A stretch of DNA of 64,000 nt from Trueperaceae bacterium. GTDB taxonomy: Bacteria > Deinococcota > Deinococci > Deinococcales > Trueperaceae. Under the pieces are notes generated by a model that had not been told where the DNA came from, searched no databases, and saw only the letters and a program-made list of their open reading frames with translations. Positions 1 through 64,000 of this stretch are shown one piece after another. Within the stretch, counting starts at the first letter, position 1. Each line of letters opens with the position of its first letter. The DNA is taken from positions 1,888,001 through 1,952,000 of the forward strand of contig OZ243927.1 in assembly GCA_965213925.1 (NCBI GenBank), given 5' to 3'. The position numbers were made by a program, and so were the translations under genes.

Positions 1-895
1 TGACGAGACGCTTGGTGTCGTTTTCGCGAAAGACGTTGCCGACGCCGCGCACCGCCTGGAGCACTGCGCATTGGTCCCACGAGGGACGCGACCTACGCTT
101 GGAGCCGTAGAACTTCCTGTACGCTTGACCGACGGGGTTGTCACCGCTCAGGCGTTTACCCGTTCGCACGTCGCGGCAAACCTCGCCGTTTTGAAAGGCG
201 ATTTTGGTAGGCCAGGAGCGCACGAGTTCTCGAGCGTTCGCCGATGACTTAGCTGGACCGCCCGTTAGGTTAAAGTCTCTTTTTTCCGAGGCTCCACCCA
301 TCACCACGACCTCTTTGACCTTTTGCACCACCAGCTCACGCCCTCCTAATGGCGACACTTCATCGGGTTCGCTGCGGAGCAGTTCGGCGAGATTTTCAGG
401 AAAGCCGGTGACGACGACCGTAACGGAGCGGTCGGGTTGTTCGCTGAGCACGCGGCGGTAGTTAGCGGTCGCCGAAGGAACGGTCTCGGTAGCTGTATCG
501 TGGTCAAAACGTTTGTTCAGATAGACGTTGAACCGGTGCTGTGAGTCGTTCCAGTAGGGCGCGGCGGTCCGCCACACGTCGGGTCCTTGCCTGTTCTGCC
601 CGATAGGAATGTCCGGTCTGCCGTAATAGGTATTGACCGCGTCGATCGCGCCCGGCGTATGCGGGTCGAGTACCACCGAATTGACCCCGACGATCTCGGC
701 TTCGTGCCTGTCTGCCAAAGCGTGCAGCAGGGCGAGCGCCCCCACGTCGTCAACGTCGAAACCAAAGTCAGTGTCGAAGAAGATGCGCGGCGCTTCGTCT
801 CTCGTCTCTACGATTTGCGACGGTTCGTCTGTTTGCGAGCAGGCTGCAAGGAGGGCAAAGCATAGCGTAAGGGAGAGGAGTTTCGGAGAATGCAT
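1..895 (-). CDS. Nucleoside hydrolase (IU-NH) family lipoprotein, 3' end beyond the window edge
   Basis: Not in the ORF track. Read manually from ATG at 895: MHSPKLLSLTLCFALLAAC (lipobox), then IFFDTDFGFDVDDVGAL (DxDxxxDD motif), VVMGG, DFNL, SWDQ. Open to position 1. Confidence 0.8.
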   Translation of the reverse strand, partial: MHSPKLLSLTLCFALLAACSQTDEPSQIVETRDEAPRIFFDTDFGFDVDDVGALALLHALADRHEAEIVGVNSVVLDPHTPGAIDAVNTYYGRPDIPIGQNRQGPDVWRTAAPYWNDSQHRFNVYLNKRFDHDTATETVPSATANYRRVLSEQPDRSVTVVVTGFPENLAELLRSEPDEVSPLGGRELVVQKVKEVVVMGGASEKRDFNLTGGPAKSSANARELVRSWPTKIAFQNGEVCRDVRTGKRLSGDNPVGQAYRKFYGSKRRSRPSWDQCAVLQAVRGVGNVFRENDTKRLV

Positions 896-1081
896 GACGT
901 GAGCCTTTCAGAGGATTCAGTTGCGCGAGGGTCGGGCGGTGCGTAAACCGGAATAACCCAGTGGAGGGTAGGCCGACGCACTCGGCTCATCAACATCGTA
1001 CTTCATGAGCCTATTCCTTCATTATCTTAATTCTTATTTGTGAGAGCTTACTAATCTTGCTTCTAATAGCACTTCCACGAC

Positions 1082-1678
1082 TCATTGAGACAGATAGCCG
1101 CAATGTTCAAAGGCGTTTTGAGCGTCGTCTTGAGTAACTGTAAGCACAGCGTCTTCAAAGGCTTGCTTGAGCTCAGGTACGGTGTCGGCGCGTTGCTTTT
1201 TGAGCCAGGCTTTGATCTTAGCGAAGAGATGCTCGATAGGATTGAAGTCAGGGGAGTAGGTGGGCAGGTAAAGCAACTCGCACTCAGCGTCCTCAATCAG
1301 TTCTCTCACCTTATGGTTGTGGTGGATGGTGAAGTTATCCATGATGACGATCTGTCCAGCTTTGAGTGTCGGTACAAGCGAGTGTTCGATGTACGTTAAG
1401 AACGCGGCTCTATCGACACTTCTGTCAAAGACAAGGCAGGCTCGGGGGTTCATGCCCTGCGTACTCACTGCGGCGATGAGACTCACTTTACCTTTGCGCC
1501 TTTTCGGAGCCGTGTCTTCTATCCTTGCGCCACCCACGATGCGGGCGTAAAGTCTCGTCAAGCCCAACCAGCCCCCTGCTTCATCGACGAACACCAAGCG
1601 GCTTGCCGCCTCTTTCAGCGTCGCCTCTAGCCAAGCCTGTCGCGCTTCATCATCACCTTCACTCGGACGTAAAGTCTT
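1082..1678 (-). CDS. IS630 transposase ORF B (DDE catalytic part), entered by frameshift
   Basis: KTLRPSE...LVFVDE, IVIMDN, YLPTYSPDFNPIE motifs. The frame stays open upstream of the ORF-track start back to the A7G run. Confidence 0.88.
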   Translation of the reverse strand, partial: KTLRPSEGDDEARQAWLEATLKEAASRLVFVDEAGGWLGLTRLYARIVGGARIEDTAPKRRKGKVSLIAAVSTQGMNPRACLVFDRSVDRAAFLTYIEHSLVPTLKAGQIVIMDNFTIHHNHKVRELIEDAECELLYLPTYSPDFNPIEHLFAKIKAWLKKQRADTVPELKQAFEDAVLTVTQDDAQNAFEHCGYLSQ

Positions 1679-2018
1679 TTTTTCTCCTTACACCCAAGCG
1701 AGCAAAGTAGTTCGCAATACTCGACTTCTTGAGACTCACGCCCTGTTCTTCGTAAAACAGTGCAGCGTGCTCTTCTAAGCTCGCGTCACTGTTCTCTTCT
1801 AGTTGCTCTAGCAGCTTTTGGCGTAGCTCAGCGCTCAAGCGTTGCTTCTGTCCTGGATGTCTTTTCGCCTTCACACTACCTTGCTTCTCTAACTCGAGGT
1901 AGCGATACACACTTGCACGGCTGACCTTGTAACGTTCAGCTACCGCAACTTTATCTAGCTTCTCGACTTTCACCGCTTTGACAATTCGCTCTCTTAAATC
2001 GACTGAGTACGCTCGCAT
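1659..2018 (-). CDS. IS630 transposase ORF A (HTH DNA-binding part)
   Basis: MRAYSVDLRERIV N-terminus, HTH, ends RRKKDF at an A7 run. Confidence 0.9.
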   Translation of the reverse strand: MRAYSVDLRERIVKAVKVEKLDKVAVAERYKVSRASVYRYLELEKQGSVKAKRHPGQKQRLSAELRQKLLEQLEENSDASLEEHAALFYEEQGVSLKKSSIANYFARLGVRRKKDFTSE

Positions 2019-2290
2019 TCTCTAGCTTACCTCTGTCTCAATGTCTTTTGGAAGTGCTATAAGGTTGGCCTCATATATTTGCGGAGATTACAAAACTGTA
2101 CTCGCGAACTGCGTAGAACTTGAAGAAAACCTAGACTTGAAGAAAACCTTTCGCCAGCTTGATTCGTAGGACTAACGGAATACTCCCTACAACCCTCGAG
2201 CCTGAAAACAGAACTCGAGAAGGCGGAAGCGTGATGTGAATTCCGACCGATTCGCCTTCGTGCGAACCAATCTGAGCGAAATTCATATGA

Positions 2291-2319
2291 GAGGGGCTCG
2301 AGTCTGACTCGAGCCCCTC
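2291..2319. terminator. Strong hairpin downstream of glgP
   Basis: GAGGGGCTCGAGTC-T-GACTCGAGCCCCTC inverted repeat. No clear U tract. Confidence 0.55.
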
Positions 2320-2352
2320 CAAAACACCCTCTTCGAAACTTGAAAGTGCAGC

Positions 2353-4899
2353 TTACGCCCAGCGGATGCTATGCGCGTCGAACGCATTCACGAGGTGCTC
2401 GTGTACCGGATAGACCCGTACGCCGTAAGCCAAGCGGCCGCTGATTTCGGGCTTGAAACTCGTGCGGTACAAACTGCCGCCGTCGGCGTAAGACTCGACG
2501 CACTCCAAGGGCACTTTGCGCAGGTTGTGCTTGAGTTCGTCGGCTTCAGGGCTGTAGACGAGTTCGACCCGCAAGTCGGACGCCTCTAACTCTTTGGTGT
2601 TTAAGACCGCTTCAACCGTAATGGCGTCGCCGATATTTGCGGTGTGCTCACTCGCGGCTTTCGCAGTGAAGTAGAGCGTGTGCCAGCTTCTCTGAACGTG
2701 CCGCCGCCACTCGGCGAGGTCGGCGGCCGCTGCAAAGTCGCCCTCTTCCATCACCTCCGTACGCTCCGAGCCGGGCGCGTAGAACTTGGTCACATAATCC
2801 TTGACCATGCGCTGCGCGTTGAAGTTCGGGCTCACCGTGGCGATCGCGTCTTTCGAGCGCTCCAGCCACGCCTGCGGCAAACCGTTCTCGTCACGCTCGT
2901 AGTAGAGCGGCACGACTTCGCGTTCCAAGAGGTCGTAAAGCGCGTCCGCGTCCGCGGCGTCGGCTTGCTCGGGGTCGGTGATGTTTCGGCCCGCGCCGAT
3001 CGCCCAGCCGTTCTGACCGTCGAAGCCTTCGGGCCACCAGCCGTCTAGGATGCTCAGGTTCAAAACGCCGTTCATCGCCGCCTTTTGCCCGCTCGTGCCT
3101 GACGCCTCCAGAGGGCGACGCGGGTTATTGAGCCAAACGTCCACGCCCCTCGTGATGGCGCGACCTACCGCCATGTCGTAGTCCTCGATGAAGATGATCT
3201 TGCCCTTGAAACGCGGGTCATTGGAGAGGTTCTGAATCTTTTCGATGAGTTCTTGTCCCGGCTTATCGGCGGGGTGCGCTTTGCCCGAGAAGACGAGTTG
3301 CACGGGCTTGTCGTGGTTATTAAGGATGCGCGCTAAACGGTCTAAGTCCCTGAAGATTAGCGTGGCGCGTTTGTAGGTCGCAAAGCGGCGCGCAAAGCCG
3401 ATGGTCAGTGCGTTCTGGTCGAAGAGCGTGTCTAAAGCGCGGACATCCGAGGGGCTCGCGCCGTGGCGCTCTAACTGCGTGTGCAGGCGGCGTCTAAAAA
3501 AGTCGATGGTCTGCTCGTTGAGCGTTCGCCGCGCTTCCCAGAGCTTCGCGTTATCGATCTCTTTCGCGCCTTGCCACATCTCGGCGTCGTCTAGGCGGCT
3601 CAGCCAGTCGTCTGGTAAGACCTCTCGGGTCAGGTTACGGATTTCGGGGGAAACCCAGGTCGCCGCGTGCACGCCATTAGTGATGTGGTCAATCGGCACC
3701 TCTTCGGTGGGCACCTCGGGCCAGAGGTCGTTCCAGATGCGCCGAGAGGTCTCGCCGTGCAGCTCGGCGACGCCGTTGCGGCCGCTCGAGAAGCGGAGCG
3801 CCAGCGCGGGCATACTGAAGACCGGTCCCCAGCCGTGGTCGTGGCGGGCGAGGTCGAAAAACTGCTGCTGCGAAAGCCCTAAAGAGCCCCAGTAGCCGCT
3901 GAAAAAGTGCGTGATGAGTTCGAAGGGGAAGGCGTCGTTGCCCGCCGCGACGGGCGTATGAACGGTGAAGTTCGTCCCTGCGACCACCGCCTCGCGCGCC
4001 TGGTCGAAGCTCACGCCGCCCTCGACGAGTTCGCGGCAGCGCTCTAGGGGCATAAAGGCGCTGTGCCCTTCGTTCATGTGCCAGGCGGTCGGCTCGACAC
4101 CTAACGCGCGCAAGAGGCGCACGCCGCCGATGCCCAAAATAATCTCCTGCGCGATGCGCGTGCGCTGGTCGCCGCCATAAAGCCGCGCCAAAAGTGCCCG
4201 GTCTTCGGGGCTATTTTCGGGTACGTTGGTGTCGAGCAAGTAGACCTTGACCGCGCCGACTGACAGGAGCCACGCTCTCAGCTCGACCTCGCGGCTATGG
4301 AGCGTCACACGGACGCGCACCTCGTTGCCCGCGTCGTCATGGACGGGCTTAAAGGGCATTTCGCTCGGGCTGAGGCGTTCGTAGACCGCTTCTTGCTTGC
4401 CGTCCGCGCCGACCTGCTGGTGGAAGTAGCCTTCGGGGTACCAGAGCCCGACCGCCACGAGCGGGACGCCCAAGTCAGAGGCGGCTTTCGTGTGGTCGCC
4501 CGCCAAGATACCTAAGCCGCCCGAGTAAAGCGCCACCGCTTCGTGCCAGCCGTATTCGGCGCAGAAGTAGGCGTAGACGTGCTCCGAATCCGCCCCGTAG
4601 GTCTGCTTAAACCAGCTTTGGGGCGAGTCTAGGTAGGCGTCGAAGGCTTGGATGACATCGTCGTAGAGCGCCAAATATTCTTCGTTTTTCACGGCGGCCT
4701 CGAGCTTGCTCTGGTCGATGTCGCGCAGCATCGTCACCGGGCTATGCCCCACGCGCTCCCACAGTTCGCGGTCTAAACGCCTAAATACGCGCCGCGCGTC
4801 GGGTCGCCAGGTCCAGTAGAGGTTGTGCGCCAACTCGTCTAGGCGTTCGATGCGTTCGGGCAGATCGGGCAGGACAGTCACACGTCCTAAGACATTCAT
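2353..4899 (-). CDS. glgP: Alpha-glucan (glycogen/maltodextrin) phosphorylase
   Basis: YSGGLGILAGD, HMNEGH, ARRFATYKR, EASGTSGQK (PLP lysine). ATG at 4899 after a GAGGAG RBS. Confidence 0.95.
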   Translation of the reverse strand: MNVLGRVTVLPDLPERIERLDELAHNLYWTWRPDARRVFRRLDRELWERVGHSPVTMLRDIDQSKLEAAVKNEEYLALYDDVIQAFDAYLDSPQSWFKQTYGADSEHVYAYFCAEYGWHEAVALYSGGLGILAGDHTKAASDLGVPLVAVGLWYPEGYFHQQVGADGKQEAVYERLSPSEMPFKPVHDDAGNEVRVRVTLHSREVELRAWLLSVGAVKVYLLDTNVPENSPEDRALLARLYGGDQRTRIAQEIILGIGGVRLLRALGVEPTAWHMNEGHSAFMPLERCRELVEGGVSFDQAREAVVAGTNFTVHTPVAAGNDAFPFELITHFFSGYWGSLGLSQQQFFDLARHDHGWGPVFSMPALALRFSSGRNGVAELHGETSRRIWNDLWPEVPTEEVPIDHITNGVHAATWVSPEIRNLTREVLPDDWLSRLDDAEMWQGAKEIDNAKLWEARRTLNEQTIDFFRRRLHTQLERHGASPSDVRALDTLFDQNALTIGFARRFATYKRATLIFRDLDRLARILNNHDKPVQLVFSGKAHPADKPGQELIEKIQNLSNDPRFKGKIIFIEDYDMAVGRAITRGVDVWLNNPRRPLEASGTSGQKAAMNGVLNLSILDGWWPEGFDGQNGWAIGAGRNITDPEQADAADADALYDLLEREVVPLYYERDENGLPQAWLERSKDAIATVSPNFNAQRMVKDYVTKFYAPGSERTEVMEEGDFAAAADLAEWRRHVQRSWHTLYFTAKAASEHTANIGDAITVEAVLNTKELEASDLRVELVYSPEADELKHNLRKVPLECVESYADGGSLYRTSFKPEISGRLAYGVRVYPVHEHLVNAFDAHSIRWA

Positions 4900-5198
4900 A
4901 AAAACTCCTCGGTTCGCTCTGGGTTGCAGGGACAGATTGCAGGGACAGGGGGAACGATCAATCAATATTGAAATTTACCACTCTTTAGAAGGTGTTGCCT
5001 AGAGAAAAGTGCCTCATTTAAGCTGTTCACACGGGTACTTTTGTGGTTCTAAGTGAATAGAACGCACCTGCCCCATCTTTTCCCCTCGCATCTTATACCG
5101 AAGACGCGGCGAAACAGCAAGAGAGCGTACACCTTTTTCCTACCCAAGCGCATCCAGTTGACGACACCAGCGCCTAAAGTAAGACAGAATAGAGGCTA

Positions 5199-6800
5199 GT
5201 GATTCCTTCGACGCGCCCCCAACCTCACAAGCAGCCGCGCAAACGCGCTCGAACCCGGCGGTGGCCGCCCCTTATCGTGCTCGTGCCGAGCGTGGTCGTG
5301 GCTGCGTCGGTGCTCCTGCCGCTCGTCTACCTCGTGCTGCGCTCTTTCGAGGCGGGCGAGGGCGTGTGGTCTTTCGTCTTACGTCCGCGCACGCTGGGCG
5401 TCGTGTGGCGCAGTTTAACGCTCGCCTTCTGCGTGACGACGGCGAGTCTGGCGCTCGCTCTGCCTATCGCTTGGCTGACCTTGCGCACCGACTTAGCGCT
5501 GCGGCGACTCTGGTTCGTCCTGAGCGTGTTGCCGCTCGTAATCCCCAGCTTCGTGGGCGCGTTCGCGCTCGTCTCGGCGTTCGCGCCCGGCGGACTTGTC
5601 ACGACTTGGCTTCCTTTCGACCTGCCGAGCCCTTACGGGTTCTGGGGCGCGTTCGCCGTGCTCACGCTCTTTAACTACCCCTACATGCTCCTGGCGATCC
5701 GGAGCGGTCTGCGCGGGCTCGACCCGAGTTTGGAGGAGGCGGCGCGGAGCTTGGGGCGAGGACGCACGCGCACGTTTTTAGAGGTGACGCTGCCGCACCT
5801 TCGCCCCGCGATCGCTGCGGGTGCGCTCCTCGTCTCGCTCTACGTTCTGTCGGACTTCGGCGCGGTCTCGATGCTGCGCGTGGAGACCTTTACCCAGGCG
5901 ATCTACATTCAGTACAAAGGCTCCTTCAACCGCGCCAACGCCGCTGTTTTAGGGTTGATGCTCGTCTCGCTCATCGGGATAGTGATGCTCGTAGACGCCG
6001 CCGTGCGCGGACGCTCCCGCTTAGACAGGCTCGGCTCAGGGGCGGCGCGAAAGCCCGCGCTCGTCAAACTCGGCGCGTGGCAAGGACCGGCGCAGCTCTT
6101 TCTAGGAAGTGTGACGCTCGCCGCGCTCGTCTCGCCCTTGTCGGTCATGGTGGTGTGGTTCTTGCGGGGTTTACGGAGCGGACAGGCGTTCAGCGTCGAA
6201 CTCGCGCCTATCTGGAACGCGGTCAGCGTGTCGCTCGCTGCGGCGCTCCTCACGAGTCTTGCGGCGGTGCCTATCGCGGTTTTAGCGGTGCGCTTTCCCT
6301 CTAAGCTCAGCGCGTCCTTAGAGCGCTTAACTTACGTCGGCTACGCGCTCCCCGGCATCGTCGTGGCGCTCTCTTTAGTCTTCTTCGGCGCACGCTACGC
6401 GCCCTGGCTCTACCAGACACGCGCTATGCTCGTCTTCGCCTACGCGGTGCTCTTCTTGCCGCAAGCGGTGGGCAACGTGCGGGCGACGCTCCTGCAGGTC
6501 AATCCGCATTTAGAAGAGGCGGCGCGGAGCTTGGGGCGAGGACGCACGCGCACGCTTTTAGAGGTGACGCTGCCCCTCGTACGCAGCGGGCTCATCACGG
6601 GCGCGGCTATCGTCTTTCTGACGAGCATGAAGGAGTTGCCCGCCACGCTCCTCTTGAGCCCTATTGAATTCAACACGCTCGCCACGCGCATCTGGTCGTG
6701 GACCACGGAGGCGTTTTTCGCCCAAGCTGCACCCTACGCGCTGCTCTTGGTACTCGTGTCGTCGCTCTCGGTCGGTATTCTGCTGTCGCAAGAGGAGTAG
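5199..6800 (+). CDS. Fe3+/thiamine-type ABC transporter permease (FbpB-like, two fused TM domains)
   Basis: Highly hydrophobic, two EEAARSLG (EAA) loops, SDFGAV and MKELPAT motifs. Confidence 0.9.
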   Translation: MIPSTRPQPHKQPRKRARTRRWPPLIVLVPSVVVAASVLLPLVYLVLRSFEAGEGVWSFVLRPRTLGVVWRSLTLAFCVTTASLALALPIAWLTLRTDLALRRLWFVLSVLPLVIPSFVGAFALVSAFAPGGLVTTWLPFDLPSPYGFWGAFAVLTLFNYPYMLLAIRSGLRGLDPSLEEAARSLGRGRTRTFLEVTLPHLRPAIAAGALLVSLYVLSDFGAVSMLRVETFTQAIYIQYKGSFNRANAAVLGLMLVSLIGIVMLVDAAVRGRSRLDRLGSGAARKPALVKLGAWQGPAQLFLGSVTLAALVSPLSVMVVWFLRGLRSGQAFSVELAPIWNAVSVSLAAALLTSLAAVPIAVLAVRFPSKLSASLERLTYVGYALPGIVVALSLVFFGARYAPWLYQTRAMLVFAYAVLFLPQAVGNVRATLLQVNPHLEEAARSLGRGRTRTLLEVTLPLVRSGLITGAAIVFLTSMKELPATLLLSPIEFNTLATRIWSWTTEAFFAQAAPYALLLVLVSSLSVGILLSQEE

Positions 6801-6803
6801 CGC

Positions 6804-7623
6804 TCACACGACCTCAGATTCAAAATACGCCTCGAACAACTCGGGGTTAAACGAGCTTACCGAGACGATCTCCTGCACGACGATGATCACTTCGAAGTCG
6901 TGCGCGAGGGCGCTTATCTCACCTAGTCGGGCAGCGCGGCGGTAGACCTCTGCCATCATGTCCGCCTCGTCCATATCGGGGAACTCGAGCACGACCTCGT
7001 CGATGACCTCGGCGTAAATCTCCCGGATTCGCGCCTGGATGGAGGCGTGGGTCGCCTCGTAGTTGATATTTAAGGTGAGTTTGTGGGTCTTCTCGTCGCG
7101 GTAGCCACTACGCACCAAGCTCAGCCCGACGCTCTCGACGCGCCTAGCCGGGTTGATGGAGGTGATCACGCGCCCCACGTAGACTTTACCGGAGCGCAGG
7201 GTGATAGAGAGCAGCTTTTGCGTTTCCAGATGCTGAAAAAGCGTGATCTCTAAGGGGTCGCCCGCGCGCAGAATCTCTTTACGCTTCACCGCCTGGACGC
7301 GCAGCGCAGGAACGAAAAACCGGAGCAAGTTGAGCGGCCACCAGAGCGTCGCGCCCAAGAGAAAGCCGAGGACCGCCTGCGCTGAGTTCTGGATAGGGAC
7401 GAGGCTGTACCACCCGTCCAACACCTCCTGAAAAGGCGAAACGCCCCTTAGCGCTACGACTGAAAAGTGAGCGACGAGGAGAAAGACGCCGCCCGCTATG
7501 GAGGCGATGAGGACCAACTTGTAGCCCTGCAAGCGCTGAATTCGGTAGTAGAAGGGGTACCAGAGGCTGATAAAGATAAAGCCGCCCAAGAGGGGCCGGC
7601 AAGAAGAGGTTGACGCTCGGCAC
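6804..7623 (-). CDS. Hypothetical membrane protein; probable true start GTG 7623 with a 1-bp indel near 7592-7595
   Basis: 261-aa ORF with N-terminal TM helices and ITLRSGKVYVG. The upstream GTG overlaps the previous stop (TAGTG) but is one base out of frame. Confidence 0.6.
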
Positions 7624-7817
7624 TAGTCAGAGGGATCCTGCTTAGCGGCTAGACGCTTCTGAATAAGCAGGCGTAAAGCTTGCGGTGGCATGACCGCAAC
7701 CGCACTTTCAACATAGGGCGTGCCTGAGCGGGTGAACTTGACCGGCACACAGTCGCGCTCCGACGTGCGTTCGCGCCTCGAGACGCCCGGTAGGGTGATA
7801 CTCGCCACGTGGTTCAC
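7623..7817 (-). CDS. Small hypothetical protein
   Basis: 64 aa, AAGGAG RBS with TATACT upstream, stop overlaps the next start. Confidence 0.45.
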   Translation of the reverse strand: MNHVASITLPGVSRRERTSERDCVPVKFTRSGTPYVESAVAVMPPQALRLLIQKRLAAKQDPSD

Positions 7818-7868
7818 ACTCCTTAGCGCTAGTATAGCAGACCCCCTAGCAGACGCACACGCTCTAGG

Positions 7869-8570
7869 CTAGCGTCGCCCCGTCGGGTCCATCGGCGGCG
7901 CGTCGTAGAGAGGTCGCATGATCTCCGCTAAGTCGTCGCGGTCTTGATAGACGGTTCCGTGCAAGGGGCAAATGGTGCGAAGAGGTCGAGAAAAGGTGCG
8001 CCACTGCTCAGCGAGACGCTCCGTCATCGCTTCGGTCGGTCCGGGCGAGCGCTCCAAGCGCGGCGGCTCTTGGTCCTGGCGCGGTCCGGGTCCGACGGCA
8101 CAATCGCCCGCTAAGAGGACGCCGCCGTGTTCCGTCCAGTAAAGCATTACAGAGCCTGCCGTATGACCCGGAAAATGAACAACCTCCAAGCCCGACTTTC
8201 GCAGCACCTCGCTCTCCGCAGGATCATCAAAATCAACGCCCGACCTCTTTGCTTCAGGATGCGAAGCGTCATCCGGGTGGAGGAGGATGGGCAAGCCGTA
8301 CGCCTCTTGTAGCGCCTCGTAAGCGTCGCCTTGCCCCGCGACGTTGCGGTGAGAGAGGACGAGAACCTTGGGGGGATAACCTTTACTCGCTAAATCCTCA
8401 ACGCCTGAAAGCGTCCAGCTATAGGGCGCGTCGAAGAGGACGGAGTATCCCTCAAAGAGAAGGGCGAACGAGTTTGGGGGGCGTCCGCTGCCGCCCGTCG
8501 CCGCGCCTTTTTGGGGAAGCAGGATGAGATCGTTGTAGAGGGTTTGGCTGCCGGGGGAGAAGAAGTCCAT
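7869..8570 (-). CDS. Metallo-beta-lactamase fold protein (degenerate metal motif)
   Basis: LSHRNV in place of HxHxDH; HFPGHTAGS, LLAGD, CPLHG. Confidence 0.75.
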   Translation of the reverse strand: MDFFSPGSQTLYNDLILLPQKGAATGGSGRPPNSFALLFEGYSVLFDAPYSWTLSGVEDLASKGYPPKVLVLSHRNVAGQGDAYEALQEAYGLPILLHPDDASHPEAKRSGVDFDDPAESEVLRKSGLEVVHFPGHTAGSVMLYWTEHGGVLLAGDCAVGPGPRQDQEPPRLERSPGPTEAMTERLAEQWRTFSRPLRTICPLHGTVYQDRDDLAEIMRPLYDAPPMDPTGRR

Positions 8571-8588
8571 ACGTTCCTCTTTTCTAGG

Positions 8589-9431
8589 CTAGAGGTCGGA
8601 GAGTAAAGTGCGTAGACTCGAGCCCGCCCTCTCCCCTGCTTCTCGTGCGCTCATCGCGTCGAAGTCGTCCGAAAAGAGTTCGATTCCTACCGAGGATAAC
8701 CCATCTATCTCGTTCAAAATCTTTAAGGCTGATTCTAAAGCGAAATCGCCCTCACCGGGCGGCAAGCGGTAATGCAGCAAATCCTCGCTCAGTGAGCCAC
8801 CTCGAATTTCAGCCTTGGCGTCCGCAACCTGCACACGGTAGATGCGCTCGCCGGGGACCGTCTGGAGTAGGTCGTCATCTGGGTCACTGCGAAAATAGTG
8901 CCACATATCGAAGACCAAACCGCCGTTAGGCTTGTCGGCCTCCTTGACGATCTCCCAAGCGGTGGCGAGTGAGTCGATGCTCGAGGTCGGCATGAACTCC
9001 AAGTGCACCTGCCAGCCGTTCTGCGCCGCCTTATCACAGATAGTTGCGAAGCTCTCCACCAAAGCATCTTTAGGAAACTCGTTCATGAAGGGCTCAATGA
9101 CGCTCATTGATTCAATGCCTAAGACCTCACCCATACGGAAGAAGTCACCTTCATCAACATCTAAGAATGCTAGGTCGTCCTCATTTAGACCGTCCGGTGG
9201 ATTCCAAGAAGGTGTCCACTTCGTAAAGGGGTCTAAAACCGTGACCTTGAGACCGCTCTCGTCCATCATGGCACGCATGTCTTTCACGGAAGTACCCTTC
9301 TCGGTGAACATCTTGTAGTCAAGCGGAAACAGTGACATGGTCTTAAAGCCGCCCGCTTGCGCTGCCTCGATGCGCTCTTTGAAACTCTTGTTTCTGACTG
9401 TCGCTGCCCAAAGCATAAGGTCTCGGTTCAT
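8589..9431 (-). CDS. Sugar phosphate isomerase/epimerase (AP endonuclease 2 / xylose isomerase-like TIM barrel)
   Basis: HLEFMP, VFDMWH, VQVAD, RLPPGEG, GIELFS. Confidence 0.8.
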   Translation of the reverse strand: MNRDLMLWAATVRNKSFKERIEAAQAGGFKTMSLFPLDYKMFTEKGTSVKDMRAMMDESGLKVTVLDPFTKWTPSWNPPDGLNEDDLAFLDVDEGDFFRMGEVLGIESMSVIEPFMNEFPKDALVESFATICDKAAQNGWQVHLEFMPTSSIDSLATAWEIVKEADKPNGGLVFDMWHYFRSDPDDDLLQTVPGERIYRVQVADAKAEIRGGSLSEDLLHYRLPPGEGDFALESALKILNEIDGLSSVGIELFSDDFDAMSAREAGERAGSSLRTLLSDL

Positions 9432-9441
9432 GGTGCTCCTC

Positions 9442-10374
9442 TCAGCTGCTATTGGTATTTAGGAAGGTGCGTAGGCGCTCGAGCAGAGCTTCGGCTTGCG
9501 TTTCGGGCACCCAATGACCTGTGTTTGGAAAGATCGTGACCTCTACGTCGCTAGCCACCGAATTCGCCAACGCCTCGAGGATGGGGCCGCTGCTATTCGC
9601 ACCCCCTACCGCTAAAACAGGCATGTCCAAAGGCGTTTCGGAGAAGGTGAGGTTGTCCTCTGCGTCTTGTGCGAAGGCGCGGTAGTAGCCGAGCGTCGCG
9701 GAGAAGCGGTCCATATCGCTGTAGGCCGCCAAGGTGTTTTCAAAGATGCGTTCGGGTAGCGCGTCCGGCTCGAACGCCTGTTCGCGTAAAAACTCTTGCA
9801 GGAAGTAATCTTCTTGCCCCTCAATGAGCGTTTCAGGAACCTCGTCTTGCTGGAAGAAGCCGAAGTGCCAGGCGAGCAACCTTATCTGTGTCCAAGAGGG
9901 CTCAATTCCAGGTAATGGTACATCAACAAAGGTATAGGTGCGCGTGCTCTCTGGATAGTCATTTGCGAAAGCGTAGCCAACCATGCCGCCGATGTCGTGC
10001 CCAACGTAATGGATGGGAGCGAGGTCTAAAGCTAAGACTAGCTCGTGGATGTCGGCGGCTAAGGTACGCTTGTCGTAGCCTCTCTCCGCGATTTCTGACG
10101 CGCCTGCGCCGCGCAGGTCTACGGCGATAACGGTGTAGTCCTCGGCGAGCGTGGGCATAATCTCTTCCCACTCACGCCAAGTCTGCGGCCAGCCGTGCAC
10201 GAGCACGACGGGGTCCCCCTCGCCGCCGATAACATAGTGCATCTCTATACCGTTGACGGTGACGGTTTCGCTCGAAAACACATCATTAGGTAGCTCGCTG
10301 ACACCGCCCGACTCTTGAGCTAAAGTTGTGCTAAGCAGCGATGTTACAAAAACACCAATAAAAAATAGCCTCAT
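9442..10374 (-). CDS. Secreted alpha/beta hydrolase (epoxide hydrolase/dehalogenase-like)
   Basis: Signal peptide, HGWP, GHDIGG (Asp nucleophile), GHWVPE. Confidence 0.85.
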   Translation of the reverse strand: MRLFFIGVFVTSLLSTTLAQESGGVSELPNDVFSSETVTVNGIEMHYVIGGEGDPVVLVHGWPQTWREWEEIMPTLAEDYTVIAVDLRGAGASEIAERGYDKRTLAADIHELVLALDLAPIHYVGHDIGGMVGYAFANDYPESTRTYTFVDVPLPGIEPSWTQIRLLAWHFGFFQQDEVPETLIEGQEDYFLQEFLREQAFEPDALPERIFENTLAAYSDMDRFSATLGYYRAFAQDAEDNLTFSETPLDMPVLAVGGANSSGPILEALANSVASDVEVTIFPNTGHWVPETQAEALLERLRTFLNTNSS

Positions 10375-10425
10375 AAAGCCTCCCTAACCGTGGAGAATGA
10401 CACGGCATCTTTTAGGGTAGACGCT

Positions 10426-11262
10426 CTAGCGGCGTGCGTCTTGAACGTTTTGGACGTTCAGGCTTGGGCTGGGCGAGTTGAGCAGGCTCGGCGTGAACTC
10501 GAGGTAGCGTCTAAAGGCCCGCGTCAGGTGTGCTTGATCGGCGAAGCCAACCTCTAAAGCGGCTTGGGAGATAGGTATACCTTTAAGGATGAGTACCTTG
10601 GCACGCTCGAGCCGCAAAAGTGTTTGATAGCGGTGCGGCGGCACACCCACATGAGCGCGAAAGGCTTTGCGCAGATAGTCCCAGTTCATCTGCGTGACGC
10701 TCCCTAGTGTTTCCAATGACACGTTTTTATTCAAATTTGCCGCCAAATACGCTTTGACCTCACGCACGGCGTGGGGTTCATGACCTATAGGGCGCGGACG
10801 CACATCTATATCGGCGTGACGCTCTAAAAGGAGCGAGAGGGCGTCTACGGTTTGTGCTTGGGCCTCGAGCGTCGAGACGCCCTGCTGCAACTCTGTGAAA
10901 AGAGATATAAAGGGCTTCAAAAGGTCAGGTGCACCCAGCTTAGGAAAGTGGAACGCAGATATCGGTTTGTCCGCCACTGCGCTGCCGACACACCGCAAGG
11001 CGCACGGCTCGATATAGAGAAAGGTGCGGCGCAACCAACCCGCCTCTCCTATGAGGTAGCCCGCATGAGGTTCGCCCGAATCGAAGACAATAAGCTCGTC
11101 TTGAAGCGCCTGGTACGCACCCCGGTAGAAAGCGCGAGCCTTGCCACCCGCAAGCATTCCTATCTCGTAGGCAGCGTGAGCGTGTCCGCTGCCATAGCTG
11201 CTAGGTATGATGCGACTATTCAGAGTCATACCCTCTAAGAGCTGAATAGTCGTGGACACCAT
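10426..11262 (-). CDS. AraC family transcriptional regulator
   Basis: Cupin HAH and GEPHAG; C-terminal VGFADQAHLTRAFR HTH. Confidence 0.9.
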   Translation of the reverse strand: MVSTTIQLLEGMTLNSRIIPSSYGSGHAHAAYEIGMLAGGKARAFYRGAYQALQDELIVFDSGEPHAGYLIGEAGWLRRTFLYIEPCALRCVGSAVADKPISAFHFPKLGAPDLLKPFISLFTELQQGVSTLEAQAQTVDALSLLLERHADIDVRPRPIGHEPHAVREVKAYLAANLNKNVSLETLGSVTQMNWDYLRKAFRAHVGVPPHRYQTLLRLERAKVLILKGIPISQAALEVGFADQAHLTRAFRRYLEFTPSLLNSPSPSLNVQNVQDARR

Positions 11263-11415
11263 AAGGTTATTAAAGCGCTTAGCGAAGGTATATTCAACCC
11301 CTGCTCAACATACTCAGTTTTGCCCCGTCGTCACCTGCACACGCTCAATTCTCCCTCGATTTACGGCCTAATATTAGGCTTGACTTTTGAACATGGCTGA
11401 AAGCTGGGCTCAACT

Positions 11416-12387
11416 TTAAGAATCCGGCAGCCGCTCTGGGTGCTTTTTCTGCCAGTACCTCTTTAGACCCATCACCGTCATCGCGTCGTTCGAGGTGACG
11501 CGGTGGCGCTCCATGACCGCTTCGGAGGCGTTGTCGGCCTCTAATTCTTCGCGCGATAGTTGCGCTAGGCGAGACTCGAGCGCCTCGTCCGCTTCGCCCG
11601 CTCGCAGCCCCGCCAGAACCTCTTGCGCCCACGCCGCGTTCTTCTCCCCCACCTCATCCAAGTGCGCATCGACCTCTCTCACCTCGCCGAAATGCGTCAA
11701 GAGAAGCCGCTCCGCCCCCGCTTGGCGGATGACCTGGAGCGTATCTTCCCACGCCTCTAGATCCACCTCGGGTGGCGGTAACGCAGGGCGCACGACGCCC
11801 GAGCCGGGCAGTTTAATCGCCGCCGCGTCGCCCGTGAACATCGCGCGTTTCTCCATCAGATACGCCACGTGATGCGAGGCGTGACCGGGCGTGTAGAACA
11901 CGTCGAAGCGCTTTCCCGCCGCTTGAAAGGTCTCGCCGTCGCGCACGACGCGCAACAGCTCTTGCGGTAGAGGTTCCATCTCGCCCCAGAGCGTCTCCAT
12001 TTTGTCGCCGTAGATGCGCTTAGCGCTCTTCATCAAGCGGCTGGGATCCAAGAGGTGCGGCGCACCGTTTTCGTGGACGTAGACCTCGGCGTTATAGCGC
12101 CTCGCGAGCGTGCCCGCCGCGCCCGCGTGGTCGAGGTGGATGTGGGTGACCATGACGCTAGAGAGACCCTCCGGCTCGAAGCCCGCCTCGCGAATCGCGG
12201 CTTCCAAATGGTCCAGCGTCGAACCGGGTCCGCTCTCGACCAAGGCGAAGCTGCCCCCCGGTCCTGGCACGAGGTACGCGCCTACCGTCCCTTGATAGTC
12301 CATGTGCCGCGTGTCGAGTAAAAAGACGCTATCTAGCGCCTGGGCGAGGGGCATATTCACGCCGCTCTGATCCATATTTTGACTCAT
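11416..12387 (-). CDS. MBL-fold metallo-hydrolase
   Basis: THIHLDHAG, TPGHASHH, FTGD, LTHFG. Start ATG 12387 overlaps the upstream stop (ATGA). Confidence 0.88.
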   Translation of the reverse strand: MSQNMDQSGVNMPLAQALDSVFLLDTRHMDYQGTVGAYLVPGPGGSFALVESGPGSTLDHLEAAIREAGFEPEGLSSVMVTHIHLDHAGAAGTLARRYNAEVYVHENGAPHLLDPSRLMKSAKRIYGDKMETLWGEMEPLPQELLRVVRDGETFQAAGKRFDVFYTPGHASHHVAYLMEKRAMFTGDAAAIKLPGSGVVRPALPPPEVDLEAWEDTLQVIRQAGAERLLLTHFGEVREVDAHLDEVGEKNAAWAQEVLAGLRAGEADEALESRLAQLSREELEADNASEAVMERHRVTSNDAMTVMGLKRYWQKKHPERLPDS

Positions 12388-13145
12388 CTTGCCTCCACCC
12401 GGTTTCTCAGCGTGCCGACGCCTTCGACGCTGACTTCGATCTCGTCCCCGATTCTCAGAGGTCCGACCCCGTCGGGCGTGCCCGTCAGCACCACGTCCCC
12501 CGGCTCCAAGGTCATGAACGTGCTGATATAGGCGAGTATTTGCGGAACCGAGAAGATGAGGTCCGAGGTGCTGCCGTCTTGCTTTAACTCGCCGTTGACG
12601 CGCGTCTGCACGCTCAGGTTGCTCGTGTCCAAATCCGTTTCCAACCACGGTCCGAGCGGACAGAACCCGTCGGCGGACTTGCCCCGCGTCCACTGCAGGT
12701 CGCTCCGCTGCTTATCCCTCGCGGTCACGTCTACGGCGCAAGTGTAGCCGAGAACGTGAGAGAGGGCGTCCCCCTCCGCGACGTTTTTCATGCGCTTGCC
12801 GACGACGACGGCGAGTTCGCCTTCGTAGTGCAAGTTTTCCGTCCAGGAGGGATAAGGCACCACGTCCCCTGGGCCTGAGAGCGTGTTGAGCGCCTTGAGA
12901 AAAAGCCCCGGCTCGCTCGGCAACTGCCCCTCGTCGCCGCCCATTTCTTTGATGTGCTTGGCATAATTCTTACCGACACAAACGATGCTACGCGGCTCGC
13001 AAGGCGCGAGAAGCGTCACGTCGGATAAGTCCGCGCCTTCACTGCTACGCTCGCCCGTCATGCTTTTCAAAGAGTGAACGTGTCCGCCCTCTAACTCGCC
13101 CCAGTGCACGCCCTTAGAATCCCTATACTTCACACGCTTCAACAC
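12384..13145 (-). CDS. Fumarylacetoacetate hydrolase family protein
   Basis: CVGKNYAKH, HYEGELAVV, DVTARD, GKSADGFCPLGP, LTGTPDGV. Confidence 0.92.
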   Translation of the reverse strand: MLKRVKYRDSKGVHWGELEGGHVHSLKSMTGERSSEGADLSDVTLLAPCEPRSIVCVGKNYAKHIKEMGGDEGQLPSEPGLFLKALNTLSGPGDVVPYPSWTENLHYEGELAVVVGKRMKNVAEGDALSHVLGYTCAVDVTARDKQRSDLQWTRGKSADGFCPLGPWLETDLDTSNLSVQTRVNGELKQDGSTSDLIFSVPQILAYISTFMTLEPGDVVLTGTPDGVGPLRIGDEIEVSVEGVGTLRNRVEAR

Positions 13146-13285
13146 GTCACCTCTTCCAGGTCCTATCATCTGCCGACATTAAATACGAGCATCTTACCCG
13201 GTGGGCTGACATTGTACCCTCTAACCTATCTGTACCTTCCAACCTATCTCGCCACGCCCGACCCTCCCCCTCATCAAGACGTGTC

Positions 13286-14491
13286 ATGCTTAGGCACGTG
13301 AGTAAGCTGCGCATCTTCTTCGCAACGATCGCCGCTGGCGGCGGGCACGTGGCGACGGCGCGGGCGATGGCGCAGGCGGTCGAGGCGACCTATCCGGGCG
13401 AGTTCGAGGTCGAGATGTCGGACTACATGCTCGAGCTAGGTCGGCGTCACCCTGGCGTTCGCACCTTCGACGCGCGGCATAAGGCGCTTTGGAAAGCTAT
13501 CCTCGCGCGCCCGCACCTCGCGCGCTACGGTCAGCGCCTGCTCGACGCTGCGCCGAGGCTTACCTACGCTGCGCACAGGCGGCTGCTGCGCTCTTTCGCG
13601 GCGGTCGTCGCGGAGGATATGAAGGCGCGAGCGCGAGGTCACGCGCCCGCGCTCGTCGTCACGAATCATCCCTTTCTCACCGTGAGCTTCACCCTGGCGC
13701 AACAGGCGAGGGGCTTTCCCGATGTTCCCGTCGTTCACTTCGCCACCGAACCCCTCGACGCGAGCGCGCTCTGGCGCGAGCCTCACGCGGAGCGCGTCGC
13801 GGTGCCGTCCAGAGCGGCGCTCCGCGACCTGCGGCGCATGGGCGTTGCGGAAGATAAGCTCGACCTGGTCGGCTATCCGGTGCAGCAACCTTTCTTACAC
13901 GCGCCTAGCCAAGCCGAAGCGCGCTGCCATCTAGGGCTCAGCGACACCTTTACCTGCCTCGTCTCGCTCGGCAGCGAGGGCGTAGGTAGGGGCGCTGAGC
14001 GGACGGTGCGGGCGCTTTTGGAGCTGGGCGTGCAAGTTGTCGCCGTCACAGGACACAACGAGAGGTTGAGGGCGAGGTTGGAAGCGAGCACGTCCGGCCA
14101 CATCAACTTTACCGTCAGAGGCTTTGTGGACAACATGGCGCAGTATCTCGCTGCTTGCGACCTCATGGTCGGCAAAGCCGGACCCGCCTCGGTGATGGAG
14201 GCGCTCGCGGTCGGTCGCCCCGTTCTGGTGACGCGCTACGCAGGTCTCAACGAGCGCAAGCTCGTCCACTTCCTGAGCGAGCGACGCTTGGGCGCATATG
14301 CGCCCGATATCAAGCGCTTGACCCAGGAGGTCTCGAGCTACCGAAGCGCCCCCGAACGCTTGTGTGAGGTCCGTAGGCGCAGCGCGGCGCTCGGCCTTGC
14401 GGAGATGACCGAGCAGTTGGCGCGCTACTTGGCACGCGCAGCCACACACGGCTTGCCGGAGGCGAGGTTCGAGGGACGAGGGCTGGAGTAA
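13286..14491 (+). CDS. GT28 glycosyltransferase (MGDG synthase/UgtP-like)
   Basis: AGGGH, GFVDNM, GKAGPASVMEA motifs. Confidence 0.85.
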   Translation: MLRHVSKLRIFFATIAAGGGHVATARAMAQAVEATYPGEFEVEMSDYMLELGRRHPGVRTFDARHKALWKAILARPHLARYGQRLLDAAPRLTYAAHRRLLRSFAAVVAEDMKARARGHAPALVVTNHPFLTVSFTLAQQARGFPDVPVVHFATEPLDASALWREPHAERVAVPSRAALRDLRRMGVAEDKLDLVGYPVQQPFLHAPSQAEARCHLGLSDTFTCLVSLGSEGVGRGAERTVRALLELGVQVVAVTGHNERLRARLEASTSGHINFTVRGFVDNMAQYLAACDLMVGKAGPASVMEALAVGRPVLVTRYAGLNERKLVHFLSERRLGAYAPDIKRLTQEVSSYRSAPERLCEVRRRSAALGLAEMTEQLARYLARAATHGLPEARFEGRGLE

Positions 14492-14632
14492 GAGGGCAGA
14501 AGGAGGCGTGTCGTCTCTACGTTTCAGTCGATGTGTTCCTCGTGAGTTCTATAAGTACTTTGGGACGCCGTTCACCGCTTATTGCCGGCATTTCGTCGGC
14601 TTAGCAGCTTTTGGAACGGTTGGAAAACAGGT

Positions 14633-15028
14633 CTAGCGATCGGAATCTGCATATCTTCTCGCTTCGTCCACCGAGTCGGGCGGGTCGATTCTCCACCCTC
14701 GTCCGGTGAGCGTGACCCGGCCCTTGTCGCCCGGACGTGCGCCCGCTAAGCCGTTCGCGCTCAGCACGTCGTAAAGCCGCCCTGTCTTGAGCGAGACCCA
14801 CTCTTGCCGCGCCGGGGTCACCGTTTTGCAGACGACCTCGATAGGCGTAGCTCTTTCGGTCGGGCGAGGTTTCGGCGCGTCTGGCTCGAGCGGCAACGCC
14901 GGGGGCTGAGGCTGCGCCCAACGCACGAGCAAAAAGGCGGCGAGTCCGGCTGAGAGCCCCCACAGCGCGTCTTGCGTGCCGACTAAAACAGCGACGCCGA
15001 CGCCGATGCCGACGAGCCAAACGGTCAC
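14633..15028 (-). CDS. Hypothetical membrane protein
   Basis: Two N-terminal TM segments and a Pro-rich linker; downstream of nfo. Confidence 0.55.
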   Translation of the reverse strand: MTVWLVGIGVGVAVLVGTQDALWGLSAGLAAFLLVRWAQPQPPALPLEPDAPKPRPTERATPIEVVCKTVTPARQEWVSLKTGRLYDVLSANGLAGARPGDKGRVTLTGRGWRIDPPDSVDEARRYADSDR

Positions 15029-15049
15029 GAGGCGTCCATGATGAGCGCG

Positions 15050-15901
15050 CTACGGGTTGCGTAGCGCACGGCGGAGGTTGTCCAGGTCGCGCTTATGACC
15101 GAGGTTGTCTGCGCCTAAAGGGGTCTCGAGCACCAGCGGTACACCCTCTAAGCGAGCGTCGCTCGCCAAGCTGACGAACGCCGCCATGCCGATAGGTCCC
15201 GCGCCTAAGTTCGCGTGGCGGTCTCTGCGCGAGCCGAGCGCGTGCTGCGAGTCGTTGAGGTGGACGCAGGCCAGGTCGTCCCAGCCGACGGTCTCGCCTA
15301 GTTCGTTCATAACCCCGTCATAGTTGTTTTTCAGGTCGTAGCCAGCGGCGAAAGCGTGACAGGTGTCGAAGCAGACCCCTAAGCGTTCACGCCTCTCCAC
15401 GTGCGCCCTTATCCAGGCGAGGTGCTCGAAGCGGCTGCCTAAGACGGTGCCCTGCCCGGCGGTGTTCTCGAGCAGCACCTTCACCTCCAGCTCTGGCTCC
15501 GCGCTAAAGACCTCATCCAACGACTCGACAACCGCCGCTAGCCCGGCTTCTTCGCCGCGCCCCATGTGCGCGCCCGGATGCAGCACCAAGCCGCGGACGC
15601 CGAGCAGGTGGCAGCGCGCCAGTTCGTCACCGAGGGCGCTCAAAGATTTCTGCAAGGTCTCAGGGTTCGCCGCCGCCAAGTTGATGAGGTACGACGCGTG
15701 CGCGACAATGGGCAAGCACCCCTGCGCGGCGTGTTGCGCTCTAAAACGGGCGACTTCAGCGGACGCTAAGGGCTTCGCCTGCCAGCGGCTCGCGTTCTTG
15801 ACGAAGAGCTGCAGGGCGTCGCACCCCAACGCCGCCGCGTTGCCGAGCGCCTTGGAAACGCCGCCCGCAGCGGAGACGTGTGCGCCGAGGAGAGGTGCCA
15901 T
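15050..15901 (-). CDS. nfo: Endonuclease IV
   Basis: LGAHVSAAGG, HASYLINL, LENTAGQG, DTCH, HLNDS, DRHANLG, LETP. Confidence 0.95.
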   Translation of the reverse strand: MAPLLGAHVSAAGGVSKALGNAAALGCDALQLFVKNASRWQAKPLASAEVARFRAQHAAQGCLPIVAHASYLINLAAANPETLQKSLSALGDELARCHLLGVRGLVLHPGAHMGRGEEAGLAAVVESLDEVFSAEPELEVKVLLENTAGQGTVLGSRFEHLAWIRAHVERRERLGVCFDTCHAFAAGYDLKNNYDGVMNELGETVGWDDLACVHLNDSQHALGSRRDRHANLGAGPIGMAAFVSLASDARLEGVPLVLETPLGADNLGHKRDLDNLRRALRNP

Positions 15902-15981
15902 CCGTCAATCTAACCATATCGGGCGCGGGTTGTTTTTGCGGTCGCGAACGAATGAGGCGTGTTAGAACGTCGACTGAGTAG

Positions 15982-16172
15982 TACACTGTTAGCTAAAAAA
16001 TAAAGCATGTCATTCTGAATGTAACGAAGTGGAGCCCCCTTTCGGGGATGAACGATGAAAGAATCTCTGCATTCGCCTTCTCCCCTATGAGAGAGCGAAG
16101 GACGAGACCCCTCGACTTCGCTGTGCTCCGCTCGGGGTGACAACAGTGCTACAAAACTTAATTAACAGTGTA
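15982..16172 (-). mobile_element. MITE family A, copy 1
   Basis: TIRs TACACTGTTAGCTAA / TTAATTAACAGTGTA. Internal TGTCATTCT..GAATCTC and GAGACCC..GGGTGACA arms. GTAG on both flanks. Confidence 0.8.
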
Positions 16173-16334
16173 GTAGCTCGAGAAAAGTAGAGAACACAAA
16201 ACCCTCCCTTTCTCCTTCTCTCCTCACGACGCTCTCCCCGCCAATTCTTTGTCGCCCAGCACAGACCTAGTATCTTCAACCCTGTAACGGAAACCTCACG
16301 TCCCTCGCGCAAGGAGGCTGCTAGACTTGGCGCT

Positions 16335-17330
16335 ATGCCGCAGTTTCGCAAAGACCCTTTTGGCTCTGCTTGGGTCATTATTTCGCCGGAGCGCGGGCTC
16401 TTGCCCTCGGACTTCGGGAGCGCAAAACATGAGAGTGCGCCCTGTTCGCTCTGCCCAGGTCATGAAAGGGGTAAAACGGTGCGGACGCTCGCGCCGAGCG
16501 CGTCGTCTGCTGCCGGGGCGCAGTGGCAGATGCGCGTGTCCGAAAACCCCGCCGCGCTCCTCTCGCCGGGCCGCTTTCAGGTGGGCGGTGGTGACCTTTT
16601 CACCTACGCTTCGGGCGTGGGCTACCAAGAACTCATCACCGAGCATCCGCAACATGACATGCGCTTGGAGAGGATGCCGCCCGCGCACCTCATCGACCTC
16701 CTGAAGCTCTACCGGGACCGAATCGGGCACCTCTCGAGCCGACCCGACATCAAACACGTCCAGCTTTCGCGTAACGTCGGACGCTCGGCGGGCGCGCTCT
16801 ATGACCACGCGCACGCGCAGGTGTTGGCGCTGCCCGTCACGAACCGCTGGGTCGACGAGGAGCACGCCGCCGCGACACGTCACTTCGACGCGCAGCGCCG
16901 CTGCTTATTCTGCGACGTGATTCAAGCTGAACGCGCCGAGCGGAGCCGCCTCATCAGCTCGAACCAGCACTTCGTCGCGCTCGCCCCTTACGCCTCGAAG
17001 ACGCCCTTCGAGGTGTGGCTCTTGCCCAGGGAGCACAGCGCGTCGTTTGCAGATTTAGCGAGCAACACTTTGTCTCTTTTAGCAGACCTGCTACAATCAG
17101 TTGTCAAAGCTATGAATACCGCTCTCAACGACCCGCCTTATAACATGATTCTGCACGCTTTGCCGGCGCAGTCTGAGAGCTACCACTGGCACATCGAAAT
17201 CTTGCCGCGCTTGACTGCGCAGGCGGGTTTCGACTGGGGCAGCGGCTTCTACATTAACCCGACGCCGCCCGAAGACGCCGCACGCTTTCTCAAAGAGGCC
17301 CTGGCGTTGCAAGGGACCATGCATGTGTAG
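16335..17330 (+). CDS. galT: Galactose-1-phosphate uridylyltransferase family protein
   Basis: RKDP..W.IISPER, CSLCPG, HAHAQ, CLFCD, YHWHIEILP, INPTPPE. Confidence 0.85.
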   Translation: MPQFRKDPFGSAWVIISPERGLLPSDFGSAKHESAPCSLCPGHERGKTVRTLAPSASSAAGAQWQMRVSENPAALLSPGRFQVGGGDLFTYASGVGYQELITEHPQHDMRLERMPPAHLIDLLKLYRDRIGHLSSRPDIKHVQLSRNVGRSAGALYDHAHAQVLALPVTNRWVDEEHAAATRHFDAQRRCLFCDVIQAERAERSRLISSNQHFVALAPYASKTPFEVWLLPREHSASFADLASNTLSLLADLLQSVVKAMNTALNDPPYNMILHALPAQSESYHWHIEILPRLTAQAGFDWGSGFYINPTPPEDAARFLKEALALQGTMHV

Positions 17331-17411
17331 GGGCAGGCATGTGTAGGGGCGTGTATAGTGTATACAGCTACTATGCATTAGCCGTTTCACTTATTGTTGC
17401 TGCACTTCTCC

Positions 17412-17509
17412 GCAGATATCATCACTTGAAGTGCGTGCTAGGCAATGTTCTTTTCAGTGAGAGTGTTGCTTCGCATGACTTCGTCCAAGCTGACCAGATG
17501 ATACCTGCT
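17412..17509 (+). mobile_element. Mini-MITE family B, copy 1
   Basis: GCAGATATCATC...TGACCAGATGATACCTGCT; similar to 33388-33465 and 58344-58420. Confidence 0.65.
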
Positions 17510-17526
17510 ATATATAGGGGGCAAAG

Positions 17527-17886
17527 ATGAGCGTTCGTTCACTAGGGCGCAAGGGCAAAAGAGCGAATAGGGGCGCGAACCTGCTCTTTTTGGTCATCGC
17601 GGTGGTCGGCTGCATTCACGCGCTCGCCATGCTCACTCTGGAGATAAGCCGCTCCGTCTACACGGAGCGCGAGGTCGCGCGCTTAGAGCGCGATATCGCG
17701 GCGCTAGAACTCGAGGCTACGAACCTAGAAAACGTCATCGCCCATAAAAACGACCCCGCCTACCGCGAGCAGCTCGCGCGGCTCCAGGGGTTTATCTACG
17801 CCGACGAGTCACGTTACGTCACCGTTTCTGCATCGACCGCGCCCGCAGTAGACACGGAAGAGACGTCTCCTAACACCTCCAACTAA
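17527..17886 (+). CDS. Septum formation initiator (FtsB/DivIC family)
   Basis: Basic N-terminus, one TM, coiled coil, DPAYREQLARLQGFIYADE. Confidence 0.8.
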   Translation: MSVRSLGRKGKRANRGANLLFLVIAVVGCIHALAMLTLEISRSVYTEREVARLERDIAALELEATNLENVIAHKNDPAYREQLARLQGFIYADESRYVTVSASTAPAVDTEETSPNTSN

Positions 17887-17954
17887 AACACTTCAGAGCA
17901 AAACGCTGTGCACGCCACCGAAGCTTGCTCTCGCTTGCTGCTTGAACGAGTCTG

Positions 17955-18347
17955 TTAAAGGGCTAAATGTTCACGAAGCCGCGCATCTATCTCCTCCATA
18001 ACATCTGAGGATAGATGGCCGAGCACATGCTCGATGCGGCTTACGCTCATGTGGCGAAGCAGGTGAGGCTGCGTTTTAGAGTCGTAGTCCAAACCGCTAA
18101 GGTGAACGCGCAAGAGCATTTCGTGCGGGTAGATGCGGCTTAGATGAGTGGTGAGGGGAACAACCGTAACGACGTGCATGGCTGAGTTCGCGATGTTGTT
18201 GCTGACGACAATAGCCGGACGCTTCGAGGCCGCCTCGAAGTGTCTGGCGGGATCAAAATCTATGAGGGCGATTTCCGTCCCTACCTTCACCCGCCTAAGG
18301 GTTGGAGGTGTTTGAAGACGTTTCTTCGCTTGACCCCTCGTTACCAC
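17955..18347 (-). CDS. PemK/MazF family toxin (start uncertain, no adjacent antitoxin)
   Basis: IDFDPA..EAASKRPAIVVSN, VVPLTT, LDYDSK, MEEIDARLREHLAL. Confidence 0.8.
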   Translation of the reverse strand: MVTRGQAKKRLQTPPTLRRVKVGTEIALIDFDPARHFEAASKRPAIVVSNNIANSAMHVVTVVPLTTHLSRIYPHEMLLRVHLSGLDYDSKTQPHLLRHMSVSRIEHVLGHLSSDVMEEIDARLREHLAL

Positions 18348-18453
18348 CTTGTGGTTTGGAAGACAGCACGATGTTTATTCCTTTCTTGCTTGTTAGGCTC
18401 ACGTGGCACATTCGGTTTACACCTACTCGGACGAACATAAGTGAGGAGCAAAC

Positions 18454-19197
18454 ATGGGAAGCTTAGACAATAAGGTTGCAGTGATTACGGGAGCCTCGAG
18501 CGGTATCGGCGAGGCGACGGCGCGGGTTTTAGCGGGCGAAGGTGCCGCCGTCGTGCTCGCGGCGCGGCGCAAAGAGCGCTTGGAAGACCTCAAAAAGGAA
18601 ATCGAAGATAACGGCGGCAAGGCGCTCGTCGTCGAGACGGACGTGACCAAGCGCGAAGACACTCAGAACTTAGTCCAGAGTGCCAAAGACACCTTCGGCA
18701 GCGTGGACATCTTAGTCAACAACGCGGGCGTAATGCTGCTCTCTTTCGTCGAGAAGCTCAAGTTGGACGAGTGGGAGCAGATGGTGGACGTGAACGTCAA
18801 GGGGCTCATGTTCGCTACCGCCGCCGCGCTGCCGACCATGATGGAGCAGCAGAGCGGCCACATCGTCAACATCTCGTCCGTGGCGGGGCGCAAAGTGATG
18901 CAGTCGGGCGCGGTCTACTGCGCGACCAAGTTCGCCGTGACCGCCTTTTCCGAAGGGCTACGCCAGGAACTTGCGCCGAACAAAAATATCCGCGTGACCT
19001 CCATCGAGCCGGGCGCGGTCGCCACCGAGCTGACGAACCACATCACCGACGAGGACGCCATCGAGGGCATGAAAGGGATGATGGACATGACGATTTTGGA
19101 GGGCGAAGACATCGCCCAGTCCATCCTCTACGCGGTCTCGAGCCCGAGCCGCGTCAACATCAACGAAGTGCTGATTTTACCGACCGAGCAAGCGTAA
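18454..19197 (+). CDS. SDR family oxidoreductase
   Basis: TGASSGIG, NNAG, YCATK, IEPG. Confidence 0.93.
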   Translation: MGSLDNKVAVITGASSGIGEATARVLAGEGAAVVLAARRKERLEDLKKEIEDNGGKALVVETDVTKREDTQNLVQSAKDTFGSVDILVNNAGVMLLSFVEKLKLDEWEQMVDVNVKGLMFATAAALPTMMEQQSGHIVNISSVAGRKVMQSGAVYCATKFAVTAFSEGLRQELAPNKNIRVTSIEPGAVATELTNHITDEDAIEGMKGMMDMTILEGEDIAQSILYAVSSPSRVNINEVLILPTEQA

Positions 19198-19248
19198 CGC
19201 GGCGTCAAGGGGTGCGCCGGAAACACGCGCCGAACGGTAGACTAAGCC

Positions 19249-20025
19249 ATGACGCGCCCCACGCTCACCTTTTTAGGCTCCGCCGACTCGCAGGGCGTCC
19301 CCCGGTGGTGGTGCACCTGCTCAGTCTGCGCGGAGGCGAAGACGACCGGGCAAAACGCCCGCACCCGCCCCTCCGCCGCGATTCGGGGAGACGAAACGGT
19401 TCTCCTCGACGCTTCACCCGAGTTGCGGCTCCAGTGCGCCCGCGAAGGCTTGACGGGCTTTGGCGCCGCGCTCATCACCCACGCGCACAATGACCATATT
19501 CTAGGGCTCGGCGACCTGGGCGATTGGGGGCGCTGGACAAAGCGGAGGTGCCCTGTCTACGCGCCCGAAGAGGTCTTGCCGCAGCTAGAGGCGAGATTTG
19601 GGTACATGACGAGCGGTCGCTACCCGGCGCATACGCCGTTTTTGGCGCTCGAGACCGCGCGAACCTTTGCGGGTTATGAGGTCCGCGCTTTCAAGGTGCC
19701 GCACGGCTACAACGGCTTTGCCTACGCTTTTCGCTTCTCGAGCGGAAACGCGCGTTGGGGCTACATGCCCGACTGTTTGGGGTTGCAAGACGTAGCGCCC
19801 TGGCGAGACTTGGACCTCTTGGTGCTCGGCGCGAGCTTTTACGAAGAGGACGCCCCGGTCGAAACGCGCAGCGTTTACGACGTGCGGGAAGCCGCCGAAC
19901 TCTTGCGAACCTTACAACCTAAGCGGACGATTCTGACGCATCTGGGCCACGGTATCGACATCAGAAAGCCTGCACCGGAAGGCGCGCGCTACGCCTTCGA
20001 CGGGCTCACGGTTGCGCTGCCATGA
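19249..20025 (+). CDS. MBL-fold phosphodiesterase (PhnP-like)
   Basis: LGSADSQGVP, CTCSVC, THAHNDH, LTHLGH. Confidence 0.85.
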   Translation: MTRPTLTFLGSADSQGVPRWWCTCSVCAEAKTTGQNARTRPSAAIRGDETVLLDASPELRLQCAREGLTGFGAALITHAHNDHILGLGDLGDWGRWTKRRCPVYAPEEVLPQLEARFGYMTSGRYPAHTPFLALETARTFAGYEVRAFKVPHGYNGFAYAFRFSSGNARWGYMPDCLGLQDVAPWRDLDLLVLGASFYEEDAPVETRSVYDVREAAELLRTLQPKRTILTHLGHGIDIRKPAPEGARYAFDGLTVALP

Positions 20026-21035
20026 ATTTGCGCTTGGAGGGTCTCGAGAAGCGCTACGGCGAGATTGGGGCGGTCGACGGGGTCTCTTTGTCGCTCCAGC
20101 CGGGCGAGACGCTGGCGCTACTAGGTCCGTCAGGGTGTGGGAAAAGCACGCTGCTGCGGCTCATCGCCGGTTTGGAAGCGGCGGACGCGGGGCGCATTTT
20201 CTTGAACGGCGAAGAGGTCACGGCGCGCCCGCCGCAGAAGCGCGGTTTCGGCATGGTCTTTCAGGACTACGCCCTCTTTCCGCACCTCAACGTGGAGCGC
20301 AACATCGCGTACGGTCTGGTCGAGAAGGGGTGGACGAAGCAGGAGCAGCGCGCGCGCGTAGCGGAGCTTTTGAACCTCGTCGGTTTGGAAGGGCTAGAGC
20401 GCCGCCGCGTGGCGGAGCTTTCGGGCGGGCAGCAGCAGCGCGTAGCGTTGGCGCGGGCGCTCGCGCCTAAACCTTCGCTCTTGCTGTTAGATGAACCCCT
20501 CTCCAACCTCGACTTAGCGCTGCGCGAAGACCTCAAAGGGCAACTGAAAGACCTCTTGAGCGACCTTGAACTGAGCGCCCTCTACGTCACCCACGACCAA
20601 GAGGAAGCCTTCACCTTGGCGGAGCACGTCGCGGTGATGCGCTCGGGGCGGATTTTGCAAGTCGACGACGCCGAAACGCTCTACGCGCAGCCCAAGACCG
20701 CCTGGATTGCGCAGTTTCTAGGACATACGAACGTCTACGAGGCGCTCGCCCACGAAGGGCTCAGGACGCTGACGAGCACCTCTTTAGAGAAACCCTATCT
20801 CCTCATCCGCAGCGATTTGGTCTGTTTGGGCTCGGGTGAAATGAGCGCAGAACTGCTCAGCTACACACGAACTGGCGCGCTGCACCGCCTCGAGCTTGAC
20901 CTCCACCCCTTCGGCTTGCGCTTCGTCTGGACGGGCTTCTCGAGGGAAGTTCCGGGCGGACTAGCGCCCGGAAGGACCCTCCAGCTTCACATCCCTGAAC
21001 ACGCCGTGGTCGGTCTAAACGGAGATAGGCAGTGA
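20022..21035 (+). CDS. ABC transporter ATP-binding protein (Fe3+/thiamine/spermidine class)
   Basis: GPSGCGKS, FQDYALFPH, LSGGQQQR, LLLDEP. Confidence 0.93.
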   Translation: MNLRLEGLEKRYGEIGAVDGVSLSLQPGETLALLGPSGCGKSTLLRLIAGLEAADAGRIFLNGEEVTARPPQKRGFGMVFQDYALFPHLNVERNIAYGLVEKGWTKQEQRARVAELLNLVGLEGLERRRVAELSGGQQQRVALARALAPKPSLLLLDEPLSNLDLALREDLKGQLKDLLSDLELSALYVTHDQEEAFTLAEHVAVMRSGRILQVDDAETLYAQPKTAWIAQFLGHTNVYEALAHEGLRTLTSTSLEKPYLLIRSDLVCLGSGEMSAELLSYTRTGALHRLELDLHPFGLRFVWTGFSREVPGGLAPGRTLQLHIPEHAVVGLNGDRQ

Positions 21036-21676
21036 AAGCGGTTATCTTAGCGGGCGGCGATATAGCCGTAACGGATGCCCTCAAAAACACGTGCCGAGAT
21101 GCAGAACTCGTCGTTGCAGCAGATTCGGGGCTGCGTCACGCGGCGGCACTAGGCGTCTCACCGGACATTATCGTCGGCGACTTCGACTCGGTGACGCGGG
21201 AGGTTTTGGCGGACTATCCCGAGGTGGAGAGGCTCGAGCACCCTGCCGAAAAAGACCTGCTCGACTTGGAACTCGCGCTCGACTACGCCAAGGAGAAGGG
21301 CGCGGCGCATTACCTCATCGTCGGCGGGCTCGGCGACCGCTTCGACCAGTCGCTCGCGGCTGTGTTTATCGCCGCAAGGTGGAAGCGGGCGGGCTACGGC
21401 GTGTCGCTTCAGTCGGGCGACCGCGCCCTCTACCCCTTGGCGGGAGAGGACGAGGTGAAGCTCGAGCTTCCTCCCGGGCAGCACTTTAGTCTGCTCAGCT
21501 TAGCCGAGACTTCGGCGGTGAGCTTGGAGGGCGCGAAGTACCCGCTCGAGAGGTACGCGCTCCCTTTCGGCGTCGGGCGGGGCGTCTCGAATGAGGTAGC
21601 GGGGGTTCCTTTGAAGGTTGAACTGCATGGTGGCCTGGCGCTGCTAATTGTGGAGAAGTTGAAAGCAACGAGTTGA
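21032..21676 (+). CDS. thiN: Thiamine diphosphokinase
   Basis: AADSG, GDFDS, EKDLLDLELAL, GGLGDRFDQ, GVSNE. Confidence 0.9.
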   Translation: MKAVILAGGDIAVTDALKNTCRDAELVVAADSGLRHAAALGVSPDIIVGDFDSVTREVLADYPEVERLEHPAEKDLLDLELALDYAKEKGAAHYLIVGGLGDRFDQSLAAVFIAARWKRAGYGVSLQSGDRALYPLAGEDEVKLELPPGQHFSLLSLAETSAVSLEGAKYPLERYALPFGVGRGVSNEVAGVPLKVELHGGLALLIVEKLKATS

Positions 21677-21717
21677 AAGCAATGAGTGAAAATCTTTGGA
21701 CTCATTGCTCATTGCTC
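21661..21717. repeat. AGCAATG-heptamer hairpin repeat (family C), copy 1
   Basis: AGCAATGAGT-12 nt-ACTCATTGCT; overlaps the thiN stop codon. Confidence 0.7.
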
Positions 21718-21964
21718 TGTTAAGTAAATTCTGCGATGTTGTTGTCACCCTGTTCACGAAGTAGAGCGAAACTTCGGCGAAGGCGTAAGGGTCTCGTTTG
21801 GCTACTGCCAAAACTCTGTAACTCGCAATCTCGGCTGGTTGGGAATGGAAGGCGAGATTCTTTCATCGTTCATCCCCGAAAGGGGGCTCCGCTATCGCTC
21901 TCCTTCGGAGGTACTGACGTGAACCGTTCAGAATGACATGTTTCATCTTTTGGCTAACAGTGTA
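21713..21964 (+). mobile_element. MITE family A, copy 2
   Basis: TGCTCTGTTAAGTAA...TGGCTAACAGTGTA; flanks CTCAT / CTTAT. Confidence 0.8.
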
Positions 21965-21976
21965 CTTATGGCTGCC

Positions 21977-22961
21977 TTACCACCGCTGATGCACCTGGTC
22001 ATAAGCGTAGCGTTCGTAGACCTCGCGCGCGCGCTTCATCACCTCGTCCGAGAGGGGTTCGAGTTCGGACGCCCGCGCGTTGTCTTGGGCCTGCTCGGGC
22101 TTTTTCGCGCCCGGTATCGACGCAGCTTACCTCGCCGAACATCAGAATCCAGCGGAGCGCGAACTGGGGCATGGTGGCGTTTTCGGGGATGAGGTCGCGC
22201 AATTCGTCCACCGCTCGTAGACCCGTCTCGAAGTCCAGCCCGGCGAAGGTCTCGCCCCTGTCGAAGGCTGACCCGTCGCGGTTGAAGAGGCGATGGTCGC
22301 CCTCTTCGAAGCTCGTTTGCTCGCTCATCTTCCCGGTCAAGAGCCCGCTCGCGAGGGGCACGCGCACCAAGATGCCGACGTCTTTGCGCTTCGCCTCCCT
22401 GAAAAATAGCTCGCTCGGGCGCTGCCGCAAGAGGTTGAAGATGATTTGAACAGAGGACAAGCCGGGGTACTCGAGCGCCTTGAGTCCCTCCTCGACCTTC
22501 TCCACCGACACGCCGTAGTGCTTAATCTTGCCCTCGCGCTTCATGTCCTCTAAAACTTCGAAGACTTCCGGCTGGTAAAAGACGTTTGTAGGTGGGCAGT
22601 GAAGCTGAACGAGGTCGAGGGCGTCGGTGTCTAGGTTCTTCAGGCTTCTGTCCACGAAAGCGTTCAGGTTCTCGCGGTTATAGCCTTCGGCGGTGTGCGG
22701 GTCGAGGCGACGCCCCGCCTTGGTCGGGATGTAGAGCGTCTCGGAGCGCTCTTTACGGAGCTTGGCAAGGAGCCGTTCGCTGCGTCCGTCGCCGTAGACG
22801 TCCGCCGTGTCGAAGAGGTTGATGCCTTCGTCCACCGCCTTGTGTAGCGCCTTCATTGAATCCTCGTCGCTGACCTCGCCCCACGAGCCGCCAATCGCCC
22901 ACGAGCCGAAACTCACCTCAGAGACTTGCCACCCTGTTTTGCCCAACGTCCGGTAGTTCAT
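21977..22961 (-). pseudogene. Aldo/keto reductase with a 1-bp insertion near 22118
   Basis: MNYRTLGKTG, FDTADVYG, QLHCPP, RVPLASGLL. The expected IPGAKKPEQ...DQVHQRW* tail continues in the +1 frame to a stop at 21977. Confidence 0.8.
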
Positions 22962-22994
22962 CGTTCCCTCCACACCTTTTGTTTTTATTTTCAG

Positions 22995-23253
22995 TACACC
23001 GCAAACTAAGTATTGATACTTCTCACTGATGTCACCCTGTTCACGAAGTAGAGCGAAGCTTCGGCGAAGGCGTAAGGGTCTCGTTTGGCTATGCCAAAAC
23101 TTTGTAACTCGCAATCTCTGTAAGAGGAGTCAGTAAGGTCAGAGATTCTTACACGGAGTCTATCCTATGGTTTACCGTAGGGCGGAGTCTATCCTACGCT
23201 CGCCGTAGGGCTCCGTTCAGAATGACATCACTCGTTTTTTGATTAACAGTGTA
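22995..23253 (+). mobile_element. MITE family A, copy 3
   Basis: TACACCGCAAACTAA...TTGATTAACAGTGTA; perfect 5-bp TTCAG on both flanks. Confidence 0.82.
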
Positions 23254-23539
23254 TTCAGACCGTTCGGCGTGCAGCTTACCGCGTTTTGGCAAAGCTATTT
23301 TGTGGGATAGTCCGAGGTAATGCGAAATCTCTTACTTTTAAGCCGCCGCGCTACTACGAAGCTCACGCTACCCGACATAGCGTAGAGGCAAACCTAGCGT
23401 ACACTTGGGGATGATGTTCAACATAGTGAAGCGAATTGTCTCGAGGGGTGACGTGCCACATCGTGTTCAAGCCAACTGACGTATACCTAGACGCCATCAA
23501 CTTTGCTCATGTCGCCCCTAGTAGCACCTCTATGACGCG

Positions 23540-24523
23540 GTGTTCGCTCCGATGACGCCTTCCGTCGTCATCCGCGGCACGGGCGCTTACGTTCCCGAGA
23601 CGCGCCTCACGAACGCTGACTTAGAGCGCATGGTCGACACCTCCGACGAGTGGATCGTAGCGCGCACGGGCATCTCCGAGCGGCGCATCGCCGACCGTGA
23701 CGAGGCGACCTCGCACATGGCGCAGCGCGCGGCGTGCGCGGCGCTGCAAGACGCGGGCGTGAACGCCGCCGACATCGACCTCATCGTGGTCGGCACCTCC
23801 ACGCCGGACCATCACTTCCCCTCGGTCGCCTGCAAGCTCCAGGCGAGCATCGGCTGCACGAACGCGGCCGCGTTCGACGTGAACGCGGCGTGCGCGGGCT
23901 TCATCTCGGCGCTGCAGGTCGCCGAGCAGTTTATCCGGGCGGGCAGCGCCGAGCACGTGCTGGTGGTCGGCGCGGACTGCATGTCGCGCATTTTAGACTA
24001 CACGGACCGCGCCACGAGCATTCTGTTCGGCGACGGGGCGGGCGCGTTCGTCCTCTCCAAAGGCGAAAAGGGCGAGGGCGGCATCCTCAGCTCCGCGACC
24101 TACGCCGACGGCACCTACTACGACAAGCTCTACGTCTGCGGCGGCGGCTGCACCACAGACGGGCAAGAGGACCGCGCCAAAATCCTCATGAACGGCAGAG
24201 CTATTTTCCAACTCGCGGTGCGGGCGATGGTGAGCGCCACCGAAGAGGTGCTCGCCAAAGCGGGCGTGTCGGTCGGCGAGGTCGACTGGGTCGTGCCGCA
24301 TCAAGCGAACCAGCGCATCACGGACGCGGTAGCGAAAGGGCTCTGCGTGTCGCTCGAGAAGGTCATCAGCACCATCAAAGACTTCGGCAACAACTCCGCG
24401 GCGACCGTGCCCTTAGCGATGGACATCGCTATCAAAGACGGACGCATCCAGCGCGGCGATAAGGTGATTTTAACGGCGTTCGGCGGCGGGTTGTCGTGGG
24501 GGTCGGTGCTGCTTAGTTACTAA
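23540..24523 (+). CDS. fabH: 3-oxoacyl-ACP synthase III
   Basis: DTSDEWI, AACAGF, FGDGAGA, PHQAN, GNNSAA, FGGGLSWG. Confidence 0.93.
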   Translation: MFAPMTPSVVIRGTGAYVPETRLTNADLERMVDTSDEWIVARTGISERRIADRDEATSHMAQRAACAALQDAGVNAADIDLIVVGTSTPDHHFPSVACKLQASIGCTNAAAFDVNAACAGFISALQVAEQFIRAGSAEHVLVVGADCMSRILDYTDRATSILFGDGAGAFVLSKGEKGEGGILSSATYADGTYYDKLYVCGGGCTTDGQEDRAKILMNGRAIFQLAVRAMVSATEEVLAKAGVSVGEVDWVVPHQANQRITDAVAKGLCVSLEKVISTIKDFGNNSAATVPLAMDIAIKDGRIQRGDKVILTAFGGGLSWGSVLLSY

Positions 24524-24528
24524 GAAGA

Positions 24529-24611
24529 GAGCAATGAGCAACCCAGTCAAGCTGGGCGAACGGCGAGCAATGAGCAATGAGTGAAAAGCTTTAGACTCAT
24601 TGCTCATTGCT
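24529..24611. repeat. AGCAATG-heptamer hairpin repeat (family C), copy 2
   Basis: Perfect 17-bp stem 24566-24582 / 24595-24611, between convergent fabH and azlD. Confidence 0.75.
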
Positions 24612-24614
24612 TCT

Positions 24615-24938
24615 TTACAGAACCGCCTGCAACGTCCACAACGCCACCATGCCCGCTACAATCGTCCAGATGACGCTCTTGGTGTAAAACGCTACGGCGA
24701 GCGCAAAAAGTCCCGCCAACAGTTTTTCATTGGTGAGCGCAAGCTCCAAGTCACCCTCGCGGAAGACGAGCGCGGGTACGACGATGGCGGAGAGCACCGC
24801 CGCTGGCACGAAGCGGAGCGCCCGCTGAATGAGGGGCGGCATCTCGAGGCGTCCCGCTAAGGCGATGAACGACACGCGGAGCGCAAAGGTGACGAGACCC
24901 ATTAAGAGAATCGTCAGCCAGAGCGCCGAAGTGCTCAC
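24615..24938 (-). CDS. azlD: AzlD domain protein
   Basis: TFALR, LRFVPAAVLSAIV; coupled to azlC. Confidence 0.85.
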   Translation of the reverse strand: MSTSALWLTILLMGLVTFALRVSFIALAGRLEMPPLIQRALRFVPAAVLSAIVVPALVFREGDLELALTNEKLLAGLFALAVAFYTKSVIWTIVAGMVALWTLQAVL

Positions 24939-25633
24939 GAACGCTCCGTCTTTGCGCCCACCGTCTCGACCAGCACGCCGACCCCAATGCCCGTAAGCGC
25001 CGCGACGATGAGCGCCAGGTTGAAGGGCAAGGGGTCGGCGGCGACGACCGTGACGCCCGCCATGAGCGCCGCCGCTGCTGAGGCGCGGTCGGTGACGGCG
25101 GGGATGATGAGCACCATGAAGATAAGCGGAATCGCGAACTCCAAAGACCAGCCCTCGGGGACCTGTGCGCCGACGAATACGCCGACCATCGTAGAGACCA
25201 TCCAGACCGCCCAGATAGGCGCGGCGATACCGAGGTAGAAGAGGTTTTTGTGCGACATCTCGGGCTCGTCTGAGAAGCGGTTGAGCGCGAAGGCGTACGC
25301 CTGGTCGGTCATGAGGTACGCCATCAGACCTTTCCAGGGTGCTGAAAAGCGCTTTAAGTAGGGTGCGATCGAAGCGCTGTACATCACGAAGCGCAGGTTG
25401 ATAAAAAAGGTCGTCATCAGGATGACTAAAATGGGCGAGCCCGACGCGATAAGCTGCAGCCCGGCGAGCTGCGACGCGCCCGCGAAGACGATGGCGGATA
25501 GGAGCACGGCGGGCAGCTCGGGCAAGCCGACGCTGACCGCACTCACGCCCGCGACCAGCCCGAAAGGGACGACGCCCAGCATCACAGGTAGACCTGTTTG
25601 GACGCCGGAGAGAAAGGTGGCTGAAGGGGACAC
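24935..25633 (-). CDS. azlC: AzlC family branched-chain amino acid exporter
   Basis: VFAGASQL, INLRFVMYS, MTDQAYA. Confidence 0.9.
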   Translation of the reverse strand: MSPSATFLSGVQTGLPVMLGVVPFGLVAGVSAVSVGLPELPAVLLSAIVFAGASQLAGLQLIASGSPILVILMTTFFINLRFVMYSASIAPYLKRFSAPWKGLMAYLMTDQAYAFALNRFSDEPEMSHKNLFYLGIAAPIWAVWMVSTMVGVFVGAQVPEGWSLEFAIPLIFMVLIIPAVTDRASAAAALMAGVTVVAADPLPFNLALIVAALTGIGVGVLVETVGAKTERS

Positions 25634-25734
25634 GGGCTCACTCTACGTCACCTAGAAGTAGCTCGAGCCCCTTTCAGATGCAAAAGAGGGTAAAAGAAGA
25701 CGGCGCTGCCCAACCGTCGCCGTCAACGTAAACG

Positions 25735-27213
25735 TTAAACCTCCGGCTTGAGGAGCGGAAAGAGGATCACGTCGCGGATGCTCGGTACGTCCGCCAAGAG
25801 GATCGCCAGGCGGTCGAGCCCTAGCCCCAAGCCGCCCGTGGGCGGCATCCCGTACTCGAGCGCCGCCAGAAAGTCCTCGTCCAAGGGTTGCGCCTCGTCG
25901 TCGCCCGCGTCGCGCAAAGCCTGCTGCGCCTCGAAGCGTCGCCGCTGGTCTAAGGGGTCGTTCAGTTCCGAAAAGGCGTTGCCGAGTTCCATGCCCACAC
26001 AGACCGGCTCGAAGCGTTCGACTAAGCCGGGTCTCTCCCGGTGCTTTTTCGCCAGTGGGCTGATCGCTAAAGGATGGTCCATGACAAAGGTCGGCTGCTC
26101 TAAGTGCGGCTCTACGTAGATGTCGTAGAGCTTGTTGTAAATCTGATTGATGGGCTGCTCAGCTAATGGCTCACTATCGCCTTGCGGTGCGTGATGCTCG
26201 CGCACCCATGCGCGCAGTTTCTCCTCATCTAAAGGGTTGACGTCCATGTTCGCCCTCGCCTTGAGTTCGCCTGTGTAATCGACTCGAGCCCAAGGCGTGC
26301 TAAAGTCCAACTCGGTCCCCTGATAGGTGAGCGTGGTCGAGCCCGTCAGTTCTTTTACCAGTGTGCTGTACATCGTCTCGACCAGGTCCAGAATGTCCAG
26401 GTAGTCTTTGCCCGCCCAGTAAAGCTCCAGCATCGTGTATTCCGGGTTGTGCTTGGGGCTCATCCCCTCGTTGCGGAAGTTGCGCCCGATCTCGTAAACC
26501 GCCTCGAAGCCGCCGACGATAAGGCGCTTGAGGTACAGCTCCAAGGAGATGCGCAGGTGAAAGTCGTGATCTAGTGCATTGTGATGCGTTTCGAACGGCC
26601 GCGCCTCTGCGCCCCCAGGAATGCTCTGCAGGACAGGCGTCTCGACCTCCAAAAAGCCCAAGTCGTCCAGGTAGCGGCGGATGTAGGCAATCGCGCGTGA
26701 GCGTAGCACAAACGCCCGCCTGACCTCCGGATTGACCATGAGGTCGAGGTGGCGCTGGCGGTAGCGCTGCTCTTTATCTGCCAGTCCGTGATACTTGTCG
26801 GGCAGCGGGCGCAGTGACTTGACGAGGGGACGAAAATCTGTCGCTTTGACCGTCAGCTCGCCTGTTTTCGTGACAAAGAGGGAGCCTGTGACCTCGAGCC
26901 AATCCCCCAAGTCGATCTTTTTAAGCGCGTTGTAGCGCTCTAGCGCGTCCTTTTGGAAGTACGCCTGAATCTGCCCCGACGCATCTTGCAAGGTTATAAA
27001 CGATGCCTTGCCCATCATCCGCACGGTCATCGCCCGTCCCGCAATAGTCACGACCTCTTCAAAGGCGTCACCCGGCTCTGCGCCTCCATGTTTGGCTTGT
27101 AAGTCCGCCGCGCGGTGCGTCGCCTGGTAACTATACGGATACGGCTCGAAGCCGCGCTCCTCCAGTGATTCTAAATTTCTAAGCCGCTGTTCGCGTTGTT
27201 CGTTGAGTGACAT
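25735..27213 (-). CDS. lysS: Lysine--tRNA ligase (class II)
   Basis: RYRQRHLDL, ELYLKRL, FRNEG, YGMPPTGGLGLG. Leaderless ATG at 27213. Confidence 0.96.
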   Translation of the reverse strand: MSLNEQREQRLRNLESLEERGFEPYPYSYQATHRAADLQAKHGGAEPGDAFEEVVTIAGRAMTVRMMGKASFITLQDASGQIQAYFQKDALERYNALKKIDLGDWLEVTGSLFVTKTGELTVKATDFRPLVKSLRPLPDKYHGLADKEQRYRQRHLDLMVNPEVRRAFVLRSRAIAYIRRYLDDLGFLEVETPVLQSIPGGAEARPFETHHNALDHDFHLRISLELYLKRLIVGGFEAVYEIGRNFRNEGMSPKHNPEYTMLELYWAGKDYLDILDLVETMYSTLVKELTGSTTLTYQGTELDFSTPWARVDYTGELKARANMDVNPLDEEKLRAWVREHHAPQGDSEPLAEQPINQIYNKLYDIYVEPHLEQPTFVMDHPLAISPLAKKHRERPGLVERFEPVCVGMELGNAFSELNDPLDQRRRFEAQQALRDAGDDEAQPLDEDFLAALEYGMPPTGGLGLGLDRLAILLADVPSIRDVILFPLLKPEV

Positions 27214-27352
27214 AAATGAAATCCTAAAGTAGAGAGTCGGAGAGTCAACGTCCGTTTGTATTAGATTACCTCTCACGCGCTGCGGCGAACGTAGGGTCAG
27301 TTTGTTTAGAGGGCGTTGGTAAGCGAGCGGTAGTTCCCTCGTTAGGAGTCAA

Positions 27353-27524
27353 TACATCGTCAACTAAATTCTGCAATACTGTTGTCACCCCGAGCCCAGT
27401 CGAGGGGTCTCGCCTTGCATTCTCTGTCAGACAAGAAGGCAAATGCAGAGATTCTTTCGCGGAGTCTATCCTATACTCGCGTAGGGCTCAGAACGACATC
27501 ACTCATTCTTTAGTTGACAGTTCA
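27353..27524 (+). mobile_element. MITE family A, copy 4
   Basis: TACATCGTCAACTAA...TTAGTTGACAGTTCA with the same internal arms. Confidence 0.78.
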
Positions 27525-27634
27525 GTCGTGTTTTTACGTTGACTGCTGAATTCTAACGATTGGCTACTCAACCTCTCTGATACCGGACCAGCTTCGCTAC
27601 CCCTTTATAATTTACTACCAAAGGAGTTTTTACC

Positions 27635-28111
27635 ATGAGCAAAAAACCTATCTACCTCACCCCGCAAGGTCATCAGAAGATCAAAGACGAACTCAAGTAC
27701 CTCGTCGAGGTGCGCCGCCAGCAAATTTCTGAGAACATGGGGCAAGCCATCGCCGACGGCGACCTTCGTGAAAGTGCCGCCTACGACGAAGCCCGCATGG
27801 AGCAGAGCGCCAACGAAGCGAGAATCGCCGACCTAGAAGAGATCATCCACCGCGCCGTCGTCGTCGAGCATCAAGAGGGCGACGTCGCTATCGCCCGCTT
27901 AGGCGCGAGCCTCATCCTGGAGGACACCTCGGGCGAGCAGAACACCTTTCACTTGGTCGGCACGCACGAAGCGGACATTTTGGATAACCGCATCTCGGAC
28001 GAGTCGCCCCTGGGCTCGAAGCTGATGGGCAAGCAAGCAGGCGATAAGGTCAAGGTTCCCCTCGGTAGCCGTACGGCGGAATATACCGTGGTGGACGTGC
28101 GCTTCGAGTAG
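27635..28111 (+). CDS. greA: Transcription elongation factor GreA
   Basis: GDLRESAAY, ISDESPLG; AAGGAG RBS. Confidence 0.93.
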   Translation: MSKKPIYLTPQGHQKIKDELKYLVEVRRQQISENMGQAIADGDLRESAAYDEARMEQSANEARIADLEEIIHRAVVVEHQEGDVAIARLGASLILEDTSGEQNTFHLVGTHEADILDNRISDESPLGSKLMGKQAGDKVKVPLGSRTAEYTVVDVRFE

Positions 28112-28147
28112 AAGAGGTTGGATTCCTCGAGTAGCGCGAAGCCCAAA

Positions 28148-28186
28148 GAGAGTCCTTGCATGATTCGACGCGAGGGCTCTCTTTTT
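28148..28186 (+). terminator. Rho-independent terminator of greA
   Basis: AGAGAGTCCTTGC...GCGAGGGCTCTCT followed by a T run. Confidence 0.65.
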
Positions 28187-28232
28187 GTTGTGCACCATTT
28201 TGTTGTGTCCCATCCTGTACACTAAATGCCTC

Positions 28233-29015
28233 ATGGAAAAAGACGCCTACATCAGAGCCAACCGCGCTATGTGGGACCAGACCGCCGAAGTCTATGAGGC
28301 GGAGGGGTTTGCTGCGCTGCTTGAAGCGGTACGTCGGAGCGACTTTTCAACCTTTGACGAGGTGGAACGGCGCGTCTTCGCAGACATCAACCTCACGGGC
28401 AAAAACGTCATTCAGTTAGGCTGCAATAACGGACGCGAACTTATCAGCGTGAAAAAGGCGGGGGCGGCGCGATGTATAGGCGTGGACGTGTCGGAGAGGA
28501 TACTGAGCCAGGCGCAGCGACTTGCCGAGGCGAGCGGGCAAGAGGTCGAGTTTGTCCGCAGCAGCCTCTACGACCTCGGTGACACGTTTGATAATGCCTT
28601 TGACGTTGTTTACGTGACCATCGGTGTGCTCGGCTGGTTGCCTGACCTGCCTAGTTTTTTCGAGGTTGTAGACACGCTGTTGCGCCGTGATGGACACTTT
28701 TTTCTCTACGACCAACATCCGATCTTGGGCATGTTCGACCCGGCGCACAAACTCGTGATTGACAGCTCGTACTTTCGCCAAGAACCGTTTGTCGAAGAGG
28801 TCTTACCCGACTATATGGACCCGTCACAGACGGGACGCGCTACGTCCTACTGGTTTCAGCACACGCTCTCGAGCATCCTCAGCCTCTGCCTCCACGGGCT
28901 CGACCTCACACATTTTGAAGAACACGAGCACGACCTCTCGGGGACATACAGGGTGTTTCAAGACCTCGAGCATAAACCGCCACTGAGTTTTTTACTCGTT
29001 GCCAAGAAGAGGTAG
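28233..29015 (+). CDS. Class I SAM-dependent methyltransferase
   Basis: VIQLGCNNGRE, GVDVS, FDVVY, HP motif. Confidence 0.85.
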   Translation: MEKDAYIRANRAMWDQTAEVYEAEGFAALLEAVRRSDFSTFDEVERRVFADINLTGKNVIQLGCNNGRELISVKKAGAARCIGVDVSERILSQAQRLAEASGQEVEFVRSSLYDLGDTFDNAFDVVYVTIGVLGWLPDLPSFFEVVDTLLRRDGHFFLYDQHPILGMFDPAHKLVIDSSYFRQEPFVEEVLPDYMDPSQTGRATSYWFQHTLSSILSLCLHGLDLTHFEEHEHDLSGTYRVFQDLEHKPPLSFLLVAKKR

Positions 29016-29039
29016 CGCGGCGATGTGTAAATTTAGGGG

Positions 29040-29069
29040 TTGCTAACCCCTCCGTAACTCTGTTAAACT
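29040..29069 (+). promoter_or_regulatory. Sigma70-type promoter of tRNA-Asn
   Basis: TTGCTA-18 nt-TAAACT with an extended -10 TG. Confidence 0.6.
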
Positions 29070-29094
29070 ACTTGTCGCTCTGAGGAGCGCGTAT

Positions 29095-29169
29095 TCCGCG
29101 GTAGCTCAGTGGTAGAGCGACCGGCTGTTAACCGGTTGGTCGTAGGTTCGAATCCTACCCGCGGAGCCA
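29095..29169 (+). tRNA. tRNA-Asn(GTT)
   Basis: Cloverleaf TCCGCGG..CCGCGGA-G-CCA, anticodon loop CT-GTT-AA, GTTCGAATC. Confidence 0.97.
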
Positions 29170-29173
29170 CTTT

Positions 29174-29214
29174 AGACCTCGTTTCGAGCTTAAAAACTCG
29201 AGGCGGGGTCTTTT
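29174..29214 (+). terminator. Terminator after tRNA-Asn
   Basis: AGACCTCGTTTCGAG...CTCGAGGCGGGGTCT followed by TTT. Confidence 0.65.
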
Positions 29215-29239
29215 CCTTTACGCCCGTTATACTCTTCCT

Positions 29240-30586
29240 ATGTCTGACCTCTTCTCCCTCACGCTAAGCGAGCTGGCGAGCGCCTACCGCACAGGTGAAC
29301 TCACCGCCGTACGGGTCACCGAAGCTTATTTAGAGAAGCTCGAGCCCAGCCCCATCTACCGCCTCATCACCGAGGAGCGAGCCTTCGCGCAAGCTAAACG
29401 CGCAGATGAAGCGTTCGCAAGAGGTGAAGATAACGGACCCCTCCAGGGCGTGCCGATCGCGCTCAAAGATCTCATGGATACGGAGGGAGAAGTTACGGCG
29501 GCGGGCTCTACGGTTTTAGCAAAGAACCCGCCTGCCGCGCAGGATTGTCCAGCGGCGGCGCGCTTGGACGAGGCGGGCGCAGTGTTTTTAGGCAAAACGA
29601 ACATGACGGAGTTCGCGTTTTCCGGTCTGGGTTTGAACCCGCACTACGGCACGCCAGGCAACGCTTTAGACTCGGCGCGCGTCCCTGGCGGCTCCTCTTC
29701 GGGCTCGGCGGTGGCGGTGGCGAAAGGTCTGGCGGTCGCTGCGATCGGCTCGGATACGGGCGGCTCGGTGCGGATTCCGGCGGCGTTCAATGGGCTCGTC
29801 GGACTCAAAACGACGGACGGCGCGGTTCCCGTAGAGGGCTGCGTGCCGCTCTCCACCACGCTCGACACGCTCGGACCGATCACCAAAACGGTAGAGGATG
29901 CCTGGCACGTGTGGCGCGTGCTCGCGGGGCAGCCTGCGGCGGCATTTATGCCTCGAGAGGTGACAGGGCTCAGACTCCTAGCGCCCACCACGGTGTTACA
30001 AGAAGATTTAGACTCCGCAGTGAAAGAAGCGTTCGAGCAAGGGTGTGAGAGGTTAGAAGCGCTAGGCGCAACGGTCGAATATTGTGAAATGCCCGTTATA
30101 GATGAAATCGGCAAGGCGCGTGCGCGCTACGGCTCGTTTGCGGGGCTCGAGTCTCTCGCTCTATACGAAGACCTGATAGGGCGCGAAGGCAACCAGATAG
30201 ACCCCCGCGTCACCTCACGTATCTTGAAGCAAAGAGGTAAGCAGGCGACAGATTACATCCGCCTAACTTACGCGAGAAGGAGGATTCAAGCCACCTTCTG
30301 GGAAACGTGCGCTTCATTTGATGCGGTGCTCGCGCCCACCGTCGCTGTGCTGCCTCCGAGAATCGGTGACCTGGAGGACGACGCACGCTACTTCGAAGCG
30401 AACAGCCGCGTGCTGCGCAACACCTCGGTGTTCAACTTTCTAGGTACGCCCGCCGTGAGCGTTCCTTGTAGTACGTCACCGGAGGGCTTATCGGTTGGGT
30501 TGACGATCGTAGCGAGACCTCATGAAGAGCACTTGGCGCTCTCGGTAGCGCAGGCGGTGGAAGCGGATTTTAGGGGAGAGGGTTGA
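29240..30586 (+). CDS. Amidase signature family protein
   Basis: ALKDL, GKTNMTEFA, PGGSSSGS, GSDTGGSVRIPA. Confidence 0.93.
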   Translation: MSDLFSLTLSELASAYRTGELTAVRVTEAYLEKLEPSPIYRLITEERAFAQAKRADEAFARGEDNGPLQGVPIALKDLMDTEGEVTAAGSTVLAKNPPAAQDCPAAARLDEAGAVFLGKTNMTEFAFSGLGLNPHYGTPGNALDSARVPGGSSSGSAVAVAKGLAVAAIGSDTGGSVRIPAAFNGLVGLKTTDGAVPVEGCVPLSTTLDTLGPITKTVEDAWHVWRVLAGQPAAAFMPREVTGLRLLAPTTVLQEDLDSAVKEAFEQGCERLEALGATVEYCEMPVIDEIGKARARYGSFAGLESLALYEDLIGREGNQIDPRVTSRILKQRGKQATDYIRLTYARRRIQATFWETCASFDAVLAPTVAVLPPRIGDLEDDARYFEANSRVLRNTSVFNFLGTPAVSVPCSTSPEGLSVGLTIVARPHEEHLALSVAQAVEADFRGEG

Positions 30587-30662
30587 GCAATACGAGCCAA
30601 AAAGAAGAACAGATGCCCGAAAACACCTGCTCGTTGCTGGTTAGTTGTTTGGGTACTCGAGC

Positions 30663-31097
30663 CTAATCGCTCCGCCGCGTCACTAAAACCGCGGCTAAGA
30701 TGATGAGGCTGACACCGATAGCGGGCAAGAGCCAGCTCGGACCCGTCGAGGAGGCGAGCCTGAACGCCGCACGCTTGTTCGCCAACGTAACGCTGTCCAC
30801 GCGCCCAAAACCGGGAACCGTGTAGCCTCGTCCGCCCGCGCCTTCGCCCAGAATGAAAAGAGGTCCGCTTCTATCCGCGACCTCAACGGTAAGCCCCTCT
30901 CTAGCTAGCATCGCCGGGACTTCTGTCGGCGTAAAAGAGGCTCCAGCACGTTTCAAATTGGGTAACGAAACCTGCAAAAACTTGCGCAGCGTGCGAGCCT
31001 CTTCGACCTGCAGACGCATGTGACGACCCGCGCCCGTGAACTTGGCACGCTGACCGTCTATCTCGAGGTCTAAATCGGCTATGACGCGGCGCGACAT
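30663..31097 (-). CDS. Hypothetical protein with C-terminal membrane anchor
   Basis: 144 aa, C-terminal TM plus basic tail; 3 nt after the upstream gene. Confidence 0.65.
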   Translation of the reverse strand: MSRRVIADLDLEIDGQRAKFTGAGRHMRLQVEEARTLRKFLQVSLPNLKRAGASFTPTEVPAMLAREGLTVEVADRSGPLFILGEGAGGRGYTVPGFGRVDSVTLANKRAAFRLASSTGPSWLLPAIGVSLIILAAVLVTRRSD

Positions 31098-31100
31098 CGC

Positions 31101-31334
31101 TTATTGTCCAGGTTCGGAGGTGGTGACGCGGATGGTGCCGTCCATCTTCCAGACTGCGCGGGGCGAGTTAGGTCCGGTATCGCGGGGCACCTCGACAGTC
31201 ATCTTGTCGAATTCGTAGGTGATTGTCGCGTTGCGACCGGTCAGCCGCTCGTAAAGCGCCATCCCTAAGTCCACAAAGGTGACGCGCTCCTTGTCCTCGA
31301 TGTTGGTTGAGTTGGTCAGTTTGGTGTCGGCCAT
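31101..31334 (-). CDS. Small hypothetical protein
   Basis: 77 aa, AAAGGCGG RBS, host-like codon use, LYERLTGRNATITYEFD core. Confidence 0.7.
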   Translation of the reverse strand: MADTKLTNSTNIEDKERVTFVDLGMALYERLTGRNATITYEFDKMTVEVPRDTGPNSPRAVWKMDGTIRVTTSEPGQ

Positions 31335-31395
31335 ATATTATCCGCCTTTCTATTTGCTTAGCTCTACGCTACGCGAAAGTGGTTAGGTAGACCGT

Positions 31396-31545
31396 AAGCT
31401 GCGCTAAAGCTACGCTTCGGGGTAACTGCCAGGCTACGCCAAGGATTCCCACAAAGCTGCGCTAAAGCTACGCCTAAGGATGACTGCCAGGCTGCGCCGA
31501 GGATTCCCCAAAAATTCTCGGCAAAGCCACGCTAAGGATTACCTG
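31396..31545. repeat. 58-bp tandem repeat (about 2.5 units)
   Basis: Units at 31396-31453 and 31454-31511, with a degenerate third unit. Three GCTRCGC boxes per unit. Confidence 0.85.
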
Positions 31546-31611
31546 AAAAGGGGTGAAGCTGCACTTGGAGATTGAGCATCCTCTAGGGTGTTTGGGACGG
31601 AGACCTACTGA

Positions 31612-32535
31612 TTAAATCCCGGTCCTTTGAGGCGCGTTGATAAGTGCCGGATTCACGTCGGCGTCTCTGTCGTCTCTACGAATAAGACGCGCCGCCGCAA
31701 GCAAGCCGATGACCGTTTTAGCGAGAATATCCGCGAAGACAATCTCGCCCATCTGCGCTACGCTCAAGGTTCCTGCGAAAGCGATGACGGTGAAGGTGAC
31801 GGAGTCAATCGGGATGCTGACCGCGTTCGAGGTGACGACGCGGGTCAGCCAACGCCTCGAGATAAAGCGCTGATAGACCTCTGTGTCCGCCGCTTCCGCG
31901 AGAACGATGGCGAGAAAGCCCGCCAAGAGAAAGCGGAGCGGAATTCCCAAATAAAAGCTCAGCAGCATGTTCGTGACCGCCGCGACGAAAATCATCAGGT
32001 AGACCTGCGTGCGCCCGTAGCGGTGGACGCGGTCTCGCTGGGTAAAGGTGACGCCGAAAAAGAGCGTGCCCACCGAGAGTAGACCGAAAAGCGGCAAGGG
32101 GATAAAGGTGTCAAAGGTGAAGTTGGCTAAGAGCGTACAGAGGACATAGACCGTCATCGCAGCGAGCATAGCGGCGTCTTCTTGCAAAAAGCGGGCGTAA
32201 AATTCGCCCATCAAAATAGCGGTCAGTGGCGCGATGAAAAAGAGGGGAGACGCGCCCGTGAAGAGGGCGAGGAGACCTAAGACCACCCCGTTCAGCATTA
32301 AAGCCGCTAGAATTGTCCTGGCAAGCTGACCTCCTTCCCTAAGCTGCTGGCGCAGATGATACATCACGCCTGTAAAGAGCCCGCCCACAAAGATGATCAC
32401 GACGAGCGGCAGCGTTGCAGATGCGGCGGCTACGCCGTCATCCGATTGTGCCAGATAAAGAAGTAGCGAGCAGCCCAAATTCGCTGTGAGTGTAGCAACA
32501 AGGTAACTAACTGTCGGGGAAACCCTGGAAAACAC
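31612..32535 (-). CDS. VUT/YhhQ family putative queuosine-precursor transporter with extra N-terminal TM domain
   Basis: GTLFFGVTFTQRD, EAADTEVY, SNAVSIPIDSVTF. Confidence 0.82.
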   Translation of the reverse strand: MFSRVSPTVSYLVATLTANLGCSLLLYLAQSDDGVAAASATLPLVVIIFVGGLFTGVMYHLRQQLREGGQLARTILAALMLNGVVLGLLALFTGASPLFFIAPLTAILMGEFYARFLQEDAAMLAAMTVYVLCTLLANFTFDTFIPLPLFGLLSVGTLFFGVTFTQRDRVHRYGRTQVYLMIFVAAVTNMLLSFYLGIPLRFLLAGFLAIVLAEAADTEVYQRFISRRWLTRVVTSNAVSIPIDSVTFTVIAFAGTLSVAQMGEIVFADILAKTVIGLLAAARLIRRDDRDADVNPALINAPQRTGI

Positions 32536-32772
32536 GTAAAACTCCTCTTAAAGTTGCGGTTGAGTGGAGCGGTCATGTCACCTCCCGCCGAAATAGAAGT
32601 ATAACGTACGTTCTGCCTCTCTACGCGGCTTGATGAACGAACGCTGAATCTCGTGAGGCGCGTGCTACAGGCAGTTAGGTAACCCTCGCAATCCTCTCAT
32701 CAAGCTCGGCTGTGTGAGTTCTCGAGCATACCCCTCGCCACTACCTCTTCAGCATTCAGTTATGCTCGCTAC

Positions 32773-33201
32773 ATGGCACCTAAATCTATAGGCGAATTTA
32801 CAGGCGAAGACTTTGTAGGTACACCGGCAGACTCGCTCCTAGAAACCTTGGATATCGAGGTCACGCACGCCACGCCCGAAGAGGTCAGGGCTACGATGCC
32901 CGTCACCTCTAAAGTCCATCAGCCCTACGGCATCTTGCACGGCGGCGCGTCCGTCGTGCTGGCAGAGACCGTCGCGAGCGTTGGCGCGTCGGTCAGCGTG
33001 GACTTGAAACAGCGGGCGGTAGGTTTAGAGATCAACGCCAACCACCTCCGCGCCAAGCGTGACGGGACGTTGGAGGCGGTAGCGAAACCGCTTCACAAGG
33101 GACGAACGACGCAGCTCTGGCAGATTGAGATTCGCGACGAAGAGGATAAGCTGGTGTGCGTGTCGCGCTGCACATTGGCGATTATTGAGGTGGAAGGTTA
33201 G
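32773..33201 (+). CDS. Hotdog-fold thioesterase (PaaI/MenI-like)
   Basis: HQPYGILHGGASVVLAE, GLEINANHLR, GRTTQLW. Confidence 0.9.
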   Translation: MAPKSIGEFTGEDFVGTPADSLLETLDIEVTHATPEEVRATMPVTSKVHQPYGILHGGASVVLAETVASVGASVSVDLKQRAVGLEINANHLRAKRDGTLEAVAKPLHKGRTTQLWQIEIRDEEDKLVCVSRCTLAIIEVEG

Positions 33202-33230
33202 GTGGACCTCTTGCCAGCCCCACTCAAAAA

Positions 33231-33266
33231 AAGACCTCTGCACCTTAGCTAAGGTGCAGAGGTCTT
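33231..33266 (-). terminator. Terminator (perfect 36-bp palindrome) after tRNA-Pro
   Basis: AAGACCTCTGCACCTTAG|CTAAGGTGCAGAGGTCTT with an A run on the left (U tract on the minus strand). Confidence 0.75.
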
Positions 33267-33307
33267 CTCGAGGTACCGCGTTTTCGAGATGATACCTCCT
33301 TATATAA

Positions 33308-33381
33308 TCGGGGCGAGAGGATTTGAACCTCCGACCCCATCGTCCCGAACGATGTGCGCTACCAGGCTGCGCTACGCCCCG
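33308..33381 (-). tRNA. tRNA-Pro(CGG), CCA not encoded
   Basis: CGGGGCG..CGCCCCG-A, anticodon loop TT-CGG-GA, GGTTCAAATC. Confidence 0.96.
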
Positions 33382-33387
33382 ATGAAC

Positions 33388-33465
33388 AGCAGGTATCATC
33401 TGGTCACAAACGCCATCAGCCAAAAAGGTGTTGACTAAACTTGCACGTTCAAAGATGATATCTGC
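33388..33465 (-). mobile_element. Mini-MITE family B, copy 2 (in the tRNA-Pro leader)
   Basis: Minus strand GCAGATATCATC...TGACCAGATGATACCTGCT. Confidence 0.65.
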
Positions 33466-33501
33466 GAAGATACACGGCAACCTGTTACGAAGCCGCTACA
33501 T

Positions 33502-33531
33502 AGTTTACTCGAGGAAGCGTTAGAGCGTCAA
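33502..33531 (-). promoter_or_regulatory. Promoter of tRNA-Pro
   Basis: Minus strand TTGACG-18 nt-TAAACT. Confidence 0.6.
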
Positions 33532-33623
33532 GCCGTGAGGGAGCAAACTAAAGATACTGAATGGTTAGTTGCGTAAGTGCAGAGTCATGCGGATTCCAAG
33601 GGACTAAAATCATTCGAGCTTTG

Positions 33624-33698
33624 GCAGGCATTATCTTTATAATGTAGTATTCTCAAGCGTGCTTTCTCCGCTGAGAGTGTTCCTGACCAGATGATTGC
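33624..33698 (+). mobile_element. Mini-MITE family B, degenerate copy
   Basis: GCAGGCATTATC...TGAGAGTGTT..TGACCAGATGAT. Confidence 0.45.
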
Positions 33699-33772
33699 GC
33701 GAAGCTTTTCCCGGTTACACCGTTCGTTTTCGCGGATGCGAAAGGGAAACTTCGCAAACGAAGTAACCTGCT

Positions 33773-34219
33773 TCAATTCTCCTGCCGCACCACCATCACC
33801 GTGCAGGGCGCGTGCCGCACGATGCTCTCGGCGTCGTTGCCCAAGAGGATGCGCGCAGCGGTATTCTGCTCGCGGTTGCCGATAACGATCACATCCGCGC
33901 CCAGCTCTTCGCTCAACTTGATGATCTCGCCGTCCACTTTGCCCATGCGCACGTAAGACCCGGTAATGTCCCCGCCCGCCGCCTCGATCTGCTGAAGGCT
34001 CCGGTCTAGGCGCTCTTGCGCCTCCTCTTTGAGCTTATTGAACTGTCCTTCTGAGAGCGTGTCGGGGTGCGTCCACTGCGAGAGCATCCCGACGTGAATC
34101 ACGTGCAACTCGGAGTCGGTCTTGTTGGCGAGGTCCACTGCGGTTTTGAGCGTGTGCGAGGGTTCTCTAAGTCCGTCCACGGCTAAGAGTAGCTTCATAG
34201 GAAAGGTATCTGCGTTCAT
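33773..34219 (-). CDS. Universal stress protein
   Basis: LLAVDG, LHVIHV, ILLGNDAESIVRHAPCTVMVVR. Confidence 0.9.
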   Translation of the reverse strand: MNADTFPMKLLLAVDGLREPSHTLKTAVDLANKTDSELHVIHVGMLSQWTHPDTLSEGQFNKLKEEAQERLDRSLQQIEAAGGDITGSYVRMGKVDGEIIKLSEELGADVIVIGNREQNTAARILLGNDAESIVRHAPCTVMVVRQEN

Positions 34220-34505
34220 GATTCACCTCTCGAGTCTTTAAGGGTCCTTCAACTGAGCAATGCGCCCATCTAACCTCTTGTTTTATTAAGTACCTATACC
34301 TAATTAGTTTTAACTACCCTAGAACGTTCGAATTGCTGATCCTACTGTATTGCGCAGCTTTAACAACGCTCTTTTGGTTTAACTTAAATCAGTGCGAGCA
34401 CTTAGATTTATTTAACTCGGTGCTTTGTGCGCTGAGGTGCTCGAGGCTTCTGGGTCTCGAGCACCTTTTGGCATGGATTTAGTGTACGCGATTGAGTGCG
34501 CGCGC

Positions 34506-35843
34506 TTAGCGACTCTTGCGCAAAATTGTCTGCAACTCCCTTTGCAAGTTGCTCACCGCTTCTTGCCCATCTACCTCGCCGCGCAGCACGCGGGTGAAGG
34601 TTTGGGCGATGCGCTGCGACATCGCGGAGTAAAAAGGCGTTACGGGTCTCACCCGCGCGTTTTCCACCGCGTCACGTCCGAGCGAGACGACGGGGACTTG
34701 CTCCGTGATCTCTTGGTCTTCGTAGAGGGGTTGCAGTGTCGGTAAAAAGCCGCCCTCTAACGCTCTGAGTTTCTGCTGCTCGGGGTCAGTAGCAAATTGG
34801 ATAAACGTCCAGGCTGCGTCCACATTGTCAGAGTCCGCGCTGATCATCAGGTTCCAGCCGCCCAAGGTGGCGAACGTCGGGTTGCCTTCTGAAACAACCG
34901 GGAGCTGCGCGACGCCAACCTGCTCGAGGGAGAGGTTTGAGTCCTCTATGAGCCCGTAGACGAAGGGCCAGTTGCGCATGAAGACCGCGTCGCCCGCTAA
35001 AAACGCTTCGTAGGCGTCCTCTTCGCGGAAGTCAGTGACCTCTTGCGGCGCGACGCCGTCTTCGACGAGGCTCCGCGCCGCGTTCAAGCCCTGCGCCGCG
35101 CCCGTGCCGTCAATGTTGATGACGTTCGGGCTCGTCACGTTCTGCCCGAAGGTGCCCGCTGTCGAGATGTTGCCGGTCAGCACGCGCCCCCTTGCGCCCC
35201 AAATGTACTCCAGCGCGTTTGCTACGCCACCTTCGTAGGTGGCACCCTGAAAGACGAAACCGTACTGCGTGTCTGAATTTTGCGTGATCTGGTTCGCCAT
35301 CTCGCTCAGCTCGTCCCAGGTGGCGGGCGGCTCACTGAAGCCGTTTTGTTCCAAGAGGTCCGCGCGGTAGTACAAGAGTCCGGCGTCGGTGAACCAGGGC
35401 ACGCCCCAGATGCGGTTGCGGTACGTCGCCGAATCGAGGGCGGCTTCGACGAAGTTCTCGCGGTTAAAAGCGCTGTTAAAGCGCCCGGTTAGGTCTCTCA
35501 CCTGGTTGTTGTAAACCAACTCGGCGGTCCAGACCACGTCCGCGCCGATCACATCGATGTCCGAAGCGTCCGCCAAGAAGTCCGACTGAAGTTGCCGCAA
35601 GTACTCGTCCGTCGAGCGCGGCATCTCGCGCCACGTCACCTCGATCTCGCCCTGATATTCCTGGTTGAAGCGGTCAATAAGCGCCTGCAAGCTGCCCGAG
35701 TCGTCCGGTCCGAAGGAGAAGACGATTTGAGTGGGTCCTTGCGCTTGAACGGTTCCCAGCAAAGCGAGACAGAGAATGAGGGCTCCGCCTAACCGTTGAC
35801 GCCACCGACTGATTCGTCTCGAGTGTTTCATTTCTTTATGCAC
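34506..35843 (-). CDS. Sugar ABC transporter substrate-binding protein (trehalose/maltose type)
   Basis: Signal peptide, DVVWTAE, PWFTDAGLLYYR, FMRNWP, LGGWNL. Confidence 0.88.
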   Translation of the reverse strand: MHKEMKHSRRISRWRQRLGGALILCLALLGTVQAQGPTQIVFSFGPDDSGSLQALIDRFNQEYQGEIEVTWREMPRSTDEYLRQLQSDFLADASDIDVIGADVVWTAELVYNNQVRDLTGRFNSAFNRENFVEAALDSATYRNRIWGVPWFTDAGLLYYRADLLEQNGFSEPPATWDELSEMANQITQNSDTQYGFVFQGATYEGGVANALEYIWGARGRVLTGNISTAGTFGQNVTSPNVINIDGTGAAQGLNAARSLVEDGVAPQEVTDFREEDAYEAFLAGDAVFMRNWPFVYGLIEDSNLSLEQVGVAQLPVVSEGNPTFATLGGWNLMISADSDNVDAAWTFIQFATDPEQQKLRALEGGFLPTLQPLYEDQEITEQVPVVSLGRDAVENARVRPVTPFYSAMSQRIAQTFTRVLRGEVDGQEAVSNLQRELQTILRKSR

Positions 35844-36027
35844 CCCTTCCTTTAGAGGTTTTGCGACGTGCTGAAAAGATTGCCGCAGATTTTATAATTT
35901 TACCCTTGTGATGTATCTCGTGTTGTTTATCTCAGAACGTGTGAGTTGAGTCGCGCCTTATTCACTGAGCGCATCTGTGACCGGTTCCGAACGTTAGTGA
36001 GACCGACTTTGATACCCGCTTGCACGC

Positions 36028-37617
36028 CTACCAGAATGACCCGACGATAATCGCGGTCAACACGAGTAACGCGATGGACTGATAGCGGTAGTTGAGATAC
36101 CACGGTACGTCTTGGAGGTCTTTGGTCTCTTGCTTCCAGAGTTTGGGCTTCCAGACTAAGTCTTCGATCCTTTCAGCGGGCTCCGGCTCGGTAACTAAGC
36201 TTATTCCGACGTAAACGATGATGCTGAGGAGGAAAGAAATTCCGGAAGCGTAGAGGAACTGGATGGTAAACACGCCCAGAATTTCGTTGAGGACGAAGAA
36301 GACCAGACCCGTAGGCACCATGATGGCGAGCGTCCAGAACGCGCCGTGGCGGGTGCCGCGCATCCAGGAGATACCGACTAAAAAGACCACGACGATGGGC
36401 GGCACCGCGTAGGCAAGGACCGACTGGAAGTACTGCCAGAGCGTCGGGAAGCGCTGAATCTGCGGAGCCCAGAAAATCGCGACGGTCATGACAATGGCGG
36501 TGGTCACACGCCCGATAAAGACTAGTGTGCGGTCGCTGGTATCGGGGCGGAAGGTCTTGACGTAGTCCATGGTGACGAGCGTCGAGGCGGAGTTGAGGAC
36601 GGAATCGACGCTCGAGGTAATCGCCGCGACGAGCGCCGCCAAGATCACCCCGCGTAAGCCGACGGGCAAGAGGTCAAAGGCGAGCGTCGGGAAAGCGAGG
36701 TCGGGGTTGGCGAGGTCGGGGTAAAGCACAATCGCCATCGTGCCGGGTAAAACCATGATAAAGAGAATCGGCAGTTTGAGAAAACCCGCAAACAAGGAGC
36801 CCCAGCGCCCGTGGTTGAGGTTTTTCGCGCCCAGGGTGCGCTGCACGATGAGCTGGTTCGTCGTCCAGAAATAGATGCCGATAATCAGCACCCCGCTAAA
36901 GAGCCCAGGCCACGGCAAGGCAGGGTCCGAAATCGGCTGGATGATGCTCAAAGCCCCTTCGGGCGCAGCCGCTACCATCTCGCTCCAGGAGGGAATAGCG
37001 GCAAACGTCATGAAGAAGACAATGGTGCCGCCGATAATCAGCACCACCGCCTGAATCGAGTCGCTGATAACCACCGCGCCCAGCCCGCCGAAGATGGTGT
37101 AGACCCCCGCCAAAAGCGCGAGCACGAGAATATGACCCCACAGGGGGACGACGGGAAAGAGCGTTTGGCCCACCAGCCCGCCCGCGTAGAGCGCCCCCGC
37201 ACAATCTAAAAACATACTCAAGAAGATAAGAAAGCCTGAAAACGCCAAGCGAGAGCGTCTGTCGTAGCGCTCCTCTAAAAACTGCGGCATGGTGAAGACT
37301 TCGCTGCGGAGGTAGAAGGGCAGGATAAAAAAGACGAATAGGATGAGGATAATCGCCGCCATCCATTCGTAGGAATAGACCGAAATCCCCGAGTTGTAGC
37401 CCGCCCCAGCGAGCCCCACGAACGACGCGCCCGACATGTTAGTGGCGAAAAGCGAAAAGCCAATCAGGGGCCACGTGAAGTTGCGCCCGCCCAAGAAGTA
37501 GCCGTCGCTGTCATCGCCGCCGCCCCGGTTGAGCCAGAGCGGGATGAGGCGGCTCAAGATGAGATAACCAACCAAAATACCGATGTCGAGCCCTGTAATG
37601 TCGAATCTTTCGGACAT
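36028..37617 (-). CDS. Sodium:solute symporter (SGLT-like)
   Basis: YFLGGR, SLFATN, GGLGAVVISD, QLIVQR, NSASTL. Confidence 0.92.
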   Translation of the reverse strand: MSERFDITGLDIGILVGYLILSRLIPLWLNRGGGDDSDGYFLGGRNFTWPLIGFSLFATNMSGASFVGLAGAGYNSGISVYSYEWMAAIILILFVFFILPFYLRSEVFTMPQFLEERYDRRSRLAFSGFLIFLSMFLDCAGALYAGGLVGQTLFPVVPLWGHILVLALLAGVYTIFGGLGAVVISDSIQAVVLIIGGTIVFFMTFAAIPSWSEMVAAAPEGALSIIQPISDPALPWPGLFSGVLIIGIYFWTTNQLIVQRTLGAKNLNHGRWGSLFAGFLKLPILFIMVLPGTMAIVLYPDLANPDLAFPTLAFDLLPVGLRGVILAALVAAITSSVDSVLNSASTLVTMDYVKTFRPDTSDRTLVFIGRVTTAIVMTVAIFWAPQIQRFPTLWQYFQSVLAYAVPPIVVVFLVGISWMRGTRHGAFWTLAIMVPTGLVFFVLNEILGVFTIQFLYASGISFLLSIIVYVGISLVTEPEPAERIEDLVWKPKLWKQETKDLQDVPWYLNYRYQSIALLVLTAIIVGSFW

Positions 37618-37994
37618 ACAGATTCCTCCCTCTCGAGATAAGCGTCCTAAAACGTCGAGAAGACCGCATTTAGGCTAGAAGCTACCTACGTTGAGTTGCA
37701 AACTTATTCGGGAGTATACGCACCCGCACAAGAAAAAGCAACCCCACGGTGAGGTTGCAAAGAGGTTGCAGGGAAACGGAGCAGAGCCGTCTAAATTTCG
37801 GGGTGAGTGAGGGCGACAGCGAGGCGCAATTGGGCAAATTTATCTGTTCGTACCCTGAGCACAGTCAAACTTTGTGAATTAAGAAGGGCTCGAGGGGTGC
37901 GGGAGCACTAGTAAACGAATCGGGAGCATTATAATAAGGCTGCTAAGTGTTCCCTGTAGGTTAAGCGCTACGCGCTAATGAAGCGTAAACGCAG

Positions 37995-38438
37995 TTAGGC
38001 TTCTTCGCGCCGCACCACCAAAACAGAACAAGGCGCGTGCCGCACGATGCTCTCGGCGTCGTTGCCTAAAAGGATGCGCGAGGCGGCGCTCTGCTTGCGG
38101 CTGCCGATGACGATCATGTCCACCTGGAGTTCGTCGCTGAGCCGGAGCACTTCGCCGTCCACGTCGCCTAGCCTCAAGTGAGACTGGGTGACGTTTCCGC
38201 CCAAGTCCTCTATCTCTTTTTTGTTGCTGTCCAGGCGTATCTGCGCGCGTTCCTTGAAGCGCTCCAACTGCCCCGGCGACATCGGCTCGAAGTGCGCGCC
38301 GTAGTAGAGGATGCCAACGTGAACCACGTGCAGCTCCGCCCCGAAGCCGTTCGCCAGTTCGACCGCCGTGTTGATGGAGGGGGAGGGACCTTCGTAGCCG
38401 TCGATGGCGAGCAGGATTTTCTTCGGAGGAATGCTCAT
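37995..38438 (-). CDS. Universal stress protein
   Basis: ILLAIDG, ILLGNDAESIVRHAPCSVLVVR. Confidence 0.9.
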   Translation of the reverse strand: MSIPPKKILLAIDGYEGPSPSINTAVELANGFGAELHVVHVGILYYGAHFEPMSPGQLERFKERAQIRLDSNKKEIEDLGGNVTQSHLRLGDVDGEVLRLSDELQVDMIVIGSRKQSAASRILLGNDAESIVRHAPCSVLVVRREEA

Positions 38439-38715
38439 GGAATAGGCTCCTTATGTGTTTAGGTCGCACCTGATTAAAGTAACCCGAGCCCCGCCCGAAC
38501 GCTAGGTCACTCAGATCTTTGTCCGATACTATAGCAGACACCTTTCGGCAGACTGATGTGTCTAGGCTTGCTATTTGGAGATAGGTTTGGACGATCAACT
38601 GAGGTAGAAACAAGTCACGATAAATGCTTCCACACCTCTATATTACTCAGTGCGCCCGTGCAGTCCTATTGGTTGCGCTCTCAACTGACGCCCCGCAAAT
38701 GCGTTATCCTACCCC

Positions 38716-39486
38716 ATGAAACCTACGCGAACTCCCCTGATGGCAGCCAACTGGAAGATGAACAAACTCCCGAGCGAAGCCGAAGGCTGGGCGAACGCCT
38801 TCAAAGACCGCCTCGCGCACGCCGATAACTTCGATAATGTAGACGTGGTGCTGTGCGTGCCCTTTCCCCACCTCACAATGCTCCACACTATTCTCACGGA
38901 CAGCCCCGCCGAGTTGGGCGCGGAGGACGTGAGCGCGTATGAGTCGGGCGCGTACACGGGCGAAGTCTCGGCGGCGATGCTTAAAGACGTGGGCGTAACG
39001 TACGTCATCGTAGGGCATTCGGAGCGGCGCGAGTACCACGCCGAAGATGATGACTTGGTCCGTGAAAAGATGAACATCGCCTTGGAGCACGGGCTCAAGC
39101 CGATCCTCTGCGTGGGCGAAACTGAGGCGCAGCGTGACGAGGGCAAAGCGAAAGAGGTCGTCCTCAATCAGCTCAAAGCTGACTTGCGAGACCTCTCTAC
39201 CGAGAATGCGGACGCCTTCGCCGTCGCTTACGAGCCCATCTGGGCGATCGGCACGGGCAAAACGGCGACGGCGGACGACGCCCAGGAGATGTGCGCGGAG
39301 ATTCGCAGTGCGCTCAAAGACCTCTTGCCCGACATTGCCGAAGAGGTGCGCATCGTTTACGGCGGCTCGATGAAGCCGAACAACGCCGACGAACTTTTAG
39401 CACAAGAGGATATCGACGGCGGGCTAGTCGGCGGGGCGAGTTTGGAGGTGGACTCCTTTATCCAACTCATCGAGGCAGCTAAGTGA
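38716..39486 (+). CDS. tpiA: Triosephosphate isomerase
   Basis: ANWKMN, GHSERR, AYEPIWAIGTG, YGGSM, GLVGGASL. Confidence 0.97.
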   Translation: MKPTRTPLMAANWKMNKLPSEAEGWANAFKDRLAHADNFDNVDVVLCVPFPHLTMLHTILTDSPAELGAEDVSAYESGAYTGEVSAAMLKDVGVTYVIVGHSERREYHAEDDDLVREKMNIALEHGLKPILCVGETEAQRDEGKAKEVVLNQLKADLRDLSTENADAFAVAYEPIWAIGTGKTATADDAQEMCAEIRSALKDLLPDIAEEVRIVYGGSMKPNNADELLAQEDIDGGLVGGASLEVDSFIQLIEAAK

Positions 39487-40535
39487 GCCCTATCGACACG
39501 CTGAGAGAGAAATTCAGCGAGTTGGAGGTGGACGCACTTCTTGTGACCCAGCCCGCGAATGTGCGCTATTTATCAGGGTTCAAGACGCCCGAGGATGGGC
39601 GCGTGCTCATCACCGAGGACTTCGCTGTTCTCATTACCGACGGGCGCTACACCGCACAGGCGGCGGAAGAGTCCAGGCTCAACGTCGAAATTGCCGAGCA
39701 GAACTGGTTAGAGGATGTCGCTGAAAGAATCGGCGAGCGGCGCGTCGCGTTGGAGAGTGACCACGTGACGCACGCTTTATTCAACAAGATGGCGGAGAAG
39801 TTAGAGCGCGAGCCCGCCCCGTCTGAGGGGCTCGTCGGTGAACTCAGGCTGCGCAAAACGCCCCAAGAGATCGAGACCTTGCGGCAAGCGGCGCGAGTCA
39901 CCGATGAAGCGTATTCGCATATCTTGAACTTTATACAAGCGGGTCAGCAAGAACTCGAGGTGGCCCTAGAGTTAGAGCGCTTCATGCGGCAAGCGGGCGC
40001 AGAGGCGAAGAGCTTCGAGATCATCGTGGCGAGCGGCGTGCGGAGCGCGATGCCCCACGGCGTCGCCTCGCAAAAGGTCATCGAACAGGGCGACCTTGTC
40101 ACGCTCGACTTCGGCGCGCGGGTGGACGGCTACCACGCGGATATGACCAGGGCGGTCGCCATCGGCGAGATCGGCGGCGAACTAAGAACCATGTTCGATA
40201 CGGTTTTAGAGGCGCAGGAGACCGCCCTGCACGCCCTCGCACCCGGTAAAGATGGGCGCGACATCGACGCGCTAGCGAGAGAGGTCTTAAACGCCAAAAA
40301 TTTTGAGGAGCACTTCCCGCACGGTTTAGGGCACGGCGTCGGCTTGCAAATTCACGAGGGACCGCGCCTCTCGAAGCGCGTCTCGCAGACCTTGGAGCCG
40401 GGCATGGCGGTGACGGTCGAGCCGGGCGTTTATATTCCCGACAAGGGTGGCGTGCGCATCGAGGACTTGGCGGTCATCACGGAGGGCGGTTACGAGCGGC
40501 TTTCGCACAGTGACAAGTCGTTCGTGCAGGTTTGA
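39483..40535 (+). CDS. Xaa-Pro aminopeptidase (M24)
   Basis: PHG, DFGA..DMTR, HGLGHGVGLQIHE, VEPG, GVRIED. Confidence 0.93.
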   Translation: MSPIDTLREKFSELEVDALLVTQPANVRYLSGFKTPEDGRVLITEDFAVLITDGRYTAQAAEESRLNVEIAEQNWLEDVAERIGERRVALESDHVTHALFNKMAEKLEREPAPSEGLVGELRLRKTPQEIETLRQAARVTDEAYSHILNFIQAGQQELEVALELERFMRQAGAEAKSFEIIVASGVRSAMPHGVASQKVIEQGDLVTLDFGARVDGYHADMTRAVAIGEIGGELRTMFDTVLEAQETALHALAPGKDGRDIDALAREVLNAKNFEEHFPHGLGHGVGLQIHEGPRLSKRVSQTLEPGMAVTVEPGVYIPDKGGVRIEDLAVITEGGYERLSHSDKSFVQV

Positions 40536-40742
40536 AGTGACACTGGGCGTGAACGAGATGAGGAAAGAGGGACTGTGGGATGTGCTCCGCTCCGCGAGTA
40601 CGACGTGCTTCTATACTCACTTTGACCATCTAACTTACGAGGTCTCATTCACTTGCAGTGTCTTGAACGTTTAGGTCTTAAACGACTAGGTTTCAGGTGA
40701 TCAGGTGAATGAACGTAACTTCAGTGCTGGAGAGAGGTGAAG

Positions 40743-41096
40743 ATGAAAAAGATACTTGTTGGACTACTGAGCATCCTCGTCTTGGCGGGGTGCGCGAGCG
40801 GACCTGAGAGGTCGCTCTCGGAAGAGTTGGAGGACGCGCGCACGTCGTTTAGCGCTTTAGAGGCTAAAGCTGAAGAGATCGTGGAGCGTAACCGCGAGCT
40901 AGAGAGGCGCACGAATACGCTCAGTCAAGAAAATGAGCAGCTCAGCGCCCGCGCCGAGACGCTTAGCGCTCAAAATGAGCAGCTTACCGAGGAAAATCGG
41001 CAGCTCGAGCGGCAGTTAGAGCAGGTTTCGGGCGCACTGCGCAGTGCGGTCAGTAGCCTTAACGAAGCCGAGAGCGCGACCCCTGAAGGCGAGTGA
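40743..41096 (+). CDS. Coiled-coil lipoprotein
   Basis: LAGC lipobox, heptad repeats. Confidence 0.7.
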   Translation: MKKILVGLLSILVLAGCASGPERSLSEELEDARTSFSALEAKAEEIVERNRELERRTNTLSQENEQLSARAETLSAQNEQLTEENRQLERQLEQVSGALRSAVSSLNEAESATPEGE

Positions 41097-41205
41097 GCCG
41101 ATAAATCTGCGCTATTAAAACCCCAAGTGTGACGAGCACTCCTCTTATTGCAAGTCACTTTTCATATACTCGTTGCGAAACCCCTAGTACGAAGGAGAGG
41201 TCACG

Positions 41206-41454
41206 ATGAAACGAGCCCTAACAGCTTCCTCAGTTCTTGTCGTTTTGCTGCTCGCCGCTTGCGATTCCGATTCCACGATTCAGCAGCTCGCTACGGAGAA
41301 TCAGGAACTGCGCAACGAGGTCCAGCAGATCGTGGAGGTCAATCAGGAGTTGCAAACGCAAACCAGGGAGATCGCTCGCATTATTGACGAGCTTCAGCTA
41401 AGCATTGACAGCCTCGACGTGACGGGCGGCGTTACTGGGGGAAGTTCGGAGTAA
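41206..41454 (+). CDS. Coiled-coil lipoprotein with TGG tail
   Basis: LAAC lipobox, heptads, VTGGVTGGSSE; AAGGAG RBS. Confidence 0.7.
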   Translation: MKRALTASSVLVVLLLAACDSDSTIQQLATENQELRNEVQQIVEVNQELQTQTREIARIIDELQLSIDSLDVTGGVTGGSSE

Positions 41455-41682
41455 CTGTAAGCTGAACGTTGAGCCAAAGCAGGAGACAGCGAAGTTTACC
41501 GCTCGCCATCTTCTGCTTTTTCATGAGCTTCAGAGCGGGAGGAACGTGCCCTAAAACCTGAGCCGAACGCTCGGCGGCTTCATACTCCTGAACCCTTACC
41601 CTGAAATCATATATACTCAAGACGTGAGATTCGTTACATTTCGCTATATGCCGTTTTACTACCGGAGATTCAAGGGGGTTTC

Positions 41683-42120
41683 ATGAGAGCAGCACTCGTT
41701 ATCGTCATGGCGTTAGGTTTAGTGGCTTGCGGCTCGGACAGAGCGTTAGAGGAGCAGCGTCAATCTTTCGAGGGACAAATCAGCTCGCTACAGGAGCGCG
41801 TTTCGAGCCTAGAAACCGAGCGTCAAGACTTGCAGCAGGAACTGGGCACGAGTTTAGAAGAGGAGTACAGCTTCGTCACCGCGCAGATTGCGGACTTGCA
41901 GACGCAAGTCCGGGCGCTCGAGGTGCGCCGCGACGAACTTCGCGCGGAACTCCGAGCGGCGGGTATCGAGGTTGCGCCACTAGAAACGGGCGGACAAACG
42001 GGTGGTACGGCGGCGCTTATCGAGAGGTTGGAAGGTGCGTTAAGTGGCGGCGTGCAAGAGAGCACAGGCGGCACTTTGGACGTAACAGGGGGGTTGCTCG
42101 AGACGGGCGGCACGAACTAA
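41683..42120 (+). CDS. Coiled-coil lipoprotein with multiple TGG motifs
   Basis: LVAC lipobox, heptads, five TGG motifs in the C-terminal third. Confidence 0.7.
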   Translation: MRAALVIVMALGLVACGSDRALEEQRQSFEGQISSLQERVSSLETERQDLQQELGTSLEEEYSFVTAQIADLQTQVRALEVRRDELRAELRAAGIEVAPLETGGQTGGTAALIERLEGALSGGVQESTGGTLDVTGGLLETGGTN

Positions 42121-42186
42121 CTTACGCAACAAGGAGTTACAACTTTTGATGACGCTACCTATCAGGTTTCGGTAACGATCGGATGT

Positions 42187-43482
42187 TCAGTTGAGATGCG
42201 TCTTCGTCGCGAGTTCGGGCGCTTGCCCTCTGACCACGCGGGCTCCCAGGGCGCGCAGCCGCTCCTCTAAGCCTTCGTAACCCCGCTCGATATAGCGCAC
42301 ACCTGTAATCGCGGATTCGCCCTCCGCGGCGAGCGCCGCGATAACGAGCGCGCCGCCTGCGCGGATGTCGGCGGCGTGCATCTGGGAGCCCGCAAGGGTG
42401 CCGCCCCGCACGATGAGGGTGCGGTCTCGCAGCTCGAGCTGCGCCCCCGTGCGCGTCAATTCGCCTACGTGGGTAAAGCGGTCCGGGTAGACGCGGTCTT
42501 GAAGCGTGCTAAAGCCTGGCACCGTCGCTAAAAAGGCACCGAAGGGCGCTTGCAAGTCGGTGGGGAGACCGGGGTACTCGCTGGCTGTCACGTCCACGGC
42601 TTTGAGGGAACCCGCCGCGTCAACGTGAAGGGTGTGCGCGTCTAATTGTGTAATGACGACGCCGCTTTCGCAGAGCTTATGGGTGACGGCGCGCAGGTGC
42701 TCGGGGTTGACGTTGCGCAAGGTCACGTGACCCCGCGTCGCCGCTGCTGCAAGCATAAAGGTGCCCGCTTCGATACGGTCAGGCACGGGGCGGTACGTGA
42801 CGCCGCGCAGTGAGGCGACGCCCTCGATGTGAACTGTAGGGGTGCCCGCGCCGCGAATGCGTGCGCCCATCAAGTTGAGCATTTCGGCTAAGTCAGCAAT
42901 TTCGGGCTCCAAGGCGGCGTCTTCGATCGTCACGTGTCCTTCGCCCAAAGCGCTCGCTAAAATGACGTTCTGCGTGCCGCCGACGGTGGGCACCTCGAAG
43001 ACGGCTCTCCCCGCCAAGGCACCCGAACGCCGCACCTGAAAGTCGCCGCCCGCTTCGCCTATCTCCGCGCCGATCTGCCGGAAGGCTTTGATGTGCCGGT
43101 CCACGGGGCGCGGACCGAACGCGCAGCCGCCCGGCATGGAGATGTTCGCCTCGCCGCAGCGCCCTAAAAGTGCGCCCATCGCGACGAAGCTCGCCCGCAG
43201 TTGGCTGACGAGCGCATACGGCGCGTCGCAGGTGAAGATTTCAGACGCTTCGATGTGGAGGTCACGCCCGTGCCAGCGCGCTGACGCGCCGAAATGCTCC
43301 AACATCTCGCACAGGATAAGGATGTCACTGAGCTTGGGGATATTCTCGAGCACGACCTTTTCGCGCGTTAGGAGTGCGCCCATCATCAGGTAAAGGACGG
43401 AGTTCTTGGCGGCGTGGGCGCGCACTTCGCCCTGTAAAGGTGTGCCGCCCGTGATGTAAAGCGCGTCGTGATGAAGTTCCAT
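42187..43482 (-). CDS. murA: UDP-N-acetylglucosamine 1-carboxyvinyltransferase
   Basis: AKNS, LRASF, PGGCAFGPRPVDRH, DRIEAGT, PGLPTDLQ, DIRAG. Confidence 0.95.
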   Translation of the reverse strand: MELHHDALYITGGTPLQGEVRAHAAKNSVLYLMMGALLTREKVVLENIPKLSDILILCEMLEHFGASARWHGRDLHIEASEIFTCDAPYALVSQLRASFVAMGALLGRCGEANISMPGGCAFGPRPVDRHIKAFRQIGAEIGEAGGDFQVRRSGALAGRAVFEVPTVGGTQNVILASALGEGHVTIEDAALEPEIADLAEMLNLMGARIRGAGTPTVHIEGVASLRGVTYRPVPDRIEAGTFMLAAAATRGHVTLRNVNPEHLRAVTHKLCESGVVITQLDAHTLHVDAAGSLKAVDVTASEYPGLPTDLQAPFGAFLATVPGFSTLQDRVYPDRFTHVGELTRTGAQLELRDRTLIVRGGTLAGSQMHAADIRAGGALVIAALAAEGESAITGVRYIERGYEGLEERLRALGARVVRGQAPELATKTHLN

Positions 43483-43653
43483 AGTCGTGTTCCTTGCCCC
43501 TATCTCTATTCTCGAGCCGTAGCCCGTTCGTCAGCCTAACCTAACACCCTTCTAGGGCTTATGCGCTTAGGCTAACAGATTCGCCCTAGCCTACAAGCGA
43601 ATTACGTCACTTACACATGATACACATTAATATTCTAGGAGAAGTTTTCCACA

Positions 43654-43683
43654 TTGTCAAGTTGTGTAAGGTAGTGCTATAAT
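43654..43683 (+). promoter_or_regulatory. Promoter of the small regulator gene
   Basis: TTGTCA...TGCTATAAT (extended -10). Confidence 0.6.
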
Positions 43684-43776
43684 AGCCTATAGTGAAGCAT
43701 CTGCCAAGGACGGATGTTGGTAGTTCCTCTAGTGACTTTAGGGCGGCGCGCTGCGCCGCTCATGTACAGGAGACCC

Positions 43777-43995
43777 ATGCCGAAACGTGAGAAAAGCAAG
43801 CGGCTTCAAGTCGTGATCACCGAAAAACAGGACTCGCTCCTGACAAAAACCGCCTATCAGCTCTCCAATCCCGAGCGCCTCATCTCCAAGTCCGAGGTCG
43901 TGCGCCTAGGTATCGAGATGCTTAACCGCGCGGTGGAAGAGGGCAAGCTCGACCCTGAGCTGCTCACCGCAATCGAGGAGGAGCAGGGGAGCTAG
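43777..43995 (+). CDS. Small putative ribbon-helix-helix transcriptional regulator
   Basis: KRLQVVIT beta strand, then SKSEVVRLGI helix; AGGAG RBS. Confidence 0.7.
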   Translation: MPKREKSKRLQVVITEKQDSLLTKTAYQLSNPERLISKSEVVRLGIEMLNRAVEEGKLDPELLTAIEEEQGS

Positions 43996-44208
43996 CGATC
44001 CGGTGATTGAGTATGCATAAACGGGTGGGTTCGTTTAGACCTGTGCTCGGACGAAGTACCGAGCCTAGTGGAACCCGAGTCTCACTTCAAACCTCCTATC
44101 TTTGAATCTCGCGCTGACTCGGAGGGGTAACGACCATCTACCCACATTGCACACTGTGCGCCGCATACCTCGTCGTGCGAACCTCTCTTTAGGGAAGCTC
44201 TACGCCTT

Positions 44209-46080
44209 ATGTCCCTCTTTACCCCCGGCAACCTCATCGACGAACGCTATGAAATCACCGGCATCCTCGGGCAAGGGGGCACGGGTCAGGTTTACCGTGC
44301 ATATGACCGTCACCTAGACCGCGACGTCGCTCTCAAAGCGCTCCGCCCGCACCTCACCGAAGCCGACGAGGGGCGCTTTAAGCGTGAAATCAAAGCGCTC
44401 GCTAAGCTGAGCCATCCGGGAATCGTCAGTATCTACGACTTGGGGCGCGGGGAGCACGTCTACTTCGCGATGGAACTCGTCGCGGGGGGACCTTTTACGG
44501 ACTTGGGACCGCTCGAGGGCGACTTGGAGCCCTTGCTTACCCTGCTCGACGCCGCCATCTCCGTCTGTGAAGCGCTCGCCTACGTCCACCATCACGGCAT
44601 GGTCCACCGCGACCTCACGCCGCGCAACATCCTCATGACGCTGCAAGGGCAGCCTAAAGTGATGGACTTTGGTTTGGTGCAACTCGCCGAGGCAAGTCGG
44701 CAGCTCACGCGCACGGGCTTCACGCTCGGCACGCCGCAGTACATGGCTCCCGAGCAAGCCGAAGGGGGCGTCATCGGCGCGCACACCGACCTCTACGCGC
44801 TGGGCGCGGTGCTCTACAAAACGGTAACGGGCGCGGCGCTCTTCGAGGCGGAGAGCGACCTCACGCTGCTCTACCAGCACGTCTACAGCGACTTCAAAGC
44901 GCCCACCGAGGTCAACCCGGCGGTGCCGCCGAGCTTGGGCAGGCTGATCAGCAGCCTGCTCGCCAAAGACCCCGCTCTGCGCCCCGCCTCGGGCTACCGC
45001 GTCGCCGAGGCGCTGCGCACGGTTCGCGACGAGGTGGCGCGGGGCGGGGCGCGGCAGCGGCTCGGCGGGCCGGGGCAACGGGGGGTGCTGAGTGGCGGTC
45101 CGCCTACGCCTAACGCGCTGCAACGCGCCTGGCAAGTCAAGCTCGCCGAAGGTCCGCAGTGGCCCGCCGCCCTGACCGCCGCCGAAAACTTTGTGCTGCT
45201 CGGCACGCGGAGCGAAGAGGTCTACGTCCTCCACCCCGCCGACGGCGGCGTGCAGGCGCGTTTTCGCGCCGAGGATGAGGTCAACAGTCCGGTGGTATGT
45301 AGTGACGAAAGGCTCTACTACACGAGTCGCGGCGGGGCGCTCAGCGCGCTGCACTGGCCCAGCGGCGCGCGCGCCTGGGAGGACGAAGAGGCGGGCGCGG
45401 TGGGCATACTTCCCTACGCCGATGACCTCTTTGTGGCGGCGGAGAGAGGTCTCGAGCGGCGCACCAAGGGGGGCGAGGCGAGGTGGCACTACGACCTCGC
45501 CGGGGACGCGCCTGTGGCCGCGCCGACGCTACACCACACGCGGCACCACACGCAGATTTGTGTCGTCACGCACGGAGGCTGGTTGCATAGCGCCGACGCC
45601 GCGACGGGTGAGGGGAAGTTCAAGCTCGAGCTTGGGGCTGTCGCCGCGCAACCCGCTGCTAAGGGCGACATCTTACTCCTCCCCGAACGAAGCGGCGACC
45701 TGCACGCCTTTCACACCGAGCGCTTAGAGGTCCTCTGGACCTACGATATGGAGGGGCAACTCTGGGCGTCACCGCTCCTCTGGGGACCCTACGTCTACGC
45801 GGTCTCGTGGGCCGGGGTGATGCGCTGCTTGTCGCTGCAGACGGGTGACGACGTATGGGCGTATGAGGTCGGCGCGAAGGTCACGGCCGCGCCCGTCCTG
45901 GCGGGCGGCGTGCTCTACATTGCCACCGAAGAGGGTGAGATTATCGCCTTGGATGCGCGCAGCGCTCAGCCTCTCTTTACGGACCGCGTGAGCGCTGCGC
46001 CTATCCAAGCGAGCCCGCTCGTCATCGGGGAGACGCTCGTGGTCGCGGCGCTCGACGGGATGGTGCGGGCGTACCGATAA
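44209..46080 (+). CDS. Hanks-type Ser/Thr kinase with C-terminal PQQ-type beta-propeller (RqkA-like)
   Basis: LGQGGTG, VALK, HRDLTPRN, DFGL, GTPQYMAPE; Trp-containing propeller repeats. Confidence 0.9.
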   Translation: MSLFTPGNLIDERYEITGILGQGGTGQVYRAYDRHLDRDVALKALRPHLTEADEGRFKREIKALAKLSHPGIVSIYDLGRGEHVYFAMELVAGGPFTDLGPLEGDLEPLLTLLDAAISVCEALAYVHHHGMVHRDLTPRNILMTLQGQPKVMDFGLVQLAEASRQLTRTGFTLGTPQYMAPEQAEGGVIGAHTDLYALGAVLYKTVTGAALFEAESDLTLLYQHVYSDFKAPTEVNPAVPPSLGRLISSLLAKDPALRPASGYRVAEALRTVRDEVARGGARQRLGGPGQRGVLSGGPPTPNALQRAWQVKLAEGPQWPAALTAAENFVLLGTRSEEVYVLHPADGGVQARFRAEDEVNSPVVCSDERLYYTSRGGALSALHWPSGARAWEDEEAGAVGILPYADDLFVAAERGLERRTKGGEARWHYDLAGDAPVAAPTLHHTRHHTQICVVTHGGWLHSADAATGEGKFKLELGAVAAQPAAKGDILLLPERSGDLHAFHTERLEVLWTYDMEGQLWASPLLWGPYVYAVSWAGVMRCLSLQTGDDVWAYEVGAKVTAAPVLAGGVLYIATEEGEIIALDARSAQPLFTDRVSAAPIQASPLVIGETLVVAALDGMVRAYR

Positions 46081-46249
46081 GGGAAGTCATCTGAATCTGG
46101 GGCGCGGCGTGATAGAGGTCGGTGTACTTTAATGATACGGAATTGCACAGTTTACTTACCCTAACTGAGGGCGTTAGAGCTTACTATCACAGATAGGCAT
46201 GACTTTGTTTTGCAAAACAAAGTCATGCAACCTCGTATGAGTTGATAAG

Positions 46250-46346
46250 AGTCAGTGCGCCCCGACCCTCTCGTCAATCTTGAGAAGGTCCCCCGACGCC
46301 GACAGGACATGCGGATCACTTGAGCCTCGGTGGGTTGCTCCTGACT
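46250..46346 (+). ncRNA. Candidate structured small RNA
   Basis: Terminal pairing AGTCAG/CTGACT plus an internal hairpin GACCCTCTCG..TTGAGAAGGTC; non-coding. Confidence 0.45.
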
Positions 46347-46349
46347 GAA

Positions 46350-46380
46350 CAAAAGAGGCTGAGGTCGAACCTCAGCCTCT
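46350..46380 (-). terminator. Rho-independent terminator of lon
   Basis: Minus strand AGAGGCTGAGG-TTCGA-CCTCAGCCTCT-TTTG. Confidence 0.8.
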
Positions 46381-46398
46381 CAACACTTATCTGCGAAT

Positions 46399-48843
46399 TT
46401 ACGCTTGCGCCGCTGGCGCTTCCGGGTCCTTACGCTTGCGGCTCTTCTTAGGCTTTTTGCGAGACTCTAGCGCCTCCAACCCGCCGACCATAAAGACCTC
46501 TAACGCTTTGTCTAAGTCGTCTACCTCGTGGAAGTCTAGGCTGCGGCGCAGGTGGCTTGGAATGTCGTTTAAGTCCGAGAGGTTCTTCTCGGGGAAGACG
46601 ATGTGCTTGATGCCTGCCCGCTTCGCCCCCAAGATTTTTTCCTTGAGCCCGCCAATGGGAAGGACTCGTCCGCGCAAGGTGATTTCACCTGTCGAAGCGA
46701 CGTCTTTGCGCACCGGCACGCCGGTCAAGGCGCTGATCAAAGAGGTGGCGATGGCGACCCCGGCGCTCGGCCCCTCCTTGGGCGTTGCGCCTGCGGGGAC
46801 GTGGATGTGGAGTTCGTGGTTGTCGAGCACGTCCTGCGGAATGCCGAAGCGCTCCGCGTTGTTCTTCGCGTAAGTCAGCGCTGCGCGCGCCGACTCCTTC
46901 ATCACGTCGCCGAGTTGACCCGTCAAGACCAAGCCACCTTTACCGGGCGTCACGGACGTTTCCACGAAGAGGATGTCGCCGCCGACGGGCGTGTAGTACA
47001 TGCCTGTCGCTACGCCGACGAGATTCTCTTCCGCTTCGCTCTCGGGGGTGTAGCGCTCCGGTCCTAAGAACTGCTCTAAGGAGCGCTCACCGATGCGCAC
47101 GCGCTTGCCGTCCCCTTCCGCGATACGCCGCGCCGACTTACGAGCGAGCGTACCGATGGTGCGCTCTAAGTTGCGAACGCCTGCCTCGCGGGTATATGAC
47201 GTGACGAGCTTGGTGAGTGCGCCGTCCGAGATGGCGAGCTGCTTCTCTTTGAGTCCGTTCTCTCTGACCTGACGCGGCAAGAGGTAGCGCTTGGCGATCT
47301 CGACCTTTTCCGGCTCGATGTAGGAGGAGAACTCCAAGGTTTCCATCCGGTCCATCAAGGCTTCGGGGATTTGCTGACCGTAATTTGCCGTGGCGATAAA
47401 CAGCACTTCGGAGAGGTCGAAAGGCACACCTAAGTAGTGGTCCACAAAGGTGCTGTTTTGGGCGGGGTCTAGGACCTCCAAGAGCGCGGAGGACGGGTCC
47501 CCCTGATAGCTCATGCCGAGCTTGTCGATCTCGTCCAAGAGGAACACGGGGTTCTTCGTCCCGGCTTGGCGGATGCCCTGAATGATGCGCCCCGGCATGG
47601 AACCGATATAGGTGCGGCGGTGTCCGCGGATGTCGGACTCGTCGCGTGCGCCGCCCAAGGAGATGCGCACGTACTCGCGCCCTAGCGCCTTGGCGATGGA
47701 CTTCGCAATCGAGGTTTTACCGACGCCGGGCGGTCCGACGAACAGGAGAATGGGTCCGCGGTTGACTTCGCCCTCTTCGAGTTCGCCTTTCGCAGCGCGG
47801 TCCGCTTTGAGCTTGCGCACAGCCAGGTACTCGATAACGCGGTCTTTGATCTTCTCCAAGCCGTAGTGGTCTTCGTCCAGGATGTCCACCGCTTTGTCCA
47901 GCTTGAGCCTGTCTTCGCTGCGCTCGTTCCAGGGGAGTTCGGTGATGGTCGTGAGGTAGGTGCGAATCACCGAGGCTTCCGCCGAGTCGGGGTGCATCCG
48001 GGCTAGGCGGTTCAACTCGCGCTCGGCTTCTTTCATGACCTCTTCGTCAAGCTCGAGTTCCTCCAGCTTGACGCGGAAGTTCTCGACCTCGTCGTCGCCC
48101 TCTTCAGAGCCGGATAGCTCGCGCTGCAAGGCCTTGATCTGCTCGCGCAAGAAGTACTCGCGCTGGTTGCGGTCGATCTCATCTTTGACCTCGCGCTGAA
48201 CGCGGCGCTGAGTTTCGGCGAGTTCGATCTCGGTATCGATTAAAACCAAGACCTTGCGGACGCGCTCCTCGACGGAGTCGGACTCCAAGACCTCTTGTTT
48301 ATCCTCCAAGCGAAAGTCCAGGTGATACGCCACGTAGTCCGCAAACTGCCCCGCGTCGTCTAAATTCATGACGAACTGCGCAACCTCGGGCTGGATGTTA
48401 CGACCCGATTCGATGACATCCGAGAACTTCTCTTTGAGTTCGCGGAAAGCGGCCTCTAAAGTCACTTCGTTGCCCGTCGGCACTTCAAAGGGAGACACGT
48501 CCGCCTCGATGATCTCGCCGGAGTGGTAGGCGTCGATGTGCACCCGCGCGAACGCCTGCACGAGCATCTGGATGCTGCCGTTCGGGTTCTTCTTCATCCG
48601 CAAGATGTTACACGCCGTCCCGACTTCGAAGAGGTCGTCGCCCGTAGGCTCCTCCACTTCGCGGTCTTTTTGGCTCACGATCAGGATGGTGCGGTTGCGG
48701 TCGAGTGCCGCGTTAATCGCCCGGATCGAGACGCCGCGCCCAGCGTCAATCGGCATGACCATCGTGGGGTACAAAACCGAGCCGCGCACCGGACAAACGG
48801 GAATCGCCGCGTCGAAAAGTTCGTCGTTGGTTATCTCTGCCAT
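46399..48843 (-). CDS. lon: Lon protease
   Basis: [41 protein letters not shown]. Confidence 0.97.
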
Positions 48844-49083
48844 GTGGGTCTCCTCTGAGTGAGAGGTTCAAGGTCTGGGATTGCTACGGAAATATGAGTG
48901 TGCATGTATCAAGTTTACTACGTACGCCCATATAAGCTGGAAGGTGGCTTACATGAAACGCGCTATGAGGTTTGGCTCGGAGAACTGCGATGTGGCGGAT
49001 ATTGCGTTCATCCTTTAGTGTAAACCTCTTTAGGGGGCGTAACGGTAAGAAAATGCGAAAAGGGAGAAATTTAACAGGAAGAT

Positions 49084-49157
49084 AGCAATGAGTTGAAAGC
49101 AATGAGTCTAAAGTCCTTGGTTTTCACTCATGGCTCGTTGCTCGTTTCTCATTGCTC
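49084..49157. repeat. AGCAATG-heptamer hairpin repeat (family C), copy 3
   Basis: AGCAATGAGTTGAAAGCAATGAGT...ACTCATGGCT...CTCATTGCT. Confidence 0.7.
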
Positions 49158-49199
49158 CTCCACACGCGCAGCGAAACCCTCCTATGTTAGCTTTGAGCA

Positions 49200-51023
49200 A
49201 TGCAACCGCTCAAATCCCAACTCAAACACGCCCTGAGTGAAGCGCTCCAAAAGATGGAGGTAGACGCGCCCGATATCGCGATTCAAGAGGTCCCCGAAGG
49301 AAAAGCCGGAGACTACGGCAGCCCCGTCGCTTTCGGGCTTGCTAAAACCTTGCGGAAGAACCCGGCGGCGATTGCGCAGGATATTATCTTAGGGTTGAAC
49401 CTACCCCCTAGTATCCAAAAAGCTGAAGCGGTTGGACCTTACATCAACTTTTTCGTCAATCCCTCAAATTTTGTTCAAAACGTGGCGACAGTAGAAGCAC
49501 CCCTACCTGATCAAGATAAAAAAGCCATCGTCGAACACACCAGCGTCAACCCGAACAAAGAGGCGCACGTGGGGCACTTGCGCAACATCGTTTTAGGGGA
49601 CGCTTGCGCCCGCATCTTAAAAGCGGCGGGCTACGAGGTCGAGATTCAGAACTACATCGACGACACGGGTCGGCAGGCGGCGGAGTCTATTTTCGCGACG
49701 ACGTATTTTAAGGCGCAGTACGACGGGTCTAAAAAGTATGACCACTGGCTGGGCGAGCTTTACGTGAAGTTGGGTGAGGCGAAGGAGAGGGACGGCGAGA
49801 GGATCGAGCAAGGTGTGTCGGAGGTGATGCATAGGCTCGAGCGCGGCGAACTCCGTACGAAAGTGGAGGACGTTTTGAGGTCGCAGTTGGAGACCTACTA
49901 CGCGCTAGGCGTCGAGTACGACCTCTTGGTGTGGGAGTCCGACATCGTTCACAGCGGCTTTTTGGCGCAAGCGCTAGACGTGCTCAAAAATAGCGAATAC
50001 GTCTTCCAACCCCAAGAGGGCAAGTTTGCGGGCGCGTTGGTCATGGACGTGTCTTCATTCTTACCTGGGCTCGAGGAACCTCTCGTCGTCCTCGTTCGCA
50101 GTGACGGCAACGCGATGTACGTCGCCAAAGACATCGGCACGCAGTTCTGGAAAGTCGGTCTGTTTGAAGGCTTGAAATTCACAGAATTTGACATGCAGCC
50201 TTCAGGGAGAACGCTTTACACGAGCAACCCCGACGGTGAAGCGCACCCGGACGGACACACCTTTGCGAAAGCGGATGAGGTCATCAACGTCATCGACGTG
50301 CGGCAGTCGCACCCGCAGACGATTGTGAAAACGGCGCTGGCGCTGACCGATACGGCGCAAGGTTTCGACGCTTCGCGTCACCTAGCGTATGAGGTGGTGA
50401 CGCTCGAGGGTCAAGCCATGAGCGGGCGCAAAGGGATTACCTTGTCCATTGATGAGGTCATCGACGAGGCGACGAAACGCGCAAGGGGCGTGGTTGAGGA
50501 GAAAAACCCTAACCTGGCGACGATAGACGAAGTGGCGCGGCAAGTGGGCATCGGCGCGTTGCGTTTCGGGATGCTCAAAAGCGAGGCGAAGCGCATTATC
50601 GACTTTCGTTGGGAGCAGGCGTTGTCGCTACAAGGGGACTCTGCTCCTTACGTTCAGTATGCGCACGCGCGGGCGTGCAGCATCCTTCGCGCGGCTGAGG
50701 GGTTGGATGAAAAGGATGCAGACTGGGACAAGGTCGGCGTGTTAGAGGTCAAGTTGGCGCAAGAGGTCGCGCGGCTGCCCGAAGTGATAATGGGCGCGGC
50801 TAGGAGCTACGCGCCGCATCTGGTGGCGCAGTATGGGCTCGAGCTGGCGACGAGTTGGAACAGCTATTACAACCACAAAAATGAGCAGGGGAGACCGGAC
50901 ACGCAAGTCTTGAAGGCGGAGCCCGGTTTAAGAGAGGCGCGGCTTGCGCTTGTGCGGCGCGTCAAGGAGACATTGGCGCAGAGTTTGGCTTTGTTGGGAA
51001 TTGCTGCGCCAGAGGAGATGTAG
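49200..51023 (+). CDS. argS: Arginine--tRNA ligase
   Basis: EHTSVNPNKEAHVGHLRN, MSGRKG, YVQYAHAR, C-terminal PEEM. Confidence 0.95.
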   Translation: MQPLKSQLKHALSEALQKMEVDAPDIAIQEVPEGKAGDYGSPVAFGLAKTLRKNPAAIAQDIILGLNLPPSIQKAEAVGPYINFFVNPSNFVQNVATVEAPLPDQDKKAIVEHTSVNPNKEAHVGHLRNIVLGDACARILKAAGYEVEIQNYIDDTGRQAAESIFATTYFKAQYDGSKKYDHWLGELYVKLGEAKERDGERIEQGVSEVMHRLERGELRTKVEDVLRSQLETYYALGVEYDLLVWESDIVHSGFLAQALDVLKNSEYVFQPQEGKFAGALVMDVSSFLPGLEEPLVVLVRSDGNAMYVAKDIGTQFWKVGLFEGLKFTEFDMQPSGRTLYTSNPDGEAHPDGHTFAKADEVINVIDVRQSHPQTIVKTALALTDTAQGFDASRHLAYEVVTLEGQAMSGRKGITLSIDEVIDEATKRARGVVEEKNPNLATIDEVARQVGIGALRFGMLKSEAKRIIDFRWEQALSLQGDSAPYVQYAHARACSILRAAEGLDEKDADWDKVGVLEVKLAQEVARLPEVIMGAARSYAPHLVAQYGLELATSWNSYYNHKNEQGRPDTQVLKAEPGLREARLALVRRVKETLAQSLALLGIAAPEEM

Positions 51024-51079
51024 GCATTTCCGTCTAATTCATTCGTGCTTGAACCGGATGTGATGCGGCGCTGTGTAGT

Positions 51080-51107
51080 GTAGGGGCGATTCATGAATTG
51101 CCCCTAC
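51080..51107. repeat. GTAG-type REP-like palindrome
   Basis: GTAGGGGCGATTCATGAATTGCCCCTAC. Confidence 0.6.
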
Positions 51108-51158
51108 GGAGCAAGCGTTCCTGGTGTGATCATTGCTACAGCTAAAGAGGAGGTCTGA

Positions 51159-51602
51159 ATGCAAGGCTGCAAAACGTGTGAGCTTATTGCGCGGCGCGAT
51201 AACGGCGATGCACCGCTTTGGGATGAAATCCTCCGCACGCCTCTCTGGGACGTGGTGCATAATTACGACACCTCGTTACCGGGCTGGCTCGTTCTCGTGG
51301 TGCGCCGCCACCTCTCGGCGATCGATGAACTCACAGAAGAAGAGGCGGCGGAACTCGGTTCACTGCTGCGAAGAAGTTCCCATGCGCTTAAAGAGGTCGT
51401 CGGCTGCGAAAAGACCTACGTGCTTCAGTTTGCCGAGCACCCCGAGCATCCACACGTGCATTTCCACGTCGTGCCGCGCATGGCGGACATGCCTGATAAA
51501 TACCGGGCTACGGGGATATTTGAGTACTCGAGCCCCGCCCAAAAGCGCCTTAGCGAAGCGGCGATGAACGCGCTGGCAGCGCGGTTACGTTTGCTGCTCT
51601 AA
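51159..51602 (+). CDS. HIT family protein
   Basis: CKTC, PGWL, HVHFHVVPR; GAGGAGG RBS. Confidence 0.88.
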   Translation: MQGCKTCELIARRDNGDAPLWDEILRTPLWDVVHNYDTSLPGWLVLVVRRHLSAIDELTEEEAAELGSLLRRSSHALKEVVGCEKTYVLQFAEHPEHPHVHFHVVPRMADMPDKYRATGIFEYSSPAQKRLSEAAMNALAARLRLLL

Positions 51603-51652
51603 ACACGGCAAGCCGAGCGCTACTTACGTAGCGCAAGAGGTAGACTGGCTGC

Positions 51653-53203
51653 GTGGGTAACGCCGAACACGAGCAAAGCGGGGGGCAAGAAGTGTCTTCT
51701 GAGCGAACGCCGCCGCAGGCTAGAGCGCAAGTCTGGCTGCGCAACCTGCTCGCGGGGGTCTCGGTGGCGCTAGTATTGGTTCCGCAGTCGTTAGCCTACG
51801 CCGAACTCGCCGGTTTGAGCGCGCTGCACGGTCTCTACGCCGCTGCGCTGCCGCCGATTGCGGCGGCGTTTTTCGCCTCGAGCCCCTACCTACAAACCGG
51901 CCCGACCGCGCTCACGGCGATCCTCGCTTTCGGGGTTCTCTCTTCGCACTTCGCGCCCTCGTCGCCTGAGTACGTCGGCGCGGCGGCGCTTTTGGCGCTG
52001 CTCGTCGGCGCGCTCCGCGTCCTTTTGGGGCTCCTCAAAATGGGCGCGCTGGCGTACTTCATGAGCCAGCCCGTGTTGCGCGGTTTCACCTCGGCGGCGG
52101 CTGTGCTCATCCTCTGTTCGCAGTTGCCCACCGCGTTAGGGGTCGAGGCGGTGGGCGAGGGGATATTCTCGCGCCTCCTCTACACGTTCACGCACCTTAG
52201 CGCGTGGCAGCCTAGCGCCGCTGCGCTAGGCCTCGTCACGCTTCTTTTAGTTCTGGGAGGTCGCCGCCTCTCGCCGCTCTTCCCCGGCGTGCTCGCGGCC
52301 GCCTTGCTGGGTCTCGGCGTGTCCGCTCTGGGCTATTCCGCGTCCGTAGTCGGTGACGTCGGCGCGCCTTCTCTCGGCCTGAACTTGGCGCTTCCTTGGC
52401 ACGCCCTGCCCGAGCTTTTCGTCGGTGCGCTGGTCATCGCCGGGGTGGGCTTCGCGGAGCCGACCGCTATCGCGCGCGCGTACGCTGACGAGGCTGAGCG
52501 TTGGAACCCGAACCGTGAACTGGTCGCTCAAGGGGTGGCGAACATCGCGGCCGGGCTCGTGCAGGGCTTTCCGGTCGGGGGCAGCTTCTCGCGCTCGAGC
52601 TTGGGCAAATTAGCGGGCGCGACGAGCCGCTGGAGCGGTCTCGTCGCCGGGCTCGTAGCGTTAGCGTTTCTCCCCTTCGCCTCCCTTCTAAGCGCCCTGC
52701 CCCGCGCCGTGTTGGGGGCTATCGTCATCGCCGCCGTGGTGAACCTGCTCGAGCTTGGCGAACTCGTCAGGCTCTGGCGCTACGCCCGCTTCCAGGCGCT
52801 CACCGCCTACGCGACCTTCGCGCTGACCTTGCTGCTAGCGCCCCGCATCGACTACGCGGTCTTGGTGGGCGTCGCGCTCGCTGTGGGGCTGCACCTGTGG
52901 CGCGAGACGCAGCTCACCGTCCGCAGCAGCCGCCGCGAGGACACCTTGGTGGTCGAAGTGACCGGCGTGCTGTATTTCGGCTCGGTGCATAGGCTCGAGG
53001 CTGAGCGCCGAGCCCTACCCGACCTCGCCGGTCTCGATGTCGAAGAGGTCGTCGTGGACGGCGCGGGTCTGGGCCGCGTAGACATCAGCGGCGTCATGGC
53101 GCTCCGCACGTGGCAGCGGGAGGTCGAGCGCTCCGGCGTCCCGCTCCGCTTCATCCACTTGCAACCCCACGTGCGCAGGATGATGCGGCGGTTAAAGGAA
53201 TGA
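51653..53203 (+). CDS. SulP family anion permease with STAS domain
   Basis: PQSLAYAELAG, GSFSRS, LYFGS. Confidence 0.92.
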   Translation: MGNAEHEQSGGQEVSSERTPPQARAQVWLRNLLAGVSVALVLVPQSLAYAELAGLSALHGLYAAALPPIAAAFFASSPYLQTGPTALTAILAFGVLSSHFAPSSPEYVGAAALLALLVGALRVLLGLLKMGALAYFMSQPVLRGFTSAAAVLILCSQLPTALGVEAVGEGIFSRLLYTFTHLSAWQPSAAALGLVTLLLVLGGRRLSPLFPGVLAAALLGLGVSALGYSASVVGDVGAPSLGLNLALPWHALPELFVGALVIAGVGFAEPTAIARAYADEAERWNPNRELVAQGVANIAAGLVQGFPVGGSFSRSSLGKLAGATSRWSGLVAGLVALAFLPFASLLSALPRAVLGAIVIAAVVNLLELGELVRLWRYARFQALTAYATFALTLLLAPRIDYAVLVGVALAVGLHLWRETQLTVRSSRREDTLVVEVTGVLYFGSVHRLEAERRALPDLAGLDVEEVVVDGAGLGRVDISGVMALRTWQREVERSGVPLRFIHLQPHVRRMMRRLKE

Positions 53204-53312
53204 GCGTTTTTGTGGTGGGCTTGTATACGTATTGAGCTGACAGGGCGTCAAACCTCTGAACAGTAGTTTGACCCGGTACCTTTACACATCTACGACCTTG
53301 TAAAATAGACCC

Positions 53313-55004
53313 GTGGACGCCCTCATCCTCTTAGCGAGCTATCTCATCGGCTCGTCACCTTTGGGCAGCTTCCTCGTGGTTTGGGCGACGCGGCTCAAGC
53401 CGAGCGAGGTGACGGCGCACAACTTGGGCATCGAGAATGTAATACGCTTCGTCGGCGTGGGCACTGTGCTCGCGTCGTTCGCTGTGGATGTGCTTAAAGG
53501 CTTCGCGGTGCTGGCGCTTTTCGCAGGCAATCCCTGGGCGGCGCTCGGGGTGTATGCAGGTCATCTCTATCCGCTGACGTGGCTCTCTTACGGCGAAGTG
53601 CCGCGCGGCAGAGGGAGCGGCGTTTTCCTTGGCGTGCTTGTGGGGCTGTGGGTCTACACGGGCGTCCCTCTTTGGACCGTGCTCGCGCCGCTTGCGGTTT
53701 ACGCTACTCTCCTCGCTTGGCGTCGCTACGTCACGCTCGCGACGGTGGCGGGGCTCTTGACGCTCACCTTTACCCTCTCTCTACCCGCGACCTCTCAGCC
53801 TGCGCCGCTGACGCTCGTCGGAAGTCTTATCTTCATTTTAGGACTGTGGCGGCACAAGGTCGGACTCGCGCGGATTTTAGATCAGACGGAGCCGAAACTC
53901 GGCAAGCCACCCCCCGTGCGCGGCGTGGACCCGAACACTGTGACCGCCGCTTTTATGATTCACCCGCTGACGATGGACGACGTTTGGCAACCCGGCAGCT
54001 TGCGTTGGCTCGGCTTTTTAGGGCGGCGCGGCGTCGTTCCGCTACCCTTCATACGCCGCGCGCTGCGCCTCTTACGCCCGCAAAAACAGAGCGAGATGCG
54101 CGGGATTCGCCTCGCGGACGGGCGCGAGTTGCGCGTGATGATCCTCAGCGGTCCCTTGTTCCCCGAGCAGATTCGCCGCTACCCCGAGGAGGCGACGCGC
54201 TTGGCGGTCCAGGGGGCGCGGCTCGCGCACGAACTCGGTGCGGAGGCGTTCGGGCTGGGGGCGTTTTGGTCTACGGTAGGGGAGAAGGGGCTCAAAGTGC
54301 AGGAGGCGGTGCCGGAGATTCACATTACCAACGGCGGCGCGTACACGGCGGCGACGGTCAAGGCGGCGGTGCCGGGGCTCCTCAAACGGTTCGAGGCGGA
54401 GGGGGGCGGGCTGGGGCGCTCGAGCGCTGCTGTCGTCGGCGCAAATGGCGTCGTCGCGTTTGGCGTCGCCCGCACGATTGCCCCGGAGATAGCGCGGCTC
54501 ATCCTCATCGGGCGAGATAGAGCGCGTTTAGAGCGCAGCGCTAGAACGTTGCGCCGCAAATACCCCCACACGGAGATTGAGACAAGCACCGACGTCGCCG
54601 CGTGTGAAACGGCTGACCTCATCTTCACCGCCACCTCCGACCCCGCGCCCGTCCTGTTCGCCCACCACGTCAAACCCGGCGCTTGGATTTTCGACCTCGG
54701 GAGGCCCGCCGACGTGGACGAGGGCGTGCGCGAGGTCCCCGGCGTCCACATCATCCCCGGCGGCGTGGTGCGCCCGCCCGGTGAGATGCGCAGCCACCTC
54801 GACTTGCACTTCGGGGATGGTATGGTGCCCGCTTGTATGGCGGAAACGATGATCATGAGCGCGACGCGGGCGTTTCACCGCAAGTCGCTAGGGAGCGCGA
54901 CAAAAGGTGCCGATATCGACTTCTATTTAGAGGAAGGGGCGCGGCTCGGCTTCGAGATCGTGACCCGCGACGCGCGCGTCGCTAGCCCTAAGGAACTCGC
55001 GTGA
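53313..55004 (+). CDS. PlsY-like acyltransferase fused to an NAD(P)-binding acyl-ACP-reductase-like domain
   Basis: N-terminal YLIGSSP, DVLKG, GHLYP. C-terminal FMIHPL, LGAFWS, TNGGAYTA, VVGANG, PACMAET. Confidence 0.75.
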   Translation: MDALILLASYLIGSSPLGSFLVVWATRLKPSEVTAHNLGIENVIRFVGVGTVLASFAVDVLKGFAVLALFAGNPWAALGVYAGHLYPLTWLSYGEVPRGRGSGVFLGVLVGLWVYTGVPLWTVLAPLAVYATLLAWRRYVTLATVAGLLTLTFTLSLPATSQPAPLTLVGSLIFILGLWRHKVGLARILDQTEPKLGKPPPVRGVDPNTVTAAFMIHPLTMDDVWQPGSLRWLGFLGRRGVVPLPFIRRALRLLRPQKQSEMRGIRLADGRELRVMILSGPLFPEQIRRYPEEATRLAVQGARLAHELGAEAFGLGAFWSTVGEKGLKVQEAVPEIHITNGGAYTAATVKAAVPGLLKRFEAEGGGLGRSSAAVVGANGVVAFGVARTIAPEIARLILIGRDRARLERSARTLRRKYPHTEIETSTDVAACETADLIFTATSDPAPVLFAHHVKPGAWIFDLGRPADVDEGVREVPGVHIIPGGVVRPPGEMRSHLDLHFGDGMVPACMAETMIMSATRAFHRKSLGSATKGADIDFYLEEGARLGFEIVTRDARVASPKELA

Positions 55005-55798
55005 GCGTCTCGTTTCACATGCAGGGCGAGTTGGAGAACTTGGAAGCGGAGACCTCTTTACTGTGGGATTTACTGTGGGACGCAGGCTGTCTCGGCGTCG
55101 CGCAAGAGGGTGACGAGGTGGTGGCGTATTTTGCTGAGGTGGTTGCCCTGCCCCTCGAGGGCACCTGGCGAGAGGTTGAAGAGACCGATTATCTGGCGGC
55201 TTATTATGCAGAGCTTGAACCTGTTTATCTCGAGCACCTCATCGTCGCCCCCACCCACTGCGACATCCCCGCAGGTGAAACGCGCCGCGTCCTCTGGCTC
55301 GACCCCGGCATGGCGTTCGGGACGGGGCATCACGCGACGACGTATCTGGCGTTGGCTGCGCTCGAGACCTTCCATCTAGAAAACAAACGAGTTCTGGACG
55401 TGGGCGCAGGTTCGGGTATCTTAACCATCGCTGCCGACCTCTTGGGCGCAGCCGAAGCGGTCGGCATCGACATCGACCCCTTGACCTTGCCCGTGGCGGA
55501 GGAAAACCGAGCGCTGAACGGTTCGAAGGCGACCTTTCGGCTCAGCACGCTGGACGACACGGTCTCCGGAGGCTTCGATATCGTTACGGCGAACCTCTTC
55601 GCCGAACTGCACGTCGAGTTTGCGGCTGCGTATCGCCGCGCTCTGCGTCCAGACGGCTGGCTCTTGGCAACGGGGATTCTGGATGAGCGTTTGGCGCTGG
55701 CAGAGGAGGCGCTGAGCGCTCACCTTACGGTTCACTCGGTTGAATATAAAGAGGAGTGGGCGCTCATCTTGGCGCAGAGATGTGATGACGACATATGA
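55001..55798 (+). CDS. prmA: Ribosomal protein L11 methyltransferase
   Basis: DPGMAFGTGHHATT, LDVGAGSGIL, DIDP. Confidence 0.92.
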   Translation: MSVSFHMQGELENLEAETSLLWDLLWDAGCLGVAQEGDEVVAYFAEVVALPLEGTWREVEETDYLAAYYAELEPVYLEHLIVAPTHCDIPAGETRRVLWLDPGMAFGTGHHATTYLALAALETFHLENKRVLDVGAGSGILTIAADLLGAAEAVGIDIDPLTLPVAEENRALNGSKATFRLSTLDDTVSGGFDIVTANLFAELHVEFAAAYRRALRPDGWLLATGILDERLALAEEALSAHLTVHSVEYKEEWALILAQRCDDDI

Positions 55799-56508
55799 GA
55801 ATCCACCGCGTCTTTCTAAAGGAATTACAAGCAGGGGAGCGGACGCTCTCCGGTGCGGAGGCGCATCATCTCGCGCAAGTTTTGCGGGTTCAACCGGGGA
55901 CGAGGGTGAAAGCGTTCGACGGCTCAGGTTTAGAAGCCGCGGGCGAAGTTCAGGCGGTGGACGAACTGAGCGTCACGCTCCGCTTGGAGTCGCCGGAGCC
56001 GAGCGACGTAGAAGCTACCCTTAAACTCACCCTCGCCGTCCCGCTCCTCAAGGGCGACAAATTCTCCGAAGTCGTGCGGCGCGGCACCGAACTCGGCGCG
56101 GTGCGCTTTATCCCCGTTTTAACCTCTCGCTGTGACGTAAAAGTGCTCTCTGAGAATAAGCTGACGCGCTACCGCCGCGTGGCGAAAGAAGCCGCCAAGC
56201 AGTCGGGGCGGAGCGTCGTGCCAGAGGTGGAGCCCTTGCGCAAGTTGTCCAAGTTGGACTTGGGACCTCTTACGCTCGTCGCGCATCCTCGCTCCTCCGC
56301 GACCTTACAAGAGGTCATGAAGTCGAATGCCGACGCTTACGAAGAGGTCATGCTCGTCACCGGACCCGAAGGCGGCTTGAGCGAACAAGAGGTTGAATCT
56401 CTGACTGAGCAAGGTGCGAAGGGTGTGACCCTGGGCGCACGCATTCTCCGCGCCGAAACTGCGCCCATCGCGCTCACGGCGGCGCTCTTACTGCCGGAGG
56501 CTCTGTAG
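55795..56508 (+). CDS. rsmE: 16S rRNA m3U1498 methyltransferase
   Basis: HHLAQVLR, TELGA, EAAKQSGR, GPEGG, LGARILRAETA. Confidence 0.93.
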   Translation: MRIHRVFLKELQAGERTLSGAEAHHLAQVLRVQPGTRVKAFDGSGLEAAGEVQAVDELSVTLRLESPEPSDVEATLKLTLAVPLLKGDKFSEVVRRGTELGAVRFIPVLTSRCDVKVLSENKLTRYRRVAKEAAKQSGRSVVPEVEPLRKLSKLDLGPLTLVAHPRSSATLQEVMKSNADAYEEVMLVTGPEGGLSEQEVESLTEQGAKGVTLGARILRAETAPIALTAALLLPEAL

Positions 56509-56606
56509 AATCTTGAACATGCTCGAGCGCCAAAAACTTCACAGAACACCCTCTTTCATCGACGCCACACACGCCCTCTAAGCTCAGCCCGTATGATTGA
56601 GGCGAC

Positions 56607-56987
56607 ATGAAACGAATTGCCGTACCGATACTCGCCCTTCTGCTCCTCTCCGCTTGCACGTATACCTACATCCCGCCCGTTCCCGAGGCGCGGACCCGCG
56701 AAGAGGTCTTTACCCTCAGCAGTTCGTCCGGTTTGGTGAGGGAGGGGGAGAGGCTCAGGCTGGACTTCGTGGTGGAGGAGGTGCCCGAAGCGGACTGGCT
56801 CGCGGTGCAGTGGTTCGCCCCGAACAACGACCAGGTCGCTTCGAACTCGGTGTGGATACCCGAATACGACCGGGCCACCGGAACGCTCTTCTCACCCGAG
56901 CGCGTCACCTTGCGCCCCGGCACGTGGCGGGCGGTGCTCTCGTTTCAGGGGCGCATCGTGCGGCAGTTCGCCGCGGTTATCGAGTAA
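56607..56987 (+). CDS. Hypothetical lipoprotein
   Basis: LSAC lipobox; WLAVQWF and PGTWRAVLSF. Confidence 0.7.
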   Translation: MKRIAVPILALLLLSACTYTYIPPVPEARTREEVFTLSSSSGLVREGERLRLDFVVEEVPEADWLAVQWFAPNNDQVASNSVWIPEYDRATGTLFSPERVTLRPGTWRAVLSFQGRIVRQFAAVIE

Positions 56988-57006
56988 AAAAACTCCAAAA
57001 TAAACG

Positions 57007-57030
57007 GGGGCGGGTTTCGAAACCCGCCCC
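57007..57030. terminator. Palindrome between convergent genes (terminator/REP-like)
   Basis: GGGGCGGGTTTCGAAACCCGCCCC. Confidence 0.6.
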
Positions 57031-57053
57031 TAAGCTCGCGATATCTTTTGCGT

Positions 57054-58295
57054 TTAGCGCCGCGACTGCGACACCCGTACGTTGGTTGTGCGTCCCGGCT
57101 GAATGTCGAACTCGCGGATGTGGGTCGTGAAGCCTGGCGCGGTGACTGTGAGCTGGTGTGTGCCCGTCGGCAGGTCGGAGATGGTAAGCCTCCCGCTGCC
57201 GTTAGGGATGGTGCCGTAGTCCTGCCCGTTGATGAACACCCTCGCGCCGCCGACGTTGGCTTGGACGCGCAACGTGCCCGTGCTCGAGCGAAGCTCCGCG
57301 CTGACCCGCCTGGTGTCGCCGCCGTTCACCGAGAAGCTCACCGCCGTATTCTCGTAACCCGAGTAGCGGAAGCTCGCCCTGTACTCGCCCGCGTTGAGCG
57401 TGACTGGACCCGTGGGCGTCGTGCCGACGAACTGACCGTCCACGTAAACGTCCGCGCCCTCCGGTTGCGAGGTGAAGCTCACGCTACCCGTGCGCCGCAC
57501 CCTCGAGAGCCCCGCGTCGACCTCTCTGGTTTCGCCGCCGCGCAAATCAACGGTTGTCGTGTAGGCGTCGTAACCGTCGCTCTCCACGCGCACCTCGTGC
57601 GTGCCCGAGGTCGTGCCGTAGCGCACCGGCGTGTAGCCGACGAAGCGCCCGTCCACATAGGCTCTCGCGCCTTCGGGCGACGAGGCGATGTCGAGCGTGC
57701 CGTAGCGCTGGGTGGCGGGGCGTCCGCCGACGTAAAAGAGCGCCGTGTCTGTGACCCAGTCGTCTTGAGGAAGCGGTCTCACGACGACCGAGAGTGACTC
57801 GGCGAATTCGCCTTCATCCGCGCTCGAGGTCCTAAAGCTCCCTTCTGACTCGAACTCCAAGAAGTCGGAGGTGTCCAAGGGGTCTAAGCTCGCCACCGCG
57901 AGCACTTTGTCCAAGCCGCGCGGTCCAGCGACCTGGAAGGTATAACGAGCGTCGGTCGGCGGAAAGTACTTCGTCTGGTCCGCCCGGACGAAGTTGTCGC
58001 GTCCATAACTGTCGACCTCGTTGGGAAGAATCTGCTGAATCTCGCCGTCGCTCTTGACGCTAAAGAGGTAGACGTACGCATCTTCACTCGTGCGCACGCC
58101 AATGCGGATGTCCTCGCCGACGTCGTAGCTCGGCACGCTCTGACCCGAGTCGTCTCTGTCAACAAAGACCTCGACCTCAAACGAAGGGTCGGGGTTGACG
58201 ATAATGGACTGCGGCGAGAAGACCGCGCCGTCATCTTGCGCGAAGCCGAAAGCTAAAAGTAAGAGGGGAAGGCTGAAGAAAAATTTCAAGTTCAT
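57054..58295 (-). CDS. Secreted DUF4384 plus three PEGA domain (S-layer-like) protein
   Basis: Signal peptide, SPQSIIVNP, YVYLF..QILPN, repeated PEGA.VYVDG..G.TP. Confidence 0.85.
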   Translation of the reverse strand: MNLKFFFSLPLLLLAFGFAQDDGAVFSPQSIIVNPDPSFEVEVFVDRDDSGQSVPSYDVGEDIRIGVRTSEDAYVYLFSVKSDGEIQQILPNEVDSYGRDNFVRADQTKYFPPTDARYTFQVAGPRGLDKVLAVASLDPLDTSDFLEFESEGSFRTSSADEGEFAESLSVVVRPLPQDDWVTDTALFYVGGRPATQRYGTLDIASSPEGARAYVDGRFVGYTPVRYGTTSGTHEVRVESDGYDAYTTTVDLRGGETREVDAGLSRVRRTGSVSFTSQPEGADVYVDGQFVGTTPTGPVTLNAGEYRASFRYSGYENTAVSFSVNGGDTRRVSAELRSSTGTLRVQANVGGARVFINGQDYGTIPNGSGRLTISDLPTGTHQLTVTAPGFTTHIREFDIQPGRTTNVRVSQSRR

Positions 58296-58343
58296 GACCT
58301 GTTCCTTTCTATCAAAGTATCTAGCATAATAAGCACGGAACAC

Positions 58344-58420
58344 GTAGATATCATCTCTAAACGTGCGTGCTTATAGATGGTTTTTTGTCTAAGAACGTCG
58401 GTGACCAGATGATACCTGCT
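58344..58420 (+). mobile_element. Mini-MITE family B, copy 3
   Basis: GTAGATATCATC...TGACCAGATGATACCTGCT. Confidence 0.65.
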
Positions 58421-58515
58421 AGGAGCGTAGCACAGCCACTTTCACGAGGATGTGGTGGTCCTAAAGGTCTCTTCATGGACGTTTGCTGCACATAATTTTT
58501 TGCAATCGTCCTTGG

Positions 58516-58745
58516 TGCACCGGTAATTAAGTTTTACAACACTGTGTCACCCCGAGCGTAGCACAGCGCAGTCGAGGGGTCTCGCCTTACATTCTCCGTT
58601 AGATAAGAAGGCGAATGCAGAGATTCTTTCATCGTTCATCCCCGAAAGGGGGCTCCACTTCGTTACGCAAGGCTTCGCGTCACTGCGTTCCCACTGGCGA
58701 CTTCGTGAATAGAATGACATGGCTCATCTTTTAACTGACAGAGTA
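58516..58745 (+). mobile_element. MITE family A, copy 5
   Basis: TGCACCGGTAATTAA...TTAACTGACAGAGTA with the same arms and the CCCCGAAAGGGG module. Confidence 0.78.
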
Positions 58746-58962
58746 CCGAACCGCTAAAACGTGCTCTTTTTCGCTTCTCGAGTCGCCCTAGACCCAAGAT
58801 GAACGAAGTCCCAACCTCACGCCTCGTTCTTCTCACGCCGCCTTCAGCCCTGCTCGCCATAATCCCTTTAAGCGCCGCCGCACGTCGGACGCCGCTCAGC
58901 TTGACAACTTAGCACGGGGTAAACTGGGCGTTATGCCTTTAAGACCCCATCCACGGAGGAAC

Positions 58963-59670
58963 ATGAAACGCAACCTGAATTTGAAAACTATCCTGACCCT
59001 TTTGGCGCTATTTGCGTTCGCCGCTGTTTCAGCGCAAGATTTGAACGCGGACGAGATTTTGGAGCGGTTGGAGAGGAAAGCCGAAGCCACCCAAGACGCC
59101 TCGACCCTCGTCACGGGCAGCCTCTACGATTCGGACGGTACGGAGATTCCTTTAGAGGTGGACGTGCAGTTCGTCGCCGACGAGCAGCTCACCCGCGCCG
59201 AGTTCTATCAGCCCGACGCGCTGGCGGATAACTTCGTCGTGGTGGACGGCGACGCCGTTTACAACTACCTCTACGTCACCAACCAGGTCACGATCCTTAA
59301 CGCCAGCGACCCCGACGCGCTCGGCTCGCTCTTCCCCGAAGTCGAGGACGAGGTCGAGGGGAGCTTTAACGCGACGCCCGACGTGAGCAGGCTCTTTAAC
59401 GGCTGGGACGCGACCGTCGAAGGCTACGGGGAGAGCCCCGCCGGGAACGCCTACCGGCTCCGCTTCGACGGCGTCAACGAGGGTCCCATAGACCACGTCA
59501 ATGCCGTGATTATCGACGGGGAGTGGTTGCCTTATAGCCTCGAGTTCGTCCAGGGTGATGGCAGCGTCCTGGCTAACCTCACCTTCGAAGATTACACCGT
59601 CGACAGCGGCTTAAACCCCGAAGAGCTGCGCCTCATCCCGCCCGACGCTGAAGTGTTTGACGACAGATAA
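58963..59670 (+). CDS. Outer-membrane lipoprotein carrier LolA-like protein
   Basis: Signal peptide, RAEFYQPDALADNFVVVDG, NYLYVTNQV; GGAGG RBS. Confidence 0.75.
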   Translation: MKRNLNLKTILTLLALFAFAAVSAQDLNADEILERLERKAEATQDASTLVTGSLYDSDGTEIPLEVDVQFVADEQLTRAEFYQPDALADNFVVVDGDAVYNYLYVTNQVTILNASDPDALGSLFPEVEDEVEGSFNATPDVSRLFNGWDATVEGYGESPAGNAYRLRFDGVNEGPIDHVNAVIIDGEWLPYSLEFVQGDGSVLANLTFEDYTVDSGLNPEELRLIPPDAEVFDDR

Positions 59671-59797
59671 GTAAGAACGCTGTAAGAGAGTTTCCTGTAC
59701 CTTAGCTTTGGGACGGACCCCACGCGGCGCAACGCGAAGACACCCGTCCCCTATCTTCAGCGCGAGCCTCCACCCCGGTGGGGGCTCTAAATTTTGA

Positions 59798-59858
59798 GTA
59801 GGGACGACAGGACTCGAACCTGCACTGAACCGGTCTCTACCGATTGGGCTACGGTGAC
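59798..59858 (-). pseudogene. tRNA remnant lacking the anticodon arm
   Basis: Minus strand GTAGCCCAATCGGTAGAG (D arm) and GCAGGTTCGAGTCCTGT (T arm); acceptor halves do not pair. Confidence 0.6.
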
Positions 59859-59901
59859 TTCTGTTCACTGCAGGTCCACTAAAGCGGGGTAAACTAGGGT
59901 A

Positions 59902-61308
59902 ATGTTACCTAAACTTGCCTTCTCTTGTCTTCTCCTCCTACTTCTCAGCGCGTGCGGTATTTTCGGCGGCGGGTCTAGCGCCGGCGTCTGCTACCCCGAC
60001 GTTAGCAGCGCGGCGCGGCCGCTCACCGCGTCTTCGGCGCAGGCAGATAGCGCCTATGTGCCGGGGCAACTGCTGGTGCGCTATAAAACCGAGGCAGGAT
60101 TAGCGACGCTCGCGGCGCGTTCACAGGCGGTGCAGCGTGACTACGGCTTGCGGGTGCTCGAGGCGAATGCTCACTACGCCGACCTCGTCGCCTTGCCCGC
60201 AGGACAGAGCGTGGAGGCTGCGCGCGACAGGCTCAGCGCCGACCCCCGCGTCGCCTACGCCGAGCCGAACTACTACCTCTATATGCAAGCCATCCCGAGC
60301 GACGTCCTGATAGACGAACAGTGGAACCTTTTGGGGTTCGGTCTGCCGCAAGCGTGGGACATCGAAACGGGGCAGAGCAACGTGACCCTCGCCGTGTTAG
60401 ATAGCGGCGTCGACCTCTCGCACGAAGATTTGCGCGGCAGGATTGTGCAAGGGTGCGACTTCTATAATCAGGACAACGACCCTAACCCCGGCTCGCCTAA
60501 GTCGGACGCTAGCACAACGCATGGCACGCACGTCGCGGGCATCGCCGTTGCAACGGGCGACAACGGGGCAGGCGTCGCGGGTGTGGCGTATACGGGTGTC
60601 AAACTACTCCCGGTTAAAGTCTTTGACGACCGAGGACTCGACAGTGAGCGCACGGCGACCAGCGCAGTGGCGAAGGCCATTCGCTGGGCGGCAGGGTTGG
60701 GGGTAGACGGCGCGCAGCGCAACCCCAACCCTGCCAGGATCATTAACCTGAGCTTAGGGAGTGACGGTATGAGGGACCCTGATACCGGCGAACCCCTCAA
60801 CATCATTACCATTGACGAAGCGATCCGCGACGCGCGGCGAGTAGGCGTCTTGACCGTCGTCTCAGCGGGTAATGTCAAAAGCGGTGCGGAAGGAGACGGC
60901 ATCTTCGCGCCCGCGAATGCGCCGGACGCGCTCGCGGTAGGCTCGGTCGATTCTGACTATACGCGCTCGTCGTTTTCAGCCTACAGCGATTCGGACCGCA
61001 CGGTTGACCTGATGGCTCCGGGTGGTTTTGGGCCGAGTTACTGTGGTTCAGTTGTTAGTACGTTCGGCTCGGATACGAGCACCGACAACTACGGCTGCCA
61101 AGCGGGAACCTCGATGGCGGCACCCTTCGTCGCGGGTGTGGCGGCGCTTATCTGGAGCCAGAACCCCGACTGGAGCGTGGACGAGGTCGAGCAGCAACTG
61201 CTCGCTTCAACCTTTTTCGACCCTAGCTATATGAACTCGAGTGAATATGGTGCAGGCGTGCTGTGCGCGGACCGGGCGCTCGGCGCGGCGACGCTCTGCG
61301 GGAACTAG
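59902..61308 (+). CDS. S8 subtilisin-like serine protease lipoprotein
   Basis: LSAC lipobox, AVLDSG, HGTHVAG, GTSMAAP. Confidence 0.93.
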   Translation: MLPKLAFSCLLLLLLSACGIFGGGSSAGVCYPDVSSAARPLTASSAQADSAYVPGQLLVRYKTEAGLATLAARSQAVQRDYGLRVLEANAHYADLVALPAGQSVEAARDRLSADPRVAYAEPNYYLYMQAIPSDVLIDEQWNLLGFGLPQAWDIETGQSNVTLAVLDSGVDLSHEDLRGRIVQGCDFYNQDNDPNPGSPKSDASTTHGTHVAGIAVATGDNGAGVAGVAYTGVKLLPVKVFDDRGLDSERTATSAVAKAIRWAAGLGVDGAQRNPNPARIINLSLGSDGMRDPDTGEPLNIITIDEAIRDARRVGVLTVVSAGNVKSGAEGDGIFAPANAPDALAVGSVDSDYTRSSFSAYSDSDRTVDLMAPGGFGPSYCGSVVSTFGSDTSTDNYGCQAGTSMAAPFVAGVAALIWSQNPDWSVDEVEQQLLASTFFDPSYMNSSEYGAGVLCADRALGAATLCGN

Positions 61309-61521
61309 CAGGCGCGATCCGGTCACAGTGAGTGAGATGATGCGGAGCAACGCACTCGCTTCGTAGGTCACCCAACACATACCCTAAGGACCAATAATAT
61401 CTGCGTGATACAAGCTCGTTCAGGGTAAAGAACGCCGCGACAACAAGGTGAATTAACCGACGATGAACGGCGTGCTGAGCGCTGTTCATAAAGCCTAAGC
61501 CGCGCGCAGTATAACTAGAAC

Positions 61522-63894
61522 ATGAGACGATTCCGCCTTCTACTTCTCCTAGCATTTTCTCTCTCGCTCGGGCTTGCGGCTTGTTCTGTGCAGACCCAGC
61601 CGCCCCCTACGACGCCCGAACCTAACCCGCCCGCCGACCCAGCCTTGCAGGGCAGCTTCACCCTCTCGACCGACAGCGCGGGCAATAGCTTGGACCCCGG
61701 CGGCGAGGTTAAGGGCGTGCCGATCCGCGTAAACCGCGCCAGCACGTTTGAAGGCGCGGTCACTTTTGAGCTTTTCGGCGCGCCTGAAGGCGTCGCGGGA
61801 CGCTTCGACCCGCCGAGCACTACGGGCGACCGGAGCGAGTTGACGCTTCAAGTGAGCGAGACGACCCCCTCGGGCGAGTACGATTTGACCGTAAGAGGGA
61901 AGAGCGGCGGGACGAGTAATACCGTGCAGATTCCGCTCTTCGTGACCGAAGCGGCGAGCAACAGTCAACCCGGATTTAGCGTGGCGCTGTCGCCCTCGAG
62001 TCTCAACCTCTCACCTGGCGAGAGCGAGAACGTGCGCGTCACCTTCAACCGGAGTGGTGGTGTGGACGGGGCAATTGGACTTAGCGTCTCGGGCGAACCG
62101 GCGGGCGTCACCGTCCTTATCGACACCTCCTCGCAGCCGACCTTGCGCGTCACGGCGGACGAGCGCGCGGTTCCCGGCAACTACGCACTCACGGTGCGCG
62201 GCGCGTCGGGCGGGCTGAGCAGCAGCACGCAGCTTGGGCTGAGCATTGCGGGCGAAGGCGGTAGCGACGCGTCGGGTAGCGCCCGCGTGCGGGGCAGCGT
62301 GCGAACTGCAAACGCCGATATCTCGGTGCAAGCCGCGTCGCAAGCCGCCGCTTCAGAACGTACGTCCCTCGGCATGCTCTCCGCAGCGGAAGGACGAGCA
62401 GCGGCGAAGCCCGCTTTCGTACCGGGGCAGGTGCTCGTGCAGTACCGAACGGGCGAACTGAGTGCGCAGTCAGCACAGAAGGCAGCGCAGAGGGCAATGC
62501 AGATGAAAGTAGCCGTGCGCCAGCGCTTCGGCTTAGACCTCTTAGAGGCGGGCGCTGACCAGCAGCCCGACCTCGTAACCATTCCCAGAGATAAAGAGGT
62601 CGAAGACGTCGCCGCAGAGCTGAGGCGCGACCCCGACGTCCTCCACGCCGAGCCGAACTACTACCTCTACCCGGCAGCGCTACCCAATGACCCCAGCGTG
62701 GGCAAACAGTGGGCGCTCTCAGCCGCAGGGTTGCCCGTCGCTTGGCAGAGGGAAACGGGCGACGAGGTCGTCATCGCGGTTTTAGACTCCGGCTTCGACC
62801 TCTCGCACGAAGACTTGGCGAGCCGCTTTGTGCCCGGTTACGATTTCTGCGCCTTGACGAGCGGCGACTGCGCGAACGCGCCGAGCGACCCAGACCCCAG
62901 CTACGGCGACGCGGCCAACAGCCACGGCACGCTCGTCGCGGGCGTCGCGGGCGCAGCCGGAGATAACGGGCGCGGCGTCGCGGGCGTCGCTTACGGCGGC
63001 GTCAAGCTCCTGCCCGTCAAGCTCTTCAACGACGTAGGCACGGGCGCGACCTCGCAGAGTTTTATCCAAGGGATTCGCTGGGCGGTGGGGCTCGAGGTGG
63101 GCGGCGTCCCTGTCAACCGCAACCCCGCACGGGTCGTCAACATCAGCTTGGGCGGAGACTTTAGCAGCAGCATCGTGCAGAGCGCCATCGACGAGGCGAG
63201 AGGTCGGGGCGCGGTCGTCGTCGCCGCGACGGGCAATAGCGGACGAGGAGGCAGCTCGGGCGGCGTCTTATCGCCCGCGGCTGCAAACGGCGTCATCGGC
63301 GTCGGGTCCATCAACCGCGACTTCGAGCGCTCATGCTTTTCGAACTACGGCGTCGGCGAGCGCAACGGGCCGGGCGGCGTGGACCTCGTTGCGCCGGGCG
63401 GCGAAGCGGCGGCGGCGAGCTGCAACAGGGGCAGCTACGGACTTCTCAGCACCGCGCCGGGCAGCCGCTACGAGACCGCCATCGGCACCTCGTTCGCCAC
63501 GCCGATGGTCGCGGGCGCGGCGGCGCTCATCCTCAGCCGCGAGCCCGGCTTAAGCGCCATACAGGTCGAGGAGAGGCTCTTATCAGGTGCCTACCTTGAC
63601 GACGCGATGAGCCGAGACGAGTATGGGCGCGGCGTGCTGCGCGCCGAGCGGTCGCTCGGAATGGCTGGACCCGGCGACCAGGTGAGCGTCACAGCGAGCG
63701 GCGAAGGCGTGTCCGACAGTGACCTCGCGACCGTCACGCTCGACCTCTACGGCGGCTCGTCCGCCTACAGCTTAGAGGACCTGGCTGCGGGGCGTTACCG
63801 CCTAGAGGCGGCAGCGGACGGTCTGAGCGCCCAGACCACCCTCAGCCTGCGCGACGGCGAGCGGCGTAGCGGCGTCACGCTCGAGCTGCGCTAG
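61522..63894 (+). CDS. S8 subtilisin-like serine protease lipoprotein with N-terminal Ig-like repeats
   Basis: LAAC lipobox, two beta-rich repeats, AVLDSG, HGTLVAG, GTSFATP. Confidence 0.92.
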   Translation: MRRFRLLLLLAFSLSLGLAACSVQTQPPPTTPEPNPPADPALQGSFTLSTDSAGNSLDPGGEVKGVPIRVNRASTFEGAVTFELFGAPEGVAGRFDPPSTTGDRSELTLQVSETTPSGEYDLTVRGKSGGTSNTVQIPLFVTEAASNSQPGFSVALSPSSLNLSPGESENVRVTFNRSGGVDGAIGLSVSGEPAGVTVLIDTSSQPTLRVTADERAVPGNYALTVRGASGGLSSSTQLGLSIAGEGGSDASGSARVRGSVRTANADISVQAASQAAASERTSLGMLSAAEGRAAAKPAFVPGQVLVQYRTGELSAQSAQKAAQRAMQMKVAVRQRFGLDLLEAGADQQPDLVTIPRDKEVEDVAAELRRDPDVLHAEPNYYLYPAALPNDPSVGKQWALSAAGLPVAWQRETGDEVVIAVLDSGFDLSHEDLASRFVPGYDFCALTSGDCANAPSDPDPSYGDAANSHGTLVAGVAGAAGDNGRGVAGVAYGGVKLLPVKLFNDVGTGATSQSFIQGIRWAVGLEVGGVPVNRNPARVVNISLGGDFSSSIVQSAIDEARGRGAVVVAATGNSGRGGSSGGVLSPAAANGVIGVGSINRDFERSCFSNYGVGERNGPGGVDLVAPGGEAAAASCNRGSYGLLSTAPGSRYETAIGTSFATPMVAGAAALILSREPGLSAIQVEERLLSGAYLDDAMSRDEYGRGVLRAERSLGMAGPGDQVSVTASGEGVSDSDLATVTLDLYGGSSAYSLEDLAAGRYRLEAAADGLSAQTTLSLRDGERRSGVTLELR

Positions 63895-64000
63895 GCCTTC
63901 CTTACTAACGGCGCATAATTGCACGACAGTCAACGAACCCGCACGGACCCCTACGCTATACTTGCGCGGGGGTTCTCTCAGGGCTTTACCTAACGGTGAC

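Follow-up and report, generated by a model that had tools for sequence, protein, structure and literature searches.

A single 563-aa protein of a Trueperaceae bacterium joins a PlsY-fold membrane domain to a cytoplasmic domain that resembles acyl-ACP reductase (AAR). Our leading reading, which we put forward tentatively, is that a fatty-acyl reductase dependent on NADPH is here anchored to a PlsY with a new role, and that the protein feeds the alkylamine phosphoglycolipid or, less likely, 1,2-diols. In line with the initial annotation, we infer that the fusion protein may act in alkylamine/diol lipid synthesis, with transfer to an acceptor other than glycerol-3-phosphate (G3P). We found no gene in the literature assigned to the alkylamine of the phosphoglycolipid or to the long-chain diols, and no paper or enzymology on this PlsY/AAR-like fusion family.

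Gene and domain architecture

Coordinates refer to the window, the whole 64,000-nt stretch of DNA that was analysed.

53313..55004, + strand: fusion ORF (563 aa plus stop), PlsY-like/AAR-like protein
53313..53912, + strand: PlsY-fold membrane domain, aa 1–200 (PF02660, Foldseek, TIGR00023)
53925..54980, + strand: cytoplasmic AAR-like domain, aa ~205–556 (Foldseek, profile, NF053554)

The ORF runs from a GTG start to a TGA stop, and the start codon is backed by a 90% identical homologue (P0006) that begins, with MDALIL, at the same position. At least 120 full-length homologues with 59–92% identity were present among the matches listed, and NCBI, UniRef and JGI name the protein only "glycerol-3-phosphate acyltransferase". 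The AlphaFold model had a pLDDT of 94.1 and a pTM of 0.91. All motifs that had been noted from the sequence (AHNLGIENVIR, RGRG, RHKVG, FMIHPL, LGAFWS, TNGGAYTA, VVGANG and PACMAE) occur in the translation, and the AAR motifs proposed as their counterparts (LGGF, TTGNTHTA, VVGATG and ACFAE) pair with them as stated when the protein is aligned to AAR chains in the PDB. Foldseek and profile searches bore out the assignment of both domains.

The membrane domain is a PlsY fold with a remodelled pocket

The N-terminal domain matched PF02660 (PlsY) over aa 9–188 (E 6e-22), the family profile matched PDB PlsY with E 1.3e-39, and Foldseek gave target-normalised TM values of 0.76–0.79 to PlsY structures 5xj5–5xj8. 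Searching a protein atlas with this domain returned generic PlsY clusters only, at 0.88. Against TIGR00023 the window protein scored 56.8 bits, below the curated NCBI equivalog cutoff of 137.2 bits; scores were 58–78 bits for the five divergent-type relatives tested and 58–71 bits for orthologues of Meiothermus, Thermus and Deinococcus. The following sites were located by alignment and from a family residue table.

53412..53447, + strand: remodelled PlsY motif 1, aa 34–45, TAHNLGIENVIR versus GSGNVGATNVTR in Aquifex PlsY
53562..53612, + strand: H84 (= PlsY His92) to R98-G-R100-G101 (versus G-G-K104-G)
53853..53891, + strand: C-terminal PlsY motif, WRHKVGLARILDQTE

Compared to PlsY of Aquifex aeolicus (PDB 5XJ5–5XJ9), the fusion protein shares the 7-helix fold, N37, G39, N42, the D/K motif, His92 (H84) and R183 (R187), but carries S35A, G36H, T41E, G102R, K104R and N180G, has ~360 extra cytoplasmic residues and falls under the TIGR00023 cutoff. 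In Aquifex PlsY, Ser35, Arg45, Lys104 and Asn180 are described as the G3P phosphate clamp, the Thr41 hydroxyl as binding the acyl-phosphate carbonyl and His177 as binding the 2-OH of G3P (PMC5700162). The same source reports that alanine mutants of the clamp lost >92% of activity, that T41A had a 'severe consequence', that K104R left 25% and that His177 was indispensable (PMC5700162). This clamp is not intact in the window protein, which has A35 in place of Ser35, R45, R100 in place of Lys104 and G184 in place of Asn180, while E41 (codon 53433–53435) replaces the acyl-phosphate-binding Thr41. Position 45 varies across the family (R, H, Y, E, K or D). In the motif WRHKVGLARILDQTE, H181 (= His177) is kept, and R187 and E193 are conserved.

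The residue table held 25 rows, 12 from the Deinococcota clade and 13 others. Ser35 was lost in all 12 clade rows, and position 41 was Glu in 12 of 12 clade rows and in 0 of 13 others. His92 of the phosphate hole (H84), the loop-3 glycine G101 and the D59/K62 motif were kept in 25 of 25 rows. The His177 position held H in the three Trueperaceae rows and F, Y or S in the other nine of the 12 clade rows; the variant residues were invariant across the Trueperaceae set. The N-terminal domain is therefore a PlsY 7-helix fold that retains H84 and D59/K62 and lacks the residues that position G3P and the acyl-phosphate carbonyl in canonical PlsY (S35A, T41E, K104R and N180G). The earlier observation of altered PlsY motifs is upheld and sharpened, in that the changes fall on sites with which Aquifex PlsY holds G3P or the acyl-phosphate carbonyl.

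These replacements bear on the main alternative, which we consider rather unlikely, that the lineage uses the protein as its housekeeping acyl-phosphate:G3P acyltransferase, with the AAR-like domain as a built-in acyl feeder. Cys508 would then capture an acyl group from acyl-ACP or acyl-CoA and pass it on to the PlsY-like site, either directly or via phosphorolysis to acyl-phosphate, replacing PlsX or acting alongside it. The NCBI, UniRef and JGI names agree with such a role. However, the G3P-positioning residues, called 'highly invariable' in the PlsY paper (PMC5700162), are replaced, with the losses at positions 35, 41 and 177 spread over the clade rows as counted above. The PlsY score also lies under half of the curated cutoff. 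Moreover, we know of no precedent in the AAR fold for thioester phosphorolysis, which further weighs against this alternative.

The cytoplasmic domain is AAR-like

Foldseek ranked AAR first for the C-terminal domain (6jzu_A, E 8.1e-19 over 360 columns), with target-normalised TM values of 0.77 to 6jzu and 0.79 to 6jzz, and the family profile matched AAR with E 1.2e-29 and PigE's N-terminal domain with E 4.1e-28. The best NCBIfam match was NF053554 (model positions 53–314, E 3.6e-24). Glutamyl-tRNA reductase reached a target TM of 0.27–0.28 in Foldseek and a profile E of 2.7e-10; shikimate dehydrogenase had a profile E of 3.6e-3 and was absent from the Foldseek matches listed, and the Pfam Shikimate_DH match spans only the Rossmann part (aa 367–480). 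The initial annotation had named closer kinship to these two reductases as grounds for abandoning its proposal; the searches speak against such kinship, AAR being far ahead of both by fold and by profile. For TIGR04058 (AAR), the NCBI equivalog cutoff is 449.7 bits, tested relatives scored 46–69 bits, and the model was absent from the 25 families listed for the window protein. The domain is thus a member of the AAR-like thioester-reductase superfamily and not an AAR equivalog, since scores lie far below that cutoff. Three sites were placed by alignment.

54438..54458, + strand: dinucleotide-binding loop G376-A-N-G379-V-V-A382 (AAR 162-GATGDIG-168)
54513..54527, + strand: R401 and R405 (= AAR R189 and R193; NADPH 2'-phosphate pocket)
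54834..54836, + strand: Cys508 codon TGT (= AAR catalytic Cys294, PigE Cys296)

The loop at 162–168 and the NADPH 2'-phosphate arginines R189, R193 and R314 have been described for AAR (PMC7089970). In the fusion family, the Rossmann glycines G376 and G379 occurred in all 54 homologues sampled, and a Cys at the 508 position in 53 of 54, across all architectures; the match of C508 to C294 was made by counting residues by hand on the printed alignment. The counterpart of R314 is S528, which is not conserved, so that two of the three NADPH-phosphate arginines are kept. Like AAR of the cyanobacterium Synechococcus elongatus (6JZQ, 6JZU, 6JZY and 6JZZ), the C-terminal domain has a three-domain fold, matched over ~360 columns, together with the catalytic Cys, the dinucleotide loop and these two arginines, and from such residues its expected chemistry would run from acyl-thioester through acyl-S-Cys to aldehyde. 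Identity to AAR is only 20–21%, R314 is replaced by S528, and Y247 by R464 (V in Thermaceae). AAR is a soluble protein that docks on aldehyde-deformylating oxygenase (ADO), whereas the domain studied here is covalently tethered to a membrane domain; no ADO-type (ferritin-like) gene was present among the 42 window ORFs scanned. We also considered invariant R464 as a phosphate-binding trait of the PlsY fusions and rejected this idea because Arg is common at this position in standalone and START-fused homologues and is replaced by Val in Thermaceae.

Two further readings turn on the chemistry at Cys508. The second-best structural relatives were TAD domains (Foldseek E ~2e-15, target TM 0.61–0.72; profile E 2.6e-10). 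As described, the TAD of CarI (carmabin pathway; PDB 9E4S–9E56) resembles the C-terminal domain in its AAR-derived fold and in an invariant Cys beside a bound nicotinamide cofactor, but it is located at the terminus of an NRPS, includes an N-subdomain of the macrodomain type and is NAD(H)-specific; its authors propose that ammonia attacks the Cys thioester with NAD bound nearby. TAD may act non-reductively, and no NAD(P)H was consumed by purified PigE (PMC8341465), so fold and Cys do not guarantee reductase activity. By analogy, acyl-S-Cys508 could be resolved by an N or O nucleophile, as in TAD-like amidation or acyl transfer, with a structural or redox-neutral role for the nucleotide. We think this highly improbable: the profile is nearer to AAR and PigE than to TAD, and the domain keeps NADPH-type arginines whereas TAD is NAD(H)-specific. 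CoA is reported to fill the NADPH cleft of AAR via the same arginines (PMC7089970), so conservation of the cleft need not imply redox chemistry, a point in favour of the G3P acyltransferase alternative.

The other reading is a variant of the preferred reductase, differing in substrate and in the direction of hand-over: the PlsY-derived domain would bind acyl-phosphate made by PlsX and no longer G3P, Cys508 would attack the acyl-phosphate, as in aspartate-semialdehyde dehydrogenase, and NADPH would release the fatty aldehyde. The elements that hold the phosphate and chain (H84, G101 and D59/K62) are retained in 25 of 25 rows, the residues lost are G3P-binding ones, and the Cys/NADPH machinery is intact. 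Nevertheless, we regard this as unlikely, as Thr41, the sole other acyl-phosphate-binding side chain of PlsY, is also changed (to Glu), and we know of no member of the AAR family that uses acyl-phosphate. Furthermore, PlsY has its active site inside the membrane, in the cytoplasmic half, whereas AAR Cys294 is reported to be at the centre of a soluble molecule (PMC7089970).

Related fusions of AAR-like and PlsY domains

PigE (prodigiosin MAP pathway; PDB 4PPM; NF053554) likewise joins an AAR-like domain to the enzyme that follows it in a lipid-tail pathway, but its partner is a C-terminal class-III aminotransferase, whereas here it is an N-terminal PlsY-fold membrane domain. Pfam found no aminotransferase domain in the fusion protein, and fusions of AAR-like domains with class-III aminotransferases are present elsewhere in the superfamily (P0176 and P0236). 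The AAR-like domain supplies a transaminase, giving an amine, in PigE (PMC8341465) and, as reported, in TamH (PMC9594044). Overall, the AAR fold was joined to PlsY, PlsC-type acyltransferase, START and aminotransferase modules in ~1,900 cluster representatives, and besides PigE and TamH we found no functional study of AAR-fold/lipid-module fusions in the literature.

A second group of PlsY fusions (P0145, P0159, P0166, P0175, P0201, P0204, P0215, P0216, P0228, P0231 and P0251) has the same domain order, a length of 566–604 aa and conserved Cys and Rossmann glycines, but, unlike the window protein, keeps the canonical GSGNxGxTN, GGK and HxxN motifs; all four members tested passed TIGR00023 (140–160 bits). 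They are 23–28% identical to the window protein and form a distant group in the gene tree, and searching the protein atlas with P0175 returned the Deinococcota fusion cluster only. Since a sister group has a canonical PlsY site, the fusion architecture alone does not demand a non-G3P acceptor, which favours the G3P acyltransferase alternative. A precedent for the preferred reductase reading comes from PlsY proteins that naturally bear an acyl-chain carrier fused at the C-terminus, an arrangement interpreted as substrate channelling (PMC5700162). The PlsY-DegV (FakB-like) fusions (Li et al. 2017), read as channelling of acyl-phosphate (PMC5700162), also agree with that alternative; compared here by description, they have as partner a fatty-acid-binding protein and not a Cys/NAD(P)H enzyme.

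Distribution and gene neighbourhood

The fusion was found in Trueperaceae, Deinococcus (many species), Thermus, Meiothermus, Oceanithermus and MAGs of Armatimonadota, and a contig scan found a relative encoded in 283 species-representative genomes. The gene tree tracks families, resolving Trueperaceae (100), Deinococcus (99) and Thermaceae (95). Together, the invariance of the variant residues, the family-tracking tree and the 283 genomes suggest that conservation reflects function.

53204..53312, no strand assigned: intergenic region of 109 nt upstream of the fusion gene (sequence)
55001..55798, + strand: prmA, ribosomal protein L11 methyltransferase (PF06325, E 3e-56)
55795..56508, + strand: rsmE-type RNA methyltransferase (PF04452)

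The GTG start of prmA overlaps the TGA stop of the fusion gene (GTGA), and the ATG of the rsmE-type gene, third in the unit, overlaps the prmA stop (ATGA); from these overlaps, the fusion gene is predicted to be translationally coupled to prmA-rsmE. In 36 of 65 loci prmA was the co-oriented +1 neighbour, and in 30 the rsmE-type gene lay downstream of the fusion gene; dnaB, prmA, rsmE, pil genes, ftsH and secDF made up the neighbourhood, which held housekeeping genes only. Conserved aminotransferase or other lipid genes were absent beside the fusion gene at the 65 loci in Trueperaceae, a point against the alkylamine-lipid reading. No consensus sigma-70 promoter was found in 53204..53312, and a scan of 52900–56800 found no promoter or terminator. 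A tblastn search with canonical and divergent PlsY domains against 1.3 Mb of DNA (81 records, part-genome) gave matches at the fusion gene only, and the literature yielded no usable information on plsY or plsX of Thermus or Deinococcus. The housekeeping, translationally coupled operon, the single, vertically inherited copy per locus and the lack of a second plsY in this 1.3 Mb all favour the G3P acyltransferase alternative, and if the genomes lack a separate canonical PlsY, the fusion protein must be the G3P acyltransferase.

Proposed role in lipid synthesis

The N-glyceroyl-alkylamine phosphoglycolipid is reported as the major phospholipid in Thermus and Meiothermus; D. radiodurans has a related lipid, and the phosphoglycolipid has been described as a chemical marker for the lineage (PMC3035268). 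In T. thermophilus HB8 the alkyl group of this lipid is given as iso-C17, the fatty acids reported from T. thermophilus include iso-type pentadecanoyl and heptadecanoyl ones, and work on the pathway was described as still 'underway' in 2012 (PMC3398001). For Truepera, a comparison of the polar lipids with the Deinococcus or Thermus ones is described as outstanding (PMC3072082), which leaves Trueperaceae outside the documented range of the alkylamine lipid and speaks against the alkylamine-lipid reading.

The initial annotation expected the gene to follow producers of alkylamines and diols. Its alkylamine part fared better: we favour the alkylamine lipid over the diols because the gene is Deinococcota-wide, including many Deinococcus species. 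Occurrence extends to Armatimonadota MAGs, and this counts against the alkylamine-lipid reading; we know of no alkylamine lipid in Armatimonadota.

A role in long-chain 1,2-diol lipids, which we judge very unlikely, would involve either a one-carbon extension of the aldehyde or reduction of a hydroxyacyl substrate, with the PlsY-like domain acting on a diol backbone that stands in for 1-acyl-glycerol. Thermus diols are reportedly one carbon longer than the fatty acids, and extra chemistry, offered by neither domain, would thus be needed. Truepera, Thermus and Meiothermus are all reported to contain long-chain diols (PMC3072082, PMC3035268), and these are said to replace 1-acyl-sn-glycerol, the product class of PlsY (PMC3035268), both of which support this role. 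However, the diols are minor and reported for those three genera, whereas the gene is in many Deinococcus species.

Under the preferred reductase reading, the fusion protein would be a bifunctional inner-membrane enzyme, vertically inherited across Deinococcota. In its cytoplasmic domain, Cys508 would accept a fatty acyl group donated by acyl-ACP (or by acyl-CoA or acyl-phosphate), and acyl-S-Cys508 would be reduced by NADPH to a fatty aldehyde. This aldehyde would pass through the acyl tunnel and so reach the lipid groove of the PlsY-derived domain, which would itself be repurposed for a non-G3P reaction or for hand-over. The enzyme would supply the single-chain, non-glycerol lipid building block of the lineage, the likeliest product being the alkylamine found in the N-glyceroyl-alkylamine phosphoglycolipid, reached from the fatty acyl group via the aldehyde.

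A more specific proposal, for which we see only a slim chance, is that the PlsY-derived domain is itself the N-glyceroyl-alkylamine synthase, using PlsY chemistry with the roles swapped while the AAR-like domain supplies the aldehyde precursor. The groove lipid, a fatty amine, would serve as nucleophile, with the clade-invariant Glu41 binding and deprotonating its ammonium head, and the polar pocket would take a glyceroyl-phosphate donor, e.g. 1,3-bisphosphoglycerate, giving a product that approximates an isostere of lysophosphatidic acid. As the AAR-like domain would make the aldehyde from which the amine derives, both ends of the route to the signature phosphoglycolipid of Deinococcota would lie on one polypeptide.

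Judged by sequence and predicted structure, the fusion protein appears to be a concrete, phylum-wide and good candidate for making the unusual membrane lipids of the Deinococcus-Thermus group. PlsY, deemed highly invariable in its G3P pocket, has a large natural branch in which this pocket is remodelled, and the AAR fold has repeatedly been wired to lipid-handling modules. If the fusion protein is instead the G3P acyltransferase of the lineage, it would deliver the acyl group for the opening step of phospholipid synthesis in a new way.

Fusion gene and its operon

The gene at 53313..55004 was a single long ORF in the ORF listing of the window, with a GTG start and a 563-aa product that joins a region (aa 1-200) resembling PlsY, the acyltransferase acting on glycerol-3-phosphate (G3P), to one resembling cyanobacterial acyl-ACP reductase (AAR; aa ~205-556). 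Every motif string quoted for this protein in the initial annotation was found in the translation. The GTG start is sound, as a 90%-identical homologue (N-terminus MDALIL) begins at the same residue. Stop and start codons overlap at both junctions that follow: GTGA joins the fusion gene to prmA (PF06325, E 3e-56), and ATGA joins prmA to an rsmE-type methyltransferase gene, so that these three genes of a housekeeping operon look translationally coupled.

51653-53203, SulP permease gene, 5' of the fusion gene
109-nt spacer between the SulP permease gene and the fusion gene
53313-55004 (+), fusion gene

Across 52900-56800, a search for consensus promoters and intrinsic terminators gave neither, and canonical plsY, plsX and plsC were absent from the 42 window ORFs scanned. 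Other genes of the window were as follows.

1082-1597 (-), 171-aa ORF matching the entire DDE_3 transposase-endonuclease domain, in the window's lowest-GC 2-kb block (GC 0.547); possibly a mobile-element remnant
23540-24523 (+), solitary FabH (KAS III) gene, flanked by genes for an aldo-keto reductase and AzlC; the customary plsX/fabD/fabG neighbours are missing
44209-46080 (+), Ser/Thr protein kinase fused with a PQQ/BamB-like beta-propeller
57054-58343 (-), three PEGA repeats, DUF4384 and a carboxypeptidase-regulatory-like domain, just 3' of the operon on the opposite strand
59902-61308 (+) and 61522-63894 (+), adjoining subtilisin-family proteases, both with a fervidolysin-type N-terminal prodomain

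Neighbours were counted in the 65 of 81 records (80 homologous loci plus the window) in which the fusion ORF was located by motif, the 16 misses being excluded; many of these loci were truncated contigs. Divergent dnaB lay upstream in 38/65, prmA directly downstream on the same strand in 36/65, and rsmE and an unannotated 131-aa ORF downstream in 30/65 and 36/65, respectively. The genes pilM/N/O, ftsH and secDF also recurred; no lipid, aminotransferase or sugar gene recurred beside the fusion gene in the 65 loci. At one locus, in Meiothermus rufus DSM 22234 (NZ_AUHY01000036.1; L080:9977-13712), triosephosphate isomerase began 8 bp after the fusion orthologue; next came genes for a class I/II aminotransferase, both E1 subunits (alpha and beta) of branched-chain keto-acid dehydrogenase, and an ALDH-MaoC fusion. 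As a lead from a single locus, this could connect the fusion metabolically with triose phosphates or with transamination.

Identity of the two domains

Both halves of the fusion protein are members of known families. In Pfam, PF02660 (PlsY) matched aa 9-188 (E 6e-22) and Shikimate_DH matched aa 367-480 at the Rossmann level only (E 1.9e-7). An AlphaFold2 model built from 125 aligned family members had a mean pLDDT of 94.1 and a pTM of 0.91, with very confident inter-domain placement, and was searched against the PDB with Foldseek.

Table. Foldseek matches of the fusion-protein model in the PDB (TM normalised by target length)
Target; E; TM; remark
AAR 6jzu/6jzz; 8.1e-19; 0.77-0.79; about 360 columns
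AAR-derived terminal amidation domains (TAD), carmabin pathway; about 2e-15; 0.61-0.72
PlsY 5xj5-5xj8; about 1e-7; 0.76-0.79; N-terminal part
Glutamyl-tRNA reductase (GluTR); TM 0.27-0.28

No shikimate dehydrogenase was among the Foldseek matches listed. Against all PDB sequences, the family profile matched PlsY (1.3e-39), AAR (1.2e-29) and PigE, the reductase-aminotransferase of the prodigiosin MAP pathway (4.1e-28), and more weakly TAD (2.6e-10), GluTR (2.7e-10) and shikimate dehydrogenase (3.6e-3). The proposed acyl-ACP-reductase-like nature of the C-terminal domain was thus borne out, AAR being the top match by Foldseek and ahead of GluTR by profile; in neither ranking was the domain closer to GluTR or shikimate dehydrogenase. 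One rival explanation is that the AAR-like half would carry out non-reductive, TAD-like chemistry.

The reductase-like half

Residues equivalent to those of AAR were counted along the printed family-profile alignment. The catalytic Cys294 of AAR aligned with C508, which was invariant in the fusion family, as did Cys296 of PigE, which Couturier et al. equated with AAR Cys294 (PMC8341465). G376-A-N-G379-V-V-A aligned with the AAR dinucleotide loop 162-GATGDIG-168. Of the three arginines reported around the NADPH ribose phosphate of AAR (R189, R193 and R314; PMC7089970), the first two aligned with R401 and R405, and the counterpart of R314 was S528, a variable position. In 54 homologues sampled from all architectures, Cys508 was present in 53/54, both Rossmann glycines, His217 and Asp461 in 54/54, and a basic residue at 401 in 45/54 and at 405 in 52/54. 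Compared with AAR, however, the domain was merely 20-21% identical, and relatives of the fusion protein scored 46-69 bits on the AAR equivalog model (NCBI cutoff 449.7 bits); the reductase-like half is a member of the AAR superfamily but no AAR equivalog.

The remodelled PlsY half

The fusion protein was aligned with Aquifex aeolicus PlsY by phmmer, the numbering coinciding through motif 1, and residue roles and mutant data were taken from Li et al. 2017 (PMC5700162).

Table. PlsY-site residues of the fusion protein
Aquifex PlsY; role; window protein
Ser35; G3P phosphate clamp; Ala35
Arg45; G3P phosphate clamp; Arg45, variable across the family
Lys104; G3P phosphate clamp; Arg100
Asn180; G3P phosphate clamp; Gly184
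His177; G3P 2-OH; His181
Thr41 (hydroxyl; also A40/T41 amides); acyl-phosphate carbonyl; Glu41
His92 (plus loop-3 amides); acyl-phosphate phosphate; His84

The altered PlsY motifs described in the initial annotation therefore correspond to G3P-clamp and acyl-carbonyl residues (Ala35, Glu41, Arg100 and Gly184). In the Aquifex enzyme, replacing clamp residues with Ala is reported to abolish >92% of activity, T41A to have a 'severe consequence' and K104R to leave 25% activity, and His177 to be irreplaceable (PMC5700162). All 25 family rows compared (12 from the Deinococcota clade, 13 other) retained His92, the D/K motif and Gly39. Within the Deinococcota clade, Ser35 was lost in 12/12 rows and Thr41 was replaced by Glu in 12/12 (0/13 elsewhere); His177 was His in the 3 Trueperaceae rows only and F, Y or S in the remaining 9, and Asn180 was retained in 9/12, being G or S in Trueperaceae. 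The variant residues were invariant across a 29-sequence Trueperaceae alignment, which indicates that selection rather than decay lies behind them. On TIGR00023, the curated PlsY model (cutoff 137.2), the window protein scored 56.8 bits, Meiothermus, Thermus and Deinococcus orthologues 58-71 bits, and two Armatimonadota-type relatives 62 and 78 bits.

According to the strongest rival explanation, the fusion protein is the lineage's own G3P acyltransferase and carries its acyl feeder within the same chain. Two observations count against this: the replacement of residues that bind G3P, and a score below the PlsY equivalog cutoff. That explanation draws on the database names, the housekeeping context and a canonical sister group, as well as on the published idea of PlsY-DegV channelling (PMC5700162) and the report that CoA sits in the NADPH cleft of AAR (PMC7089970). 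Another rival is that the protein acts as an acyl-phosphate reductase.

Distribution and gene tree

Among the candidates scored, 750 relatives of the window protein were found at E <= 1e-3; each of the best 120 was a full-length fusion (59-92% identity), and those that carried a name were labelled Truepera, Trueperaceae or Deinococcota. Scanning a single genome for each GTDB species gave 318 pattern matches, 283 of which encoded a relative. The 80 loci taken from these were mostly from Trueperaceae MAGs, with a few labelled Deinococcaceae, Deinococcales or Deinococci, and included that of Meiothermus rufus DSM 22234 (49% identity). Matches at L021, L024, L026, L028, L033, L034, L036, L037, L047, L048, L050 and other loci (Trueperaceae or Deinococcales MAGs, two labelled Truepera radiovictrix) spanned about 1,820-1,840 nt, whereas other loci gave about 1,650 nt for this query span; the difference implies that the protein of that subgroup carries an insert of some 50-60 residues.

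With the Meiothermus protein as query, the best 120 matches included named proteins of four Meiothermus species, at least 8 Thermus species, Oceanithermus and Deinococcus maricopensis, and of a single Armatimonadota MAG. A profile of more divergent members added six further Armatimonadota/Armatimonadetes MAG proteins and >20 named Deinococcus species. Conservation of the fusion was phylum-wide. The NCBI name was almost always 'glycerol-3-phosphate acyltransferase', the exception being a truncated Meiothermus luteus entry named 'long-chain acyl-ACP reductase'.

In a quick maximum-likelihood tree of 40 of about 500 proteins (picked for having names, plus representatives; SH-aLRT support only, midpoint root used just to draw it), one group each was formed by Trueperaceae (100), Deinococcus (99) and Thermaceae (95), within a joint Deinococcota clade (95) that also held protein P0123 and one Armatimonadota-labelled sequence, P0390. 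This copy, from an Armatimonadota-labelled MAG, fell beside Thermaceae (99), away from six other Armatimonadota copies, and could reflect gene transfer or a mis-binned contig. Those six and the near-canonical P0124 lay outside the Deinococcota clade, and the most distant group comprised fusions with a canonical PlsY site. This is the pattern that vertical inheritance within Deinococcota would give.

The wider AAR-like superfamily

With the C-terminal domain as query, 1,871 cluster representatives were found at E <= 1e-3 and 954 at E <= 1e-10, and the 64 long members among the top 150 were typed by Pfam.

Table. Domains joined to the AAR-like domain (64 long members)
PlsY; 20/64; 9 divergent type, 11 with strong PlsY scores
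START/polyketide-cyclase lipid-binding domain; 8/64
PilZ; 5/64; 3 of the 5 also with START
PlsC-type acyltransferase; 2/64
Class-III aminotransferase; 2/64; one also with AMP-binding
Only a weak NAD(P)-binding-domain match; rest; many about 700 aa

The Cys-containing fusions to START (some also with PilZ), PlsC-type or aminotransferase domains were P0144, P0150, P0151, P0164, P0170, P0178, P0184, P0260, P0177, P0241, P0176 and P0236, and one START-type fusion carried an HTH. In proteins of about 700 aa such as P0149 and P0155, the AAR-like domain was joined to about 300 aa of unrecognised sequence at the N-terminus. The 11 strong-PlsY fusions (P0145, P0159, P0166, P0175, P0201, P0204, P0215, P0216, P0228, P0231 and P0251) retained GSGNxGxTN, GGK and HxxN, and the four tested all passed the PlsY equivalog cutoff. 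PlsY fusions with an AAR-like domain thus exist in two forms, canonical and remodelled, and lipid-handling modules are a recurrent partner of this reductase fold, as the fusions to PlsY, START, PlsC-type and aminotransferase domains show. No functional study of such lipid-related fusions was found apart from those of PigE and TamH.

Proposed function

In AAR, the acyl group is reported to pass from acyl-ACP or acyl-CoA onto Cys294 before reduction by NADPH, and the aldehyde to exit by a hydrophobic tunnel in the direction of a docked partner (PMC7089970); in PigE, an AAR-like domain is coupled to transamination (PMC8341465). By analogy, the cytoplasmic AAR-like domain of the fusion protein would make fatty aldehyde, and the covalently attached PlsY-derived domain would stand in for such a partner: using a substrate other than G3P, it would take up or process the lipid at the surface of the membrane.

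The product could instead belong to a diol pathway, which is a further rival. Such diols are one carbon longer than the fatty acids. They are described as minor lipids reported in Truepera, Thermus and Meiothermus and unknown in Deinococcus (PMC3072082, PMC3035268).

The full-text literature searched, which covers few subscription journals, yielded no paper on a PlsY/AAR fusion and no genes for the alkylamine or diols. Both component families were known already; what is new is the variant form, in which the PlsY site of the fusion is remodelled. From the distribution of the fusion gene, we infer that the best-fitting lipid is the N-glyceroyl-alkylamine phosphoglycolipid, whose pathway was described as still under study in 2012 and whose alkyl group in T. 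thermophilus HB8 is reported as iso-C17, iso-type pentadecanoyl and heptadecanoyl fatty acids being reported in T. thermophilus (PMC3398001). In a bolder and chemically attractive version of this proposal, the PlsY-derived domain would itself be a candidate amide former, joining a fatty amine to a glyceroyl-phosphate donor, with Glu41 as a candidate for handling the amine.
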